In this document: piece by piece, positions 1-64,000 of the stretch
Position numbering within the stretch: the first letter of the stretch is position 1
How the letters are laid out: each line of letters begins with the position of its first letter
NCBI RefSeq assembly: GCF_964213995.1
Contig: NC_135808.1
Coordinates: 7,130,001 to 7,194,000, forward strand
Reading direction: 5' to 3'
From: Mustelus asterias
Lineage: Eukaryota
DNA: 64,000 nt
Position numbers and translations under genes: made by a program
Notes under the pieces: model-generated
What the model was told of the DNA's origin: nothing
What the model saw: only the letters and a program-made list of their open reading frames with translations
Database searches by the model: none

Positions 1-559
1 CGTGTCGACACTATATTAAGAAAGCCCACCAATGCCTCCACTTTCTCAGAAGACTAAGGAAATTTGATATGTCCACTATGACTCTCACCAGCTTTTACAG
101 ATGCACCATAGAAAGCATCCTTTCTGGTAGTATCACAGCTTGGTATGGCTCCTGCTCTGCCCAAGACCGCAAAAAACTACAAAGGGTCATGAACGAAGCC
201 CTGTCCATCATGCAAATCAGTCTCCCACCCATTCTCACTGTCTACACTTCCCGCTGCCTCGGAAGAGCAGCCAGCATAATCAAGGACCGCATGTACCCTG
301 GACATACTCTTACCTTCTTCCGTCAGGGAAAAAGATACAAAAGTCTGAGGACACGTACCAACTGACTCAAGAATAGCTTCTTTCCTGTTTCCATCAGACA
401 TTAAGTTAATCTTTCTCGACACCCTAGTTATGACTGTAACACTACATTCTGCACTCTCTCCTTTCCTTATCTATGAACGGTATACTTTGTATAGCACACA
501 AGAAACCATACTTTTCACTGTATACCAATACATGTGACAAGAATAAATCAAATCAAATC
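1..559 (+). mobile_element. Rex1/Babar-type LINE 3' end
   Basis: FYRCTIESILSGSITAWYGSCS C-terminal peptide; AATAAA followed by a (TCAAA)n tail. Confidence 0.8.
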
Positions 560-919
560 CGAGCAGAAGAGGACATTCGGTCTATAGAGTGTGCACTGAC
601 TCTCTGACAGAGTATCTCACCCAGGCCGTCTTCCCTACTCCCCCTCTCTATCCCTGGAACCTTACAACTTTATCATGGTTAATCCCCCTCATTTACACAT
701 CTTGGGATACCAGAGAGCAATTTAGCATAGCCAATCCACCTAACCTGCACATCTTTGGACAATGCAACTCTACACCGTAGGCAGATCATAATCTGTGGCA
801 AAATGCAGCAAATCAAGTCGGATTTAAAATAAATAAATATTTGCATGTTTTTTTTAGTGCCTTCCACCACCGCTGAATTTTGAAGAGATTCTTGTAATCT
901 GAGGAAACGTTCTGGCTAT

Positions 920-1749
920 TTAAAAAAAAATTATGTCTAATCAAAGTCTAGACCAGCGAGACATTACAGATACAAGCTGACAAGACTGGCTGCCCTCTTC
1001 CTGTCTTGGGTTCGATCATAAGACCATAAGACCATAAGACATAGGAGCGGAAGTAAGGCCATTCGGCCCATCGAGTCCACTCCACCATTCAATCATGGTT
1101 GATTTCAACTCCATTTACCCGCTCTCTCCCCATAGCCCTTAATTCCTCGAGAAATCAAGAATTTATCAATTTCTGTCTTGAAGACGCTCAACGTCTCGGC
1201 CTCCACAGCCCTCTGTGGCAATGAATTCCACAGACCCACCACTCTCTGGCTGAAGAAATTTCTCCTCATCTCTGTTCTAAAGTGACTCCCTTTTATTCTA
1301 AGGCTGTGCCCCCGCGTCCTAGTCTCCCCTGTTAATGGAAACAACTTCCCTACGTCCATCCTATCTAAGCCGTTCATTATCTTGTAAGTTTCTATCAGAT
1401 CTCCCCTCAACCTCCTAAACTCCAATGAATATAATACCACGATCTTCAGACGTTCATCGTATGTCAGGCCTACCATTCCTGGGATCATCCGTGTGAATCT
1501 CCGCTGGACCCGCTCCAGTGCCAGTATGTCCTTCCTGAGGTGTGGGGCCCAAAATTGCTCATAATCCAAGCTGATCAGAGCAGGCATTACACCTCCTCCA
1601 AGGCTTGGTCTCATTTGCATCTTAGCCAAAAGGGCTAGATGCCGTTTTAAAAAATTGCTTCAAATGAAGCCTTTGTGTAACCTCATTGACTTCTATCAAG
1701 TGCAGGATAGCAAAACTACTCTTGATCTTAGCCAAAGGCTGAGAAACAT
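920..1749 (-). mobile_element. Element with two U2 snRNA 5'-derived segments, interrupted by a CR1 insertion
   Basis: 1749-1715 matches U2 nt 1-37; 1644-1619 is a second U2-like segment; TCAGCTTG motif occurs on both sides of the CR1. Confidence 0.65.
1017..1560 (-). mobile_element. CR1 LINE 3' fragment
   Basis: QFWAPHLRKD..LERVQRRFTRMIPG..FFSQRVV..WNSLP peptide; (CATAAGAC)n tail. Confidence 0.9.
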
Positions 1750-1980
1750 TCTGGCTAATTTGTGCTGAATCATGCCCGAGGGACAGCAATGTAAATTGAG
1801 GGATGAATGTGGAGCTGCAATCTGAGAGAATCAGTGTAATAGTGGCTAGGGGGTGTGTGTGTTTTGCACCCATCTTGAGGGGTCAGACTGAGTCTCGGTT
1901 TAATGTTTCCTTCAGACAGCAGCATCTATGACAGTGCAGCGCTCCCTCAAGACTGGGTTCGCCCACATTCCAAACTTCGA

Positions 1981-2125
1981 CAAAAGCAAAATACTGTGGA
2001 TGCTGGAATCTGAAACAAAAGCTCTGACGAAGGGTCACCCAGACTCGAAACGTTAGCTCAATTCTCTCTCCACAGATGCTGTCAGACCCGCTGAGATTTT
2101 CCAGCACTTTCTGATTTTGTCTCAA
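1981..2125. mobile_element. PLE terminal fragment with inverted arrangement
   Basis: Same repeat as 33503-33627 in mixed orientation; carries a hammerhead. Confidence 0.65.
2020..2058 (+). ncRNA. Minimal hammerhead ribozyme motif (PLE family 1)
   Basis: AGCT-CTGACGA-A-GGGTC accca GACTC-GAAA-CGT-T-AGCT. Confidence 0.7.
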
Positions 2126-2494
2126 TCTTTGAACTGAGGTTCGAACTCCCAACCTTCATAATTTCAAAGCAAGAGGGTTAGGCATCGAGTTAAACCTTAA
2201 CGACAACAACCCACCCTTCAACCAACAACCTACCCACCAACAATCCCTATCAGAAAACCCCCAGGACATTTTTCCCCCCCGCCGTCTGACCTCCCCCCAC
2301 CCCCCCCCAGTAGCCATCTACCATCCCCCTCCACCCCCGACAAAACCAGAGTCTGACTCAGCAACAGATACAAAACCTCCACAGTCACGAAACCCCCAAA
2401 AAGTCTCTTCAACACACGCATCACCTTGATATCCACCCCAGCCCCTGGAAACACAGAAACCCCCAACTTAACAGCCCGCTCCCCCTAACACATA

Positions 2495-3132
2495 TGAAGT
2501 AGAAAGGATCGAGAGCTTCAAGGTTTTAGGTGTCCAGATCACCAACAACCTGTCCTGGTCCCTCTATGCCGACACTATAGTTAAGAAAGCCGACCAACAC
2601 CTCTACTTTCTCAGAAGACTAAGAAAATTTGACATGTCTGCTACGACTCTCACCAACTTTTACAGATGTACCATAGAAAGCATTCTTCCTGGTTGTATCA
2701 CAGCTTGGTATGGCTCCTGCTCTGCCCAAGACCACAAGGAACTACAAAAGGTCGTGAATGTAGCCCAATTCATCACGCAAACCAGCCTCCCATCCATTGA
2801 CTCTGTCCACACTTCCCACTGCCTCGGCAAAGCAGCCAGCATAATTAAGGACCCCACGCACCCCGGACATTCTCTCTTCCACCTTCTTCTGTCGGGAAAA
2901 AGGTACAAAAGTCTGAGGTCATGTACCAATCGACTCAAGAACAGCTTCTTCCCTGCTGCTGTCAGACTTTTGAATGGATTTATCTTGCATTAAGTTGATC
3001 TTTCTCTACATCCTAGCTATAACTGTAACACTACATTTTTCACTCTCTCGTTTCCTTCTCTATGAACGGTGTCTGTATAGCACGCAAGGAATAATACTTT
3101 ACACTGTGTTAATACAATAATAAATCAAATCA
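2495..3132 (+). mobile_element. Rex1/Babar-type LINE 3' end
   Basis: Same peptide and tail as 1-559. Confidence 0.8.
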
Positions 3133-3595
3133 ATCCTCAACAACCACCTCCCCCCAACCACCTAAAATATGGCAGAAGGAGACCATCACCCTGTTATCCT
3201 CTCCCCCCACTCCGCCCACACTCACCCCTTTTTCTTTCGCCATTTGAGGGTACTACCCCATTCACCAACCCCCACAAGAAAAAACTAACAGGAGTAGTAA
3301 TAATATATAAGATACAGAAAAAGGCCCAGGAGGCAAGAAGATAACAAGCCACAAGATAAGGGCACGGCATCACAGGGGGCAACAAGGATTGGACATGGGC
3401 CGAAAGACAAGTGGAAAAGCACAAAGAAAAGGGGACATATCCTCTCTCTGTCCGACCCAAAAACAGTATCACAAATGCTAATGACATTAGCAGGAAAATG
3501 AACAGCTTGCATTCTTGTAGAGCTTGAATAAATGTGAGTGGCAGCCAGTTGAGTACTCTGAAATGTAGCCACAGCTGCACTGTAAGAATTTCATG

Positions 3596-3601
3596 TTTAT
3601 T
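3596..3601 (-). terminator. Polyadenylation signal AATAAA of gene A
   Basis: tttatt on the + strand downstream of the stop codon. Confidence 0.55.
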
Positions 3602-3743
3602 ATGCATAATGCTAACAATAGTTTCTGATCTAGATTCCATTAATATTGTATCATTCAGGAGTACTGCTTAAATGCAAATGACTCATGGGTTAACCCTTGT
3701 TATTCCTCCCTCAAGGGTCCTGCAGTACATGTCTTTCCCACAG

Positions 3744-3896
3744 CTACTGGAATGTAGATTGGGTAAAGGTGAGACACTGGTTTGAAGGGTAGGGTCCTTT
3801 CATGGCGCTCGGTGCATCTACGGTGCTGTACTCAGGGACAGGAGCATTATAGTTGTGTGGCACAGTTGTCCCCTGTCTGCTGCCAGAAGATGTTTC
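3744..3896 (-). CDS. Gene A terminal exon (ETSSGSRQGTTVPHNYNAPVPEYSTVDAPSAMKGPYPSNQCLTFTQSTFQ*)
   Basis: Strong acceptor cttttttcttcgctcctag, 50 open codons in phase 0, TAG stop, AATAAA about 140 nt downstream. Confidence 0.78.
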   Translation of the reverse strand, partial: ETSSGSRQGTTVPHNYNAPVPEYSTVDAPSAMKGPYPSNQCLTFTQSTFQ

Positions 3897-6800
3897 CTAG
3901 GAGCGAAGAAAAAAGATGCAACCACAAAAAATCAACAGGAAGTGACTTATTTGGAACTTATAATTCGCTTATTTAAGGAAATAACTTAGGTTGGTATCAT
4001 GTACTCTGTGCATCCCAAAAGCCTTTCCCAGCCATCGGTGCACTTTTGAAGTGTCATCATTTCGGACACGTGGCAGCCAGGTTTTGCACAGCGTGATCCC
4101 ACCCACAAACTGCACCATGCTAACCGTGAATTTGGTCATTGCTGGGCTGTGGAAGAGACGGAATGGCTTCTGCTGACTTTGTATGGATTGCAGTGTAACA
4201 TTAGAATGGGGGGGGCTTGACCCCAGAATGGAGCTTGAACAGGAAATGGCCAGTTGAACCCAGTCTATGGCAATGGTGGCACAGGGATAACACTGCAGCA
4301 CCAGTAATCCAGGGGACCAGACTAATGCTCCAGAGACATGAGTTCAAATCCCATCAACAAGGTGGGAAATTTTTATTAAATTAATCGATCTGGACTCCAG
4401 AGGCACAGTACTGTGCTCAAAACTCACTTACAATTTCTAATGTATTTTAGGGAAGGAAATCTTCCATCCTTACTCATTCTGGCCTCCACGTGACCAGAGC
4501 CACAGCACGATGGTTAACTCTCTAATGCCCTCTGAAATGGCCAAGTGAGCTCGTCAGTTTCGTCAAACAACCCCAGTAACTCAAAGAGCCCTGGCAAAGC
4601 TGAAGCCAATGGGAATCAGCATCACTCTTTACAATGCAGAAGGAGGCCATTCGGCCCAACATGTCTGTACCGGCTCTCGGAAAGAACATTCTACCCAGTC
4701 CCACTCCCCTGCCTTATCCCCGTAAGCGTGCACATTCTTTCTTTTCCGATAGCAATCCAATTCCTTTCCAAAAAGGTTCCAATTGAACCTGTCTCCACCC
4801 TCCTCTCAGGAAGTTTGTTCCAGACCCCAACTGAGTGAAGAATGCACATCTCGCATCTCTACCACCCATCTCACCCCTTGCTTTGAATCTAGTTCATGAT
4901 GTAACTTTGAGTGGGAACATTTTCTCACTAATTACCCTCTCCATATCTCTCAGGATCTTGAATACCTCGATCAAGTCTCCTCTCAGCCTTGGTTTTTCCA
5001 GGAAAACCATCCCAACCTCTTCAAATTATCATCACAGCTGTAGTTCCTTTTTGCTGGAATCATTCTTGTGAATCTCCTCTGTACTCTCCCCAATTCCTTC
5101 ACATCCTTCCTCAAGTATGGCGCCCAGAACTGGATGCAGTTCTCCAGATGAGGCTTGACTAGTTATTGTACAAGTACGATATGGCTTACTCTTGTACTCA
5201 GTGCCCCCATTAATCAAACCTAGGATGCCACATGCTTTATTAACTGCACTCTCAAAATGTCCTGGCACCTTCAATGACTTATGTACATAGACACCGAGGT
5301 CCCTTTGGTCCAGCACCTTCTTTAGAATTTCTCTCATTATTTTACACTGTCTCTCCACACTCTTCTGAATCATCTCACACTTCGCTGCATTGAACTTCAT
5401 CTGCCACTTCTCTGCCCAATCTACCGACATGTCCATGTCCGTTCGAAGTTTAAGACCATGACGATGTTTCCCATCTACACGTCATCTAAAAATTTCAAAC
5501 AGGGGAAATACTTCACTGGTTGGAGACATGTCGAGCACAAAGGAATATTTTTGTGGTTGTTGACCAATTAACTCAGGGCATCGTCACATGCATCCCTCGT
5601 GGTCATACCCTCAGCCCAACCATCTTCAGCCCCCTATCAATGAGCATCCCTCCATCAGTGGGGATGTTCACTGATGATTGTACGGTGTTCAGTCCCATTT
5701 AAAAATCCTCAGTTACTCAAGCATTCGGTGTCACACGCAGCAAGACCTGGACAACATTCAGCCGAGGACTACCTAATGGCAAATAACATTTACGCCACAC
5801 AAGTGCCAGGCAGTGATCATCCCCCACAAGAAATAATATAACTATCACCCCTTGATATTCAACAACACTGCCAACATTGAGTTCCTCACTATCAACATCC
5901 TAGGGGGACAGGAGGTTATCCTTAATCAAAAAGTTTAAAAGAGCAGCCATATAGAATCACTACAGTGCATAAGGAGGCCATTCGGCTCATCGAGTCTGCA
6001 CCGAGCACAACCCACCCAGGCCCCACTCCCACAACCCCACACATTCACCCTGCTAATCCCCCTGACACTAGGGTCAATTTAGCATGGCCAATCAACCTTA
6101 CCCGCACATCTTTGGACTGTGGGAGGAAACAGGAACTCCCGGAGGGAACCCACGCAGACACAGAGAGAACGTGCAAACACACACAGACAGTGACCCGAGA
6201 CCGGAATTGAACCTGGGTGTTTGGCGCTGTGAGGCAGTAGTGCTAACCACTGTGCCACCCATATAAACATAATGGCTATGAGAGCAAGCCAGAGGCTGGG
6301 AAATCTGCAGCACATAACTCACCTGACTTCACAGAGCCTGTCTACAAGGCACAAGTCAGGAGTGTGATGGAATACTCTCCACTTACCTGGATGGGTGCAG
6401 CTCCAACAACACTCAAGAAGCTCGACACCATCCAGGACAAAGCAGTCAACCTGATCGGCACCCCATCCCCCAATCTTCAACATTCAATCCCTCCACCAAC
6501 GCGCAGTGGCAGCTGTGTGTGCCATCTACAAGATGCACTGCAGCAACTCACCAAGGCTCCTTCAACAGCAATTCCAAACTTATGATTTCTATCACCTAGA
6601 AGATCAAAGGCAGCAAATGCATGGGGGCACCACCACCCGCAAGTTCCCCTGCAAGCCACACAGCAACCTAAATTGGTATGATATTGCCATTCTTACACTG
6701 CCACTGAGTCAATATCATGGAACTCCCTGCACGATGACACAATGGTTCGCACTGCCGCCTCACAGCGTCAGGGACCCAAGTTCAATTCTGACCTCGACTC

Positions 6801-9800
6801 GCTGTCTGTGTGGAGTTTGCATGTTCTCCCCGTGTCTGCGTGGGTTTTCTCCCAGAGTCCAAAGATGTGCAGCTTAGGTTGATTGGCCATGCCAAGTCAG
6901 GGGGACCAGCAGGGCAAATGCATGGAGTTACAGGGATAGGGCCTGGGTGGGATTGTTGTTAGTGCAGGCTTGATGGGCTGAATGGCCTCCTTCTGCACTG
7001 TAGGGATTCTATGATTCCCTCAGCAACAGTCCACTGGATGGACTAAGATGGTCTGCACTATTTCAAGAAGGAAGCTCACCACCACATTCCCAAGGGCAAT
7101 TTAGGGTGGGGAAAAAATTCTGGCCTCGTCAGCGATGCTTACAATTATAACTATAAACATAACACCCATTTTGAAGCTAATTGGATTGGGGAAGTATATG
7201 CAATTTTCATGTGTATAATGTGATTTGAAATTAGAATAGAAATGATCTTACCTGAAGGTCAATTATCTCTGTAATATGAACATACAATGTTACACAGTTA
7301 CATAAAGCAGACATGGTATAATTGCTCTCAATCAACAGATCCTACTTTCTACTTTCTCTCCCTCAAACCCTCCCTTCATTCTGGTCGTAGACATACTGAC
7401 ATTGGCTTGGTACACTGCTTGGTGTGCATGCCAGGTTGCAATATTCATACAAGTAGGCATTATTCATATATAGCATGTAACCAGGAGAGTTAGAATTTCC
7501 CCATCAGCAATGCTCTCACAATGGCCACGCACCTATTAAGAATCACCAACCTGTAAGTTTTCAAAGTCAGGAATGATACCCGGAATATAGTAACAGGATG
7601 AGGTTATTTAGCCCCTCGATCCTGTTCCACTATTCAGTTGCTTCTTCATCAGGTGACCTGATGAAGGAGCAGTGCTCCGAAAGCTCGTGATTCCAAATAA
7701 ACGTGTTGGACTTTAACCTGGTGTTGTGAGACTTCTGCCTGTGCCCACCCCAGTCCAACGCCGGCATCGCCGCATCATGGCTACCATTCTGTTGGATCAT
7801 GCCTGTTCTTTATCTGAAGCTTACCTATCCACAGGGATTCCACAATGATATCCTGGCCAATGGAAAGTTTCTCAATCTTAGTTTTGAATGTTTAATAAGC
7901 CCCAGTAGCTTATTGAGGGGGAGAGGGTTCCAGATTTAGAAATCATAGAAACCTGACAGTACAGAAAGAGGCCATTTGGCCCATCAAGTCTGCACCAACC
8001 ACAATCCCACCCAGGCCCTACCCCCATATCCCTACATATTTTACCCGCTAATCCCTCTAATCTACGCATCCCAGGACACTAAGGGGCAATTTTTTAGCAT
8101 GGCCAATCAACCTAACCCGCACATCTTTGGACTGTGGGAGGAAACCGGAGCACCCGGAGGAAACCCACGCATACACGAGGAGAATGTGCAAACTCCACAC
8201 AGACAGTGACCCAAGCCGGGAATCGAACCCAGGTCCCTGGAGCTGTGAAGCAGCAGTGCTAACCACTGTGCTACCGTGCCGTAATTTCTATTACTCTCTA
8301 TGTGATAATGTAATTCCAAACCTCTCAAAGCATCTTAAAGTGTAGCCGTGAAACATGGCAGCCAATTTGCATTCAGCAAGTTCCCAAAAACAGCACCGTG
8401 ATAGATCAGAAAGATCTGATATTGATTGCGGGATAACCACTGACCAGGACACTGTGCAGAAGTACTCTGTTGCTCCAGTCCCACGTCGTCCCTTTAAGGA
8501 CAATGCAAATCATTACATCCAATGTTGTGATTTGTGGTGACTGTCCCTTTAAGGGCATCACATGGGATTTTCTTAATGCTGAGTAGTCAGACTTTTTGAC
8601 ATCCCACCTGCGAGACAGCATTGTAAGGCAGCTCAGCATTGAAGGAATGTCAGCCTCGATTTTGTCTGCTCATAAGCTGGAAAGGGACATAAACCCACAA
8701 CCTTCTGAGTCAAGAGGTGACTGGTACTAAATGGACCCTAGTTTATTTTGTTTCCATAGAGTTGCGATTACTCTCACCAATTTTTACAGATGCACCGTAG
8801 AAAGCATCCTTTCCAATTATATCACAGCTTGGAATGGTTCCTGATCTGACCAAGACCACAAGAAACTTCAAAGAGTTGTGAACGTAGCCCAGTCCATCAC
8901 TCAAACCAGCCTCCCATCCATTAACCCCGTCTACACTTCCCACTTATGATGCGGGAAAGCAGCCAGCATAATCACCCCAGACATACTCTCTTCCACCTTC
9001 TTCTGTCAGGAAAAAGATACAAGAGTCTGAGATCATGTAACAACTGACTCAAGAATAGCTTCTTCCTTACTGCCATCAGACTTACAGTTTAAAGTTTATT
9101 TATTAGTGTCACAAGTAGGCTTACATTAACACTGCATGAAGTTACTGTGAAAATCCCATAGTCGCCACACTCTGGCGCCTTTTCGGGTACACGGAGGGAG
9201 AATTTAGCATCTAACTAGCACGTCTTTCAGACTGTGGGAGGAAACTGGAGCACCCGGAGGGAATCCCACGCAGACACGGGGAGAAGGTGTGTGACCCAAG
9301 TCGGGAATCGAACCCGGGTCCCTGGCGCTGTGAGGCAGCAGTGCTAACTTTTGAATGGACCTATTATATATTAAGTAAAAATCCCAATTCACGTGATATT
9401 AATAAAACAAATCAAAAGCTGTGCACACAGCGAGCAGGATGGAGGTTCTTCTTGAAGGTGAGGTGATCGCTCCATGCATGGTCCTGGTTATTGATTGCAT
9501 GGCCAATGTCCCTTAATTACTGACAACTCTTTCTAGAATCGATACTTAAGCGCCACTTAATCGCCGTTATGCATCGCGGCAGGAAAAGAAAATCAGCCTG
9601 AAAAGGCGCCATGTTTGACTTTGAACTGCACTATTGTCTAAAATGAAGGAATGTGCAATGAAGAATTACCGTATACATAGTCCGACCTTCTGGCCAGTGT
9701 GACCGTCTGTGCTCTGCAAGATAAGAACAAGTTAAATGTAATGCCAGATTCCACATTGCTAAATTGTAAATGCCAATGTATCCATGAATAACAATGAATT

Positions 9801-12800
9801 ATTCTGTTACATACCTTTTAAGCCTTGAGATAACTAAAGTAAAAGGAAAGGGTTTAAGATTAGAGGTGTATTTTTTTAGTGTCCTTGCAAATAACAGCTA
9901 TTAATGTTTGTAGAATTACATGTATGAATAAAAGGCGCAATTTCTGTATCCATTGCCAAGTTTGCCACAGATATGTAATTACAGGCCGGCATTAATTGTT
10001 CGAACAATTAACAGAAATGCTTTCTTTTAACCATTCATGGGATGTGGTTGAGCCAACATTTATTGCCCATCCCCAGTTGAGTCAACCATATATGGATCTG
10101 GAGTCACATGTAGGCCAGACCAGTTAAGGCTGGTAGATTTTATTCCTTAAAGGACATTAGTGAACCAGATGGGTTTTTACAATCTACAACAGTTTCATGA
10201 TCATCTTTTGACTTTTTTTTAATTAGAGGTCATAGAGTCATAGAGGTTTACAGCATGCAAACAGGCCCTTCGGCCCAACTTGTCCATGCCACCCCTTTTT
10301 TAACCCCGAAGCTAGTCCCAATTGCCTGCGTTGGGCCCATATCCCTCTATATCCATCCTACCCATGTAACTGTTTAACTTTTTAAAAGACAAAATTGTAC
10401 CCGCCTCCACTACTAGCTCTGGCAGCTTGTTCCAGACGCTCATCACCCTCTGTGTAAAAAACAATGGCCCCTCTGGACACTTTTGTACCTCTCCCCTTTC
10501 AGTTCCAGAATTTTTCATTGAATTCAGATTTCACCAGCTGCCATGGTGGGATTTGAACCCAGGTCCTCAGAGCATGACTCTGGGTCTCTGGATTACTAGT
10601 CCAGTGACAATACCATAATGCCACCACCTCCCTGCTGAAGCTATAATTACCTTTATGTTGATGGTATATCCGCGCGAGTAGGAGCACCATTATCAGAATG
10701 GATAACCCTAGGAATCCCAGCATCAGCGGTTGTAGTCGATCTTTGGTTGCCACGCATGCTGAGGGACAATCAGTTACCTTCCCTGGTGTGAGACAACAGA
10801 GGTTTATTTCACCATTCACAGTTTAACCATTAGCAATCTGAAACCCTGAGAGAAAATAGATTGGGGGAGAGTTTCCTTGAAAGTCAAGTTGGATATTATT
10901 GGCAACAGGACACTTGAAAAACATTGCTGGGGTTGTAAACTCAGTGCATTAAACAGACCCAAGTAATCAACTTAATTCGTTAAGTTTAACTTAATTCATT
11001 AATTAATTAACTTAATTAATAAGGAAATTTGGCATGTCAGCTACAACTCTCATCAGCCTTTACAGATGCACCATAGAAGGCATTCTTTCTGGTTGTATCA
11101 CAACTTGGTATGGCTCCTGCTCTGCCAAGACCTCAAGAAACTACAAAAGGTCGTGAACGAAGCCCAGTCCATCACGCAAACCAGCCTTCCATCCATTGAC
11201 TCGGTCTACACTTCCCGCTGCCTCGGTAAAGCAGCCAGCATAATCAAGGTCCCCACGCACCCCGGACATTCTCTCTTCCACCTTCTTCCATTGGGGAAAA
11301 CATACAAAAGTCTGAGGTCACGTACCAACCGACTCAAGAACAGCTTCGTCCCTGCTGCCATCAGACTTTTGAATGGACACCTCTGTTAAGTTGATCTTCC
11401 TTTACACCCTAACTATGACTGTAACACTACATCCTGCACTCTCTCCTTTCCTTCGCTTTGTCTTTGTCTGTATAGCGCAAGAAACAATACTTTTCACTGT
11501 ACACTAATACAAGTGACAATAATAAATCAAATCAAATCAAATCAAAATAATTCAACTGAGGTTTTCTGTGACATCCAGTCAATGCAATGGAGTTTATAAA
11601 GATTATTTAATTTTCAAGTTTTATTTATTAGTGTCACAAGTAGGCTTACATTAACACCGCAATGAAGTTACTGTGAAAATCCCCTAGTTGCCACACTCTG
11701 GCGCCTATTTGGGTACACTAAGGGAGAATTTAGCATAGCCAATGCACCTAACCAGCACGTCTTTTGGACTGTGGGAGGAAACCAAAGCACCCGGAGAAAA
11801 CCCACACAGACACGGGGAGAACGTGCAAACTCCACACAGACAGTGACCCAAGCCAGGAATCAAATCCGGGACCCTGGTGCTGTGAGGCAGCAGTGCTAAC
11901 CACCGTGCCACCCTACGGATGAGAAGATGGTGGGGAAGTTTAGCTTCTCGACTGGAGGTGAGGGCATTTCAAGGGCAATTAGAGATGGACTTTGCCAACA
12001 GTGCCCATACAAGAGGTCACAGATATAGTTTGAGAGGCATTAGATTTAACACTGAGATGAAGATGAACTACTTTTCAAAGAGGGTGGTGAACTTGTGGAA
12101 CTCGCTGCCCCATAACGCGGTGAAGTCTATATCATTGAATGGTTTCAAGATGGAGATAGATATATTTCTGATAAAAAAAGGCTAAGGGGAACAGGTAGGA
12201 AGGTGGATTTCAGACCATGGAGAGATCAACCATGATCTGATTGAATGGCAGAACAAAGTAAAGTTTACTTATTACTCACAAGTAGGCTTACATTAACACT
12301 GCAATGAAGCTACTGTGAAATTCCCCCAGTTGCCACTGTCCAGCACCTTTTCACCCAATGCACCCAACCAGCAAGTCTTTCAGGATGTGGGAGGAAACCA
12401 GGGCACCCAAAGGAAACCCACGCAGACAACGTGTAGACTGTGAACCAAGCCGGGAATCGAACTGGGTACCTGGCGCTGTGAGGCAGCAGTGCTAACCACT
12501 GTGCCGCAGGCTTGAAGGGCTGAATTTGCCTACTTCTGCTACTAATTAAAGAGAACAAAGAACCATGAACAGTACAGCACAGGAACAGTCCCTTCGGCCC
12601 ACCAAGCCTGCGCTGATTGCATTGTCCTACCTGGGACAACCAATTCCTATGTTCCTATACCATATCAAAGAATAAAACAATCTGATCACAGGCACTTCAT
12701 CATTTGGGGAAATGAATTAATTTCCAACTGGCATGTGTTGGAAGTAAGTTAGGGGCAAAGAAGGAGGTCAGGCAGAAATGGATCAACTCAGAAGGAATAG

Positions 12801-12870
12801 ATTTCCGTGAGTAAAGAAGTGAGTAATACAAACACATTCAATAAAGGGCAAGAGGGGGAGGAGACAGCAG

Positions 12871-12904
<34 letters not shown>

Positions 12905-15900
12905 AGAAGGAGTAGGGTAAAACTTTCCCTCCCTTCTCAATTAGACTCCTAAATTTGCATTGGGCGCGGTGATCTGGAACACCACCCCGGAGAGTTTAGC
13001 CTAACGGAGATGTAATCCATTCCGGGGAGTAATATCCCAGTGAAGCTCCAGGCCATTAGACCAGGTTACTAAATCAATTAAACCAGGTCTGGGGCCAAGG
13101 CCATTATAGACATTAAACTAATGGAGCTTTAAAAGATTAAAGTTTATTTCTTAGTGTCACAAGTAGTCTTACATTAACACCACAATGAAGTTACTGTGAA
13201 AATCCCCTAGTTTCCACACTCCGGTGCCTGTTCGGGTACACTGAGGGAGAATTCAGCATGGCCAATGCATCCTAACCAGCACGTCTTTTGGACTGTGAGG
13301 GGAAACTGGAGCACCTGGAGGAAACCCACGCTGACTCCACACACACAATTACCCAAGATGGGAATTGAACCTGGGTTCCTGGCGCTGTGAGGCAGCAGTC
13401 TTAACCACTGTGCCACGGAGTTAAAGATGTGGATTGGAATAAAACCCAAACTCATCCAAATAGATTTAACTTCAGTTGCAGCATTTTTAAACCCCAAAGA
13501 TGAAGTTGTACACACTTCTACTGAGGCTACCTCCTTGCCCCACATAAAACCATCATCTACAACTGTGGCACAATGAAGTTAATGGGCGGCACAGTAGCAC
13601 AGTGGTTAGCACTGCTGCTTCACAGCTCCAGGGACCTGGGTTCGATTCCCGGCTTGGGTCACTGTCTGTGTGGAGTTTGCACATTCTCCTCGTGTCTGCG
13701 TGGGTTTCCTCCGGGTGCTCCGGTTTCCTCCCACAGTCCAAAGATGTGCGGGTTAGGTTGATTGGCCGTGCTAAAATTGCCCCTTAGTGTCTTGAGATGG
13801 GTAGGTTAGAGGGATTAGCGGGTAAATATGTAGGGATATGGGGGTAGGGCCTGGGTGGGATTGTGGTCGGTGTAGACTCGATGGGCCGAATGGCCTCTTT
13901 CTACACTGTAGGGTTTCTATGATTTCTATGAACTGCCTGTGAGGTAGCAAGTCTTACTCATGGCGGATATCGAGTGAGAGGGAATCTCATAGAACTTATA
14001 AAATTCTAACAGGGTTAGACAGGGTAGATTCAGAAAGAATGTTCTCGATAGTGGGGGAAGTCCAGAATTAGGGTTCATAGTTTGAGGATAAGGGGTAAAC
14101 CTTTTAGAACTGAGGTGAGGAGTAATTTCTTCATCCAGAGGGTGGTGAATGTGTGGAATTCACTACCATAGAAAGTAGCTGAGGCCAAAATGTCTGATTT
14201 CCAGAAAAAGTTAGGTTCAGCTAATGGGGCTAAAGGGATCAAGGAATATGGGGAGAAGGGGAGATCAGGATATTGAATTTGATGATCAGCCATGATCAAA
14301 CTGAATGGTAAGCAGGCTTGAAGGGTCGAATGGCCTACTCCTGCTTCTAGTTTCTATGTTTCTATGCTTCAATTTCACAGTAACTTTATTGCAATGTTAA
14401 TGTAAGCCTTACTTGTGACTAATAAATAAACTTTTCTATCGGCCACTTGGGATGGGCATGGGGGTGGGAGTGTGGGGGGATAGGGTGGTAACTGCAGGAC
14501 AAGGCTCTCCAGTGAGCTGGTATTTCATTACATATAGCCTCCGACCAACAACAAGAACAAACCGTATTTAAATATTACCTTCAATGTGGAAAGGGAGCAT
14601 TGTCAATCAAAATTAATGCAATGCCTTAGGAGTTATTAGGGCTGGTGATCAAAAATTGTGTCAAAGGGAGTGAGGGTATGAGGGGGTTCAGAAAGGAAGG
14701 GAGAGATGGAGAGTTGGAGAGAGACAGAGAAGTTTAAAGAGGGGTGTCCAGAGTTACAATTCAGGCCACTGACGACCCACCCCCTAATGGTGAGATAAAA
14801 AAGTGGGGAACTGCATAAGGGGCCAGAATTGGAGGAACCAAGAGATCCCGGGGAGGCAGGGCAGGCGGGTGGGGGTTGGGGTTGCGGGGGGAGTGGGCTC
14901 TATGGGCGATGGAAAGTGGGAGAGGCGAATCCATGCAGAACATTGGATGGCAATTGATTGATTGATTGATTATTGTCAAATGTATTGGGGTACAATGAAA
15001 AAAATTGTTGTTTGCGAGCTATACAGACAAAACATACCTTACATACCTTTCATAGCACTGGAGTGGGTGCAGAGGACACTCACCAGGATGCTGCCTGGGA
15101 GGGAACATTTAAGTTATGAAGAGAGGTTGGGTAGGTTTGGATTGTTTTCATTGAGCAGGGAAGACTGAGGGGTGACCTGATCGAGGTGTACAAGATTACG
15201 GGTGCCATGGTGGCACAGTGATTAGCACTGCTGCCTCACAGCACCTGGTTCAATTCCGGCCTCGCGTGACTGTCTGTGTGGAGTTTACACCTTCTCTTCG
15301 TGTCTGCATGGATTTCCCCTGGGTGCTCTGGTTTCCTCCCACAGTCCAAAGGTGCGGGTTAGGTGGATTGGTCAGGCTAAATTGCCCCTTAGTGTCAGGA
15401 GGATTAGCAGGGTAAATGCAGGGGTTACGGAGATAGGACCTGGGTTATTGTCGGTGCATATTCGATGGGCCAAATGGTCTCCTTATACACTGGAGGCATT
15501 CTATAATTCTATGATTATGAGGGACATGGACAGAGTGGAGAAGGAGCAGCTGTTCCCCTTACTTGAAGGGTCAGTCACGAGGGGACGTAAGTTCAAGGTG
15601 AGGGGCAGGAGGCTTAGGGAGGATGTGAGATAAACCTTTTCACCCAGAGGGTGGTGATGGTCTGGAATGCGCTGCCTAGGAGGTGGGGTGCCTCACATCC
15701 TTTAAAAAGTATCTGGATGAGCACTTGGCATGATTTAACATTCAGAGCTACGGGCCAAGTGCTGGCAGATGGGATCAGGTGGGAGTTCAGGTGTTTCTCA
15801 TGTGTCCGTGCAGACTTGATGGGCCGAAGGGCCTGTTCTGCACTGTATGATTCGATGATTCTACATAGGGGAGAGGGAAAGGAGAGGGTGCAGAATATAG

Positions 15901-18900
15901 TATTGCAGTTACTGATAGGGTGTAGAGAAAGATCATGTTAATGCATGACCATTCAAAAGTGTGGCACAGTGGTTAGCACTGCTACCTCACAGCGCCAGGG
16001 ACCTGGGTTCGATTCCCGGCTTGGGTCACTGCATGTGTGGAGTTTGCACGTTCCTCCCGTGTCTTCATGGTTTTCCTTCGGGTGCTCCAATTTTCTCCCA
16101 CAGGACAAAGATGTGCGGGATAGGTGCATTGGCCATGCGAAATTGCCCTTGGTATCCTGGGATGCATCGCTTAGAGGGATTAGTGGGGCAAATATGTGGA
16201 GTTACGGGGATAGGGTCTAGATGGGATTGCTGCCGGTGCAGGCTTGATAGGCGGAATGGCCTCCTTCTGCACTGTAGGGTTTCTCTGAAAAGTCTGATGA
16301 CAGCAGAGAAGAAGCTGTTCTTGAGTCAGTTGATGCCTGTTTTCAGACTTTTGGAATCTTTTTTCCCGACGGAAGAAGGTGAAAGAGACAATGTTAAAAT
16401 TGACAAGATGGGGAGCCAGTGACAACAGTGGATGAACTGGGTGCCAGTTAAGATATAGGCGACCAGATTTCAGAAGAGCATTGATACTGTCTATCGATTT
16501 GAAGTTACATGCCACTTTCCAGAAACTAATTACCAATCGCTCAGACATCACTCCAGTTTGATTCATTTCTAACTAGAAAGACTTTACAAGTGATTTAGGC
16601 TTGGAGACATACCACAAAAGGGAATTGAAATCTAGGGGCATGTTACATGCACAAGCCATACACATGTCAAACTGTGGGAACTGACTCGAACTCAGGTATG
16701 TTTGACTTACTGTTCGTCACAATGAGTTGGGTTCCTGTCCCGTTTCCACTTCCAAATCCTGGAACTTCCACCTCGCAGTAGTAAAAGTCAGAGTCCATTT
16801 TCGCCACATTGTTGATTCTAATGAAAGCCATGCTCTGGGCGAATAACTTCGGCCCTGACTTCTGTATCCGGCTCTGGTAGAAAATATTCCGAGCAGAAAG
16901 CTCCATGTTTTCCGAGGCCCGTCTCCATAAAACTCGCCCGACTTTCTGATTCAATTCAAACGTGCAGTTTAGCTGCACTGAGTCACCTTCGGTGACATTG
17001 ATGGCATCCGGAGACTGGAACACTTCGATATCACCCCTCAGCCCATGGTCTGGAGTACAAATGGAACAATGTAACCATAGAGACATCTGAAACAGGAGCT
17101 GGGGTAGACAATCATAGAACCCCTACAGTGCAGAAAGAGGCCATTTGGCCCATCGAGCCTGCACCGACAACAATCCCACCCAGACCCTATCCCTGTAACT
17201 CTACGTATTTACCCTAGCTAGTCCCCCCACACTAAGAGGCAACTTAGTATGGCCAATCCACCTAACCCGCACATCTTTGGACTGAAGGAGGAAACCAGAG
17301 CACTCGGAGGAAACCCACGCAGACACGGGGAGAACGTGCAAACTCAGCACAGTTACCCGAGGTGGGAATTGAACCGGGACCTTGGCGCTGTGAGGCAGCA
17401 GTGCTAACCACTGTGCCACCGTGCCTCCCCCAAAGAATCATAGAATTCCTACAGTGAGAGAGGCAATTTGGCTCACCGAGTCTGCACCAATTCTCTGACA
17501 GAATATCTTACCCAGGTCCTTCTCCCATCCTATCGCCGTAACTCCACACACTTCCCATGTCTACTCCATCTAACCTACACATCTTTGGACACTAAGGGGT
17601 AATTTAGCATGTCCAATCCACCTAATCTGCACATTTTTGGAATGTGGGAGGAAACCGGAGCACCCAGAGGAAACCCACACAGACATGGGGAGAATGCGCA
17701 GACTCCGCACAGATGGTAACTCAAGCCAGGAATCCAACCTGTGTCCCTGGCTCTGCAAGGCAGCAGTGCTAACCACTTGGCACCATGACGCCCAAACCCC
17801 CATTTGCTCTCTTGAGCCTACTCCACTCTTCCCTCAATCCCACCTTCCCGCATTATCCCCATGTCAATGAATTCCCTTGAACCCAACAATCCACTGTCCG
17901 TGTCTTGGATATATTCAATGACACAGCTCCCTGGGATAGAGAATTCCAAGAGTCACATCTTTCTGAATCCACCCACTGATTCCCCCAAACCATTTACTGT
18001 ATACTTCCTTCCTGCATTAGACTTTCCCAAATTCATCACCTCACATTTGCCCGCATTAAATTCCATCTGCCATTTCTCCACCCAAGCCTATCCCGCTGTA
18101 TCGGTACATCGTGATGCAATACGGGACACTGGCAGCACGGTAGCACAGTGGTTAGCACTGCTGCCTCACAGCTCCAGGGACCTGGGTTTGATTCCCTGTT
18201 TGTCTGTGTGGAGTTTGCATGTTCTCTCTGTGTCTGCATGGGTTTCATCCGGGTGCTCCAGTTTCCTCCCACAGTCCAAAGATGTGCTGGTTAGGTGCAT
18301 TGGTTATGCTAAATTGCCACTTAATTCCCCGGGAAGCATAGGTTAGAGGGATTAGCAGGGTAAATATGTGGGATTACGGGGATAGGGCTTAGGTGGGATT
18401 GTGGACAGTGCAGACCCGATGGGCCAAATGGCCTCCTTATGTGCTGTAGGGTTTCTATGATTCTATGCCTTGCCTAAACGAGCGCAGCTTCAACAACTAA
18501 GACCAGACTAAGAAAATTTGGCATGCCAGCTACGATTCTTAGAATCTTAGAAACCCTACAGCACAGAAAGAGGCCATTCGGCCCATCGAGTCTGCACCGA
18601 CCACAATCCCACCCAGGCCCTGCCCCCATATCCACCCACTAATCCCTCTAACCTACGCATCCCAGGACACTCAGGGCAATTTTAGCATGGCCAATCAACC
18701 TAACCCGCACATCTTTGGACTGTGGGAGGAAACCGGAGCACCCGGAGGAAACCCACGCAGACACGAGGAGAACGTGCAAACTCCACACAGACAGAGACCC
18801 AAGCTGGGAATCGAACCCAGGTCCCTGGAGCTGTGAAGCAGCAGTGCTAACCATTGTGCTACCGTGCCGCCCTGATTCTCACCAACTTTTACAGATGCAC

Positions 18901-19587
18901 CATAGAAAGCATTCTTTGTGGTTGTATCACAGCTTGGTATGGCTCCTGCTCTGACCAAGAACGCAAGAAACTACAAAAGGTCGTGAATGTAGCCCAGTCC
19001 ATCACGCAAACCAGCCTCCTATCCATTGACTCTGTCTACACTTCCCGCTGCCTCTGCAAAGCAGCCAGCATAATTAAAGACCCCACGCACCCCGGACACA
19101 CTCTCTTCCATCTCCTTCTGTCGGGAAAACGATACAAAAGTCTGAGGTCACGTACCAACCGACTCAAGAATAGCTTCTTCCCTGCTGCTGTCAGGCTTTT
19201 GAATGGACCTACCTTGCATTAAGTTGATCTTTCTCTCCACCCGAGCTATGACTGTAACACTACATTCTGCACCCTCTCCTTTCCTTCTCTGTGAACGGTA
19301 TGCTGTCTGTATAGCGTGCAAGAAACAATACTTTTCACTGTATACAAATAAATCTAACAATAATAAATCAAATCAAATCAAGAAACAAGTTTGCAAAAGC
19401 GTAAGGCGGCGTTGTTAAACAAAATCGTTGTTTCAGCACAACAGATTTATGTTTCATCTGTGCAGAAGGAAACAATTTGTACCTGTTAAAAATTCTAAAT
19501 GAATTCAGTGTGATAACAGGGAGACTCACCGATATGGAGAAGAATTGCCATGAAATTCAGAAATGTCCATGTACAAATGGTTTGCAT
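3744..19587 (-). CDS. Gene A: NKp30/NCR3-like single VJ-domain receptor with long tyrosine-motif cytoplasmic tail; model join(19587-19530,17049-16711,10782-10651,9713-9670,3896-3744), about 241 aa
   Basis: Five exons with canonical AG/GT ends and compatible phases (1,1,1,0) give leader + V + stalk/TM + tail, with AATAAA at 3601-3596. The F-G strands YYCEVEVPGFGSGNGTGTQLIV resemble NKp30 (YVCRVEVLGLGVGTGNGTRLVV). Orthology is untested. Confidence 0.8.
4630..5490 (-). mobile_element. Decayed CR1 LINE 3' fragment
   Basis: WAEKWQMKFN..KC..RDLGV peptide. Confidence 0.8.
5500..7140 (+). mobile_element. Decayed CR1-group LINE with two nested V-SINEs (5952-6262 minus, 6735-7015 plus)
   Basis: MFTDDCTV and MEYSPLTWMGAAPTTLKKLDTIQ peptides; same family as 25095-25560. 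Confidence 0.7.
7252..7268 (-). CDS. Gene A candidate 17-nt micro-exon (E-IIDLQ)
   Basis: ttcatattacag acceptor and CAG|GTAAGA donor in unique sequence; phase 1 to 0. Confidence 0.4.
7655..7690 (+). ncRNA. Minimal hammerhead motif (PLE family 2)
   Basis: AC-CTGATGA-A-GGAGC agt GCTCC-GAAA-GCT-C-GTGA. Confidence 0.65.
7938..8281 (-). mobile_element. V-SINE (HE1-like), CR1-type tail
   Basis: tRNA head with A/B boxes, V-domain core, gggccgaatggcct tail. Confidence 0.9.
8765..9085 (+). mobile_element. Rex1/Babar-type LINE fragment
   Basis: Homologous to 2640-2970. Confidence 0.75.
9670..9713 (-). CDS. Gene A exon 4, cytoplasmic (EHRRSHWPEGRTMYT)
   Basis: Strong acceptor ttgttcttatcttgcag, open in phase 1. 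Donor ACG|GTAATT; an alternative donor AAG|GTCGGA after 9687 is possible. Confidence 0.65.
10020..10630 (-). mobile_element. SacSINE/DeuSINE-like SINE interrupted by a CR1 3' end (10227-10497)
   Basis: tRNA-like head (GGTTCAAATCCC) and catctggttcactaatgtcctt body, as in 4275-4560, 26030-26620 and 44190-44510. Confidence 0.65.
10651..10782 (-). CDS. Gene A exon 3, stalk + transmembrane (KVTDCPSACVATKDRLQPLMLGFLGLSILIMVLLLARIYHQHK)
   Basis: ctcacaccag acceptor, G|GTAATT donor, 132 nt phase 1-1, about 20-residue hydrophobic run followed by basic residues. Confidence 0.88.
11020..11546 (+). mobile_element. Rex1/Babar-type LINE 3' end
   Basis: Same family, (TCAAA)n tail. Confidence 0.8.
11615..11912 (-). 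mobile_element. V-SINE with alternative tail (type B)
   Basis: Same head and core, tail ...cacagtaacttcattgcagtgttaatgtaagcctacttgtgacactaataaataaa. Further copies at about 9087, 12258, 13138, 23266, 24583, 32084, 38432, 39082, 45990, 55868, 57097 and 62755. Confidence 0.88.
12872..12903 (+). repeat. 32-nt poly-G run
   Basis: Directly visible. Confidence 0.95.
13584..13930 (+). mobile_element. V-SINE (HE1-like), CR1-type tail, full length
   Basis: As 7938-8281. Further copies at about 15201, 15961, 17112, 17435, 18131, 20362, 21172, 26126, 39841, 43147, 44653, 58122, 59448 and 63822. Confidence 0.92.
16711..17049 (-). CDS. Gene A exon 2, VJ-type Ig V domain
   Basis: ttgtactccag acceptor, A|GTAAGT donor, 339 nt phase 1-1; LNC, VLW, DSDFYYC and GxGT motifs. 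Confidence 0.93.
18505..19380 (+). mobile_element. Rex1/Babar-type LINE 3' end with nested V-SINE (18541-18871, minus)
   Basis: LINE sequence resumes after the SINE; gattct is duplicated at both SINE ends. Confidence 0.8.
19530..19587 (-). CDS. Gene A exon 1, signal peptide MQTICTWTFLNFMAILLHI
   Basis: ATG, 58 nt, hydrophobic, phase-1 donor G|GTGAGT; same length as the gene B leader exon. Confidence 0.85.
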
Positions 19588-19599
19588 CTTGATCCTTGC

Positions 19600-19715
19600 T
19601 CTGGAAGACAGCAGGAACTCATATGTGACCTGCGGCGATGGGAAGCAATGTTAAAGACAAAAAAAGCTCGGACCGCAGGAGCTGACGTGTAAAGAGACTA
19701 TAACCTGTGGTGAGT
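19600..19715 (-). promoter_or_regulatory. Putative gene A promoter (E-box, CRE-like, RUNX)
   Basis: CATATG 19620-19625, TGACGT 19683-19688 and TGTGGT 19706-19711 just upstream of the ATG. Confidence 0.4.
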
Positions 19716-21509
19716 TTACATCATGCAATGCCAAAAAACTTCAGTAATTTTTCCAACTGCGATGCGGTTCGATGTTTTAAAAATAACTGGGCTTGAATAT
19801 TGCACAGGTATCACCGAACATGTTGAGGGAGATGCACACCGTGGGTCGAAACTCATCGTATGTTTGTCAATAAGACTTTGCAAAGGGTCGGGACTCGGGT
19901 GCGAAAACAGACCGGATTAGGTTGATTGGCCATGGTAAATTAGCCCATGGTGTCGGGGAAGGGCGGGGTGGGGCGAGAGGGTAAATATATGGGGTTATGG
20001 GGATAGGGCCTGGGTGGGATTGTGGTCGGTGCAGACTCGATGGGCCGAATGGCCTCCTTCTGCACTGCAGGAATTCTATGAAACCTGGAACTCCCAACCT
20101 GTGGAACCGGGCTAAGCAATATTGCACACAGCTAGCTCGCAGTTAATGAATGGGTACTCGACTTCCAAACCACGCCACCCAAACCTCCCCCCTCCCCCTC
20201 AGGCCATTTAGCACCAGGGTGGTTCCCTGCTGGGTAAAACCAAGGGAGGAGATCAAAAGGGAACCATTAAAGTACTGGAAATGAACCTTAAAAGTTGTAC
20301 AATGGAACAGTAAAAGTGCATCGTTAACAGATTCACAAAGCGAGGTGAATGTTGATAACATATAGGAACCCTACAGTACAGAAGGAGGCCATTCGGCCCA
20401 TTGAGTCTGCACCAACAACAATCCTACCCAGGCCCTATCCCCATAATCCCATGTATTTACCCTGTTAATCCCCCTGACGCAATTTAGCATGGCCAATCCA
20501 CCTAACCCGCACATCTTTCGGACCGTGGGAGGAAACCGGAGCACCCGGAGGAAACCCATGCAGACACGGAGAACGTGCAAACTCCACACAGACAGTGACC
20601 CAAGCCAGGAATTGAACCCAGGTCTCTAGCGCTGTGAGGCAGTAGTGCTAACCAGTGTGCCAATGTGCCGCCATACAAACGCACAAAATTAAGTTGTTTT
20701 TGCATATCCGACATCCTAGGTTAGGAACTTGGTAAACAATGCTAATTAGTGGCAAGATTTTAAATATTAGATGAGGGAATAAGAGAAGTTTAACGATTCG
20801 GAGACAGTGCTCCTGGGGTTCTATGGATGCACTGATAATGTCACTTTGACTGTCAATCCAGAGGTGCAGACGAATAAGATCCAGGCGAATTTATTAGGAA
20901 CACAATCCCACCACATCTGGTAGAATGCAAATTCGATTTTGAAAACACCTGTTAAAAAAATGAATGCAAGTTTTAGTAATGGTCACCATGACAGCTGTCT
21001 CACTCACTTTAGGAGAAGGGAATCTGGTGTACGTGCCAATCCAGACACACAGCAAAATGGTTGAATCTCACCTGCCCTAGGAAATGGCCTTGCAAACCAT
21101 TCACTGAGTAATAGAGCATAATAGAGATTCCTCCACCCACCGTGTCTGCGCCACCCATCAAGCACCTATCTGGGTGCTGGGCATGGTAGCACAATGGTTA
21201 GCACTGCTGCCTCACAGCTCCAGGGACCCGGGTTCAATTCCCGGCTTGATTCACTGTCTGTGTGAAGTTTGCACGTTCTCCCCATGTTTGCGTGGGTTTC
21301 CTCCGGGTGTTCAGGTTTCCTCCCACACTCCAAAGATGTGCGGGTTAGGTTGATTGACCATGATGAATTGCCCATAGTATCCCGGGATGTGTGGGTTAGA
21401 GAGTTAAGTGGGGTAAATGTGTGAGGTTGTGGGGATAGGGCCTGTTGTTGGTGCAGACTGAATGGGCCGAATGTCCTCCTTCTGCACTGTAGAGTTTCTA
21501 TGTTTCTAT

Positions 21510-22590
21510 CTATTTTAGTCCCATTTTCCAGCACTGGTCTGTATCATCCAGCCTCTCCTCACAGCTGGAATGCTCCAGCCCAGGCAACATCATGGTGAAT
21601 CTCCTCTGCACCTTCTCGAGTGCAATCACTTCCTTCCTAAGTGTAGTGACCAGAACTGCACACAGTACTTTAACTTTGGCCTAATGAGGGTTTTGTACAG
21701 CACCATCATAACCTCCCTGCTCTTATATTCAATGCCTGGACTAATAAAGGCAAGTATCCCATATGTCTCTTAACCACCTTATCTACCTGTCCTGCTGCCT
21801 TCAGGGATCTATGGACATGCCCCTCCCCTCTAACCACCAAGATCCCTCTGGTCCTCTGTACTTCCTAGTGTCCTACCGTTCATTGTATATTCCCTTGCCC
21901 CGTTAGTCCTCCCAAAATGCATTACCTCACACTTTTCAGGGTTAACTTCCATTTATCATTGTTCTGCCCAGTGACCGAACCGTCTATATCATCCTGCAAT
22001 CCAAGGTTTTTCTCCTCACTATTTACGACACCACCAATTTTCGTGTCATTTGCAAACTTTCTGACCATACCCCCCCCCACATTCACATCTAGATCCTTAA
22101 CATACTCTACAAACAGCAAGGGTCCCAGCGCCAATACACCACTGGACACCACTGCGCAGTACACCACTGGACACAGGCTTCCAGTCACAGAAACAACCTT
22201 TGACCATCACACAGCCTCCTACCATTCAGCCAAATTTGTAACCAATTTGCCAAACTGCCCTGGATCCCATGGGCTCTTACCTTCTTCATCAGTCTCCCAT
22301 GCGGGTAGATCGTTAAAAACCTTGACAAAGTCCTGATGAGGAGATGCCGGCATTGGACTGGGGTGGGCACAGTAAGAAGTCTCACAACACCAGGTTAAAG
22401 TCCAACAGGTTCATTTGGAATCACGAGCTTTCGGAGAAAATGGGACTCATCTGATGAAGGCGCAGCGCTCAAAAGCTCGTGATTCCAAGTAAACCTGTTG
22501 GACTTTAACCTGGTGTTGTGAGACTTCTTACTTAATGAAGTCCATGTGGACTACATCAACTGCACTGCCCCCATCTACACTCAGTTCAAG
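21510..22590 (-). mobile_element. Decayed CR1 RT fragment
   Basis: LGPLLF..KFANDTKIGG and VDVVHMDF peptides; interrupted by the PLE pair. Confidence 0.8.
22340..22532. mobile_element. Inverted pair of PLE terminal repeats
   Basis: Minus copy 22340-22436 and plus copy 22445-22532 of the same repeat. Confidence 0.75.
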
Positions 22591-25500
22591 GACAATTAGG
22601 GATGCGTAACCAATGTCAGTGATGCCCACATTCCGAAAATGAATATTAAATAAATAAACAGACGGACAGCGATGGTGGTATAGGCAGAAGCGTAAACCAG
22701 GATTGTGCTTTATTGGGAATATTGCTAAAGGTCTACTTGTTCCCATTGTTTCCCTGGTTGACCTGTTGACAAGAGCTTATGAAGATATATTGATTGCCGA
22801 CTCAAAGGCTGCTGACACTTTACTGGGATGAGGATGCTGTCGGAGGGGGAGGGTTGAGGGAACATTGTCAGCTCATCCATCCACCCAAACCCAATGAAAA
22901 TCTCAAATCAAGTAGCTAAGAGACCATCTGTTTTGTTCTACTTTCGGCGCTCCATGGAAGCAAGAAGAAACACGTCAATGTTTAACAGTCGTGTGCAGTT
23001 GCCAGAGAGAAGTGAAACCTTTCAGCTCACATTTGAACTACTCAATAGGGAAGCCATACAGAAAGAAACGTAAAGATTCAACTGTGCACTCACGAAGCGA
23101 AGGAAACAGTTTTTTTGTTGTTGCCTAAATGGTCTACCATTCTTCATTCCACCCTGCCTCTCTTATCCATTCTTTATTCTCCCGTTCCCTCATTTGTCTT
23201 TGCTTCGAAACCACTCATAAAATACAACGTAACCTCCTGGTTCGAGGCAGTTCATGGTAGTTCGCTGGCACAGTGGTTAGCACTGCTGCCTCACAGCACC
23301 AGGGACCCAGGTTCAATTCCCGGCTTGGGTCACTGTCTGTGTGGCGTTTACACATTCTTCTCGTGTCTGCGTGGGTTTCCTCCCACAGTCTGAAAGACAT
23401 GCTGGTTAGGTGCATTGACCCGAACAGGCGCCGTGGTGCGGCGACTAGAGGAATTTCACAGTAACATCATTGCAGTGTTAATGTAAGCCTTACCTGTGAC
23501 TAATAAATAAACTTTAAACTTTAAACTCTATGTCCCCGTTGCTATGTTAAAGTGAATTTAAGATTCATAGAGTTGTTGAAAGTGATAATGCAGACTGGAA
23601 GGATGCGTTTGCACAGGTCATGTGGGGTTTGGGGAGGAGGAGGGTGGGAGGATCAGCAAACAAAAGGGACAGATTAAAATAACTGGCAAAAAAAATAACC
23701 AGGGAGGCGGGTAGAGATGGTTGGGGTTTTTTCATGGAGAGGGATGTTGTTGGTGTTGTAATGCTAATGAGCTGGGAGGGCGTTGGAAGCAGATTCAATT
23801 GCAAAGGGAAATTGGATGTATATATAAAAAGGACAGATATATCATGGAATTCCTGCAGTGCAGAAGGCGGCCATTTGAGCCATCGAGTCTGCACCGACAA
23901 CAATCCCACCCAAGCCCTATCCCCAAACCTCATGTATTTACCCTGCTAAACCCCTAACACAAGGGGCAATTTAGCATGGCCAATCAACCGTTTTGATAGA
24001 AATTACCGGTAGTGGTACTTCCATTTATCTGCAGCCTTTGTCCTTTCTAGATCATCTCTCGTCCTTCTAACGTCCATTGAGTACAAGAGCACTCAACCTC
24101 TCCTCAGAAGAAAATTCACCCATACCCAGGATCAACCGAGTGAAATTTCATTGCATTGCCTCCAATACCAATATATCATTCTGTAGCAAAGGGGCACAAA
24201 ACTGTTTACAGTATTCCAGGTGTGGTCTAACCAGTGCCTTATGTAGTTTTAGCAAGATTTCGCTGTTTTTATACTTCATTCCCTTTAAAATAAAGTCCAA
24301 CATTCCAGTTGCCTTCCCATTTACCTGCTGAACTTGCATGTCTTTTGTGGTCGATGCACGAGGACCCCCAAATCACTCTGTGCTACTGTTTTCTGTAGTC
24401 TTTCTCCACTTAAATAATATTCAACTAGCCCTGCATGCATTTTCCTTCAAGCATTTATCTGAATCCCTGTTAAAAGTAACCAGTAAATCAGCTCCTACAA
24501 CCATTACAAGTATATTCCATACCAACTATTAAATCAGCTTTTAGTTTACTCTCTCCAGCTCATAATAACTTAAAGTTAATACATTAGTGTCACAAGTGGG
24601 CTTACATTAATTAACACTTACTGTGAAAATCCCCTCGTCACCACAATCCAGCATCTGCTCAGTACACTGAGGGAGAATTGAGCAGGGTCAACACACCTAA
24701 CCAGCATGTCTTTCGGACAGTGGGACCAAATCAGAGCACCCAGAGGAAACCCATGCAGATGGAGGGAGAATGGGCAGACTCCACACAGATTGTGACCCAA
24801 GTCGGGAATCAAACCCAGGTTCCTGGCACTGTGAGGAAGCAGTGCTAACCACTGTGCCACTGTTATTTTTCCATGTTGCTTCTGGTTCTATTGCCCTTAA
24901 CCTGAAATATGTGTCCTCTGATTGCCGCTTGATTGCCATCTGTAATTTTGAAGAGAATTTCTCCTTACTCTCTCAGCCAAACCCAGTATGATTTTGAACA
25001 TCTTTATTGCATTTGCTCTTAACCTTTTCCAGCTCACTCGAATGATCCCCATTCTCCAGTCTCTCCACACTACCAAAGTTCCTAATCACTGGTTCCGCTT
25101 GTCTGGATGAGTGCAACTCCAACAGCACTCAAGAAGCTCGACACCAACCGGAGCAAAGCAGCCTGCCTGATTGGCAGCCCATCCACAAACATTCACTCCC
25201 TCTACCACTGATGCCCAGTGGTAGCCGTGTGTGCTATCTACAGGATGCACAGTGGCAACTCACCCCCGTGGCTCCTTCGACAGCATATTCCAAATGCATG
25301 ACCACTACCATCTAGAAGGACAAGGGCAGCAGACACATGGGAACACCACCACTTGGTGTTCCCCTCCACATCACTCAGCATCCTGACTTGGAAATATATC
25401 ACCGTTCCTTCACTGTCGCTGGGTCAAAATCCTGGAATTTCCTCCCTAACAGCACTGCGGTGTACCTACACTGTATGGAATGCAGCACTTCAAGAAGGCG

Positions 25501-27110
25501 GCTCACCACCACATTCTGAAGGACAATTAGGGGTGGGGAACAAATGTTGGTTTGGCCTGGTATATGACGGGCCATGAGGTTATAGATTGTGGTTGAATAC
25601 AATTCTGCTGTTGCTAATGGTCGACAGCACCTCATGGTTGTCCCACCTTTAGTTGCTAGATCTGCTTGAAGTCTATCCCACATAGATGCATCTATGGCAG
25701 ACAAGTTGGTGAGGATGAAGTCATGTTTTTCCCTCCTTTAGGTTCACTCACCACTTGCCACAGTCGTAGTGTAGCAGCTTTGTCCTTTAGCACCCGATCT
25801 ATGGTGTTGCTACCAAGCCACTTTTGATGATGGACATGGAAATCCTCCACCAAGAGTACATTCTGTGCCTTTCCCATCCTCAGTGCTTCTTCCGAGTGGT
25901 GTTCAACCTGCCTTTGAGACAGGACATGCCCAGGAATGGCGATGGTGGTGTCTGGGATATTATCTGATATGTATGATTCCGAGTGTGTGACCATGTGACT
26001 AGTCTGTGAGATAGTTCTCTTCATTTGAATTGGAATTTAAATTCAATCACTAAAATCTGGAATATGCATCACTCCTCGGTAATGCTGACCATTGCAACTG
26101 GGTTCAAACCCACCTGGCTCACTTATCATAGAATCCCTACAGTGCAGAAGGAGGCCATTCGGCCCATCAAGTCTGCACCGACCACAATCTCACCCAGGCC
26201 CTATTCCCGTAACCCCACATTTTTTCCCTGCTAACACTCCTGAAACTAGGGTCAATCTAGCACGGCCAATCAACCTAAATCCGTACATCTTTGGACTGTG
26301 GGAGGAAACCGGAGCACCCGGAGGAAACCCATGCAGACACGGGGAGAATGTACAAATTCCACACAGACAGTGACCCAAGGCCGGGAATTGAATCCGGGTT
26401 CCTGGTGCTGTGAGGCAGCAGTGCTGACCACTGTGCCACTGTTCCTTTAGGGAAGGAAATCTGCCTTCCTTCCCTGGTCTGGCCTACACGTGACTCCAGA
26501 CCCACAGCAATATGGTTGATTTTTAACTGCGCTCTTAGCAACCCACTCAGCTCAATGGGCAGTTAGGGGTGGGTAACAAGTGCTGGCAATGCCAAGCAAT
26601 GCTCATACCCCATGACAGAATAAAGAGGCAAATGAGGCTGAATTTGGATTATGTCCCAACCAACAAAATGCAGTTTTTGAACATTCTGATCAAGCAAAGG
26701 ATCTGTTTATTTTTTCAAACGGCATGTCACCTTCAAATGTGTGTTTGCATCAAAGCCGAGGTCTCACTGCTCCTGCATTCCTTATTAAAAACTCTATCAT
26801 GTGATATATATATCTATATCGTCTCTCCACAAGCTCGTCCAATGTGTCATTTTTGGATGAAGATCCGCATCATTGAGTTCTTCTTTTGTGTTGGTTTCGG
26901 AACCAGCACAGATCTCCTTCCCATGGGGCTTGGTTTAATGAAAGGGAAGTGACCCGCTCATGTATTCCCCAGGAGTTATTTTAAACAGGAAGCGACACAT
27001 TGGTGGTCAACACACCCTATTTCGACCACATTGCTTTCAATGTAATCATAGCTCCCTACAATGCAGAAGGAGACCATTTGGCCCATCAAGTCTGCATCAA
27101 CTCTGTGACA

Positions 27111-27432
27111 GAACAAAGAACAAAGAACAATACACTACAGGAACAGGCCCTTTGGCCCTCCAAGCCTGCGCCACTCATGTGCCCACTAGACCATTTGTTT
27201 GTATCCCTCTATTCCCAGTCTGTTCATGTGGCTATCTAGATAAGTCTCAAACGATCCCAGCGTGTCCGCCTCAATCACCTTGCTTGGAAGTGCATTCCAG
27301 GCCCCCACCACCCTCTGTGTAAAATACGTCCCCCTGACATCTGTGTTGAACCTTGCCCCCCTCACCTTGAACCCGTGACCCCTTGTGTTCGTCACCTCCA
27401 ACCTGTGAAAAAGCTTCCCACTGTTCACTCTA
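27111..27432 (-). mobile_element. CR1 3' end with (GAACAAA)n tail
   Basis: TRGH.FK..FTQRVVGAWNALP peptide. Confidence 0.85.
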
Positions 27433-27436
27433 CCGA

Positions 27437-30320
27437 TAGAAACATAGAAAAACTACAGCACAAAACAGGCCCTTCGGCCCCACAAGTTGTGCCGAACATA
27501 TCCCTACCTTTTAGGCCTACCTATAACCCTCCATCCTATTAAGTCCCATGTACTCATCCAGGAGTCTCTTTAAAGACCCTATTGAGTTTGCCTCCACCAC
27601 CACTGATGGCAGCCGATTCCACTTGCCCACCACCCTCTGTGTGAAAAATTTTACCCGAACATTTCCCCTGTACCTATCCCCAGCACCTTAAACCTGTGTC
27701 CTCTCGTGGCAGCCATTTCCACCCTGGGAAAAAGCCTCTGAGACTCCACCCGATCTATGCCTCTCAATATCGTATATACCTTTATTAGGTCTCCTCTCAT
27801 CCTACATCTCTCCAAGGAGAAAAGACCGAGCTCCCTCAGCCTATCCTCATAAGGCATGCCACTCAATCCAGGCAACATCCTTGTAAATCTCCTCTGCATC
27901 CTTTCAATCTTTTCCACATCCTTCCTGTAATGAGGCGACCAGAACTGAGCACAGTACTCCAAGTGGGGTCTGACGAGGGTCTTATATAGCTGCATTATTA
28001 TCCCCGGACTCCTAAACTCAATCCCTCAATTGATAAAGGCCAGCACACCATACGCCTTCTTAACCATCTCCTCCACCTGCGGGGCCGATTTTAGAGTCCT
28101 ATGGACCCGGACCCCAAGGTCCTTCTGATCCTCTACAGTGCTAAGAGTCTTTCCCTTTATATTGTACTCCTTCATCCCATTTGACCTGCCAAAATGGACC
28201 ACTACGCATTTATCTGGGTTGAAGTCCATCTGCCACTTCTCCGCCCAGCCTTGCATCCTATCTATGTCCCTCTGTAACTTCTGACATCCCTCCAGACTAT
28301 CCACAACCCCACCAACCTTTGTGTCGTCGGCAAACTTACCAACCCATCCCTCCACTTCCTCATCCAGGTCATTTATGAAAATGACAAACAGCAAGGGTCC
28401 CAGAACAGGTCCCTGGGGCACACCACTGGTGACTGACCTCCATTTAGAAAAAGACCCATCTATACCCACTCTCTGCCTCCTTTAGACAAGCCAGTTCTGG
28501 ATCCACAGGGCAGCAGCCCCTTGGATCCCATGCCCTCTCACCTTTTCTAGAAGCCTTGCATGGGGGACCTTATCGAACGCCTTGCTAAAATCCATATAAA
28601 CCACATCTACCGCTTTCCCTTCGTCAATGTGTTTAGTCACATTTTCTAAGAACTCCACCAGGCTCATAAGGCACGATCTGCCTTTGACAAAGCCATGCCG
28701 AGTATTCTTGAGCATACTAAACCTCTCTAAATGCTCATAAATCTTGTCCCTCAGGATCTTCTCCATCAGCTTACCAACCACTGAGGTTAGACTCACCGGT
28801 CAGTAATTTCCTGGGCTATCCCTATTCCCCTTCTTGAAAATAGGAACCGCATCCGCAATCCTCCAACCCTCCATCTCTCCCGTCTCCATCGACGACACAA
28901 AGATCATTGCCAGAGGCTCTGCAATCTCTTCCCTCGCCTCCCACAGTAACCTGGGGTACATCCCATCCAGACCTGGCGACTTATCTATCTTGATGCCATT
29001 CAAAGATTCCAGCACAACCTCTTTGTTAAAGTCCACATACGCAATCTTTTCAGTCCACCGCAAGCCCGCAGTACATCCACCCAGGTCCTTCTCCTCTGTG
29101 AAAACCGAGGCAAAATACTCATTAAGCACCTCTGCCATTTCTACTGGTTCTGTACAGATTTTCCCGCCTTCATCTTTTATAGGCCCTATTCCTTCACGTC
29201 TCATCCTTTCACTCTTCACATATTTATAGAACGCCTTAGGGTTTTCCTTAATCCTACCTGACAAGGCCTTCTCCTGACCCCTTCTGGCTCTCCTAATTTC
29301 CTTCTTTAGTCCCTTCCTACAAGCCGTATACTCATCTAGATCCCTATCTTTGCCAAGCTCTCTGAACCTTTTGTACGCTTTCCTTTTCTTCTCGACTCGG
29401 TCCCGCACAGCTTTCACGCACCACGGTACCATTAACCTACCAACTCCTCCCCGTCTGCTCGGAACATTGTCCTGTAGAGCTCTAGACAGACATTCCTTGA
29501 AAAACTGCCACCTCGCTTCAGTACATTTCCCCGAGAATACCTTCTTCCAATTTACTCCTCTAATTTGCTGCCTTATGTCTTCATATTTCCCCTTACTCCA
29601 TATAAACACTTTCCTAGCTTGCCTGATCCTCTCTTTTTCCAATGCAAGCATAAAGGAGATAGAGTTATGATCGCTATCCCCAAGATGCTCTCCCACTGAG
29701 AGATCTGACACCTGTCCAGGTTCATTGGTCAGTATCAGATCAAGTACAGCCTCTCCTCTTGTAGGCTTGTCCACATGCTGTGTCAGGAAACCCCCCTGAA
29801 CACAACTAATGAACTCCTCCCCATCCAATCCCCTTACCCTAGGGATATTCCAATCTATGTTTGGGAAATTAAAGTCTCCCATCACAACTCTGCTATTATT
29901 GCAACTCTCCAGGATCTGTTTCCCTATCTGCTCCTCCACCTTCCTGTTACTATTGGGCGGCCTATAGAAAACTCCCAGCAAAGCGATCGACCTCTTCCCA
30001 CTCCGAACTTCCACCCACAGAGACTCTGTAGACAATCCCTCCACAGCATAAACCTTCTCTACAGCTGTGACACTATCCCTGATCAGCAGTGCCACTCCAC
30101 CCCCTCTCTTGCCTCCCTCCCTGTCCTTCCTGAAACATATGAATCCCGGCACCTGGAGTATCCAGTCCTGTCCCTGAGACATCCAAGTGTCCGTAATGGC
30201 CACCACATCACACTTCCAGGCATCGATCCACGCTCTGGGCTTATCCCCTTTTTTCACTATACTCCTGGCATTGAAGTAAACACATCTCAATCCTTTGGTC
30301 TGAGCTCTCCCCTTCTTTAT
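27437..30320 (-). pseudogene. Near-complete CR1 ORF2 (AP endonuclease + reverse transcriptase), broken by a few stops and frameshifts
   Basis: YFNARSI, GDFN, SDH, YMDFSKAFDKVPH, GVPQG and FADDTK across consecutive ORFs 30290-27651; 3' tail near 27437. Confidence 0.93.
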
Positions 30321-30369
30321 CCCCCATCCATCCTCCCTCTTGCACTGTCTATAACCCTTCTCTGTTTGC

Positions 30370-31045
30370 TATCTATGCCCTTCATAATTTTATACACCTC
30401 TATTAGGTCGCCCCTCATCCTCTGTCTTTCCAGGGAGAACAACCCCAGTTTACCCAATCTCTCCTCATAGCTAAGACCCTCCATACCAGGCAACATCCTG
30501 GTAAACCTTCTCTGTACTCTCTCCAAAGCCTCCACGTCCTTCTGGTAGTGTGGTGACCAGAACTGGACGCAGTATTCCAAATGTGGCCTCACCATTGTTC
30601 TATACAGCTGCAACATCATATGCCAACTTTTATATTCTATGCCCCATCCAATAAAGGCAAGCATGCCATATGCCTTCTTGACCACCCTCTCCACCTGTGC
30701 TGCCACCTTTAAGGATCTGTGGACTTGTACACCCAGGTCCCTCTGTGTGCCTATACTCCTGATGGTTCTGCCATTTATTGTATAGCTCCCCTTTACACTC
30801 GATCTACCGAAATGCATCACTTCGCATTTGTCTGGATTAAATTCCATCTGCCATTTCTCCGCCCAATGTTCCAGCCTATCTATATCCTGCTCAATTCTCT
30901 GACAATGTTCATTACTATCCGCAACTCCAGCAATCTTTGTGTCGTCCACAAACTTACTGATCACACCAACTACATCTTCCTTCAAATCATTTATATATAT
31001 CACAAACAGCAGAGGTCCCAGTACAGAGCCCTGCAGAACACCAGA
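30370..31045 (-). mobile_element. CR1 RT fragment
   Basis: QGSVLGPLLFVIYINDL..FVDDTK peptide. Confidence 0.88.
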
Positions 31046-31109
31046 ATATCTTAACCAGTCCCACCACCCCATCCTATCGCCGTAACCCCACACATTTACC
31101 ATGGCTAAT

Positions 31110-31540
31110 CCATGTAAGCTACTCATCTTGGGAAACTAAAGGGCAATTTAGCATGGCCAATCCACCTAACCTGCACATCTTTGGAAACAAAGGGGCTAAT
31201 TTAGCATGGCCAATCCACCTAACCTGCACATCTTTGGACTGTGGTAAGAAACTGGAGAACCCGGAGGAAACCCACAGGGAGAACATGCAAGCTCCACACA
31301 GACAGTCACCTAAAGGCCAGAATTGAAAACTAAGGGGCAATTTAGCATGGCCAATCCACCTAACCGGCATATCTTTGGAGACTAAGGGGCTTTTTTAGCA
31401 GGGCCAATCCACCGAACCCGCACATCTTTGGACTGTAGTAGGAATCTGGAGCACCCCGAGGAAACCCACGGGACAATGTGCAAACTCCACTTAAGACAGT
31501 CACCCAAGGCCAGAATTGAACCTGGGTCCCTGCTGCTGTG
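31110..31540 (-). repeat. V-SINE with multiple internal tandem duplications
   Basis: gcatggccaatccacctaacc repeated about four times. Confidence 0.8.
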
Positions 31541-33181
31541 AGGACATTAGTGAACCAGATGGGTTTTTCCGACAATTGACAATGGCTTCATTGTGATCAG
31601 CAAACAGCTCAAATTCATTGACAGGCCCAGTGGCAGGATGCAGGGGAGTCGACACTTGCAGTTGTTGCAGAGAATTCAAGTACAAGAAAGTTACAGGGCG
31701 CCGAGTTCATAAGAGGATAAGGACCTGTGGCAGCATTTCCCCTTAATTTACATTAAAAATACCAGCCGCTTATTTGAAATGTGATACACACTTAACCTGC
31801 ATGCTGCTTTCCAGCTAATTGAGAAAATTAACTAATGAGTCTTTCCCTTCAAGAGTGACGGGAACCAGATAGCGGCTGCAACAGCAACTCTTGTGGTACA
31901 ATTATTGACATCTGCTGGCAATATTGTGGTACGACAGCATACAGCCGCCCAGTTCACAATATTCTCCCAAATGGACGTTTTGCTTTGTAGAAATGCCCAA
32001 ATAAAGCAGCTACTTGACATTGCATAACACGATACAATATTATTATTCTATACCACTTGACACATTACATACGTATAACTCCTGGGGCGGCACAGTGGTT
32101 AGCACTGCTGCCTCACAGTGCCAGGGACCCGGCTTCAATACCCGGCTTGGATCACTGTCTGTGCAGACACCTTCTCCCCTGTGTTTGCGTGGGTTTCCTC
32201 CGGGTGCTCCGGTTTCATCACACAGTCCGAAAGGAGTGCTAGTTAGGTGCATTGGCCACGCTAAATTCTCCCTCAGTGTACCTGAACAGGCGGAGGAGTG
32301 CAGTGACTAGGGGATTTTCACAGTAACTTCATTTCAGTATTAATGTAAGCCAACTTGCAACACTAATAAATAAAATTTAATTTATTCTTGAAATTTATAT
32401 TCAAGAGATTGATGAATGGCCTGCCCTATATTTGATTCCAGTCGCACATTCAATGGTTGCCTCTCAATGCCCTCTGGACACCATGGATGGGTAGTAAATA
32501 CAGTTTTGTCTACAAGTATGCACCATCAAAAGTCCTCTATACATTCTAATGAGCAATGGATATGTTAACCTCTAACCTTAAAATGAATCTAAGTGGCATT
32601 GAAGTGTAAATGCAATAATTAGAATTATAATTATATTTTCAGTCTTAACCACTTGCTTGAATTAACTTAGTGTGGACCATAGTGAATTGGACAATTGGGT
32701 GATATGATTTCCTGTCAACTATAATTCTACGACGTGGAAAATCTAATCTTGATATCTTAGATCTGATGTCAGAAAAGGGTGCTTGATCCGGCACTTACTG
32801 AGGGTGTGTTGGCAATTACTCAGTTGCATAACAACGTGACAAGAAAAGTGTTACAGGAAATAAACATTACACTCAAATGAAACGAGCACTAATTGGAACA
32901 CTTTTAATATATTCCACATCAAACCTTTAGCAGAAAAAGTGAAAAAAATCTCTCCAGTCACAGAAGCGGGATGCACAATTTCCTCTTAACACGTGGAATA
33001 TTTTAACACATTCACAAAATAATCATTTACTGCTATAATATCGCAACATTTATTCCAGTAAACCAACTTCCTGGTGTAAATCTGTTGAGGCTTGGTAGCT
33101 ACGTACATAAAGAAAGCAATGTAAGGTGCATAGACTGCCGATCCTACACCATTGATCTCATCATGAAGAGACCACAATTAT

Positions 33182-33247
33182 TTAATCTTCTGACAGGAAA
33201 GTCTTTATGAATATTTTCCTGGTCATCCCAGGTAATTGAGAAAAATC
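33182..33247 (-). CDS. Gene B alternative terminal exon candidate (DFSQLPGMTRKIFIKTFLSED*)
   Basis: cttattccag acceptor, open in phase 0, AATAAA at 33054-33049. Confidence 0.3.
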   Translation of the reverse strand, partial: DFSQLPGMTRKIFIKTFLSED

Positions 33248-33502
33248 CTGGAATAAGCGTTCAAATCGATTTCTTCACAATGCAACCCGTTCTGCTGCCT
33301 TACATGATTGACATCCAATGCCGTTCCCAAATAAACATGTAATTACATTCACCCATTCATTTTACAAGCAGGTCATCCACACCATTACTGACTATTCATG
33401 TCAAATGCCGGTACCGAACTGCACTTTTTTTGTTAACATGCAACGGGATCTATTTTAAGTACGGCCTCTTTGCAAAGGTTATAGATGCATCGTTCATTGA
33501 TA

Positions 33503-34560
33503 AAGGCAAAATACTGTGGATGCTGGAATCTGAGACAAAAACAGAAAATGCTGGAAAATCTCAGCAGGTCTGACAGCATCTGCGGAGGGAGAATAAAGCC
33601 AACATTTCGAGTCACCCTTTGTCAGACTTGAAGACAAAGAAAATCGGGCAAGATTTATACTATGAGGACAGTAAGAAGTCTCACAACACCAGGTTAAAGT
33701 CCGACAGGTTTATTTGGAATCACGAGCTTTCGGAGCGCTGCTCCTTCATTAGATGAGTGATTCCAAATAAATTCCACACTCACCTGATGAAAGAGCGGTG
33801 CTCCGAAAACTCGTGATTCCAAATAAACCTGTTGGACTTTAACCTGGTGTTGTGAAACTTATTGTAGCCACCCAGTCCAACGCCCGCATCTCCAAATCTA
33901 TAATATAAGAGTGAGGGGCTTGGGGATGGCTGTAATTGATAGGAATGCCCTAGATGAAAAGACAGGGAATGTAAATGGTGATAAAGGCTGAGAATGGTGC
34001 TAATAGCGTCCATTAAGAGATCGGAATGTGTAAAAAAACAGAACAAAGGTGCAGAGTGTCAAAGGACAACCTAAGGAATGTGACAGTTAGCCGTATTGGG
34101 GTAGGGGTGGGAAACAAGATGGAAAATGAGATTTTAGAAGTGGAAAGATAAAAGTACGGCATGGTGGCAAAGTGATTAGCACTGCTGCCTCACAGCGCCA
34201 GGGACCCACGTCCAATTCTAGCCTCGGGTCACTGTCTGTGTGGAGTGCGTGGGTTGCCTCTGGGTGCTCTGGTTTCCTCCCACAGTCCAAAGATGTACAG
34301 GTTAGGTTGATTGGCCATTCTAAATTGAATCTAATGTCAGGGGGATTAGCAGGGAAAATATATGGGATTACAGGATAGGGACTGGGTGGAATTGCGGTTG
34401 GTGCAGACTCGATGGGCCAAATGGTCTCCTGTTCTGTAGAGATTCTATGATAAAGTAATAAAAATGGATGAATAAGATGACAGGAGGAAATAAAATAGAA
34501 CAAATGGAAACGGGGTGAAAGTGGAGGAGAGAATTCTCGCTCTGAAGTTGCTGAACTCCA
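33503..34560. mobile_element. PLE family 1 remnant (-) containing an inverted family 2 pair (33668-33894) and a V-SINE (34156-34450)
   Basis: Matches to the other PLE terminal repeats in this window. Confidence 0.65.
33780..33816 (+). ncRNA. Minimal hammerhead motif (family 2, slightly degenerate)
   Basis: TCAC-CTGATGA-A-aGAGC ggt GCTCC-GAAA-aCT-C-GTGA. Confidence 0.55.
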
Positions 34561-35419
34561 TTTATTGATGTTGTTTTGAACGGTGGCGGAACATAGATCC
34601 AAAGTTTGGACCAACAAAATAAGCAGCCATTTGTAGATTTCATTTTGATTTATATATTGAAGGGGGCAGATCTATAAGAGGGTCACGAGATAGGGGGTGG
34701 GGGGAGAGGGTGGTGGTTGCGGGGTATAGGCAATAAAATTGAGTTAAGGCCATCAGATCAGCTACAATCTAATTGAATGGTGGAGCACGTTCCAGGGCCA
34801 AATAGCCTACTCCCAATTTTATTTCTAACATTAGTTTCTTAAATACATTAGCAGCTTTCCCCACTGAATACACAGCCCGACATTAATGACAGCATAAATA
34901 CAGAAAAAAAAATGCAACACCACTGCTTGACTTTGCAGCTCACAACATGATGTTCAGTGAGCAATTAGGCCACACTTAATTTAAGCTTCTTCAAACGTCT
35001 CTGGATCAGAAAATGGTAAATATTCGTCTATAATCAAAACAAAATGGCTCACAAACAAACAAAACTTTCATCTTTGGGCAAAATGCAAGTTTACGATGTA
35101 AAGGCAGCAATGTTGGTCACAAGTTCTATGGTGGAGGGTGCGGGTGGGGTTGGAGTGACAGAACTACTCGTTTATTCCAAATGAACTTCCATGCCATTGT
35201 TTCTCAGATTGCCAAACTTCTCATACGAACTTTAGACGTCGTAGATTGCATAATCAGACCTTTATGGCAATCAGGATTCTTGGGCTGAAGGTGTAAAAAA
35301 TGACAGTTAATGCAGGAATGATATTTATCAATCTGCCTCAATGTGTTGCATGCTTATGTCAATATTAACAAAGAGGCGCTTAAAGCTTTACCAAACATTG
35401 GCCACTCTGTACTGTAGAT

Positions 35420-35905
35420 ATAGAAACATAGAAGATAGGAGTAGGAGGAGGCCATTCGGCCCTTCGAGCCTGCTCCGCCATTCATCACGATCATGGCTGA
35501 TCATCCAACTCAATAACCTAATCCTGCTTCCTCCCCATAACCTTTGATCCCATTCGCCCCAAGTGCTATATCCAGCCACCTCTTGAATACATTCACTGTT
35601 TTGGCATCAACAACTTCCTGTGGTAATGAATTCCACAGGCTCACCACTCTTTGGGTGAAGAAATGTCTCCTTACCTCCGTCCTAAATGGTCTACCCTGAA
35701 TCCTCAGACTGTGACCCCTGGTTCTGGACTCCCCCACCATTGGGAATATCCTTCCTGCATCTACCCTTTCTAGTCCTGTTAGAATTTTATAAGTTTCTGT
35801 GAGATCCCCCTCATTTATCTGAACTCCAGCAAAAACAATCCTAACCTAGTCAATCTCTCCTCATACATCAGTCCCGCCATCCCCGGAAGCAGCCTGGTAA
35901 ACCTT
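35420..35905 (-). mobile_element. CR1 3' fragment
   Basis: SRTRGHSL..FFTQRVVSLWNSLP peptide. Confidence 0.85.
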
Positions 35906-36019
35906 GTAGTGCGGATGTTAGCTGAAACTCCACCTTTGTTCTATTCATTCATCCCTGCTGCATTGTGCAGTCTCTTGGCTCTACTATAGGCATCAGAGCA
36001 AAGCTCCAGAACGTTCACA

Positions 36020-36040
36020 CTACAAACCCCCGAAGTCCAT
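36020..36040 (-). CDS. Gene B candidate terminal exon (MDFGGL*)
   Basis: Nearest strong acceptor (gatttctgtcctgcctcag), phase 0; AATAAA at 35176-35171. Confidence 0.45.
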   Translation of the reverse strand: MDFGGL

Positions 36041-39000
36041 CTGAGGCAGGACAGAAATCACAAACCACGTGGTCCACCATTGTGCTTGGGCTTCACACCG
36101 TGGATACCACCCTCTTGAAAATTCAACTTAAGTGGAAAGACCAAATCTCTTGCATGGATGATTGCAGAATCCCCAATCAAATCTCCAATGACTCAGGGTA
36201 AACAACATCAAGGAGGTCAGTACTTGCGACATAAGGACACAGTTAAAAAATAATTTGTACTCCCCGCATCTGCTGCTGTCAGTCTTGGGTCTTGTTCTTA
36301 CATTTTGCTTTCAGAAAGCCTTATCCCCTTCCTGCTATTAACACATTCTGCTATTTTGTTTTCAGATAGTACTGACCTTTACTCTGCTATTAGCACCTGC
36401 TTTAGTCTTTAATACTGGCAATAGCACTCCCTTTGTCTTGTGTCCAATTACATCTTGATCACTTAATCTCTCCTGATCTCCAACATATCCTTGGCCTATT
36501 TTATTCCACCTGCATCCCCCCTCCAAATTTTTGTAACTGCATATAGCCCACCACATTTCTGTTTCTACTCATTTATGATGAAGAGTCGTAGCAGACCACA
36601 TTTCATGGGAAAACACCGCGAGCAATGAAGATTGCTTCAACGTGCTTTAAGGACAATCTACGTCAAACTCACAGCATTCGATGTGCCCAGTGGTGAGACA
36701 GCTGTAGGATGATATTTCGCTTGCACTCGCCTTCGCTAGAACATTGTTGCATGCCGAGAATGCAATACTTCGATCAAAACAACTTTTAAATTCCAGAGAA
36801 TATAACCCCACAATGTGTAATGTTTCCTCATAATCAAACCTTTGGAGTCTAGGCATGCTGCATTTCTTCCAAGGCCAATATATCCTTCATAACAATATTC
36901 CAGTTAGAGGCAAACATCAGTTGTGTATGATTCCAACTCCCCAGCATGTCTCTCGTGATCGCATTTCTGTACTGGTCCTGGTACCGTATCTCCATGGAGC
37001 CCAACACAAGCTGAAGGAACAGAGCCTCATCTTCCAAATAGGCACTCTACAGCTTTCTGGACTCAACATTGAGCTTAATAACTTTAGACCACGAAATCTT
37101 TCCATCATTTGGACTCCCGGCACCCACCACTGCCAATCTGGGTCTTGTTCTCATGTTTCACTTTCAGAAAGCTTTATCCCCCTTTCCAGCTATTAACACA
37201 TTCTGCTATTTTGTTTTACTCCGCTATTAGCACCTGCTTTAGTCTTTAATACTGGCATTAGCGCTCCCTTTGTCTTGTATTCAATTACATCTTGATCATT
37301 TAATCTCTCCTGATCTCCAATCTATCCCTGGCCTATTTTATTTCACCTGCACGTCCCTCTCCAAACTTTTTTAAATGCATATAGCCCACCACATTTCTGT
37401 TTCTACCCATTTCTGATGGAGTCATGTTAGACTCGAAACAACGTTCCTCACTCCACGGACACTGCCAGACCTATTGACTTTTTCCATCATTCATTGGTCA
37501 TATTAATGGGATAAGGAATGTGATCTGTTTTGGGGTCTCTATCATTGACTGGACCCATTGGTTCATTGAATGTGGAATAGAAAGCCATGTACCCAAGTTT
37601 GCCAATTGCACAAATCTGTGTAATTAGCATCATAAGCAGTGCAGATGGAGGTGCAACATTGCAAAACGATATTAGAAGATTAGACAAATGCGAAAACCTG
37701 TATTTCAACACAATTATATGAGAGGTTATTCACTTTGGAATTGAAGATGATAAAACAACACTTTCTAAATAGTGGAAAGTTAGTGTGCCCAAAAAGACTT
37801 GAGGTAACAGATACAAAGACAGGATGTTGTCACGAGCAGGCAAAGGGAATAATTAAAGAGGTTAATGGGATGTTTTCATACCTAGAGCACAAGAACATTA
37901 CAGAACCAGGAACAAAGAACAAAGAAAAGTACAGCACAGGAACAAGTCCTTCGGCCCTCCAACCCCTTGCTGATCATGATGCCCCAACTAAACTTAAAGA
38001 AAACCTTCTGCCCTTACTCGGTCTGTATCCCTCTATTCCCTCCCTATTCATGTACCCATCCGGATGCCTCTTAAATGTTGCTAATGTGTCTGCTTCCACT
38101 ACCATCTCTGGCAGTGCATTCCAGGCACCCACCACTCTCTGTATGAAAAACATTCCCCGCACATCTCCCTTAAACTTTCTCCTCTCATCTTGAACCTGTG
38201 CCCCCTTGTAATTGATACTTCCACCCTGGGAAAATAGCCTCTGACTATCCACCCTGTCTACGCCTCTCATAATTTTGTAGACCTTTATCATGTCTCCCCT
38301 CAGCCTCCGTCTTTCCAGTGAAAAGAATCCTAGTGCACTCAACCTCTCCTCATAGCCAATACCCTCGGGAACAGGAAGCATCCTGGTGAACCTTCCTTTG
38401 AACTCTCTCCAAAGCTTCAACGTCCTTCTGGTAATTAGCACTGCTGCCTCACAGTGCCAGGGTTCGATTCCCGGCTTGGGTCACTGGAGTGTGCACATTC
38501 TCCCCGTGTCTGCATGGGTTTCCTCCAGGTGCTCGGTTTCCTCCCACAGTCTGAAAGACCTGCTGGTGAGATGCAATGACCCGAATAGGTGCCGGAGTGT
38601 GGCGACTAGGAGAATTTCACAGTAACTTCATTGCAGCATTAATGTAGCCTTACTTGTGACTAATAAATAAACTGTACTTTTACTTTAACTTTAGTGTGAC
38701 AATACTGCAAATGCGGCCTAACCAAAGTTTTATACAGTTAGTTAGGAGATAGAAATTATGTTTTACCAATACACAACCCCGGTACAACTGCAACTGGAGC
38801 AGGTCAAGGCACCACACCTCAGGGAGATATATTGACCTTGGAGGGAATGCAGCCTAACTAAAGCTTCAGGATAAAATTACCAGGAAACAGCACAGAAACT
38901 ACGGTTATAATCCATGCAACTGAAAAGGTTTGATTGAAGTCAAAATATTAAAAAGGAACCGATAGGGTAAGGGGAGGGAAACTATTGTCGCTGGTTCGGG

Positions 39001-42000
39001 AGCCAGAACTAGTAGGCATAGTCTGGAAAAGATAACCAGATCATGAAGGAATAAAACTACAGCTCAGTTCTTCAGGGAATGGGTGGCAGACTGGTGAGCA
39101 CTGCTGCCTCACAGCAGCAGGTACCCGCGTTCGATTCCTGGCTTGGGTCATTCTCTGTGTGGAGTCTGCATGTTCTCCCCGTGTCTGCGTGGGTTTCCTC
39201 CAGATGCTCCGGTTTCTTCTCACAGCCTAAAAGACGTGCTGGTTAAGTGCATTGGCTAAATTCTCCCTCGGTGTACCCGAACAGGTGCCAGAGTGTGAGG
39301 ACTAGGGGATTTTCCTAGTAACTTAATTGCAGTGTTAATGTAAGCCTACTTGTGATTCTAATAAATAAACTTTAATAAGGAGCAGAACTAGGCCACTCGG
39401 CCCATCGAGTCTGCTCCAGTAGTAGAACATTTCAGCAACTGACGTTCGATTTATTGTTAATTTTGAAATTGACATTTGTCAATGTTTTGTGAGCCAGATG
39501 TATTAAGGGACATGGATCAAAGGAGTTATCTCTCAAATTAGCAACTCAGTCAGGAAAACTAGGAGGTTCGAGCGGCTGAAAAGCTTTCTCGCGTTCCTAT
39601 GTCCCACAGTCAACCCTGAACACTACTTTCTTTCCGATTGTAGGAATTGATATCCCTAAAATAGCCATCAACCGGTTTTATTTCTATATTTCTGTCAAGG
39701 GATAGAGGGGGGAAGACAGGATCAGGATATTGGGTTGGATGATCAGCCATGATCAAAATGAATGGCAGAGCAGGCTCGAAGGGCCCCTGATTCTATTTCC
39801 TATGTTCCTAAAACAGTATTAATTTACAGATAACTGTTTTTTCATAGACATCATCATAGAAACCTTACAGTGCAGAAGGAGGCCATTTGGCCCATCGAGT
39901 CTGCATTGACAACAATCCCACCTCGGCCCTATCCCCCTAACCCCACATATTTACCCAGTAATCCCTCTAATCTATGCATCCCAGGACACTAAGGGACAAT
40001 TTACCATGGCCAATCAACCTAACCCGCACGTCTTTGGACTGTGGGAGGAAATCAGAGCATCCGGAGGAAACCCACGCAGACACGGGGAGAATGTGCGGAC
40101 TCCGCACAGACAGTGACCCAAGCTGGGAATCGAACCCAGATCCCTAGAGCTGTGAGGCAGCAGTGCTAACCGCTGTGCCGCGGTGCCACACTTAGCTGTC
40201 AGAAACGATCAAGCGAGCTCATACCTTTACCAGACATGCCACGACACCAAAGGCAATGAGGAAGACGATGAGAATGCATTTTCCAACAAGAAGACCAGCA
40301 ACTGGAGGCGGAACAGATTCATTTACACAAACCTGACCTGAAAGGAAATCGTACTGTAAGTACGGGTCACTATTGATTCTACGGGAAAACCCTCAACACA
40401 TTTCCGTTCATGCCGACTCTCAGTTAAATGCTTGCTGAGGGGCATGTACCATTCCATCAGCTGCTCTCTTCAAAATGGTGGACCCGCCATCAGTAACAGT
40501 AGACCAAACATTATGCCATTTGGGGACGATTGGATTGGAATACGACGTGTTCCCACTTGCCATATCTAATGGCACAGTGGTTAGCACTGCTACCTCACGA
40601 CACCAGGGACCGGGTTCGATTCCCGCCTAGGATCACTGTCTATGTGGAGTTCGCGTGTTCTCCCCGTGTCTACGTGGGTTTCCTCCCACAGTCCAAAAGA
40701 AGTGCTGGTTCGGTGCAGTGGCCATGCTAAATTCTCCCACAGTGTACCCGAGGGTATGGTGGCACACTGGTTCAATTCCGGCCTCGGGTCACTGTCTGTG
40801 TGGAGTCTGCACATTCTCCCCGTGTCTGCGTGGGTTTCCTCTGGGTGCTCCAGTTTCCTCCCACATTCATGTATGACGTGCAGTTTAGGTGGATTAGCCA
40901 TTCTAAATTGCCCCTGAGTGTCCCAAGATGTGTAGGTCAGGGAGAATTAGTGGGGTAAATGTGGGGTTACAGGAATAGGGCATAGGTAAGATGCTCTGTC
41001 GGAGAGTCAGAGCAGACTCGATAGACCGAATGGCCACCCTCTGGGTTCTCTGGTTCTAACAGGCGCCAGAGTGTGGCGACTCGGAAATTTTCACAGTAAC
41101 TTCATTGCAGTGTTAATGGAAGCCTACTTGTGACACTGATAAATAAACTTAATCTTATTTCCAAATCAAAAAGAGGATTAGATGGAAAAATTCTGCTGTC
41201 CCTCTGCCTGGCATCAATAGATAGCCTGAGAGAAGCAAACACAGCAAAATGGGACAGCACATGCCCTGAGCTCCTTCAACAAGGAAGGAGCTTCCCTCCC
41301 AGCAAGCGCAACTCCCCGTCCCAGTTTTTCAAACTCTTGTGATTCAAACCACTCAACATCTAAATGCTGGGGAGGGTTTGGCATCGTGGTAATGCCACGG
41401 GGCGAATTTAAATTTGATTAATACAATTTGGAATGGCAGCCATGACAGTAGTAACTTAATATGATATCATAAGTCCCTTCAGAGAAGGAAATCTGCTACC
41501 CCAACCTGGCTTGGCCTACACGCCATTTCAGTAATGGGGTCGACGCTGAAATTGCCTAGTTTTGGACAGTCAGACGTTTTTTCCCAGCATGGAAGTGTCA
41601 ATTACAAGGGGGCATTAGGATTGTTTTCACTGGAAAGACAGAGGCTGAGGGGAGACCTGACAGAGGTCTACAAATTATGAGGAGCATAGTCAGGGTGGAT
41701 AGTCAGAGGCTTTTTCCCAGGATGGAAGTGTCAGTTACAAAGGGGACACAGATTCAAGGTGAGAGGGGGAAAGTTTAAGGGAGATGTGCGGGCGAAGATT
41801 TTTCACGCAGAGAATGATGGGTGTCTGGAACGCGCTGTCAGAGGAGGTGGTGGAAGCAGACACATTAGCAACATTTAAGAGACATCTGGATGGGCACATG
41901 AATGGGGAGGGAATGGAGGGATTTAGTCCGAGTAAGGGCAGAAGACTTTTTTTTAGTTTTGTTAAGACATCATGATGGGCACGGGCTTGGAGGGCTGAAG

Positions 42001-45000
42001 GGCCTGTTCCTGGACTGTATTTTCCTTTGTTCTTGTTCAAGGGCAATGAGGTATGGGCAAAAATAAGCTGGGCCACTTCTCATGAAAGAGTAAATATGTA
42101 AAGATGAAATTAGATCTAAACCGACTCAATGAGAGGGATTCAGTTCTATGATTGCGCTAGGGGGCTTTGTGGGGTAGTACATGGCCCAAAAGCTCCGGGT
42201 TCAAGGACTTGCTGGTCAAGTGTTCAAAGCACCGTTAAACAGTTGAGCATCAACCGGCACATTCTTCCAACACACACACACCAATGGCAAGAGCGAGAGA
42301 GAGGTTCCTGCTCAGCCATGTGATGGTGATCTGTAGCTCCAGACTACAATAAGCCGGAGTCCCTGACTGAACATACCATCGCTGTTGTTGTGCCAAGCAA
42401 AATTTAACTCAAAACCAAGTTGCATTGCACTTGAGGCTTCAGCTCACTCAGCTCCATGTCTCCGGAGGTGGATAGCAAGTTGCTCTAACCACCCCAGGGT
42501 AAATCATTAATGTCAATTGTAAAGGCACTTCAACTGCTTGTATTGCCTATATTTCTCATTCTTGCATCTTTTCTGTTCACCAGCGGGAGAAAGAAAATAA
42601 TGTTCAATTGCAAAGTTAAATCTAAACCTGAAAAATAACGTGCATTAGTGAATTAATCCAAACTTGGCTTCTTCAGTTGAAGTTAAACCATTAAAAAAAT
42701 AATTTCATAGAATTATAGCAATTTACAGGGCAGAAGGAGGCCATTCAGCCCATTGCGGTTCGCATCAGCCAGCATGCATGCATAGAAACCATAGAAACCC
42801 TACAGTGCAGAAAGAGGCCATTCGGCCCATCGAGTCTGCACCGACAACAATCCCACCCAGGCCCTATCCCGGTATCCCTACATGCATCCAGGATAACCCC
42901 ACTTTTCAGTTCTTGATACTCAGTATTAGGAGACATTAGAAGTACACATCAAGATGCTTTCCAAATGTATACCTGCGGCACAGGAGGGGGTCATCTGGCC
43001 ATTCGGTTCCCATAGAGTAATCCAGGCAACCCCATCCCTATGCAAATTCATTTTCTTCAAGTTCTTATCAAATTTCCAATTGAAATCATTCGTCGTCTCT
43101 GCTTTCACTGCCATGAGAGGCAGCGAGTTTGAGGCCATTATTACGAGGCGGCACGGTGGCATAGTGGTTAGCACTGCTGCCTCACAACGCCAGGGACCTG
43201 GGTTCATTTCAGGCCTCGGGTCACCGTCTGTGTGGAGTTTGCATGTTCTCCCCGTGTCTGCGTGGGTTTCCTCCGGGTGCTCCGGTTTCCTCCCACAGTC
43301 CAAAGATGTGCGGGTTAGGTTGATTGGCCATGTTAAATTGACCCTAGTGTTAGGGGATTAGCAGGGTAAATATGTGGAGTTACGGGAATAGGGCCTGGGT
43401 GGGATTGTGGTTGGTGCAGACTGGATGGGCCGAATGGCTTCCTTCTGCACTGCAGGGATTCTATGATTCTACTCGTTGTGCTTCAACCTCCATCAACCAT
43501 TCAGACAATAAGTTGCAAATGCCTCTCATTCTCTGGATGAAAATCATTCCCCAAGAATCCCAACTAAACCTCTTGCCTCTCAAACAAAATGAATGCTCTT
43601 TTTGTTATGGGTAACTCAACTCAGGGGTTTGGACCTTCCCACCCACTCTACTTAACGCCCTCCTGAACCTACTCTGGCCCAAAGCGAACAGCCTTGGGCT
43701 ATACATACTTTCCTTTGCTGTAATTCCCCAGCCTAGGTGACGTCTGCATAAATCCACTTGTACCACCTCCAGTGGAATCACGACTTTCCTACAATGTGGT
43801 GAACGGAACTGCTTGGGCGAGATTCTCGGCCTCCCAGCCATGTGTTTCCCGTCGGCAGGAGGTGGCATGTTGTTTGCTAGCAGCCGGATTCTCTGATCCC
43901 ACCTCCGTCAATGGGAATTCCCATGATGTCACCCCATGCCAGCGGGAAACCCGCGGGTGGTGATGCGCTGCTGGCGGGAGCAGAGAATTCCACTGGCGTG
44001 AACGGCTGGAGAGTTCCGGCCTATGTAATGCTCCAATCGTGACCTAACTAACATTACCTGCAGTTCCAGCATAACCTCCCAGCGGTTATATTCTACCCTT
44101 ACAGCTGATAAAGGGAAGTGTCCCTCTCTGCCTTCCTGACCTCCTTGTGCACTGGTTCAGCTGCCTTCAGGGATCTTAGGTCAGTGGGGAGGCGGTGGCC
44201 TAGCAGTACTAACGCCAGACTATCAATCTAGAAATTCAGCTAATGACCTGGGGACTCTGGTTCAAATCCCGGTGGAACTTGAATTCAATAAAAAATAAAT
44301 TAAGAATCTACTGATGACCATGATACCCTTGTCGATTGTTGGAAAAACCCATCTGATACTCTCATGTCCTTTAGGGAAGGAAATCTGCTGTCCTTACCTG
44401 GTCTGGCCCACATGTGACTCCAGAGCCACAGCAATGCCTGCCCTCAGGCAACTAGGGATGGGCAATAAATGCTGGCCAGCCAGCGACGCCCATAACCCCT
44501 GAATGAATAAAAAATGGACTCCTCAAGATCCCTGGATTCCTTTGCATGTCCCAGTATCTTCCCTATAGTGTACCCCCATTCCCCTTCAGATGCCTAACCA
44601 ATGTGGGGACCAGTGCTTCTTTTGCAATCGCTTCTGTCCATTTCAGAAGGAATGCAGAAGGAGGCTATTTGGCCCATGGAGTGCGCAGCGACCACAATCC
44701 CACCCAGACCCTATCCACATAACCCATGCATTTGCCCTAGTTAGCCCCCCCTGACACTAAGGGGCAATTTAGCATAGCCAATCCACCCCACCCACACATC
44801 TTTGGAGTGTGGGAGGTAACCGGAGCACCCGGAGGAAACCCACACAGACACGGGGAGAACGTGCAAACTCCAGACAGACAGTGACCCAAGCCGTGAATCG
44901 AACCCGGGTCCCTGGCGCTGCGAGGCAGCAGTGCTAACCACTGTGCCACTGCGCCACCCCTTTTTTTTTCCTTTCCTTTAGACATTTGCTGCTTACGTTT

Positions 45001-48000
45001 GACTTGGAGTTTGGTACCATTGCCGACGCTGAGCTGCCCAGTCATCGCTTTGACTGTACAGTAGTAAGTGGCGGAATCGTATTGCCTGACATCGGAGATA
45101 TTGATGAAAATTTTCCTCTCGGTGAAGTGGTGGGATTTCGACTTCTCCAAGCGCCTCATGAGCTGCAGGTCCTCCTCCAAATCTGTGGCGTTTTCCCTGG
45201 AAGCACCGCGTGACCAGGAGACCTGTCCGACCGGGACCTGGCCCAGCCCACCCCCATAGGTGCAGTTCATTGTCACCGAGTCGCCTTCGGTTGCGCTTAT
45301 CGAGTGAGGGTACTGCAGCACCGTAAACCGCAATTCGACACCTGCGAGAGAGAAAAAAAGAATCAAAATGTTCAAAGCTTTAAAGGGCGATTTGAACATA
45401 AACAGATGAGAGGCAACAGCTGACATGGGTGGCGCTACACTGGTGATACAACCTGTTCTGTCTCTACTGACTTAGCTGGAGGAGTCAGGATGGAGTGGTA
45501 ATGTCCCTGCACTGACCAATCAGAGACTCGGACTAACTCTTCAAGGGTTTATGTTTCAATCCCAGCAGAGCGACGGCTAATAAATGTCTACAAAATAATG
45601 AGGGGCATAGATCAGCTAGATTGTTAATATCTTTCCCCAAAGGTAGAGGAGTCTAAAACTAAAGGGCATAGGTTTAAGGTGAGAGGGGAGATATACAAAA
45701 GGGTCCAGAGAGGCAATTTTTTCACGCAGAGAGTGGCGAGTATCTGGAACAAGCTGCCAGAGGGTAGTAGTAGAGGCAGGTACAATTTTGTCTTTTAAAA
45801 AGAGTTTGGACAGTTACATGGTTAAAATGGGTATAGAGGGATATGGTCCAAACGTGGGTAATTGGGACTAGCTAAGTGGTTAAAAAAGGGGGTGGCATGG
45901 GCAAGTTGGGCCAAAGGGCCTGTTTCCATGCTCTGTGACCCTATGACCATATGACTCTATGTCTAAAAGTACACTTAGAAACTAGGTTAGGTTATTTATT
46001 AGTGTCACAAGGCGTCAAACATTAACACTGCAATGAAGTTGCTGTGACAATCCCCTTGTCATCATACTCCAGTGTTTGTTTGGGTACACTGAGGGAGAAT
46101 TTAGCATGGCCAATGCACCTAACCACCACGTCTTTCGGACTGTGGGAGGAAACTGGAGCACCTGGGGTAAATCCACGCAGACACGGGGAGAATGTGCAAA
46201 CTCCACACAGACAGTGACCCAAGTCAGGAATCGAACCCGGGTCCCTGGCACTGTGAGGCAGCAGTGCTAACCATTGTGTCATCATGCTGCCGTTTTGCCA
46301 CCGTGCCGCCCTTCGAGTAGGCCCTTCGAGCCTGCTACGCTACTCAATATGATCATGGCTGAAGCATGATATCAAAGTCGTGTTCTCCCCCTGCACCTTG
46401 AGTCTAGAAGTCGATCTATTTCCTTTCTAAACATATTCATTGATTTGTCTTTCACAGCCTGTTGTGGTAGAGAATTCCATAGCTTCACCACCCTCACATG
46501 TTTCTCCTCATTTCAGTTTAAAATGACCTATTCTGTATTCTGAGGCAGTTGCCCTTTGATCTGGAACACCCGCCTCCATCCAAAGGAAACAACATCACTG
46601 CATCCAGTCTTTCCAGCCCTGTCAGAATTATATATGTCTCAATGAGATTTGCTCTCATTCTTCTCAATTCCAGGAAATACAGGCCCAGTCGACACAATCT
46701 CTCCCTCATACAACAATCCTCGAACCCCAGGAATCAGTCTGGTGAACATTCTCTGCACTCCCTCTATGACAAGTATAAGCTTTCTTCGATATGGAGACCA
46801 AAACTGCACACAGAACTTCAGGTGTGGTCTCACCAAGGACCTGTACAGCTGCAGTAAGACACCCTTGCTCTTGCAACCAAGTCCTCTTTCAATAAAGGCC
46901 AAAATACCATTTCCCTTCCTAACTGCTTGGTGTACCTGCATGCTTGATTTCAGTGACTACTGTACTCGGACAACCAGATCTTTTTGTACATTAAAATTTC
47001 CTAATCTATCACAATTTAAATAAAACTCTTCCGTTCATTTTCTCTGCCCGAATTGGATAACTTCACAATGATCCATGTTATACTGCATCTGCCCTGTATT
47101 TACCCATTCACTCAACTTTTCTAAATCATCTTGAAGCTTCTTAACATCCTCCGCACCGCTCACATTCCCACGAAGTTGTGTATTATCAACAATCTTGTGG
47201 ATGTTACATGTTGTTGCCTCATCCAAATCATTGATGCATATTGTGAATACCTGGAGCCCAAGCACCTATTGGGGGCGACTGGAGGGGCCTATAGTACAAT
47301 CCCATCAAAGTGATCACCCCCCCCCCCTTTTTTATTCCTCAGTTCCACCCATAGAGCCTCACTGGACGACCCCTCAGGAATATCCTCTCGAAATATTGCC
47401 ATAATGTTTTCCCAACCAATAATGCAACCCCTCCTCCACTCTTGCCTCCTCTTCTGTCCTTCCAATAGTATCTGTGCCCCGGAACATTGAGCTGCCAGTC
47501 CTGTCCTGCCCTCAGTCATGTTTCTATAATGCCTATGATAAGTACCTACCCATGCCCTGAATTCACCTGCCTTACCTGTCAGGCCTCTTGCATTGAAATA
47601 AATGCAGTTTAATTAATCAGCCTTCCCTCATTCCCTGCTATGCTCATGCTTGCCTTGTCTATTTAACTTGTTCTCTTTAAATTTTGTATTAGCCTACCCA
47701 TCCCCTTCTTTCACTACGCTTTAGGGACCCCTCTCCACCAGACTAGTTTAAACCCTCCCGAGTAGTTTTAGCAAACTACTAGTATACTGGTCCCCCTGCA
47801 GTTCAGGTGCAACTCGTCCCTCTTGTGCGGGTTACCTCCGCCCAGAAGTGTTCCTAACGCTCTAAAAACCTGAATCTCTGCTGTAATTACTTCAATGAGG
47901 CCATTGAGGTATTTCTTTTGATGTGAGGCCATTGAGGTTCATCTCTTAGAACATGAACTCACTGATTGAGCTCTGTATTGCAAGTCCAATCAGGGAGCCT

Positions 48001-51000
48001 TTGTTGTATATATAACTGGGAGCGTCAGGTCTCCTGGAACTCTGATTGCTGACTCAGAGTTTGTAACACTCTATAAATAAAAGGGTATCTGGTGAAGGGA
48101 TACTGGCCTCTGCTGACTTATTTCACCTGCCAGTTCCTCAGCCACACATTCATCCTATTAATTAATATTCTCTCTTGCATGCGTCACTGCGAGTAATCGG
48201 ACATTACTACCCTCGAGGTCTTGCCTTTTAACCTGCCGAACAACTGCATTATAATATCATTAAAACTAGCGTCATTCGCGCGTTTCTCCTTCACATTTAT
48301 TCAGAATATAATGAATTGAAAAAGTTGTAAAAATGTGACCTGAGCAAGTAAGATAGTTAAGAATGTCCCGAACAGTACAGATACTATTTGTGATTTATAT
48401 AAATGATCTGGAAGAGGGAGTAACTGGGGTGATCAGTAAGTTTGCAGACGACACAAAACTGGCAGGACTTGCAGACAGTGAGGAACATAGTCAGAGGCTA
48501 CAGAAGGATATAGATAGGCTGGAAATTTGGGCAAGGAAATGGCAGATGGAGTTCAATCCTGATAAATGCGAAGTGATGCATTTTGGTGGGAATAATGTAG
48601 GGAGGAGCTACACGATAAATGGAAGAACCATAAAGGGTGTAGAGACGCAGAGGGACCTGGGTGTGCAAGTCCACAGATCTTTGAAGGTGACGTCACAGGT
48701 GGAGAAGGTGGTGAAGAAGGCATATGACATGCTTGCCTTTATAGGACGGGGCATAGAGTATAAAAGTTGGGGTCTGATGTTGCAGATGTATAGAACGTTG
48801 GTTCGGCCGCATTTGGAATACTGCGTCCAGTTCTGGTCGCCACACTACCAGAAGGACGTGGAGGCTTTGGAGAGAGTACAGAGGAGGTTTACCAGGATGT
48901 TGCCTGGTATGGAGGGGCTTGGTTATGAGGAGAGATTGGGGAAACTGGGGTTGTTCTCCTTGGAAAGACGGAGGATGAGGGGAGACTTAATAGAGGTGTA
49001 TAAAATTATGAAAGGCATGGATAGGGTGAACGGTGGGAAGCTTTTCCCCGGGTCGGTGGTGACGTTCACGAGGGGTCATAGGTTCAAGGTGAAGGGGGGG
49101 AGGTTTAACACAGATATCAGAAGGACATATTTCACACAGAGGGTCGTGGGGGCCTGGAATGTGTTGCCGGGCAAGGTGGTGGAGGCGGACACACTGGGAA
49201 CGTTTAAGACTTATCTAGACAGATATATGAACGGAGTGGGAATGGAGGGATACAAAAGAGTGGTCTAGTTTGGACCAGGGAGCGGCGCGGGCTAATTGTT
49301 CCTTGTTTCTCGTTTCAAGGCTTCATTCTATGATCATCTTGCTGGTGCCAGTACAGAGCGAGACTGCGGATAGTTGGGAACCTGTCTCGGGGGCAGGGAA
49401 TTCATATGGTGTTCGTGGAAGTGGAAATGACTAGGGTTGGGAAGCATTTTCCGATCAGGGCCATTGTGATCTCCTGGACTCGTTTTGATCGCCTCAGGGG
49501 GTCGGAGAGGAATTTCCCAGATTTTTTTTTCCCCATATTGGCCCTGGGGTTTTTCACTCTGGGTTTTCGCCTCTCCCTGGAGATCACATGGTCTGGAATG
49601 GGGGGGTGGGTTAATAGGTTGTAATGAACAAAGCATCGTAGCTGTGAGGGACAGCTCGGTGGATAGGATATTGGTATGTAGATGGGCTGGAAAATTGGGC
49701 GGGGATCCTGGATTCAGGATTCAATCCTGGACCGGGGAGCGGCGCGGGCTTGGAGGGCCGAAGGGCCTGTTCCTGTGCTGTATTGTTCTTTGTTCTTTGT
49801 TCTTTGTTCTATCAGTTGCTATCCTATAATCAATCAGGACCCTTAGTGAATATATTCCAAATGCACCATCGCTGTCACAAGGGCAGCAGGAACATGGGAA
49901 CTCCAGAAGTCACATACTTGCAGCCATATCGTCCTTCCTTCACTGTCGCTGAGTCAAAATCGTGGAAATCTCTCCCCATATCATATGGCTGCAGGCTCAC
50001 CACCATCTTCTTAAGGGCAAATGGAGATGGGTCAAAATGCCAGCAATCCTGACATTCCATGAACGAATAAAACCCCATTAATATCCACACAAATAAATAT
50101 GTCAAAGAATGTAATAATGTTATTGCTAGAAATCTATAAGTTAAGTTTCATTAATGAAGACATCCATAGAAACAAGAAGCTGGAGTAGGCTATTTGACCC
50201 ATCGAGCCTGCTTCAACATTCATTTTCACCGTGGCTGATCATTGAATTCAATATCCTGATCCCCCCTTTCTCCGAAATCCCTTGATCCCTTTAGCCCCAA
50301 GAGCGATATCTAATTACTTCTTGAAATCAGACAATTTTTTGACCTCAACTTCATTCGGTGGTAGGGAATTCCGCACATTCACCACTCTCTGGGTGAAGAA
50401 ATTTCTCCTCACCTCAGTCCTAAAAGATTTACTCCCTTATGCTCAAACTATGACCCCTAGTTCTGGACTCCCTCACCATTGGGAACATTATTTCTGAATG
50501 TACGCTGTCTAACTTTATAAGTTTCTATGAGATCCCCTCTCACTCTTCTAAACTCCAGTGAATATAATCCTAAACGACTTAGTCTCTCCTCATCTGACAG
50601 ACCTGCCATCCCAGGAATCAGCCTGGTAAACCTTCACTGTACTCCCTCTATAGCAAGGACATCCTTCCTCAGATAAGGACACCAAAACTGCACACAGTAC
50701 TCCAGGTGTGGCCTCATCAATGCCCTATACAATTGCAGCAAAACATCCTTATCCCTATATTCAAATCGTAGAATCATAGAAACCCTACAGTGCAGAAAGA
50801 GGCCATTTGGCCCATCGAGTCTGCACCGACCACAATCCCACCCAGGCCCTATCCCCATATCCCTACATATTTACCTGCTAATCCCTCTAACCGACACATC
50901 TCAGGACACTAAGGGGCAATTTTAGCATGGTCAATCAACCTACCCAGCACATCTTTGGACTGTGGGAGGAAACCGGAGCACCCGGAGGAAACCCATGCAG

Positions 51001-52940
51001 ACACAAGGAGGATGTGCAAACTCCACACAGACAATCCTCTCGCTATGAAGGCCAACAAATCATTTGCCTTCTTTACTGCCTTTTTTTTCTCGCAACTGTT
51101 CCATTTACAACTGTTCTTTACAACTCAGTGAATGATTGTTAAGTAGTTCGTAGTATTTAGATAATAATATTTTGGTGCGTTTATCATTTCCTCCTGTGGC
51201 TGTCTCGGGTCTGACACTGATCCTACGACTCACACGAAGAAAACTAACCCACCTCATGGAGTAAATACTGTAACGATACTTTGCTGAAAATGTAACTTAT
51301 TATTTAGCAAGTATGGTCGACAGCTCACAATGAATTAATCAGCACTTCAACTTTGCTCGATCAATTAAGTCAACATTAATCAATCCCCGGTAAGCTATGT
51401 ATCAATCAACCAGTCAGTCTGGTAATCGACCAATCAGTCAATGAAGCAATCAATTACTTGACCAATCAAGCAAGAAATCAATAGGTCAATGAATCGAACA
51501 AATCGATCGATAAAAAAATTAAAGGAATAAGCAGCAGCAGACATCATTCAGCTGTTTCATTAGTCAACTTGTATTTTGACATTTGAAAGCTGAAAAGGTA
51601 TCAATACTACTGTCAATTCTTATTCTATGGTGTGGAGATGCCAGTGTTGGACTGGGGTGGGCACAGTAAGAAGTCTCATAACACCAGGTTAAGGTCCGAC
51701 AGGTTTATTTGGTAGTACGAGCTTTCGGAGCGCTGCTCCTTCATCAGGTGAGTGGAGAGTTGAGTTCACAAACAGGGCATATATAGACACAGATTAATTG
51801 CAAGATAATGGTTGGAATGCGAGTCTTTACAGGCAATCAGGTACACACAGTGCGAGTGGACAGAGGGATAAACACAGGTTAAAGAAATGTGAATTGTCTC
51901 AAGCCAGGACAGTTAGTATTCTTATTCTAATTTGTAAGTCCGAAGATGTGTACATTAGGTGGACTGGCCATGCTAACTTGCCCCTTAGTGTCTAAAGATG
52001 TGTAGGTTAGGTGGATTGGCCATGCTAAATTGTCCCTTAGTATCTAAAGATGTATAGGTTAGGTGGATTGGCCATGTCATATTTTCCCTTAGTATCTAAA
52101 GATGTGTAGGTCAGGTGGATTGGCCTTGCTAAATTACCCCTTAGTGTCCCAAGATTTGTAGGTTAGGTGGATTAACCATGGTAAATGTGCAGGGATGGTG
52201 CCTGGATAGGATTCTCTTTCGGAGAGTCGGTGCAGATTTGAAGGGCTGAATGTCCTCTTTCTGCACTATAGGGATTGTATGGTTCTATTCATTTATGGAA
52301 AACTGCTATCATACATGACACAGCTCAATCTGGGGAAATAAATTGGAGTTCACCCTCAATGCAAAATGTGTAGCAGTCATTTCCAATGTTGAGCCATTGC
52401 ATTTCAGTCAAGATAATGGTATGATAACTAACATCTCTACATGGAAAATGCTAATTAAATAATAGCCAAGATATTAAATGAGTGTTAGGTTGAAGATCTA
52501 AAGTTTCCTGGTTCAATTCAGAGTTTCGACATGGAGCCACACGCTAGCATCCTTTACTATCTGTTGGTCCACTCAGCTTTTGGGTAAGGCTGTGGCTTAG
52601 TGGTTATGTCACTAGTAATCCGAAAATCCGCGTTGATACTTTGGGGGGATCCTTGGTTTGAGTTCCACAAACAGCTGTTCATGTGATTTGAATTCAATTA
52701 AAAACTTGGAATCAATAATCTATTTCCAATTTTGTCGAATCAATTTCTTTCTGGCTGATAGCACGTGGACCTCTGAACCCTTTTCACTGCATGGGGCAGT
52801 CTAACAGTAATTATACAAGAGAGGTCAAACTAACAAGGCAAATACAATTAAGGAGCAGAAATAGTGAAACAAGTGAACTTACCACATAATAGAATCATCA
52901 ACATTAATTTGACACCGATCATTTTATTGAGTGCAGACAT
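36020..52940 (-). CDS. Gene B: NKp30/NCR3-like single VJ-domain receptor with transmembrane lysine; model join(52940-52883,45341-44997,40337-40225,36735-36673,36040-36020), about 199 aa
   Basis: Phase-compatible GT-AG exons (1,1,0,0). PVGQVSWSRG and YYC...VGNGTKLQVK resemble NKp30, and TEGDSVxxNCT is shared with gene A. The last exon is uncertain. Confidence 0.78.
36287..37430 (+). repeat. About 300-bp direct repeats (36287-36590, 37140-37430) of PLE 3' sequence flanking gene B exon 4
   Basis: Collinear high similarity, e.g. gctattaacacattctgctattttgtttt and atatagcccaccacatttctgtttctac in both copies. Confidence 0.8.
36673..36735 (-). CDS. Gene B exon 4, cytoplasmic (RRRVQAKYHPTAVSPLGTSNA)
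   Basis: gttctag acceptor, GCT|GTGAGT donor, 63 nt phase 0-0; supplies the basic stop-transfer RRR right after the TM. Confidence 0.72.
37910..38430 (-). mobile_element. CR1 3' fragment
   Basis: CR1 C-terminal peptide and tail. Confidence 0.85.
39841..40190 (-). mobile_element. V-SINE (HE1-like), CR1-type tail
   Basis: Full-length copy next to the gene B TM exon. Confidence 0.9.
40225..40337 (-). CDS. Gene B exon 3, stalk + TM with Lys (QVCVNESVPPPVAGLLVGKCILIVFLIAFGVVACLVK)
   Basis: gatttcctttcag acceptor, AAG|GTATGA donor, hydrophobic helix. Missing from the ORF track. Confidence 0.87.
41575..42040 (+). mobile_element. CR1 3' fragment
   Basis: FFTQR..WNAL peptide; short internal duplication. 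Confidence 0.8.
43147..43470 (+). mobile_element. V-SINE (HE1-like), CR1-type tail
   Basis: Full-length copy. Confidence 0.9.
43815..44021. mobile_element. Putative MITE / non-autonomous DNA transposon
   Basis: GC-rich 207 bp with imperfect TIRs gggcgagattctc / gagagttccggcc, interrupting a CR1 remnant. Confidence 0.45.
44190..44510 (+). mobile_element. SacSINE/DeuSINE-like SINE
   Basis: B-box-like ggttcaaatccc, ggaaggaaatctgc body, LINE-shared tail gggcaataaatgctggcc. Confidence 0.7.
44653..44960 (-). mobile_element. V-SINE (HE1-like), CR1-type tail
   Basis: Lies about 40 nt from the gene B V-exon donor. Confidence 0.88.
44997..45341 (-). CDS. Gene B exon 2, VJ-type Ig V domain
   Basis: ttttttctctctcgcag acceptor, C|GTAAGC donor, 345 nt phase 1-1; MNC, VSW, DSATYYC and GNGT motifs. 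Confidence 0.93.
45580..45960 (+). mobile_element. CR1 3' fragment
   Basis: Same subfamily as 10227-10497; (CTATGAC)n-like tail. Confidence 0.8.
46320..48230 (-). mobile_element. Decayed CR1 with internal deletion (RT 3' part joined to endonuclease/ORF1 region)
   Basis: LYRSLVRPHL and SSEALWVELRNKKG peptides. Confidence 0.7.
47882..48125 (+). mobile_element. Putative solo LTR
   Basis: TG...CA ends, CCAAT, TATATATAA, AATAAA, flanks tctgc/cctgc; interrupts a CR1 remnant. Confidence 0.6.
48385..49810 (+). mobile_element. Young 5'-truncated CR1 with uninterrupted RT C-terminal frame and long 3' UTR
   Basis: About 295 open codons (YINDL, FADDTK); (TTCTTTG)n tail. Confidence 0.92.
50165..51080 (-). 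mobile_element. CR1 3' fragment with nested V-SINE (50767-51033)
   Basis: LYRALMRPHLEYCVQFW peptide. Confidence 0.82.
51340..51515 (+). repeat. Decayed (TCAA)n-like microsatellite
   Basis: Recurring caatca/atcaa units. Confidence 0.55.
51716..51751 (-). ncRNA. Minimal hammerhead motif (family 2), sense within gene B intron 1
   Basis: Reverse complement TCAC-CTGATGA-A-GGAGC agc GCTCC-GAAA-GCT-C-GTA. Confidence 0.6.
51943..52180 (+). repeat. 52-bp tandem repeat (about 4.5 units) of the V-SINE central segment
   Basis: aagat unit starts at 51943, 51995, 52047, 52099 and 52151. Confidence 0.9.
52465..52531 (+). pseudogene. Degenerate tRNA-Phe(GAA) pseudogene
   Basis: gagtgttaggttgaagatctaaagtttcctggttcaattcagagtttcgaca aligns with vertebrate tRNA-Phe GAGCGTTAGACTGAAGATCTAAAGGTCCCTGGTTCGATCCCGGGTTTCGGCA; the D-arm is partly deleted. 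Confidence 0.7.
52883..52940 (-). CDS. Gene B exon 1, signal peptide MSALNKMIGVKLMLMILLC
   Basis: ATG, 58 nt, hydrophobic, phase-1 donor G|GTAAGT. Confidence 0.83.
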
Positions 52941-53075
52941 GATACTGCTTCCAAAAAGGCGTTAGATAGACGGGGCAAGCTGAAGCTACTAGAACAGACC
53001 TTTAAGATGCAACAGGCAACACTGAAGGCGTTACTTTGTGCTAGAGGCTAGCCTCATGTGATTCAACCACAAAGC
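52941..53075 (-). promoter_or_regulatory. Putative gene B promoter (E-box, RUNX)
   Basis: CATGTG 53055-53060 and AACCACA 53065-53071, about 125 nt upstream of the ATG. Confidence 0.35.
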
Positions 53076-53079
53076 CTCT

Positions 53080-54780
53080 CTCTATGTTGCACTGAATAGT
53101 AAAGAACAGATGGCAACAAGAGACCCAACAAGTAAGTTGAAGGCGACAAAGGTCACTCATCGGTGCAGAGGGAAGATGTAGGTGAGGCTTTTAATGAGTA
53201 CTCTACGCCTGCCTTCAACAAAGAGGGATGATTGCCGACATTTTGGTCAAGAGACAGGAATGTGGAATGTTGGGTGGCATAAACATGGTGATGGGGCGGA
53301 GGGAGAGTGGCTGAGGGAGTCTTCAGGTACTTGCCACTTTGTGAAGCAGCATACATCGCCAGAACCGGAGGGAATCTACCCCCAGCTGCTGAAGAGTGAG
53401 AGGAAATAGTGGAAGCTCTGGGTATAATTTTCCCATCTTCTCTGGCAACAGGGGACTGGAGGACTCCGAATATCCAACTATTGCTTAAAAAAGGGAGAAA
53501 GGGCTAGCATAGTAATTATGGTCAGTCTAACTTTGGTGATGGGCAGGTTATTTGAAGAGGCTCTGATGGACAGTATAAATCGTCATTTAGAAAGGCAGAC
53601 ATCCATGCAGGACAGTCACAATGGATAGCATAGTATCCCTAACAGTGCAGAAGGAGGCCATTCAGCCCATCGGATCTTCACCAACTATCCGACAGAACAA
53701 CCCACCCAAGCCCTATCCACGAACCCCATGTATTTATCCCGCTAACCTACTCATCTTGGGACATTAAGGGGTAATTTGACATGGCCAGTCCACCTAACCT
53801 GCACCTCTTTGGGAGGAAACCGGAGCACCCGGAGGAAACCCACGCAGACACGGGGAGAACACGCAAAATCCACACAGACAGTCACCCAAGGCTGGAATTG
53901 AATCTGGGCCCCTGGCGTTGTAAGGCAGCAGTGCCAACCACTGTGCCACCATGCCATCCTTTTGCCTCCCCACAACCACCCGCTCACCTTAAGGGGAGGT
54001 TGTGACTGACTAACTTGATTGACTATTTTTGAGGAAGGGAATAACAAGGAGGTAGTGCAAAGTTGATGTAGTTTACACAGATTTTTGGCAAGGTTTTTGA
54101 CACAGTTCCACATTAGGATTGGTCAGTAATGTATGAGCCATGGGCAAGTGGGATCCAAAACTGGATGCAATTGAACGATGGACAGGCGTCTGAAACTCTC
54201 TGCCTAAGAGGGTGGTGTAGGCAGAGGCCCTCATCATATTTAAAACACAGTACTTGCAGGCGTATATATAAAGGGATGTGCAGGGCTCTGGGTGTGTCAT
54301 TACAGGAAGTCTGTGGTCACAAAAGAAGAGGTACAAAGGAGATCCATTTGAATGTTTCCAGAATGGAATGGAGAACTCCAGTGATGAGAAGAGATCCAGT
54401 AGTCAGGGGTGCTTATCTTTGGAGCAGCGGAGGCTGAGGGAAGATTTAAATGTAGTGTGAAGGTTTTGAGGGGACAAAATAGGGAAGGACGTGGTTAACC
54501 TTTTACAGATTTCTATCTGGGTGCATAGATTTAATAGAATTCGGTTAGATGGGAGTTTGAAGATATTTTCACCCAGGTGGTCCTGGATGTCTGCAATTCA
54601 TTGTCTGAAAGGATTGTAAGTTCAACAACCCTCATCACAATGAATGACAAAAATGGATATGCACCCAAAACACCGGAGCCTACAAGACTCTGAGCAAAGA
54701 GCTGCAAAGACAGATGAAGTAGTTTAGCTCTCTTCGGCCTTTGTGGCCAATTTGGGCCAAATGCCCTTCTTCTGTGGCAT
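53080..54780 (+). mobile_element. Old decayed CR1 with nested V-SINE (53628-53957, minus)
   Basis: Remnants of the LNEY, DF.K.FD.VPH and LEQRRLR regions. Confidence 0.65.
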
Positions 54781-54809
54781 ATAGTTTCTAGAGTTATATG
54801 TTTATATAT

Positions 54810-55035
54810 ATTGCTAAAAAAGAAACATGCCATCGAAGCATTTTGTCTTGCACGTATCAGGAAAGATTCACAAGAATAACAAATTCTCAAAGGGAACACA
54901 TATGGCAATGCCTCAACCAATCAGAATCTAATTGCCAGCCAATCATCATGTCATGTATGATTGTTATCCTTGTGTCTGACCTGATGAGTGCAATATGAAA
55001 TGCTTCAACAGCATGTCACTTTTTTTCAGCAATGC
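54810..55035. mobile_element. Inverted pair of PLE family 3 termini with degenerate hammerheads
   Basis: ctgatgagtgcaatatgaaatgcttc at 54981-55006 and a decayed reverse copy at 54825-54862. Confidence 0.55.
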
Positions 55036-55203
55036 TCAAGTCATGAGCTTAAGGTCGTCCTTACTGCCAAGTGACGATACGTTTCTATCCTCTCCCAAAG
55101 AAAGAGATCAAAATCTTTGAGATATCTGGGATGCTGTTTCCAACCTTCTACTGCTTTTTCCAGAAGAGGTGTTAGAATATAGTTGTGTAAACATGTTGTC
55201 TTG

Positions 55204-55304
55204 ACCGGAAGAGGGTTGCATCATAACTTATCGGAAAACAGTACTGAGCAGCTAGAACTTCGCGCCAATCACAGCTAAATCCCCAGAAATGTTGCCATAG
55301 ATAC
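55204..55304. promoter_or_regulatory. ETS + CCAAT + RFX X-box module
   Basis: ACCGGAAG 55204-55211, CCAATC 55265-55270, GTTGCCATAGATAC 55291-55304. Confidence 0.4.
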
Positions 55305-55867
55305 AATAACTACTATGTTCAGAATTAGCAGTACCTCATAGACGACTCTGCACCACACACCCCACCCCCCCACCACCCTGCCCAAGACCAGGGCAGCAAG
55401 AAGCAACATTAAAATTCATTCTACTGTGACTTAGGTTGCAATCAATGAAGTCAAGCTGGCACACATACAAATTAACAAAACAGAGAAAATCTAATGCATA
55501 CACACAGCCCATTGTATCTGTGCCTGCTGTAAAGGAACAATCCAACATTAGCTCCTTTTGCAGCTTATTCCATGTCTCTGTAGGTTATGGAACTTCAGCT
55601 ATGCATCTATTCTTTTTAATATAATGAGATACTCTGCCACTGCCAAACTTGTCTTCTGTGAGTTCCAATACCAAGCTCACCCTGGGTGAAAGTATTTAGC
55701 TGATCCTTCTCTCAATTGCCTTAAATCTTTGCCTCCGGGTACTATTCTATCTAATAAGAGATCTAAGTCCTCCCTATTCACTCAATCTATATTGCCGATA
55801 ATTATGGACCCCATAATTAAATCTCCCCTCAGCCTCTTCTTTCCCAAAGAGAATAACACCAAACTAC

Positions 55868-56180
55868 GGGGCGGCACGGCAGCACAGTGGTTAGCACTGC
55901 TGCCTCACAGCACCAGGGACTAGGGTTCGATTCCCAGCTTGGGTAACTGTCTGTGTGGAGTCTGCACGTTCTCCCCGTGTCTGCGTGGGTTTCCTCCGGG
56001 TGCTCCGGTTGCTTCCCACAGTCTGAAAGACGCGTTGGTTAGGTGCATTGGCCGTGCTAAATTTTCCCTCAGTGTATCCAAACAGGCACCGGAGTGTGGC
56101 GATTAGGGGATTTTCACAGTAACTTCATTGCAGTATTAATATAAGCCTACTTGTGACACTCATAAATGAACTTAAACTTA
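55868..56180 (+). mobile_element. V-SINE type B, full length
   Basis: As 11615-11912. Confidence 0.88.
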
Positions 56181-57258
56181 CTCAATCGTTCCTCATCAAC
56201 AACATTCGTGCCTACATCCTCCTAAATCACATTTGTCGCTGTGGCTGTGGAGTATCATCATGTGCTTCCTGTAATGTGCTGACCAGAACTGTACATGTTA
56301 CTTTGGCTCTGCACTGACGTGTTTTCAAGTAAAGGACTTTCATGGACCATGTACCATAACTGGACTTTGCAGCTATTTCAGACTCAACCACATTGCCTAG
56401 ATATGGAGTCAAGTGAAGTCCTGACCAGATCAACTAAAGATGACAAATTCAATTCCCGAAACGGCAGTAGTGAGCTCGATGGATTTTTAACAGCCATCAG
56501 TGATAGCTTCATTTTCAGTGTTACTGAGGCTAGCTTTAAATTGCAGATTTTATTGAATTCAGTAACCAACTTGTGGAGGAAAGGACACTGCGTATGAACA
56601 TATGCAGCTTCTAGCAAGAGACATTCACAGAGGCTGACTGATCATCTTAAATTGGTTGTTAGTGCAATTCAGGTGCTATTGTGACATTTCAAATCATGCC
56701 CACTGGGCCTCAATCTGGATATCTAGGTTACAGTTCCTGCGACATTACAACTACAGCACAGTGTTTCCTGTGTATAATGTAGCTCTAACATAGTCTCCCT
56801 AATCTTGTCCTCGAAGCCTCAGATAAAAAACCTGGAATACCTTAATAACCACCTTATCTACCTATTTCTACATTAAAATACCTGTGACATGCAGTTCATC
56901 TGTTCCTCTATACATGCTCTGCATACCTCAGGATCATACCAATTATTACAAATTCTAACCAGAATCATTCTTTATTGCAAATTCAAACAAATATCCAGCA
57001 CAAATTTGGGAGCTCCCTTTAGTAAGGGATGACCTGCGAGTTTAGAGTCACCCGGATGATTTATGGAGATTTGAGGGCAGATTTGAATGGAAACTGTAAA
57101 GTTTAAAGTTTATTTATCATTGTCACAGTAGGCTTGCATTAACACTACCATGAAGTAACTGTGAAAATCCCCTAGCCACCACACTCTGGTGCCCGTTTGG
57201 GTAGGCACAGTAAGAAGTTTCACAACACCAAGTTAAAGTCCAACAGGTTTATTTGATA

Positions 57259-57295
57259 TCACAAGCTTTCGGAGCGCAACTCCTTCATCAGGTGA
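57259..57295 (-). ncRNA. Minimal hammerhead motif (family 2, intact)
   Basis: Reverse complement TCAC-CTGATGA-A-GGAG ttgcg CTCC-GAAA-GCT-T-GTGA. Confidence 0.68.
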
Positions 57296-57752
57296 GTGGG
57301 CACTTGGCCTTGTGTTTGGCCTGTTTGGGTACACTGAGGGTGAAATTAGCATGGCCAATGCACCTAACCAGCATGTCTTTTGGACTGTGGGAGGAAACCA
57401 GAGCAAATCCACGCAGACACAGGGAGAACAGACAGGGAGAACAATCCGATAATTGAATCCGGTGCCTGGCGCTGTGAGGCAGCAGTGCTAACCACTGTGC
57501 CACCATGTAGGATCTATTTTAGATGACCACTTTTTACGCCCCAGTTGAAAGCCTGTATGTTAAGTAGAAAATCTTTCTCAAAGTGTCCTTAAAGTTACTT
57601 TGGTGCAGAGAAATATATAAAGTAGCCGTAAAAGTTATATTCCAAATTACGCATTCTCGATTTTCCTTCTCCAGTCCAGCATGGCCACTTGGTAGTACAG
57701 AATTTAAATGTTGCTGCAAAATGTATGCCCTGTTTGTGAGCATTTCTCCACT

Positions 57753-57789
57753 CCACCTGACGAAGGGGCAGCGCTCCGAAAGCCAGTGG
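57753..57789 (+). ncRNA. Minimal hammerhead motif (family 2, cleavage-site U mutated)
   Basis: CCAC-CTGACGA-A-GGGGC agc GCTCC-GAAA-GCc-A-GTGG. Confidence 0.55.
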
Positions 57790-58308
57790 CATTTGCTACC
57801 AAATAAACCTGTTGGACTTTAACCTGGTGTTGTTAAACTTCTTACTGTGTTTACCCCAGTCCAACGCCGGCATCTCCACCTCTTGTACTGATCAGGACAG
57901 ATGCAAGAATGTCAAATTTCAAAGGAGACAATTTGCACTGCATGAAAAAAGGTGCTGATCGGCTGGCGAGTTAATTCTGATTAGTCGAGGTGTTGCCATG
58001 GAGAGTTCACCAAGAAACTATTATCCCATGTGTTTCTCTTTAATTCAAAGAAGATGCAATGTCTAGACATGATATTTCTCCTAGAATATACAAATCCTTG
58101 CTCATTTGTGTGGCTTATGAGTGGCACGGTGGCACAGTGGTTAGCACTGCTGCCTCACAGCACCAGGGACTGCAGTTCAATTCCCACCTTGGGTCACTGT
58201 CTGTGTGGAGTTTGCACGTTCTCTGTGTCTGTGTGGGTTTCCTCCGGGTGCTCCGGTTTCCTCCCACAGTGCTAAGATGTGCAAATTAGGTGGATTGGCC
58301 ATGATAAA

Positions 58309-59037
58309 CCACCAGGTACACGGTACATACTCTTGCAACTCGGCCAACGTTGTCTACCTGATACGCTGCAAGAAAGGATGTCCCGAGGCATGGTACATTG
58401 GGGAAACTATGCAGACGCTGCGACAACGGATGAATGAACACCGCTCGACAATCACCAGGCAAGACTGTTCTCTTCCTGTTGGGGAGCACTTCAGCGGTCA
58501 CGGGCATTCGGCCTCTGATATTCGGGTAAGCGTTCTCCAAGGCGGCCTTCGCGACACACGACAGCGCAGAGTCGCTGAGCAGAAACTGATAGCCAGGTTC
58601 CGCACACACAAGGACGGCCTCAACCGGGATATTGGGTTTATGTCACACTATTTCACATAAATATTTCTGCTTTTTTCCTCCTGAGTCTTTATCATGCGAT
58701 CCTAGAATCAGAATTTATGTCACACTATTTGTAACTCCCACAGTTGCGTGGACCTGCAGAGTTTCACTGGCTGTCTTGTCTGGAGACAATACACATCTTT
58801 TTAGCCTGTCTTGATGCTCTCTCCACTCCCATTGTTTTGTTTCTTAAAGACTGGATTAGTTGTAAGTATTCGCATTCCAACCATTATTCATGTAAATTGA
58901 GTCTGTGTCTTATAAGTTCTGTTTGTGAACAGAATTCCCACTCACCTGAAGAAGGGGCTCAGAGCCTCGAAAGCTTGTGTGGCTTTTGCTACCAAATAAA
59001 CCTGTTGGACTTTAACCTGGTGTTGTTAAACTTCTTA
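58309..59037 (+). mobile_element. 5'-truncated Penelope-like element with GIY-YIG endonuclease C-terminus
   Basis: NVVYLIRC...WYIGET...LRQRMNEH...E...GLN motifs; 10-bp TSD ccatgataaa at 58299-58308 and 59038-59047 inside a V-SINE. Confidence 0.9.
58942..58980 (+). ncRNA. Minimal hammerhead motif downstream of the GIY-YIG ORF
   Basis: TCAC-CTGAAGA-A-GGGGCT cag AGCCTC-GAAA-GCT-T-GTGT. Confidence 0.68.
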
Positions 59038-59779
59038 CCATGATAAATTGTCCATTAGTATCAGGGGGATTAGCAGGGTAAATATATGGGGTTAGAGGGA
59101 TAGGGCCTGGGTGGGATCATTGTTGGTGCAGGCTCGATGGGCTGAATGGCCTTCTTCTGCACTATAGGGATTCTCTGATTCTAGCAAGTGTAAGTGAGCC
59201 ACGTTGAGAGTCTGATGGATAACCTTAAATGCATTGTTAGTGTAATTCTTAACAGAATCGGAATTGGTCAGCAAATGCTGTCCGATCACTGAAAAGAATG
59301 TAATATTAGGCATAAAATAACTATGCTGGGTGTGTAGGGTCAGCAATCAGCCTATTGCAAACAGGTGAACGGATGTGCCATTTGATACAATCCCCCAGTT
59401 GTTGGGCCTATGTGTCTGGTAGTGGATCATCAATGAAATTCATACACTAGCACAGTGGTTAGCACTACTGCCTCACAGCTCCAGGGACCCGGGTTCGATT
59501 CCTGGCTTGGGTCACTGTCTGTGTGGAGTTTGCACGTTCTCCCCGTGTCTGCGTGGGTTTCCTCCGGGTGCTCCGGTTTCCCCCCAAGAGTCCAAAAATG
59601 TGCAGGTTAGGTCGATTGGCTGTGCTAAATTGCCCCTTAGTGTCCCAGGATATGTACGTTAGAGGGATTAGCGGGGTAAGTAAATATGTGGGGTTGTGGG
59701 GATAGGGCTGTGACCATTGTCGATGCAGACTTGATGGGCCGAATGACCTCCTTCTGTACCATAGGGATTCTATGATTAC

Positions 59780-61550
59780 TCAGTTGTGTGGCAAACAGAG
59801 CGTCTTTTTGGCTTAACTGCAACATCCCTTTAGTGGAAAATATAACACTTGCCACCACTACACGGTAGCAGTATAAAGTGTCTATCTTCACTTGTTGCTC
59901 AAATTTGAGGTAGACTCGGGACTTGTCTGAAAGTGGAAGCCTTTGGTCCACTCCTCCGAGTTTGCGTGACACACAAGCGATCAGTGCTGTGATCAGGATA
60001 ACCTATCCCTCAGGATAGCTTTGATGTGCCCTATTTCAGTGTCAAGTTTCTACACTGAGCAAATTGCTCAGGCCCTATCTAGAAGTGTGTCGATAAGAAC
60101 AATCTTACTATATTTTGAGCTATCACAATTCCAATGCTTGTATTTACCAGAGAATGTCGGCTTGTGGTAAACCCCAGCAGAAATCCCCAAATATGGTTTC
60201 CTTGAGCAGCACATTGGAGAACCGGCTTATGCTATTGAATGAGAAATTTGCCAGATATGATTCCATTTATCCCAAATAGGTGTTACCAAGGCATCTTTTC
60301 TAGGTCCAGCTGTTCATAGGCTTCTACAATGAACTAGTTTTTGATGGAATGAACCCTAACCTTCCACTCCACACATATTTCCCACATGTGGATGATAAGT
60401 TTGCTATATTTGAACCTGCAGGCTGCATGTAAGGATTTCCTCCAACACTTTAATGGGCTCCATCCTGTTCTAGAAATTCACCTTTGAAATGGAACAGTGG
60501 AATGAGCTTCCTTTCTTCAACATGCTAGTTGAGAAATGGGTTCTCTACCACTGTCTACTCCAGGCCTACCCTCACTGGTCAATATATGTGTTGGGATTCC
60601 CACAATTCCACCCACTATAAGGTTGGCCTTATTGGTAACCTGATAACCAGAGCCAGAACCATTTGTTCATCATGCAAGTGTGATGCCGGAATAGTGCACA
60701 TCAAAGACATCCTTCAGGACAATTGCTACCCTGATCGGATGGTTGGTCACTGTGTATTTCACAAACTCACGAACAGATTAAAAGTCACAAATTTCGGACC
60801 TGAAAAGTGCCCCAAAACTACCTGGAAGGGTAGTTAACTCAAACATTTCAGCAACGGGTGAAGTAAGTTGCTAAACTTTAGTAGGAACATGAGTGATACG
60901 AGCCTTAATAGGATACTACCAGAATGACGTTTTGTCTACCATACAAGTGTGCAATATCGCATATGAATTTCAATGCTGGCATGATGCTATGTAGGTCGGC
61001 CGCACGGCACAATGGCTGGTGGATGATATCAAACAACATGTCCCTTAGACTGTTTACTATAGGCAGAGTATTAAACGTAGTATTAAACCTGTATTGAACG
61101 AGGCCATGTTGCAATACTCATAACGTAATATCTGAAGTTAGTTGTGATTTAGCAATGGATGCACTTTTTGAACAATCCGGAGTGTGCTAAGGGAAAGCCA
61201 ATTACAGATTATCTATCGGTTTGCAATGTGGCTGACTTATGCTTTTTAGAAGCAACATATATTCATATGCAAGAACCTGAACTCTTCAAGCAGAAATAAT
61301 GTTCGCTGTGTATTTCACGAACTCATTAAGCTTTGCACCTCCTTGAATTAGACGGAAGCATGTGGGGCAATAGTTTCCTGGTGCATTGTTCATGGGAACA
61401 CCTCGACTAATCAGAGTCAATTTGCCATCCGAGCTGCATCCTTCTCTTGTGTAACATGAATTGTTGTGCCCTTGAAATTTGGCATTTTTGCATCTGTCCT
61501 GATGAGTGTTAGGTGAAAAGCTTCGACAGCATGTTTCTTTATTCAACAAG
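59780..61550 (+). mobile_element. Decayed Penelope-like element (RT, thumb and endonuclease remnants)
   Basis: HVDD-like codons near 60385, LPFFNML, STTVYSRPTLTGQYMCWDSH...ARTICS; many stops; ends in a hammerhead motif. Confidence 0.75.
61495..61528 (+). ncRNA. Minimal hammerhead motif (PLE family 3, AAGCTT palindrome)
   Basis: TGTC-CTGATGA-gtgttaggt-GAAA-AGCTT-C-GACA at the 3' end of a PLE remnant. Confidence 0.55.
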
Positions 61551-62754
61551 ACTCATTCTACCATATGACCTATATGGTGTTGTGTTGATATAATTTAAAA
61601 TTTCATATTCGAGGTAATAATATTTTCCATTTATCACTTGATCCATAAAATTCAGGATATCAGCAATAATGTGTAAAGAAAGTCTGCCTTAGGACAAGGA
61701 ATATAATCTACACCTAGTCGACAATTATATGTTTTAATTATTAGACTTCTTTCTATTATAATTGCTTTCGTGTTACAAGTAAGATTTAACATAAATCATA
61801 ATAATGCTTCTGTCCTCATTTTGCCATAAAACCATTGTCAATCCATCATCGATTTTCAACTCAGGGGTAAAACTGGCATGACAGGTCAGGGTCGTTTAAT
61901 ACTGAGGTGCACTGGACTTTCTTCTCGCAGTGGTGAATCTCTGGAATTTTCTGCCCTAAAGAGGCCAGATCATCAGAATCATTTAAAGTGGAGGTAGATA
62001 CATATTTGATAGATCAGGGAACAGAGGGCTATGGGGAAATGGCACAGAAAAGGAGTTGGGGCAGGAATAGGTCAGCCATGGATGGCAGGGCAGGCTTGAA
62101 GGGCCTGGTGGCCTCCTCCTGCTTCTATGTCTTGTGACCGCATGCTATGGAAATCACCCAATCTTTATTTCCATTGGAATACAAATAAGTAGTAAATAAG
62201 TGGCACTTTTTTTAAAGCAAAACCAACTGAAATTAGGTCAGTGTACATTGTGGAAGTCCCTTTTCACCAGTGGTGTCCTACTTTTCGACAGAGTGTGACT
62301 TTGAAACTGCCAACATCCGCCACTTTTACAGCTCAATGTCTGTAAGAATTCACAGAAAATGATTCAACTAGAGTTTCCAACCTCTTAAGTTCTTGTAGTT
62401 AATGGGATAACAATATTTTCCTGGTAATCGAAAACAGAATATTTTGGGAACTGTGACTACATGCTAATTCTTAGACAAGTATATATTTCAAGATAATTTA
62501 GTTGATCCACTACATCATTAGTTATTCAATAAATGCAGCAAAATCAATCTCCTTGCTACTGTTAATTGATAATTTTCTCCTATTGATCAATAGTTTCTGA
62601 ATTTTCCTGCAGGTTTTATCACCACTTAACTTTTTCCAATGAATTTGCATGCAGTCTTTCACTGCTAGGCTCGGCCATTTGCATTTTTGCTGCATTCTGA
62701 ATTCCTATATTTTTTATTCTTTGCCTATTTTTAAGATATCTCCACTGTGGATTG

Positions 62755-63053
62755 AGTTTAAAGTTTATTTATTAGTGTCACAAGTAGCCTTACATTAACA
62801 CTGCAATGAAGTTACTGTGAAAATCCCCCAGTCGCCACACCCCGGCGCCTGTTCAGGTACACTGAGGGAGAATTTAGCATGGCCAATGCACCTAACCAGC
62901 ACATCTTTCGGACTGTGGGAGGAAACTGGAGCTCCCGGAGGAAACCCACGCAGACACGGGGAGAATGTGCAAACTTCGCACAGACAGTGACCCAAGCTGA
63001 GAATCTGGGTACCTGGCTCTGTGAGGCAGCAGTGCTAACCACTGTGCCACCGT
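62755..63053 (-). mobile_element. V-SINE type B
   Basis: As 11615-11912. Confidence 0.88.
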
Positions 63054-63214
63054 GGTCTCTGCTGCCTGAGAGAGAGGTTTGCTGTCTATTTAGAGTATCC
63101 GCCCATCCTTCATCCCACTGGATTATGAAAACTGAATCTGCAAATATTGCAGCATTATAAAAATCTTTTAAAAACAAACAGATTTGATCACAAGTAAACA
63201 AGGAGAGGTAGCCA

Positions 63215-63340
63215 TGATGTGGAGACATGATGGACTGGGGTGGACACAGTAAGAAGTCTCACAACACCAGGTTAAAGTCCAACAGGTTTATTTGGAATCA
63301 TGAGCTTTCGGAGCACTGCTCCTTCCTCTGGTGAGTGACT
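63215..63340 (-). mobile_element. PLE family 2 terminal repeat, hammerhead core mutated
   Basis: Same repeat as 7660-7785. Confidence 0.7.
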
Positions 63341-64000
63341 CCTAATCTTAGGACTGACTGGGGATAGAACCCACTCTAGCGCCTGTGCTTGATTAGACAA
63401 GCACCGGAGTTGGGGTGGTGGGTGAAGAGGGGAGTGGATGTGATCTGGAGCCGCTGGATGGGAGGGACTGTGGTGGGATCTGCTTCTGATTGTTCTCTGG
63501 ATTGATGGATCTGGTTAACTGCTCTAATGTTGATGTGGCTGTAGATGCTGAATTGTGACATCTTCTAGGTGTTGGTACATCCCCGTGTCAGGTTGGGTCA
63601 AGAGTGTAACTGGATGTTTAAGTGTTCCCAGGGAGAAATAGATGACTGGGATGGACCTAAAGATTAAAGCCGGAGCAGGAGACAAAACTGGCGTTCAGGC
63701 AGCTTGAAATGATAATGCCCGTAAATTCGCTTAATGGAATATAAAGTCAGTCTCAGTAAGGATAACGATGGCAGCTACGACTGATTTCTGTAAAAGAACT
63801 CAGCTAGCACGTGAATGCTGTGGGCAGCACGGTGGCACGGTGGTTAGCACTGCTGCCTCACAGTGCCAGGGGCCCAGGTTCGATTCCTGGCTTGGCTCAC
63901 TGTCTGTGTGGAGTTTGTACATTCTCCCCGTGTCTGTGTGGGTTTCCCCTGGGTGCTCCGGTTTCCTCCCACAGTCCAAAGATGTGCAGGTTAGGTGGAT

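Follow-up and report, generated by a model that had tools for sequence, protein, structure and literature searches.

What kind of element begins with a piece of U2 snRNA, and how might it be transcribed, as SINEs normally have an internal Pol III promoter in the head and snRNA heads have none? The question is raised by a sequence in Mustelus asterias, on the minus strand at 1745-922 of the stretch of 64,000 nucleotides that was analysed (the window), where it is cut in two by a CR1-like fragment. Our answer, to which we give a probability of about 0.65, is that it belongs to a family likely transcribed from U2 promoters, by way of copies residing in U2 genes, and likely moved by a Keno-like Tx1 LINE.

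Structure of the window copy

The preliminary description of this DNA had reported two U2-like segments, a repeated TCAGCTTG motif and a continuation beyond an insertion, and inspection of the minus strand found all of them present (Table 1). The 5′ and 3′ window parts form one element, because at all 29 other loci examined the 5′ part continues straight into the sequence found from window position 1016 onward (two of these loci, L013 and L024, break again shortly after the join). Rfam gave a U2 match at 1551-1750 (minus strand; 34.3 bits, E 2.6e-4), which falls under the gathering score. The head had been described as U2 nt 1-37; it does run to nt 37, but it starts at nt 6, because the first bases (1749-1746) belong to the target duplication and lie outside it. 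Compared with the U2 gene of this genome (L031), it differs at three positions. At the other end, the tail of the window copy is a run of T, and most other copies have a run of A. The T run in 1643..1670 resembles, by eye, an Sm site without its closing G, and would also stop Pol III.

The CR1-like insertion has its tandem tail at 1017-1040; no duplication surrounds it, 2-3 target bases are gone at the junction, and its open frame gave no Pfam match. Two fragments of another interspersed repeat, about 85% alike, flank the element at window positions 16-402 and 2581-2970.

Table 1. Features of the window copy, from its 5′ to its 3′ end (window coordinates)
Feature	Position	Strand	Basis or remark
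Upstream copy of the target-site duplication (TSD), 18 bp	1743..1760	-	16/18 alike to 904-921; last 3 bases overlap the head (microhomology)
U2 snRNA-derived head, U2 nt 6-37, slight 5′ truncation	1715..1745	-	Sequence, Rfam, comparison with L031
Arm that complements the head; fold-back over the head is predicted	1671..1714	-	Shuffle test and folds
Small hairpin and internal T run	1643..1670	-	Sequence, folds
Second U2-derived segment, U2 nt 4-27, closed hairpin	1619..1642	-	Repeat comparison, folds
Hairpin module 2, duplicate of module 3	1560..1612	-	0/1000 shuffles
Later insertion, 5′-truncated CR1-like LINE 3′ end	1017..1560	-	152-codon open frame, 8-base tandem tail
Hairpin module 3 and 3′ region	933..1016	-	Homologous to the post-head part of family C
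A/T tail (T run in this copy)	922..932	-	Sequence, other copies
Downstream copy of the TSD	904..921	-	Repeat comparison

A dispersed family

Relatives of the window copy are numerous and make up a dispersed retroposon family with a unit of about 310 nt and an A tail. A query with the 5′ part gave 1,333 first-look candidates and one with the 3′ part 727 (40 scored in each case); two further family queries gave 1,747 and 1,621. The expectation of many dispersed copies with TSDs was thus borne out, by more than 1,300 candidate relatives and by the 18-bp TSD of the window copy, and the sequence is not single-copy, since its structure is shared at the 29 other loci. An ordinary, lone U2 pseudogene fragment with chance neighbours, which the Rfam score below the cut-off might have suggested, can be given next to no weight when so many candidate relatives repeat the same structure, which is not collinear with U2, and have TSDs; single or independent U2-collinear copies are not what was found. 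Being multi-copy and TSD-flanked, this is a U2-headed, non-autonomous retroelement of the SINEU kind, as had been proposed.

Among A-type copies (A being the subfamily of the window copy and B its sister), 21 of 49 have TSDs of at least 8 bp, as do 22 of 40 of the B type; mismatched flank pairs gave 6 of 177. For this comparison 140 of 179 rows were kept, duplicates and copies without a located tail end being left out (7 of 186 copies had been left out already), and a few of the TSD calls include head sequence of a tandem neighbour; a looser test had a high control rate (19/87), and the stricter version was used instead. Subfamily A has a mean identity of 93.8% to its consensus (24 near-best copies), which the 5′ part of the window copy matches at 175/189 positions. 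The mean for subfamily B is 98.5%, a value biased upward because it was computed from the 29 best matches. Fifty-five stretches of 10 kb taken at round coordinates held no A or B copy and one partial C-type copy (of a sister family, described below), and therefore A and B together are capped near 20,000 (rule of three); the floor from candidate counts is near 1,700. The 135,653 first-look candidates for the Rfam U2 model were rejected as a copy number, the 55-stretch sample being nearly empty. Several family copies do exceed the Rfam U2 cut-off, and in such genomes they swamp the annotation of U2.

Fourteen sequencing runs, none listed as RNA, contained at least 0.29 of the words of a three-copy stretch; they came from six studies and six organism labels, of which A may be the present host. 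The headless body matched organism D on 1,756 contigs, and organisms G, H and I on 51-67 contigs each, and it was present in contigs of three runs guessed to be RNA, where start, strand and level are unreadable.

Some targets have been used repeatedly. Three distinct copies (L008, L017, L060) lie at the same position of one repeat, and elsewhere different subfamilies and LINE pieces lie one behind another in a single target site, with further copies of the duplication separating them (L022, L023, L057, L173, L177, L224, L229, L230, L233, L238, L240). Of 40 B copies, 11 have another U2 head within 60 bases downstream.

Head, body and tail derive from U2

The heads match U2 nt 12-37 at 25.6 of 26 positions (n=101), and the inner U2 modules are diverged. 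The fixed junction at U2 nt 37 that had been foreseen is found in the window's own subfamily, where U2 identity ends at that base in 22 of 28 readable copies; in B it ends at nt 39-40 (57/73 copies). With a headless query, 35 of 36 B copies began at or before U2 nt 15, and in 18 the start lay at nt 1-3.

The element had been thought dimeric, with U2 borrowed as its 5′ end alone. Neither view survives shuffle tests of the body and tail, which on alignment are also diverged U2 sequence, making the whole a multimer of U2-derived units. The connection runs through sister family C, which consists of U2 nt 1-33, a short inserted arm and then sequence like nt 40-169 of U2A, one of the genome's two U2 types (0/1000 shuffles for the alignment after the arm). 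Module 3 and the tail of subfamily A align with family C at 0/1000 shuffles, so that 933..1016 reaches U2 nt 40 to about 105 by this route; compared with U2A directly, the same part of A is weakly alike (7/1000 shuffles), as is that of B (42/1000). The 3′ arm of module 2, which holds TCAGCTTG, resembles U2 nt 40-55 (6/1000 shuffles against U2 38-65). Because of these alignments between modules, family C and U2A, we read the repeated motif as diverged U2 nt ~48-58 and the element as a stack of U2 units. Two further proposals for the segment between the head and the second U2 piece, as the U2 3′ half (nt 38-191; 528/1000 shuffles) and as an Sm site (483/1000), had no support.

Family C is itself numerous (2,985 candidates). 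It is a remodelled, near-full-length U2 of about 220 nt that has acquired an arm at the Keno site and ends in an A tail (L297-L315; L023 2139-2375; L125 3820-4051; L262 2267-2482).

Positions 45-70 of the subfamily A consensus, in the arm, match the reverse complement of U2 1-38 (3/1000 shuffles); for subfamily B the match to antisense U2 is marginal (53/1000). Single-sequence folds pair the arm over the branch-point recognition bases of U2, most of which it is predicted to cover in the window copy. In the consensus fold the partner of head nt 7-27 is the second U2 segment and not the arm.

Could the sources be stand-alone variant snRNA genes, having their own promoter and a cellular role, with the dispersed copies as retro-pseudogenes? 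Strong predicted folds (z -9.6 for L228 and -4.0 for the 5′ part of the window copy) and the collinearity of family C with U2 to nt 169 would fit such genes. However, there are many subfamilies, and among 45 copies the stems persist while the hairpin tips are highly variable and fast-changing; strong covariation was absent from these copies, where a two-sided change was seen in 1 of 57 predicted pairs, changes being otherwise one-sided. Moreover, behind every promoter-linked copy seen (discussed below) come an A tract and U2 sequence from nt 39 onward, as an insertion would leave them, and we regard this reading as very improbable.

U2 genes and a Keno-like LINE

U2A genes form arrays on C24, and U2B genes (167/191 alike to U2A, Rfam 175.5 bits) a cluster on C21. 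An upstream motif at about -62 to -42 is common to U2A and U2B (14/21 alike, in a comparison without a null), and it looks like a PSE.

Both clusters hold a LINE with a ZCCHC3-type/CCHC ORF1, APE, RT and zf-RVT, and its tails are followed in both by U2 nt 38/39-191. Over the RT region it is 46% alike to a zebrafish protein named Tx1 149 kDa, the one protein so named among the 120 matches listed, none of which was named Keno. U2 nt 38/39 is the insertion site given for Keno and Utopia in the parts consulted of PMC4640811 and PMC6136364. Utopia has a restriction-like endonuclease and does not fit the present LINE. Keno, as the portions consulted of those papers and of PMC4494074 describe it, is matched in all of the features compared: an APE endonuclease with RT, a CCHC ORF1, and insertion before U2 nt 39. 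The LINE itself starts with U2 1-33/35, which in the C21 cluster is joined without a gap to the U2B spacer before it. The stretches read contained no intact ORF2, the lone open frame of 1,134 codons being without a YxDD motif.

Some details of the clusters deserve mention. At C21:28.045-28.082 Mb (L246-L250), U2B is arranged in short units of 448 bp, with Keno-like LINEs in both orientations. At C24:44.81-44.94 Mb (L073) a unit of 8,035 bp, comprising one intact U2 gene and a U2 fragment that a frameshifted Keno-like copy interrupts, is repeated about 15 times: a dead LINE insertion has been amplified with the array. Several U2A array genes (L119-L122), at 207 nt and with about 88% likeness, exceed the normal length by about 16 bases and have their upstream DNA intact.

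Family members in U2 genes

Members of the family are found in the same position as the LINE. At L123 a single U2A gene holds a SINE, a truncated LINE and a second SINE, each followed by U2 39-onward sequence: the order is upstream DNA, U2 1-40, SINE body, tail and a decayed U2 39-onward repeat, then the truncated LINE, U2 39-52, the second SINE and U2 39-191. The copy at L123 5550 is preceded by 250 bp that are 98.8% alike to the upstream DNA of the array. In the C21 cluster, a B copy (L161) lies between U2B spacer and U2B 39-191, and full-length LINE copies likewise stand behind U2B spacer there. These two family members are thus fused seamlessly behind U2 upstream DNA. With a targeted query, A-type copies at 3 of 30 loci (L266, L268, L269) ran directly into U2 39-onward sequence.

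How general is the connection with Keno? In sets gathered without a U2-flank query, a Keno-like 3′ flank was found for none of 49 A copies and 1 of 40 B copies, and because of this rate of 1/89 the link rests on a minority of copies from targeted queries; an earlier, high rate, from which a general preference for the Keno site had been entertained, reflected the query used, which itself included that site. Thus the suggestion of a U2-targeting LINE as partner holds in that a Keno-like LINE shares the U2 site, but not as a rule for the unbiased copies. The further suggestion that the 3′ end would be shared with a Tx1/Keno LINE failed: 443 of 1000 shuffles scored as well against the LINE 3′ UTR, and the matches between family and LINE are the U2-derived ones and a 13-base word, nothing else.

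It may be, then, that with the same element and the same source at U2 promoters, most dispersed copies were moved by some other LINE, whether an L1 or a Tx1 of lower specificity, with the Keno-like element making the U2-site insertions only. The 3′ flanks of 88 of the 89 unbiased copies are unlike the start of the Keno site, other repeated targets exist (the shared site of L008, L017 and L060; L057), and a second, more distant Tx1 subfamily is present in the U2 clusters (L075, L134). Against this, dispersed 3′ ends of the Keno-like LINE adjoin family copies (L057, L049, L067, L231, L160, L164), so this LINE, too, inserts outside U2 genes. We consider another mover unlikely, though a serious competitor to the Keno-like LINE.

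U2-array DNA also travels with the SINE. Of nine composite units of this sort that were tested, six are flanked by a duplication of 14-20 bp (a count without a null control), and at L174 the SINE, U2A 39-191 and U2A 3′ flank lie within one TSD. The exceptions are L198, where the duplication is only 9 bp, L195, which has none, and L194, with an 11-bp duplication seen by eye only, the script having matched the repeated LINE tail. The composites are best read as reverse-transcribed read-through RNA from SINE-holding U2 loci.

In the model developed for SINEU by Kojima (2015), heads are acquired by template switching onto U2 snRNA, transcription depends on flanking promoters and copies in U2 genes would be dead ends. 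Extra U2 fragments upstream of some copies (L178, L209, L240) suit that model, as do the different junction lengths of the subfamilies (nt 37 versus nt 39-40) and the fact that no current promoter-linked source was found. Within subfamilies, however, the junction is fixed and is followed by an arm complementary to the head, and dispersed units carry U2 spacer of the non-transcribed type and 3′ flank DNA within one TSD. Template switching onto mature U2 is insufficient, because such DNA is beyond what it could supply, and we think it quite unlikely as the origin of the present heads.

The youngest burst did not come from the promoter-linked copies: L123a, which carries a deletion, matches the B consensus at 267/283, L161 matches it at 310/318, and the copy that matches at 298/300 is 5′-truncated and 3.3 kb from the promoter. 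No promoter-linked subfamily A copy was seen in the stretches read, and a query joining U2A promoter, head and body gave one fusion among the 40 best matches. In the parts of the arrays that were read, in an assembly that may be incomplete, no current source copy was found.

A possible cycle

How might transcription from U2 promoters work? On insertion at U2 nt 38/39, the head of the element would pair with, or be replaced by, the gene's own nt 1-38, leaving promoter, fresh U2 head and body in line, from which we propose a Pol II start at U2 +1. The LINE reverse transcriptase would prime at the internal A tract, and occasional priming further downstream would give 3′ transductions. Most insertions would fall on targets selected with little specificity, and the rare hits on U2 genes would renew the source and its head. 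The fold-back arm might hide the U2 branch-point bases, so that the RNA would neither function as U2 nor poison it.

The fullest form of this proposal is a self-renewing parasite of U2 genes, with the head as a homology arm, rare Keno insertions creating Pol II sources and the arm concealing splicing-active bases, and with U2 having been remodelled into several retroposon families (a near-full-length form, multimers and U1-U2 hybrids). Taken together, these claims stand in our estimation at about even odds. If they are true, the transcription of snRNA-headed SINEs would have its first direct explanation, and the class would have arisen a second time, independently, in a lineage of several related species where it was active until recently. 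An essential splicing RNA has here been turned wholesale into a mobile element.

Relationship to other elements

R2 offers a parallel, as another promoter-less element relying on the transcription of a multicopy target gene, although R2 is autonomous and stays in its target, whereas the present family is non-autonomous and mostly dispersed. R2 is co-transcribed with 28S rRNA genes (discussion of PMC4494074, as far as consulted).

The closest relatives in kind are the SINEU elements, reported in crocodilians only, where they target Mariner-N4 and are moved by Tx1-Mar (Kojima, 2015; PMC4494074, in the parts consulted). As described there for SINEU-1, -2 and -3, the copies here are less than 500 nt long, dispersed and of one structure, with a U2-derived head, several U2 segments, internal oligo-T runs, an A tail and TSDs; they occur in tandem copies that sandwich a TSD, and SINEU-3 is likewise a rearranged U2. 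In neither case is there a LINE-derived tail (judged here against the 3′ UTR of the Keno-like LINE, the LINE compared), and in both the Tx1 partner, here a candidate, itself has U1/U2 heads; Tx1 may be the mover here, its U2 site being shared by some copies, though by 1/89 of the unbiased ones. Unlike SINEU, as far as that source was consulted, the present family has members that occupy the Keno site of U2 genes and stand behind U2 upstream DNA, transductions of U2-array sequence, a 98.5%-alike subfamily and fold-back hairpin modules. The origin is likely independent of crocodilian SINEU, the crocodilian families having been compared by published description only. The transcription of SINEU is left as an open question in the consulted part of PMC4494074; the present family speaks to it, and the question is now directly testable, because promoter-linked loci, transductions, a young subfamily and a candidate LINE are all to hand.

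Keno itself uses the same site as some of the SINE copies, and the SINE is non-coding. Nor does the family look like a non-autonomous Keno derivative with 5′ and 3′ ends taken from the LINE, as the likeness is in U2 sequence only. SacSINE1 and the CmiSINEs are also short non-autonomous retroposons of cartilaginous fishes, but differ from the present family in having tRNA heads, Deu/CORE bodies and L2 tails (PMC5499810, in part); a word search of the consulted text found no snRNA, SINEU or Tx1. No U2-headed SINE of cartilaginous fishes appeared in the literature searched, which included the consulted portions of PMC8010984, PMC5499810, PMC5381603 and PMC7245038. On the best reading, the family is a SINEU-type element in a new form, which may already be catalogued in Repbase or Dfam.

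Finally, we draw attention to sequences resembling U1 at several of these loci. Rfam gave no U1 match for them. In a variant of the SINE, such sequence is joined to a U2 head (L023, about 1800-2130; L270, 3′ flank), and it also forms the 5′ end of a Tx1 copy with an internal deletion (L075 3640-3720; L134). These U1-U2 joins resemble crocodilian SINEU-1 and Tx1-Mar.
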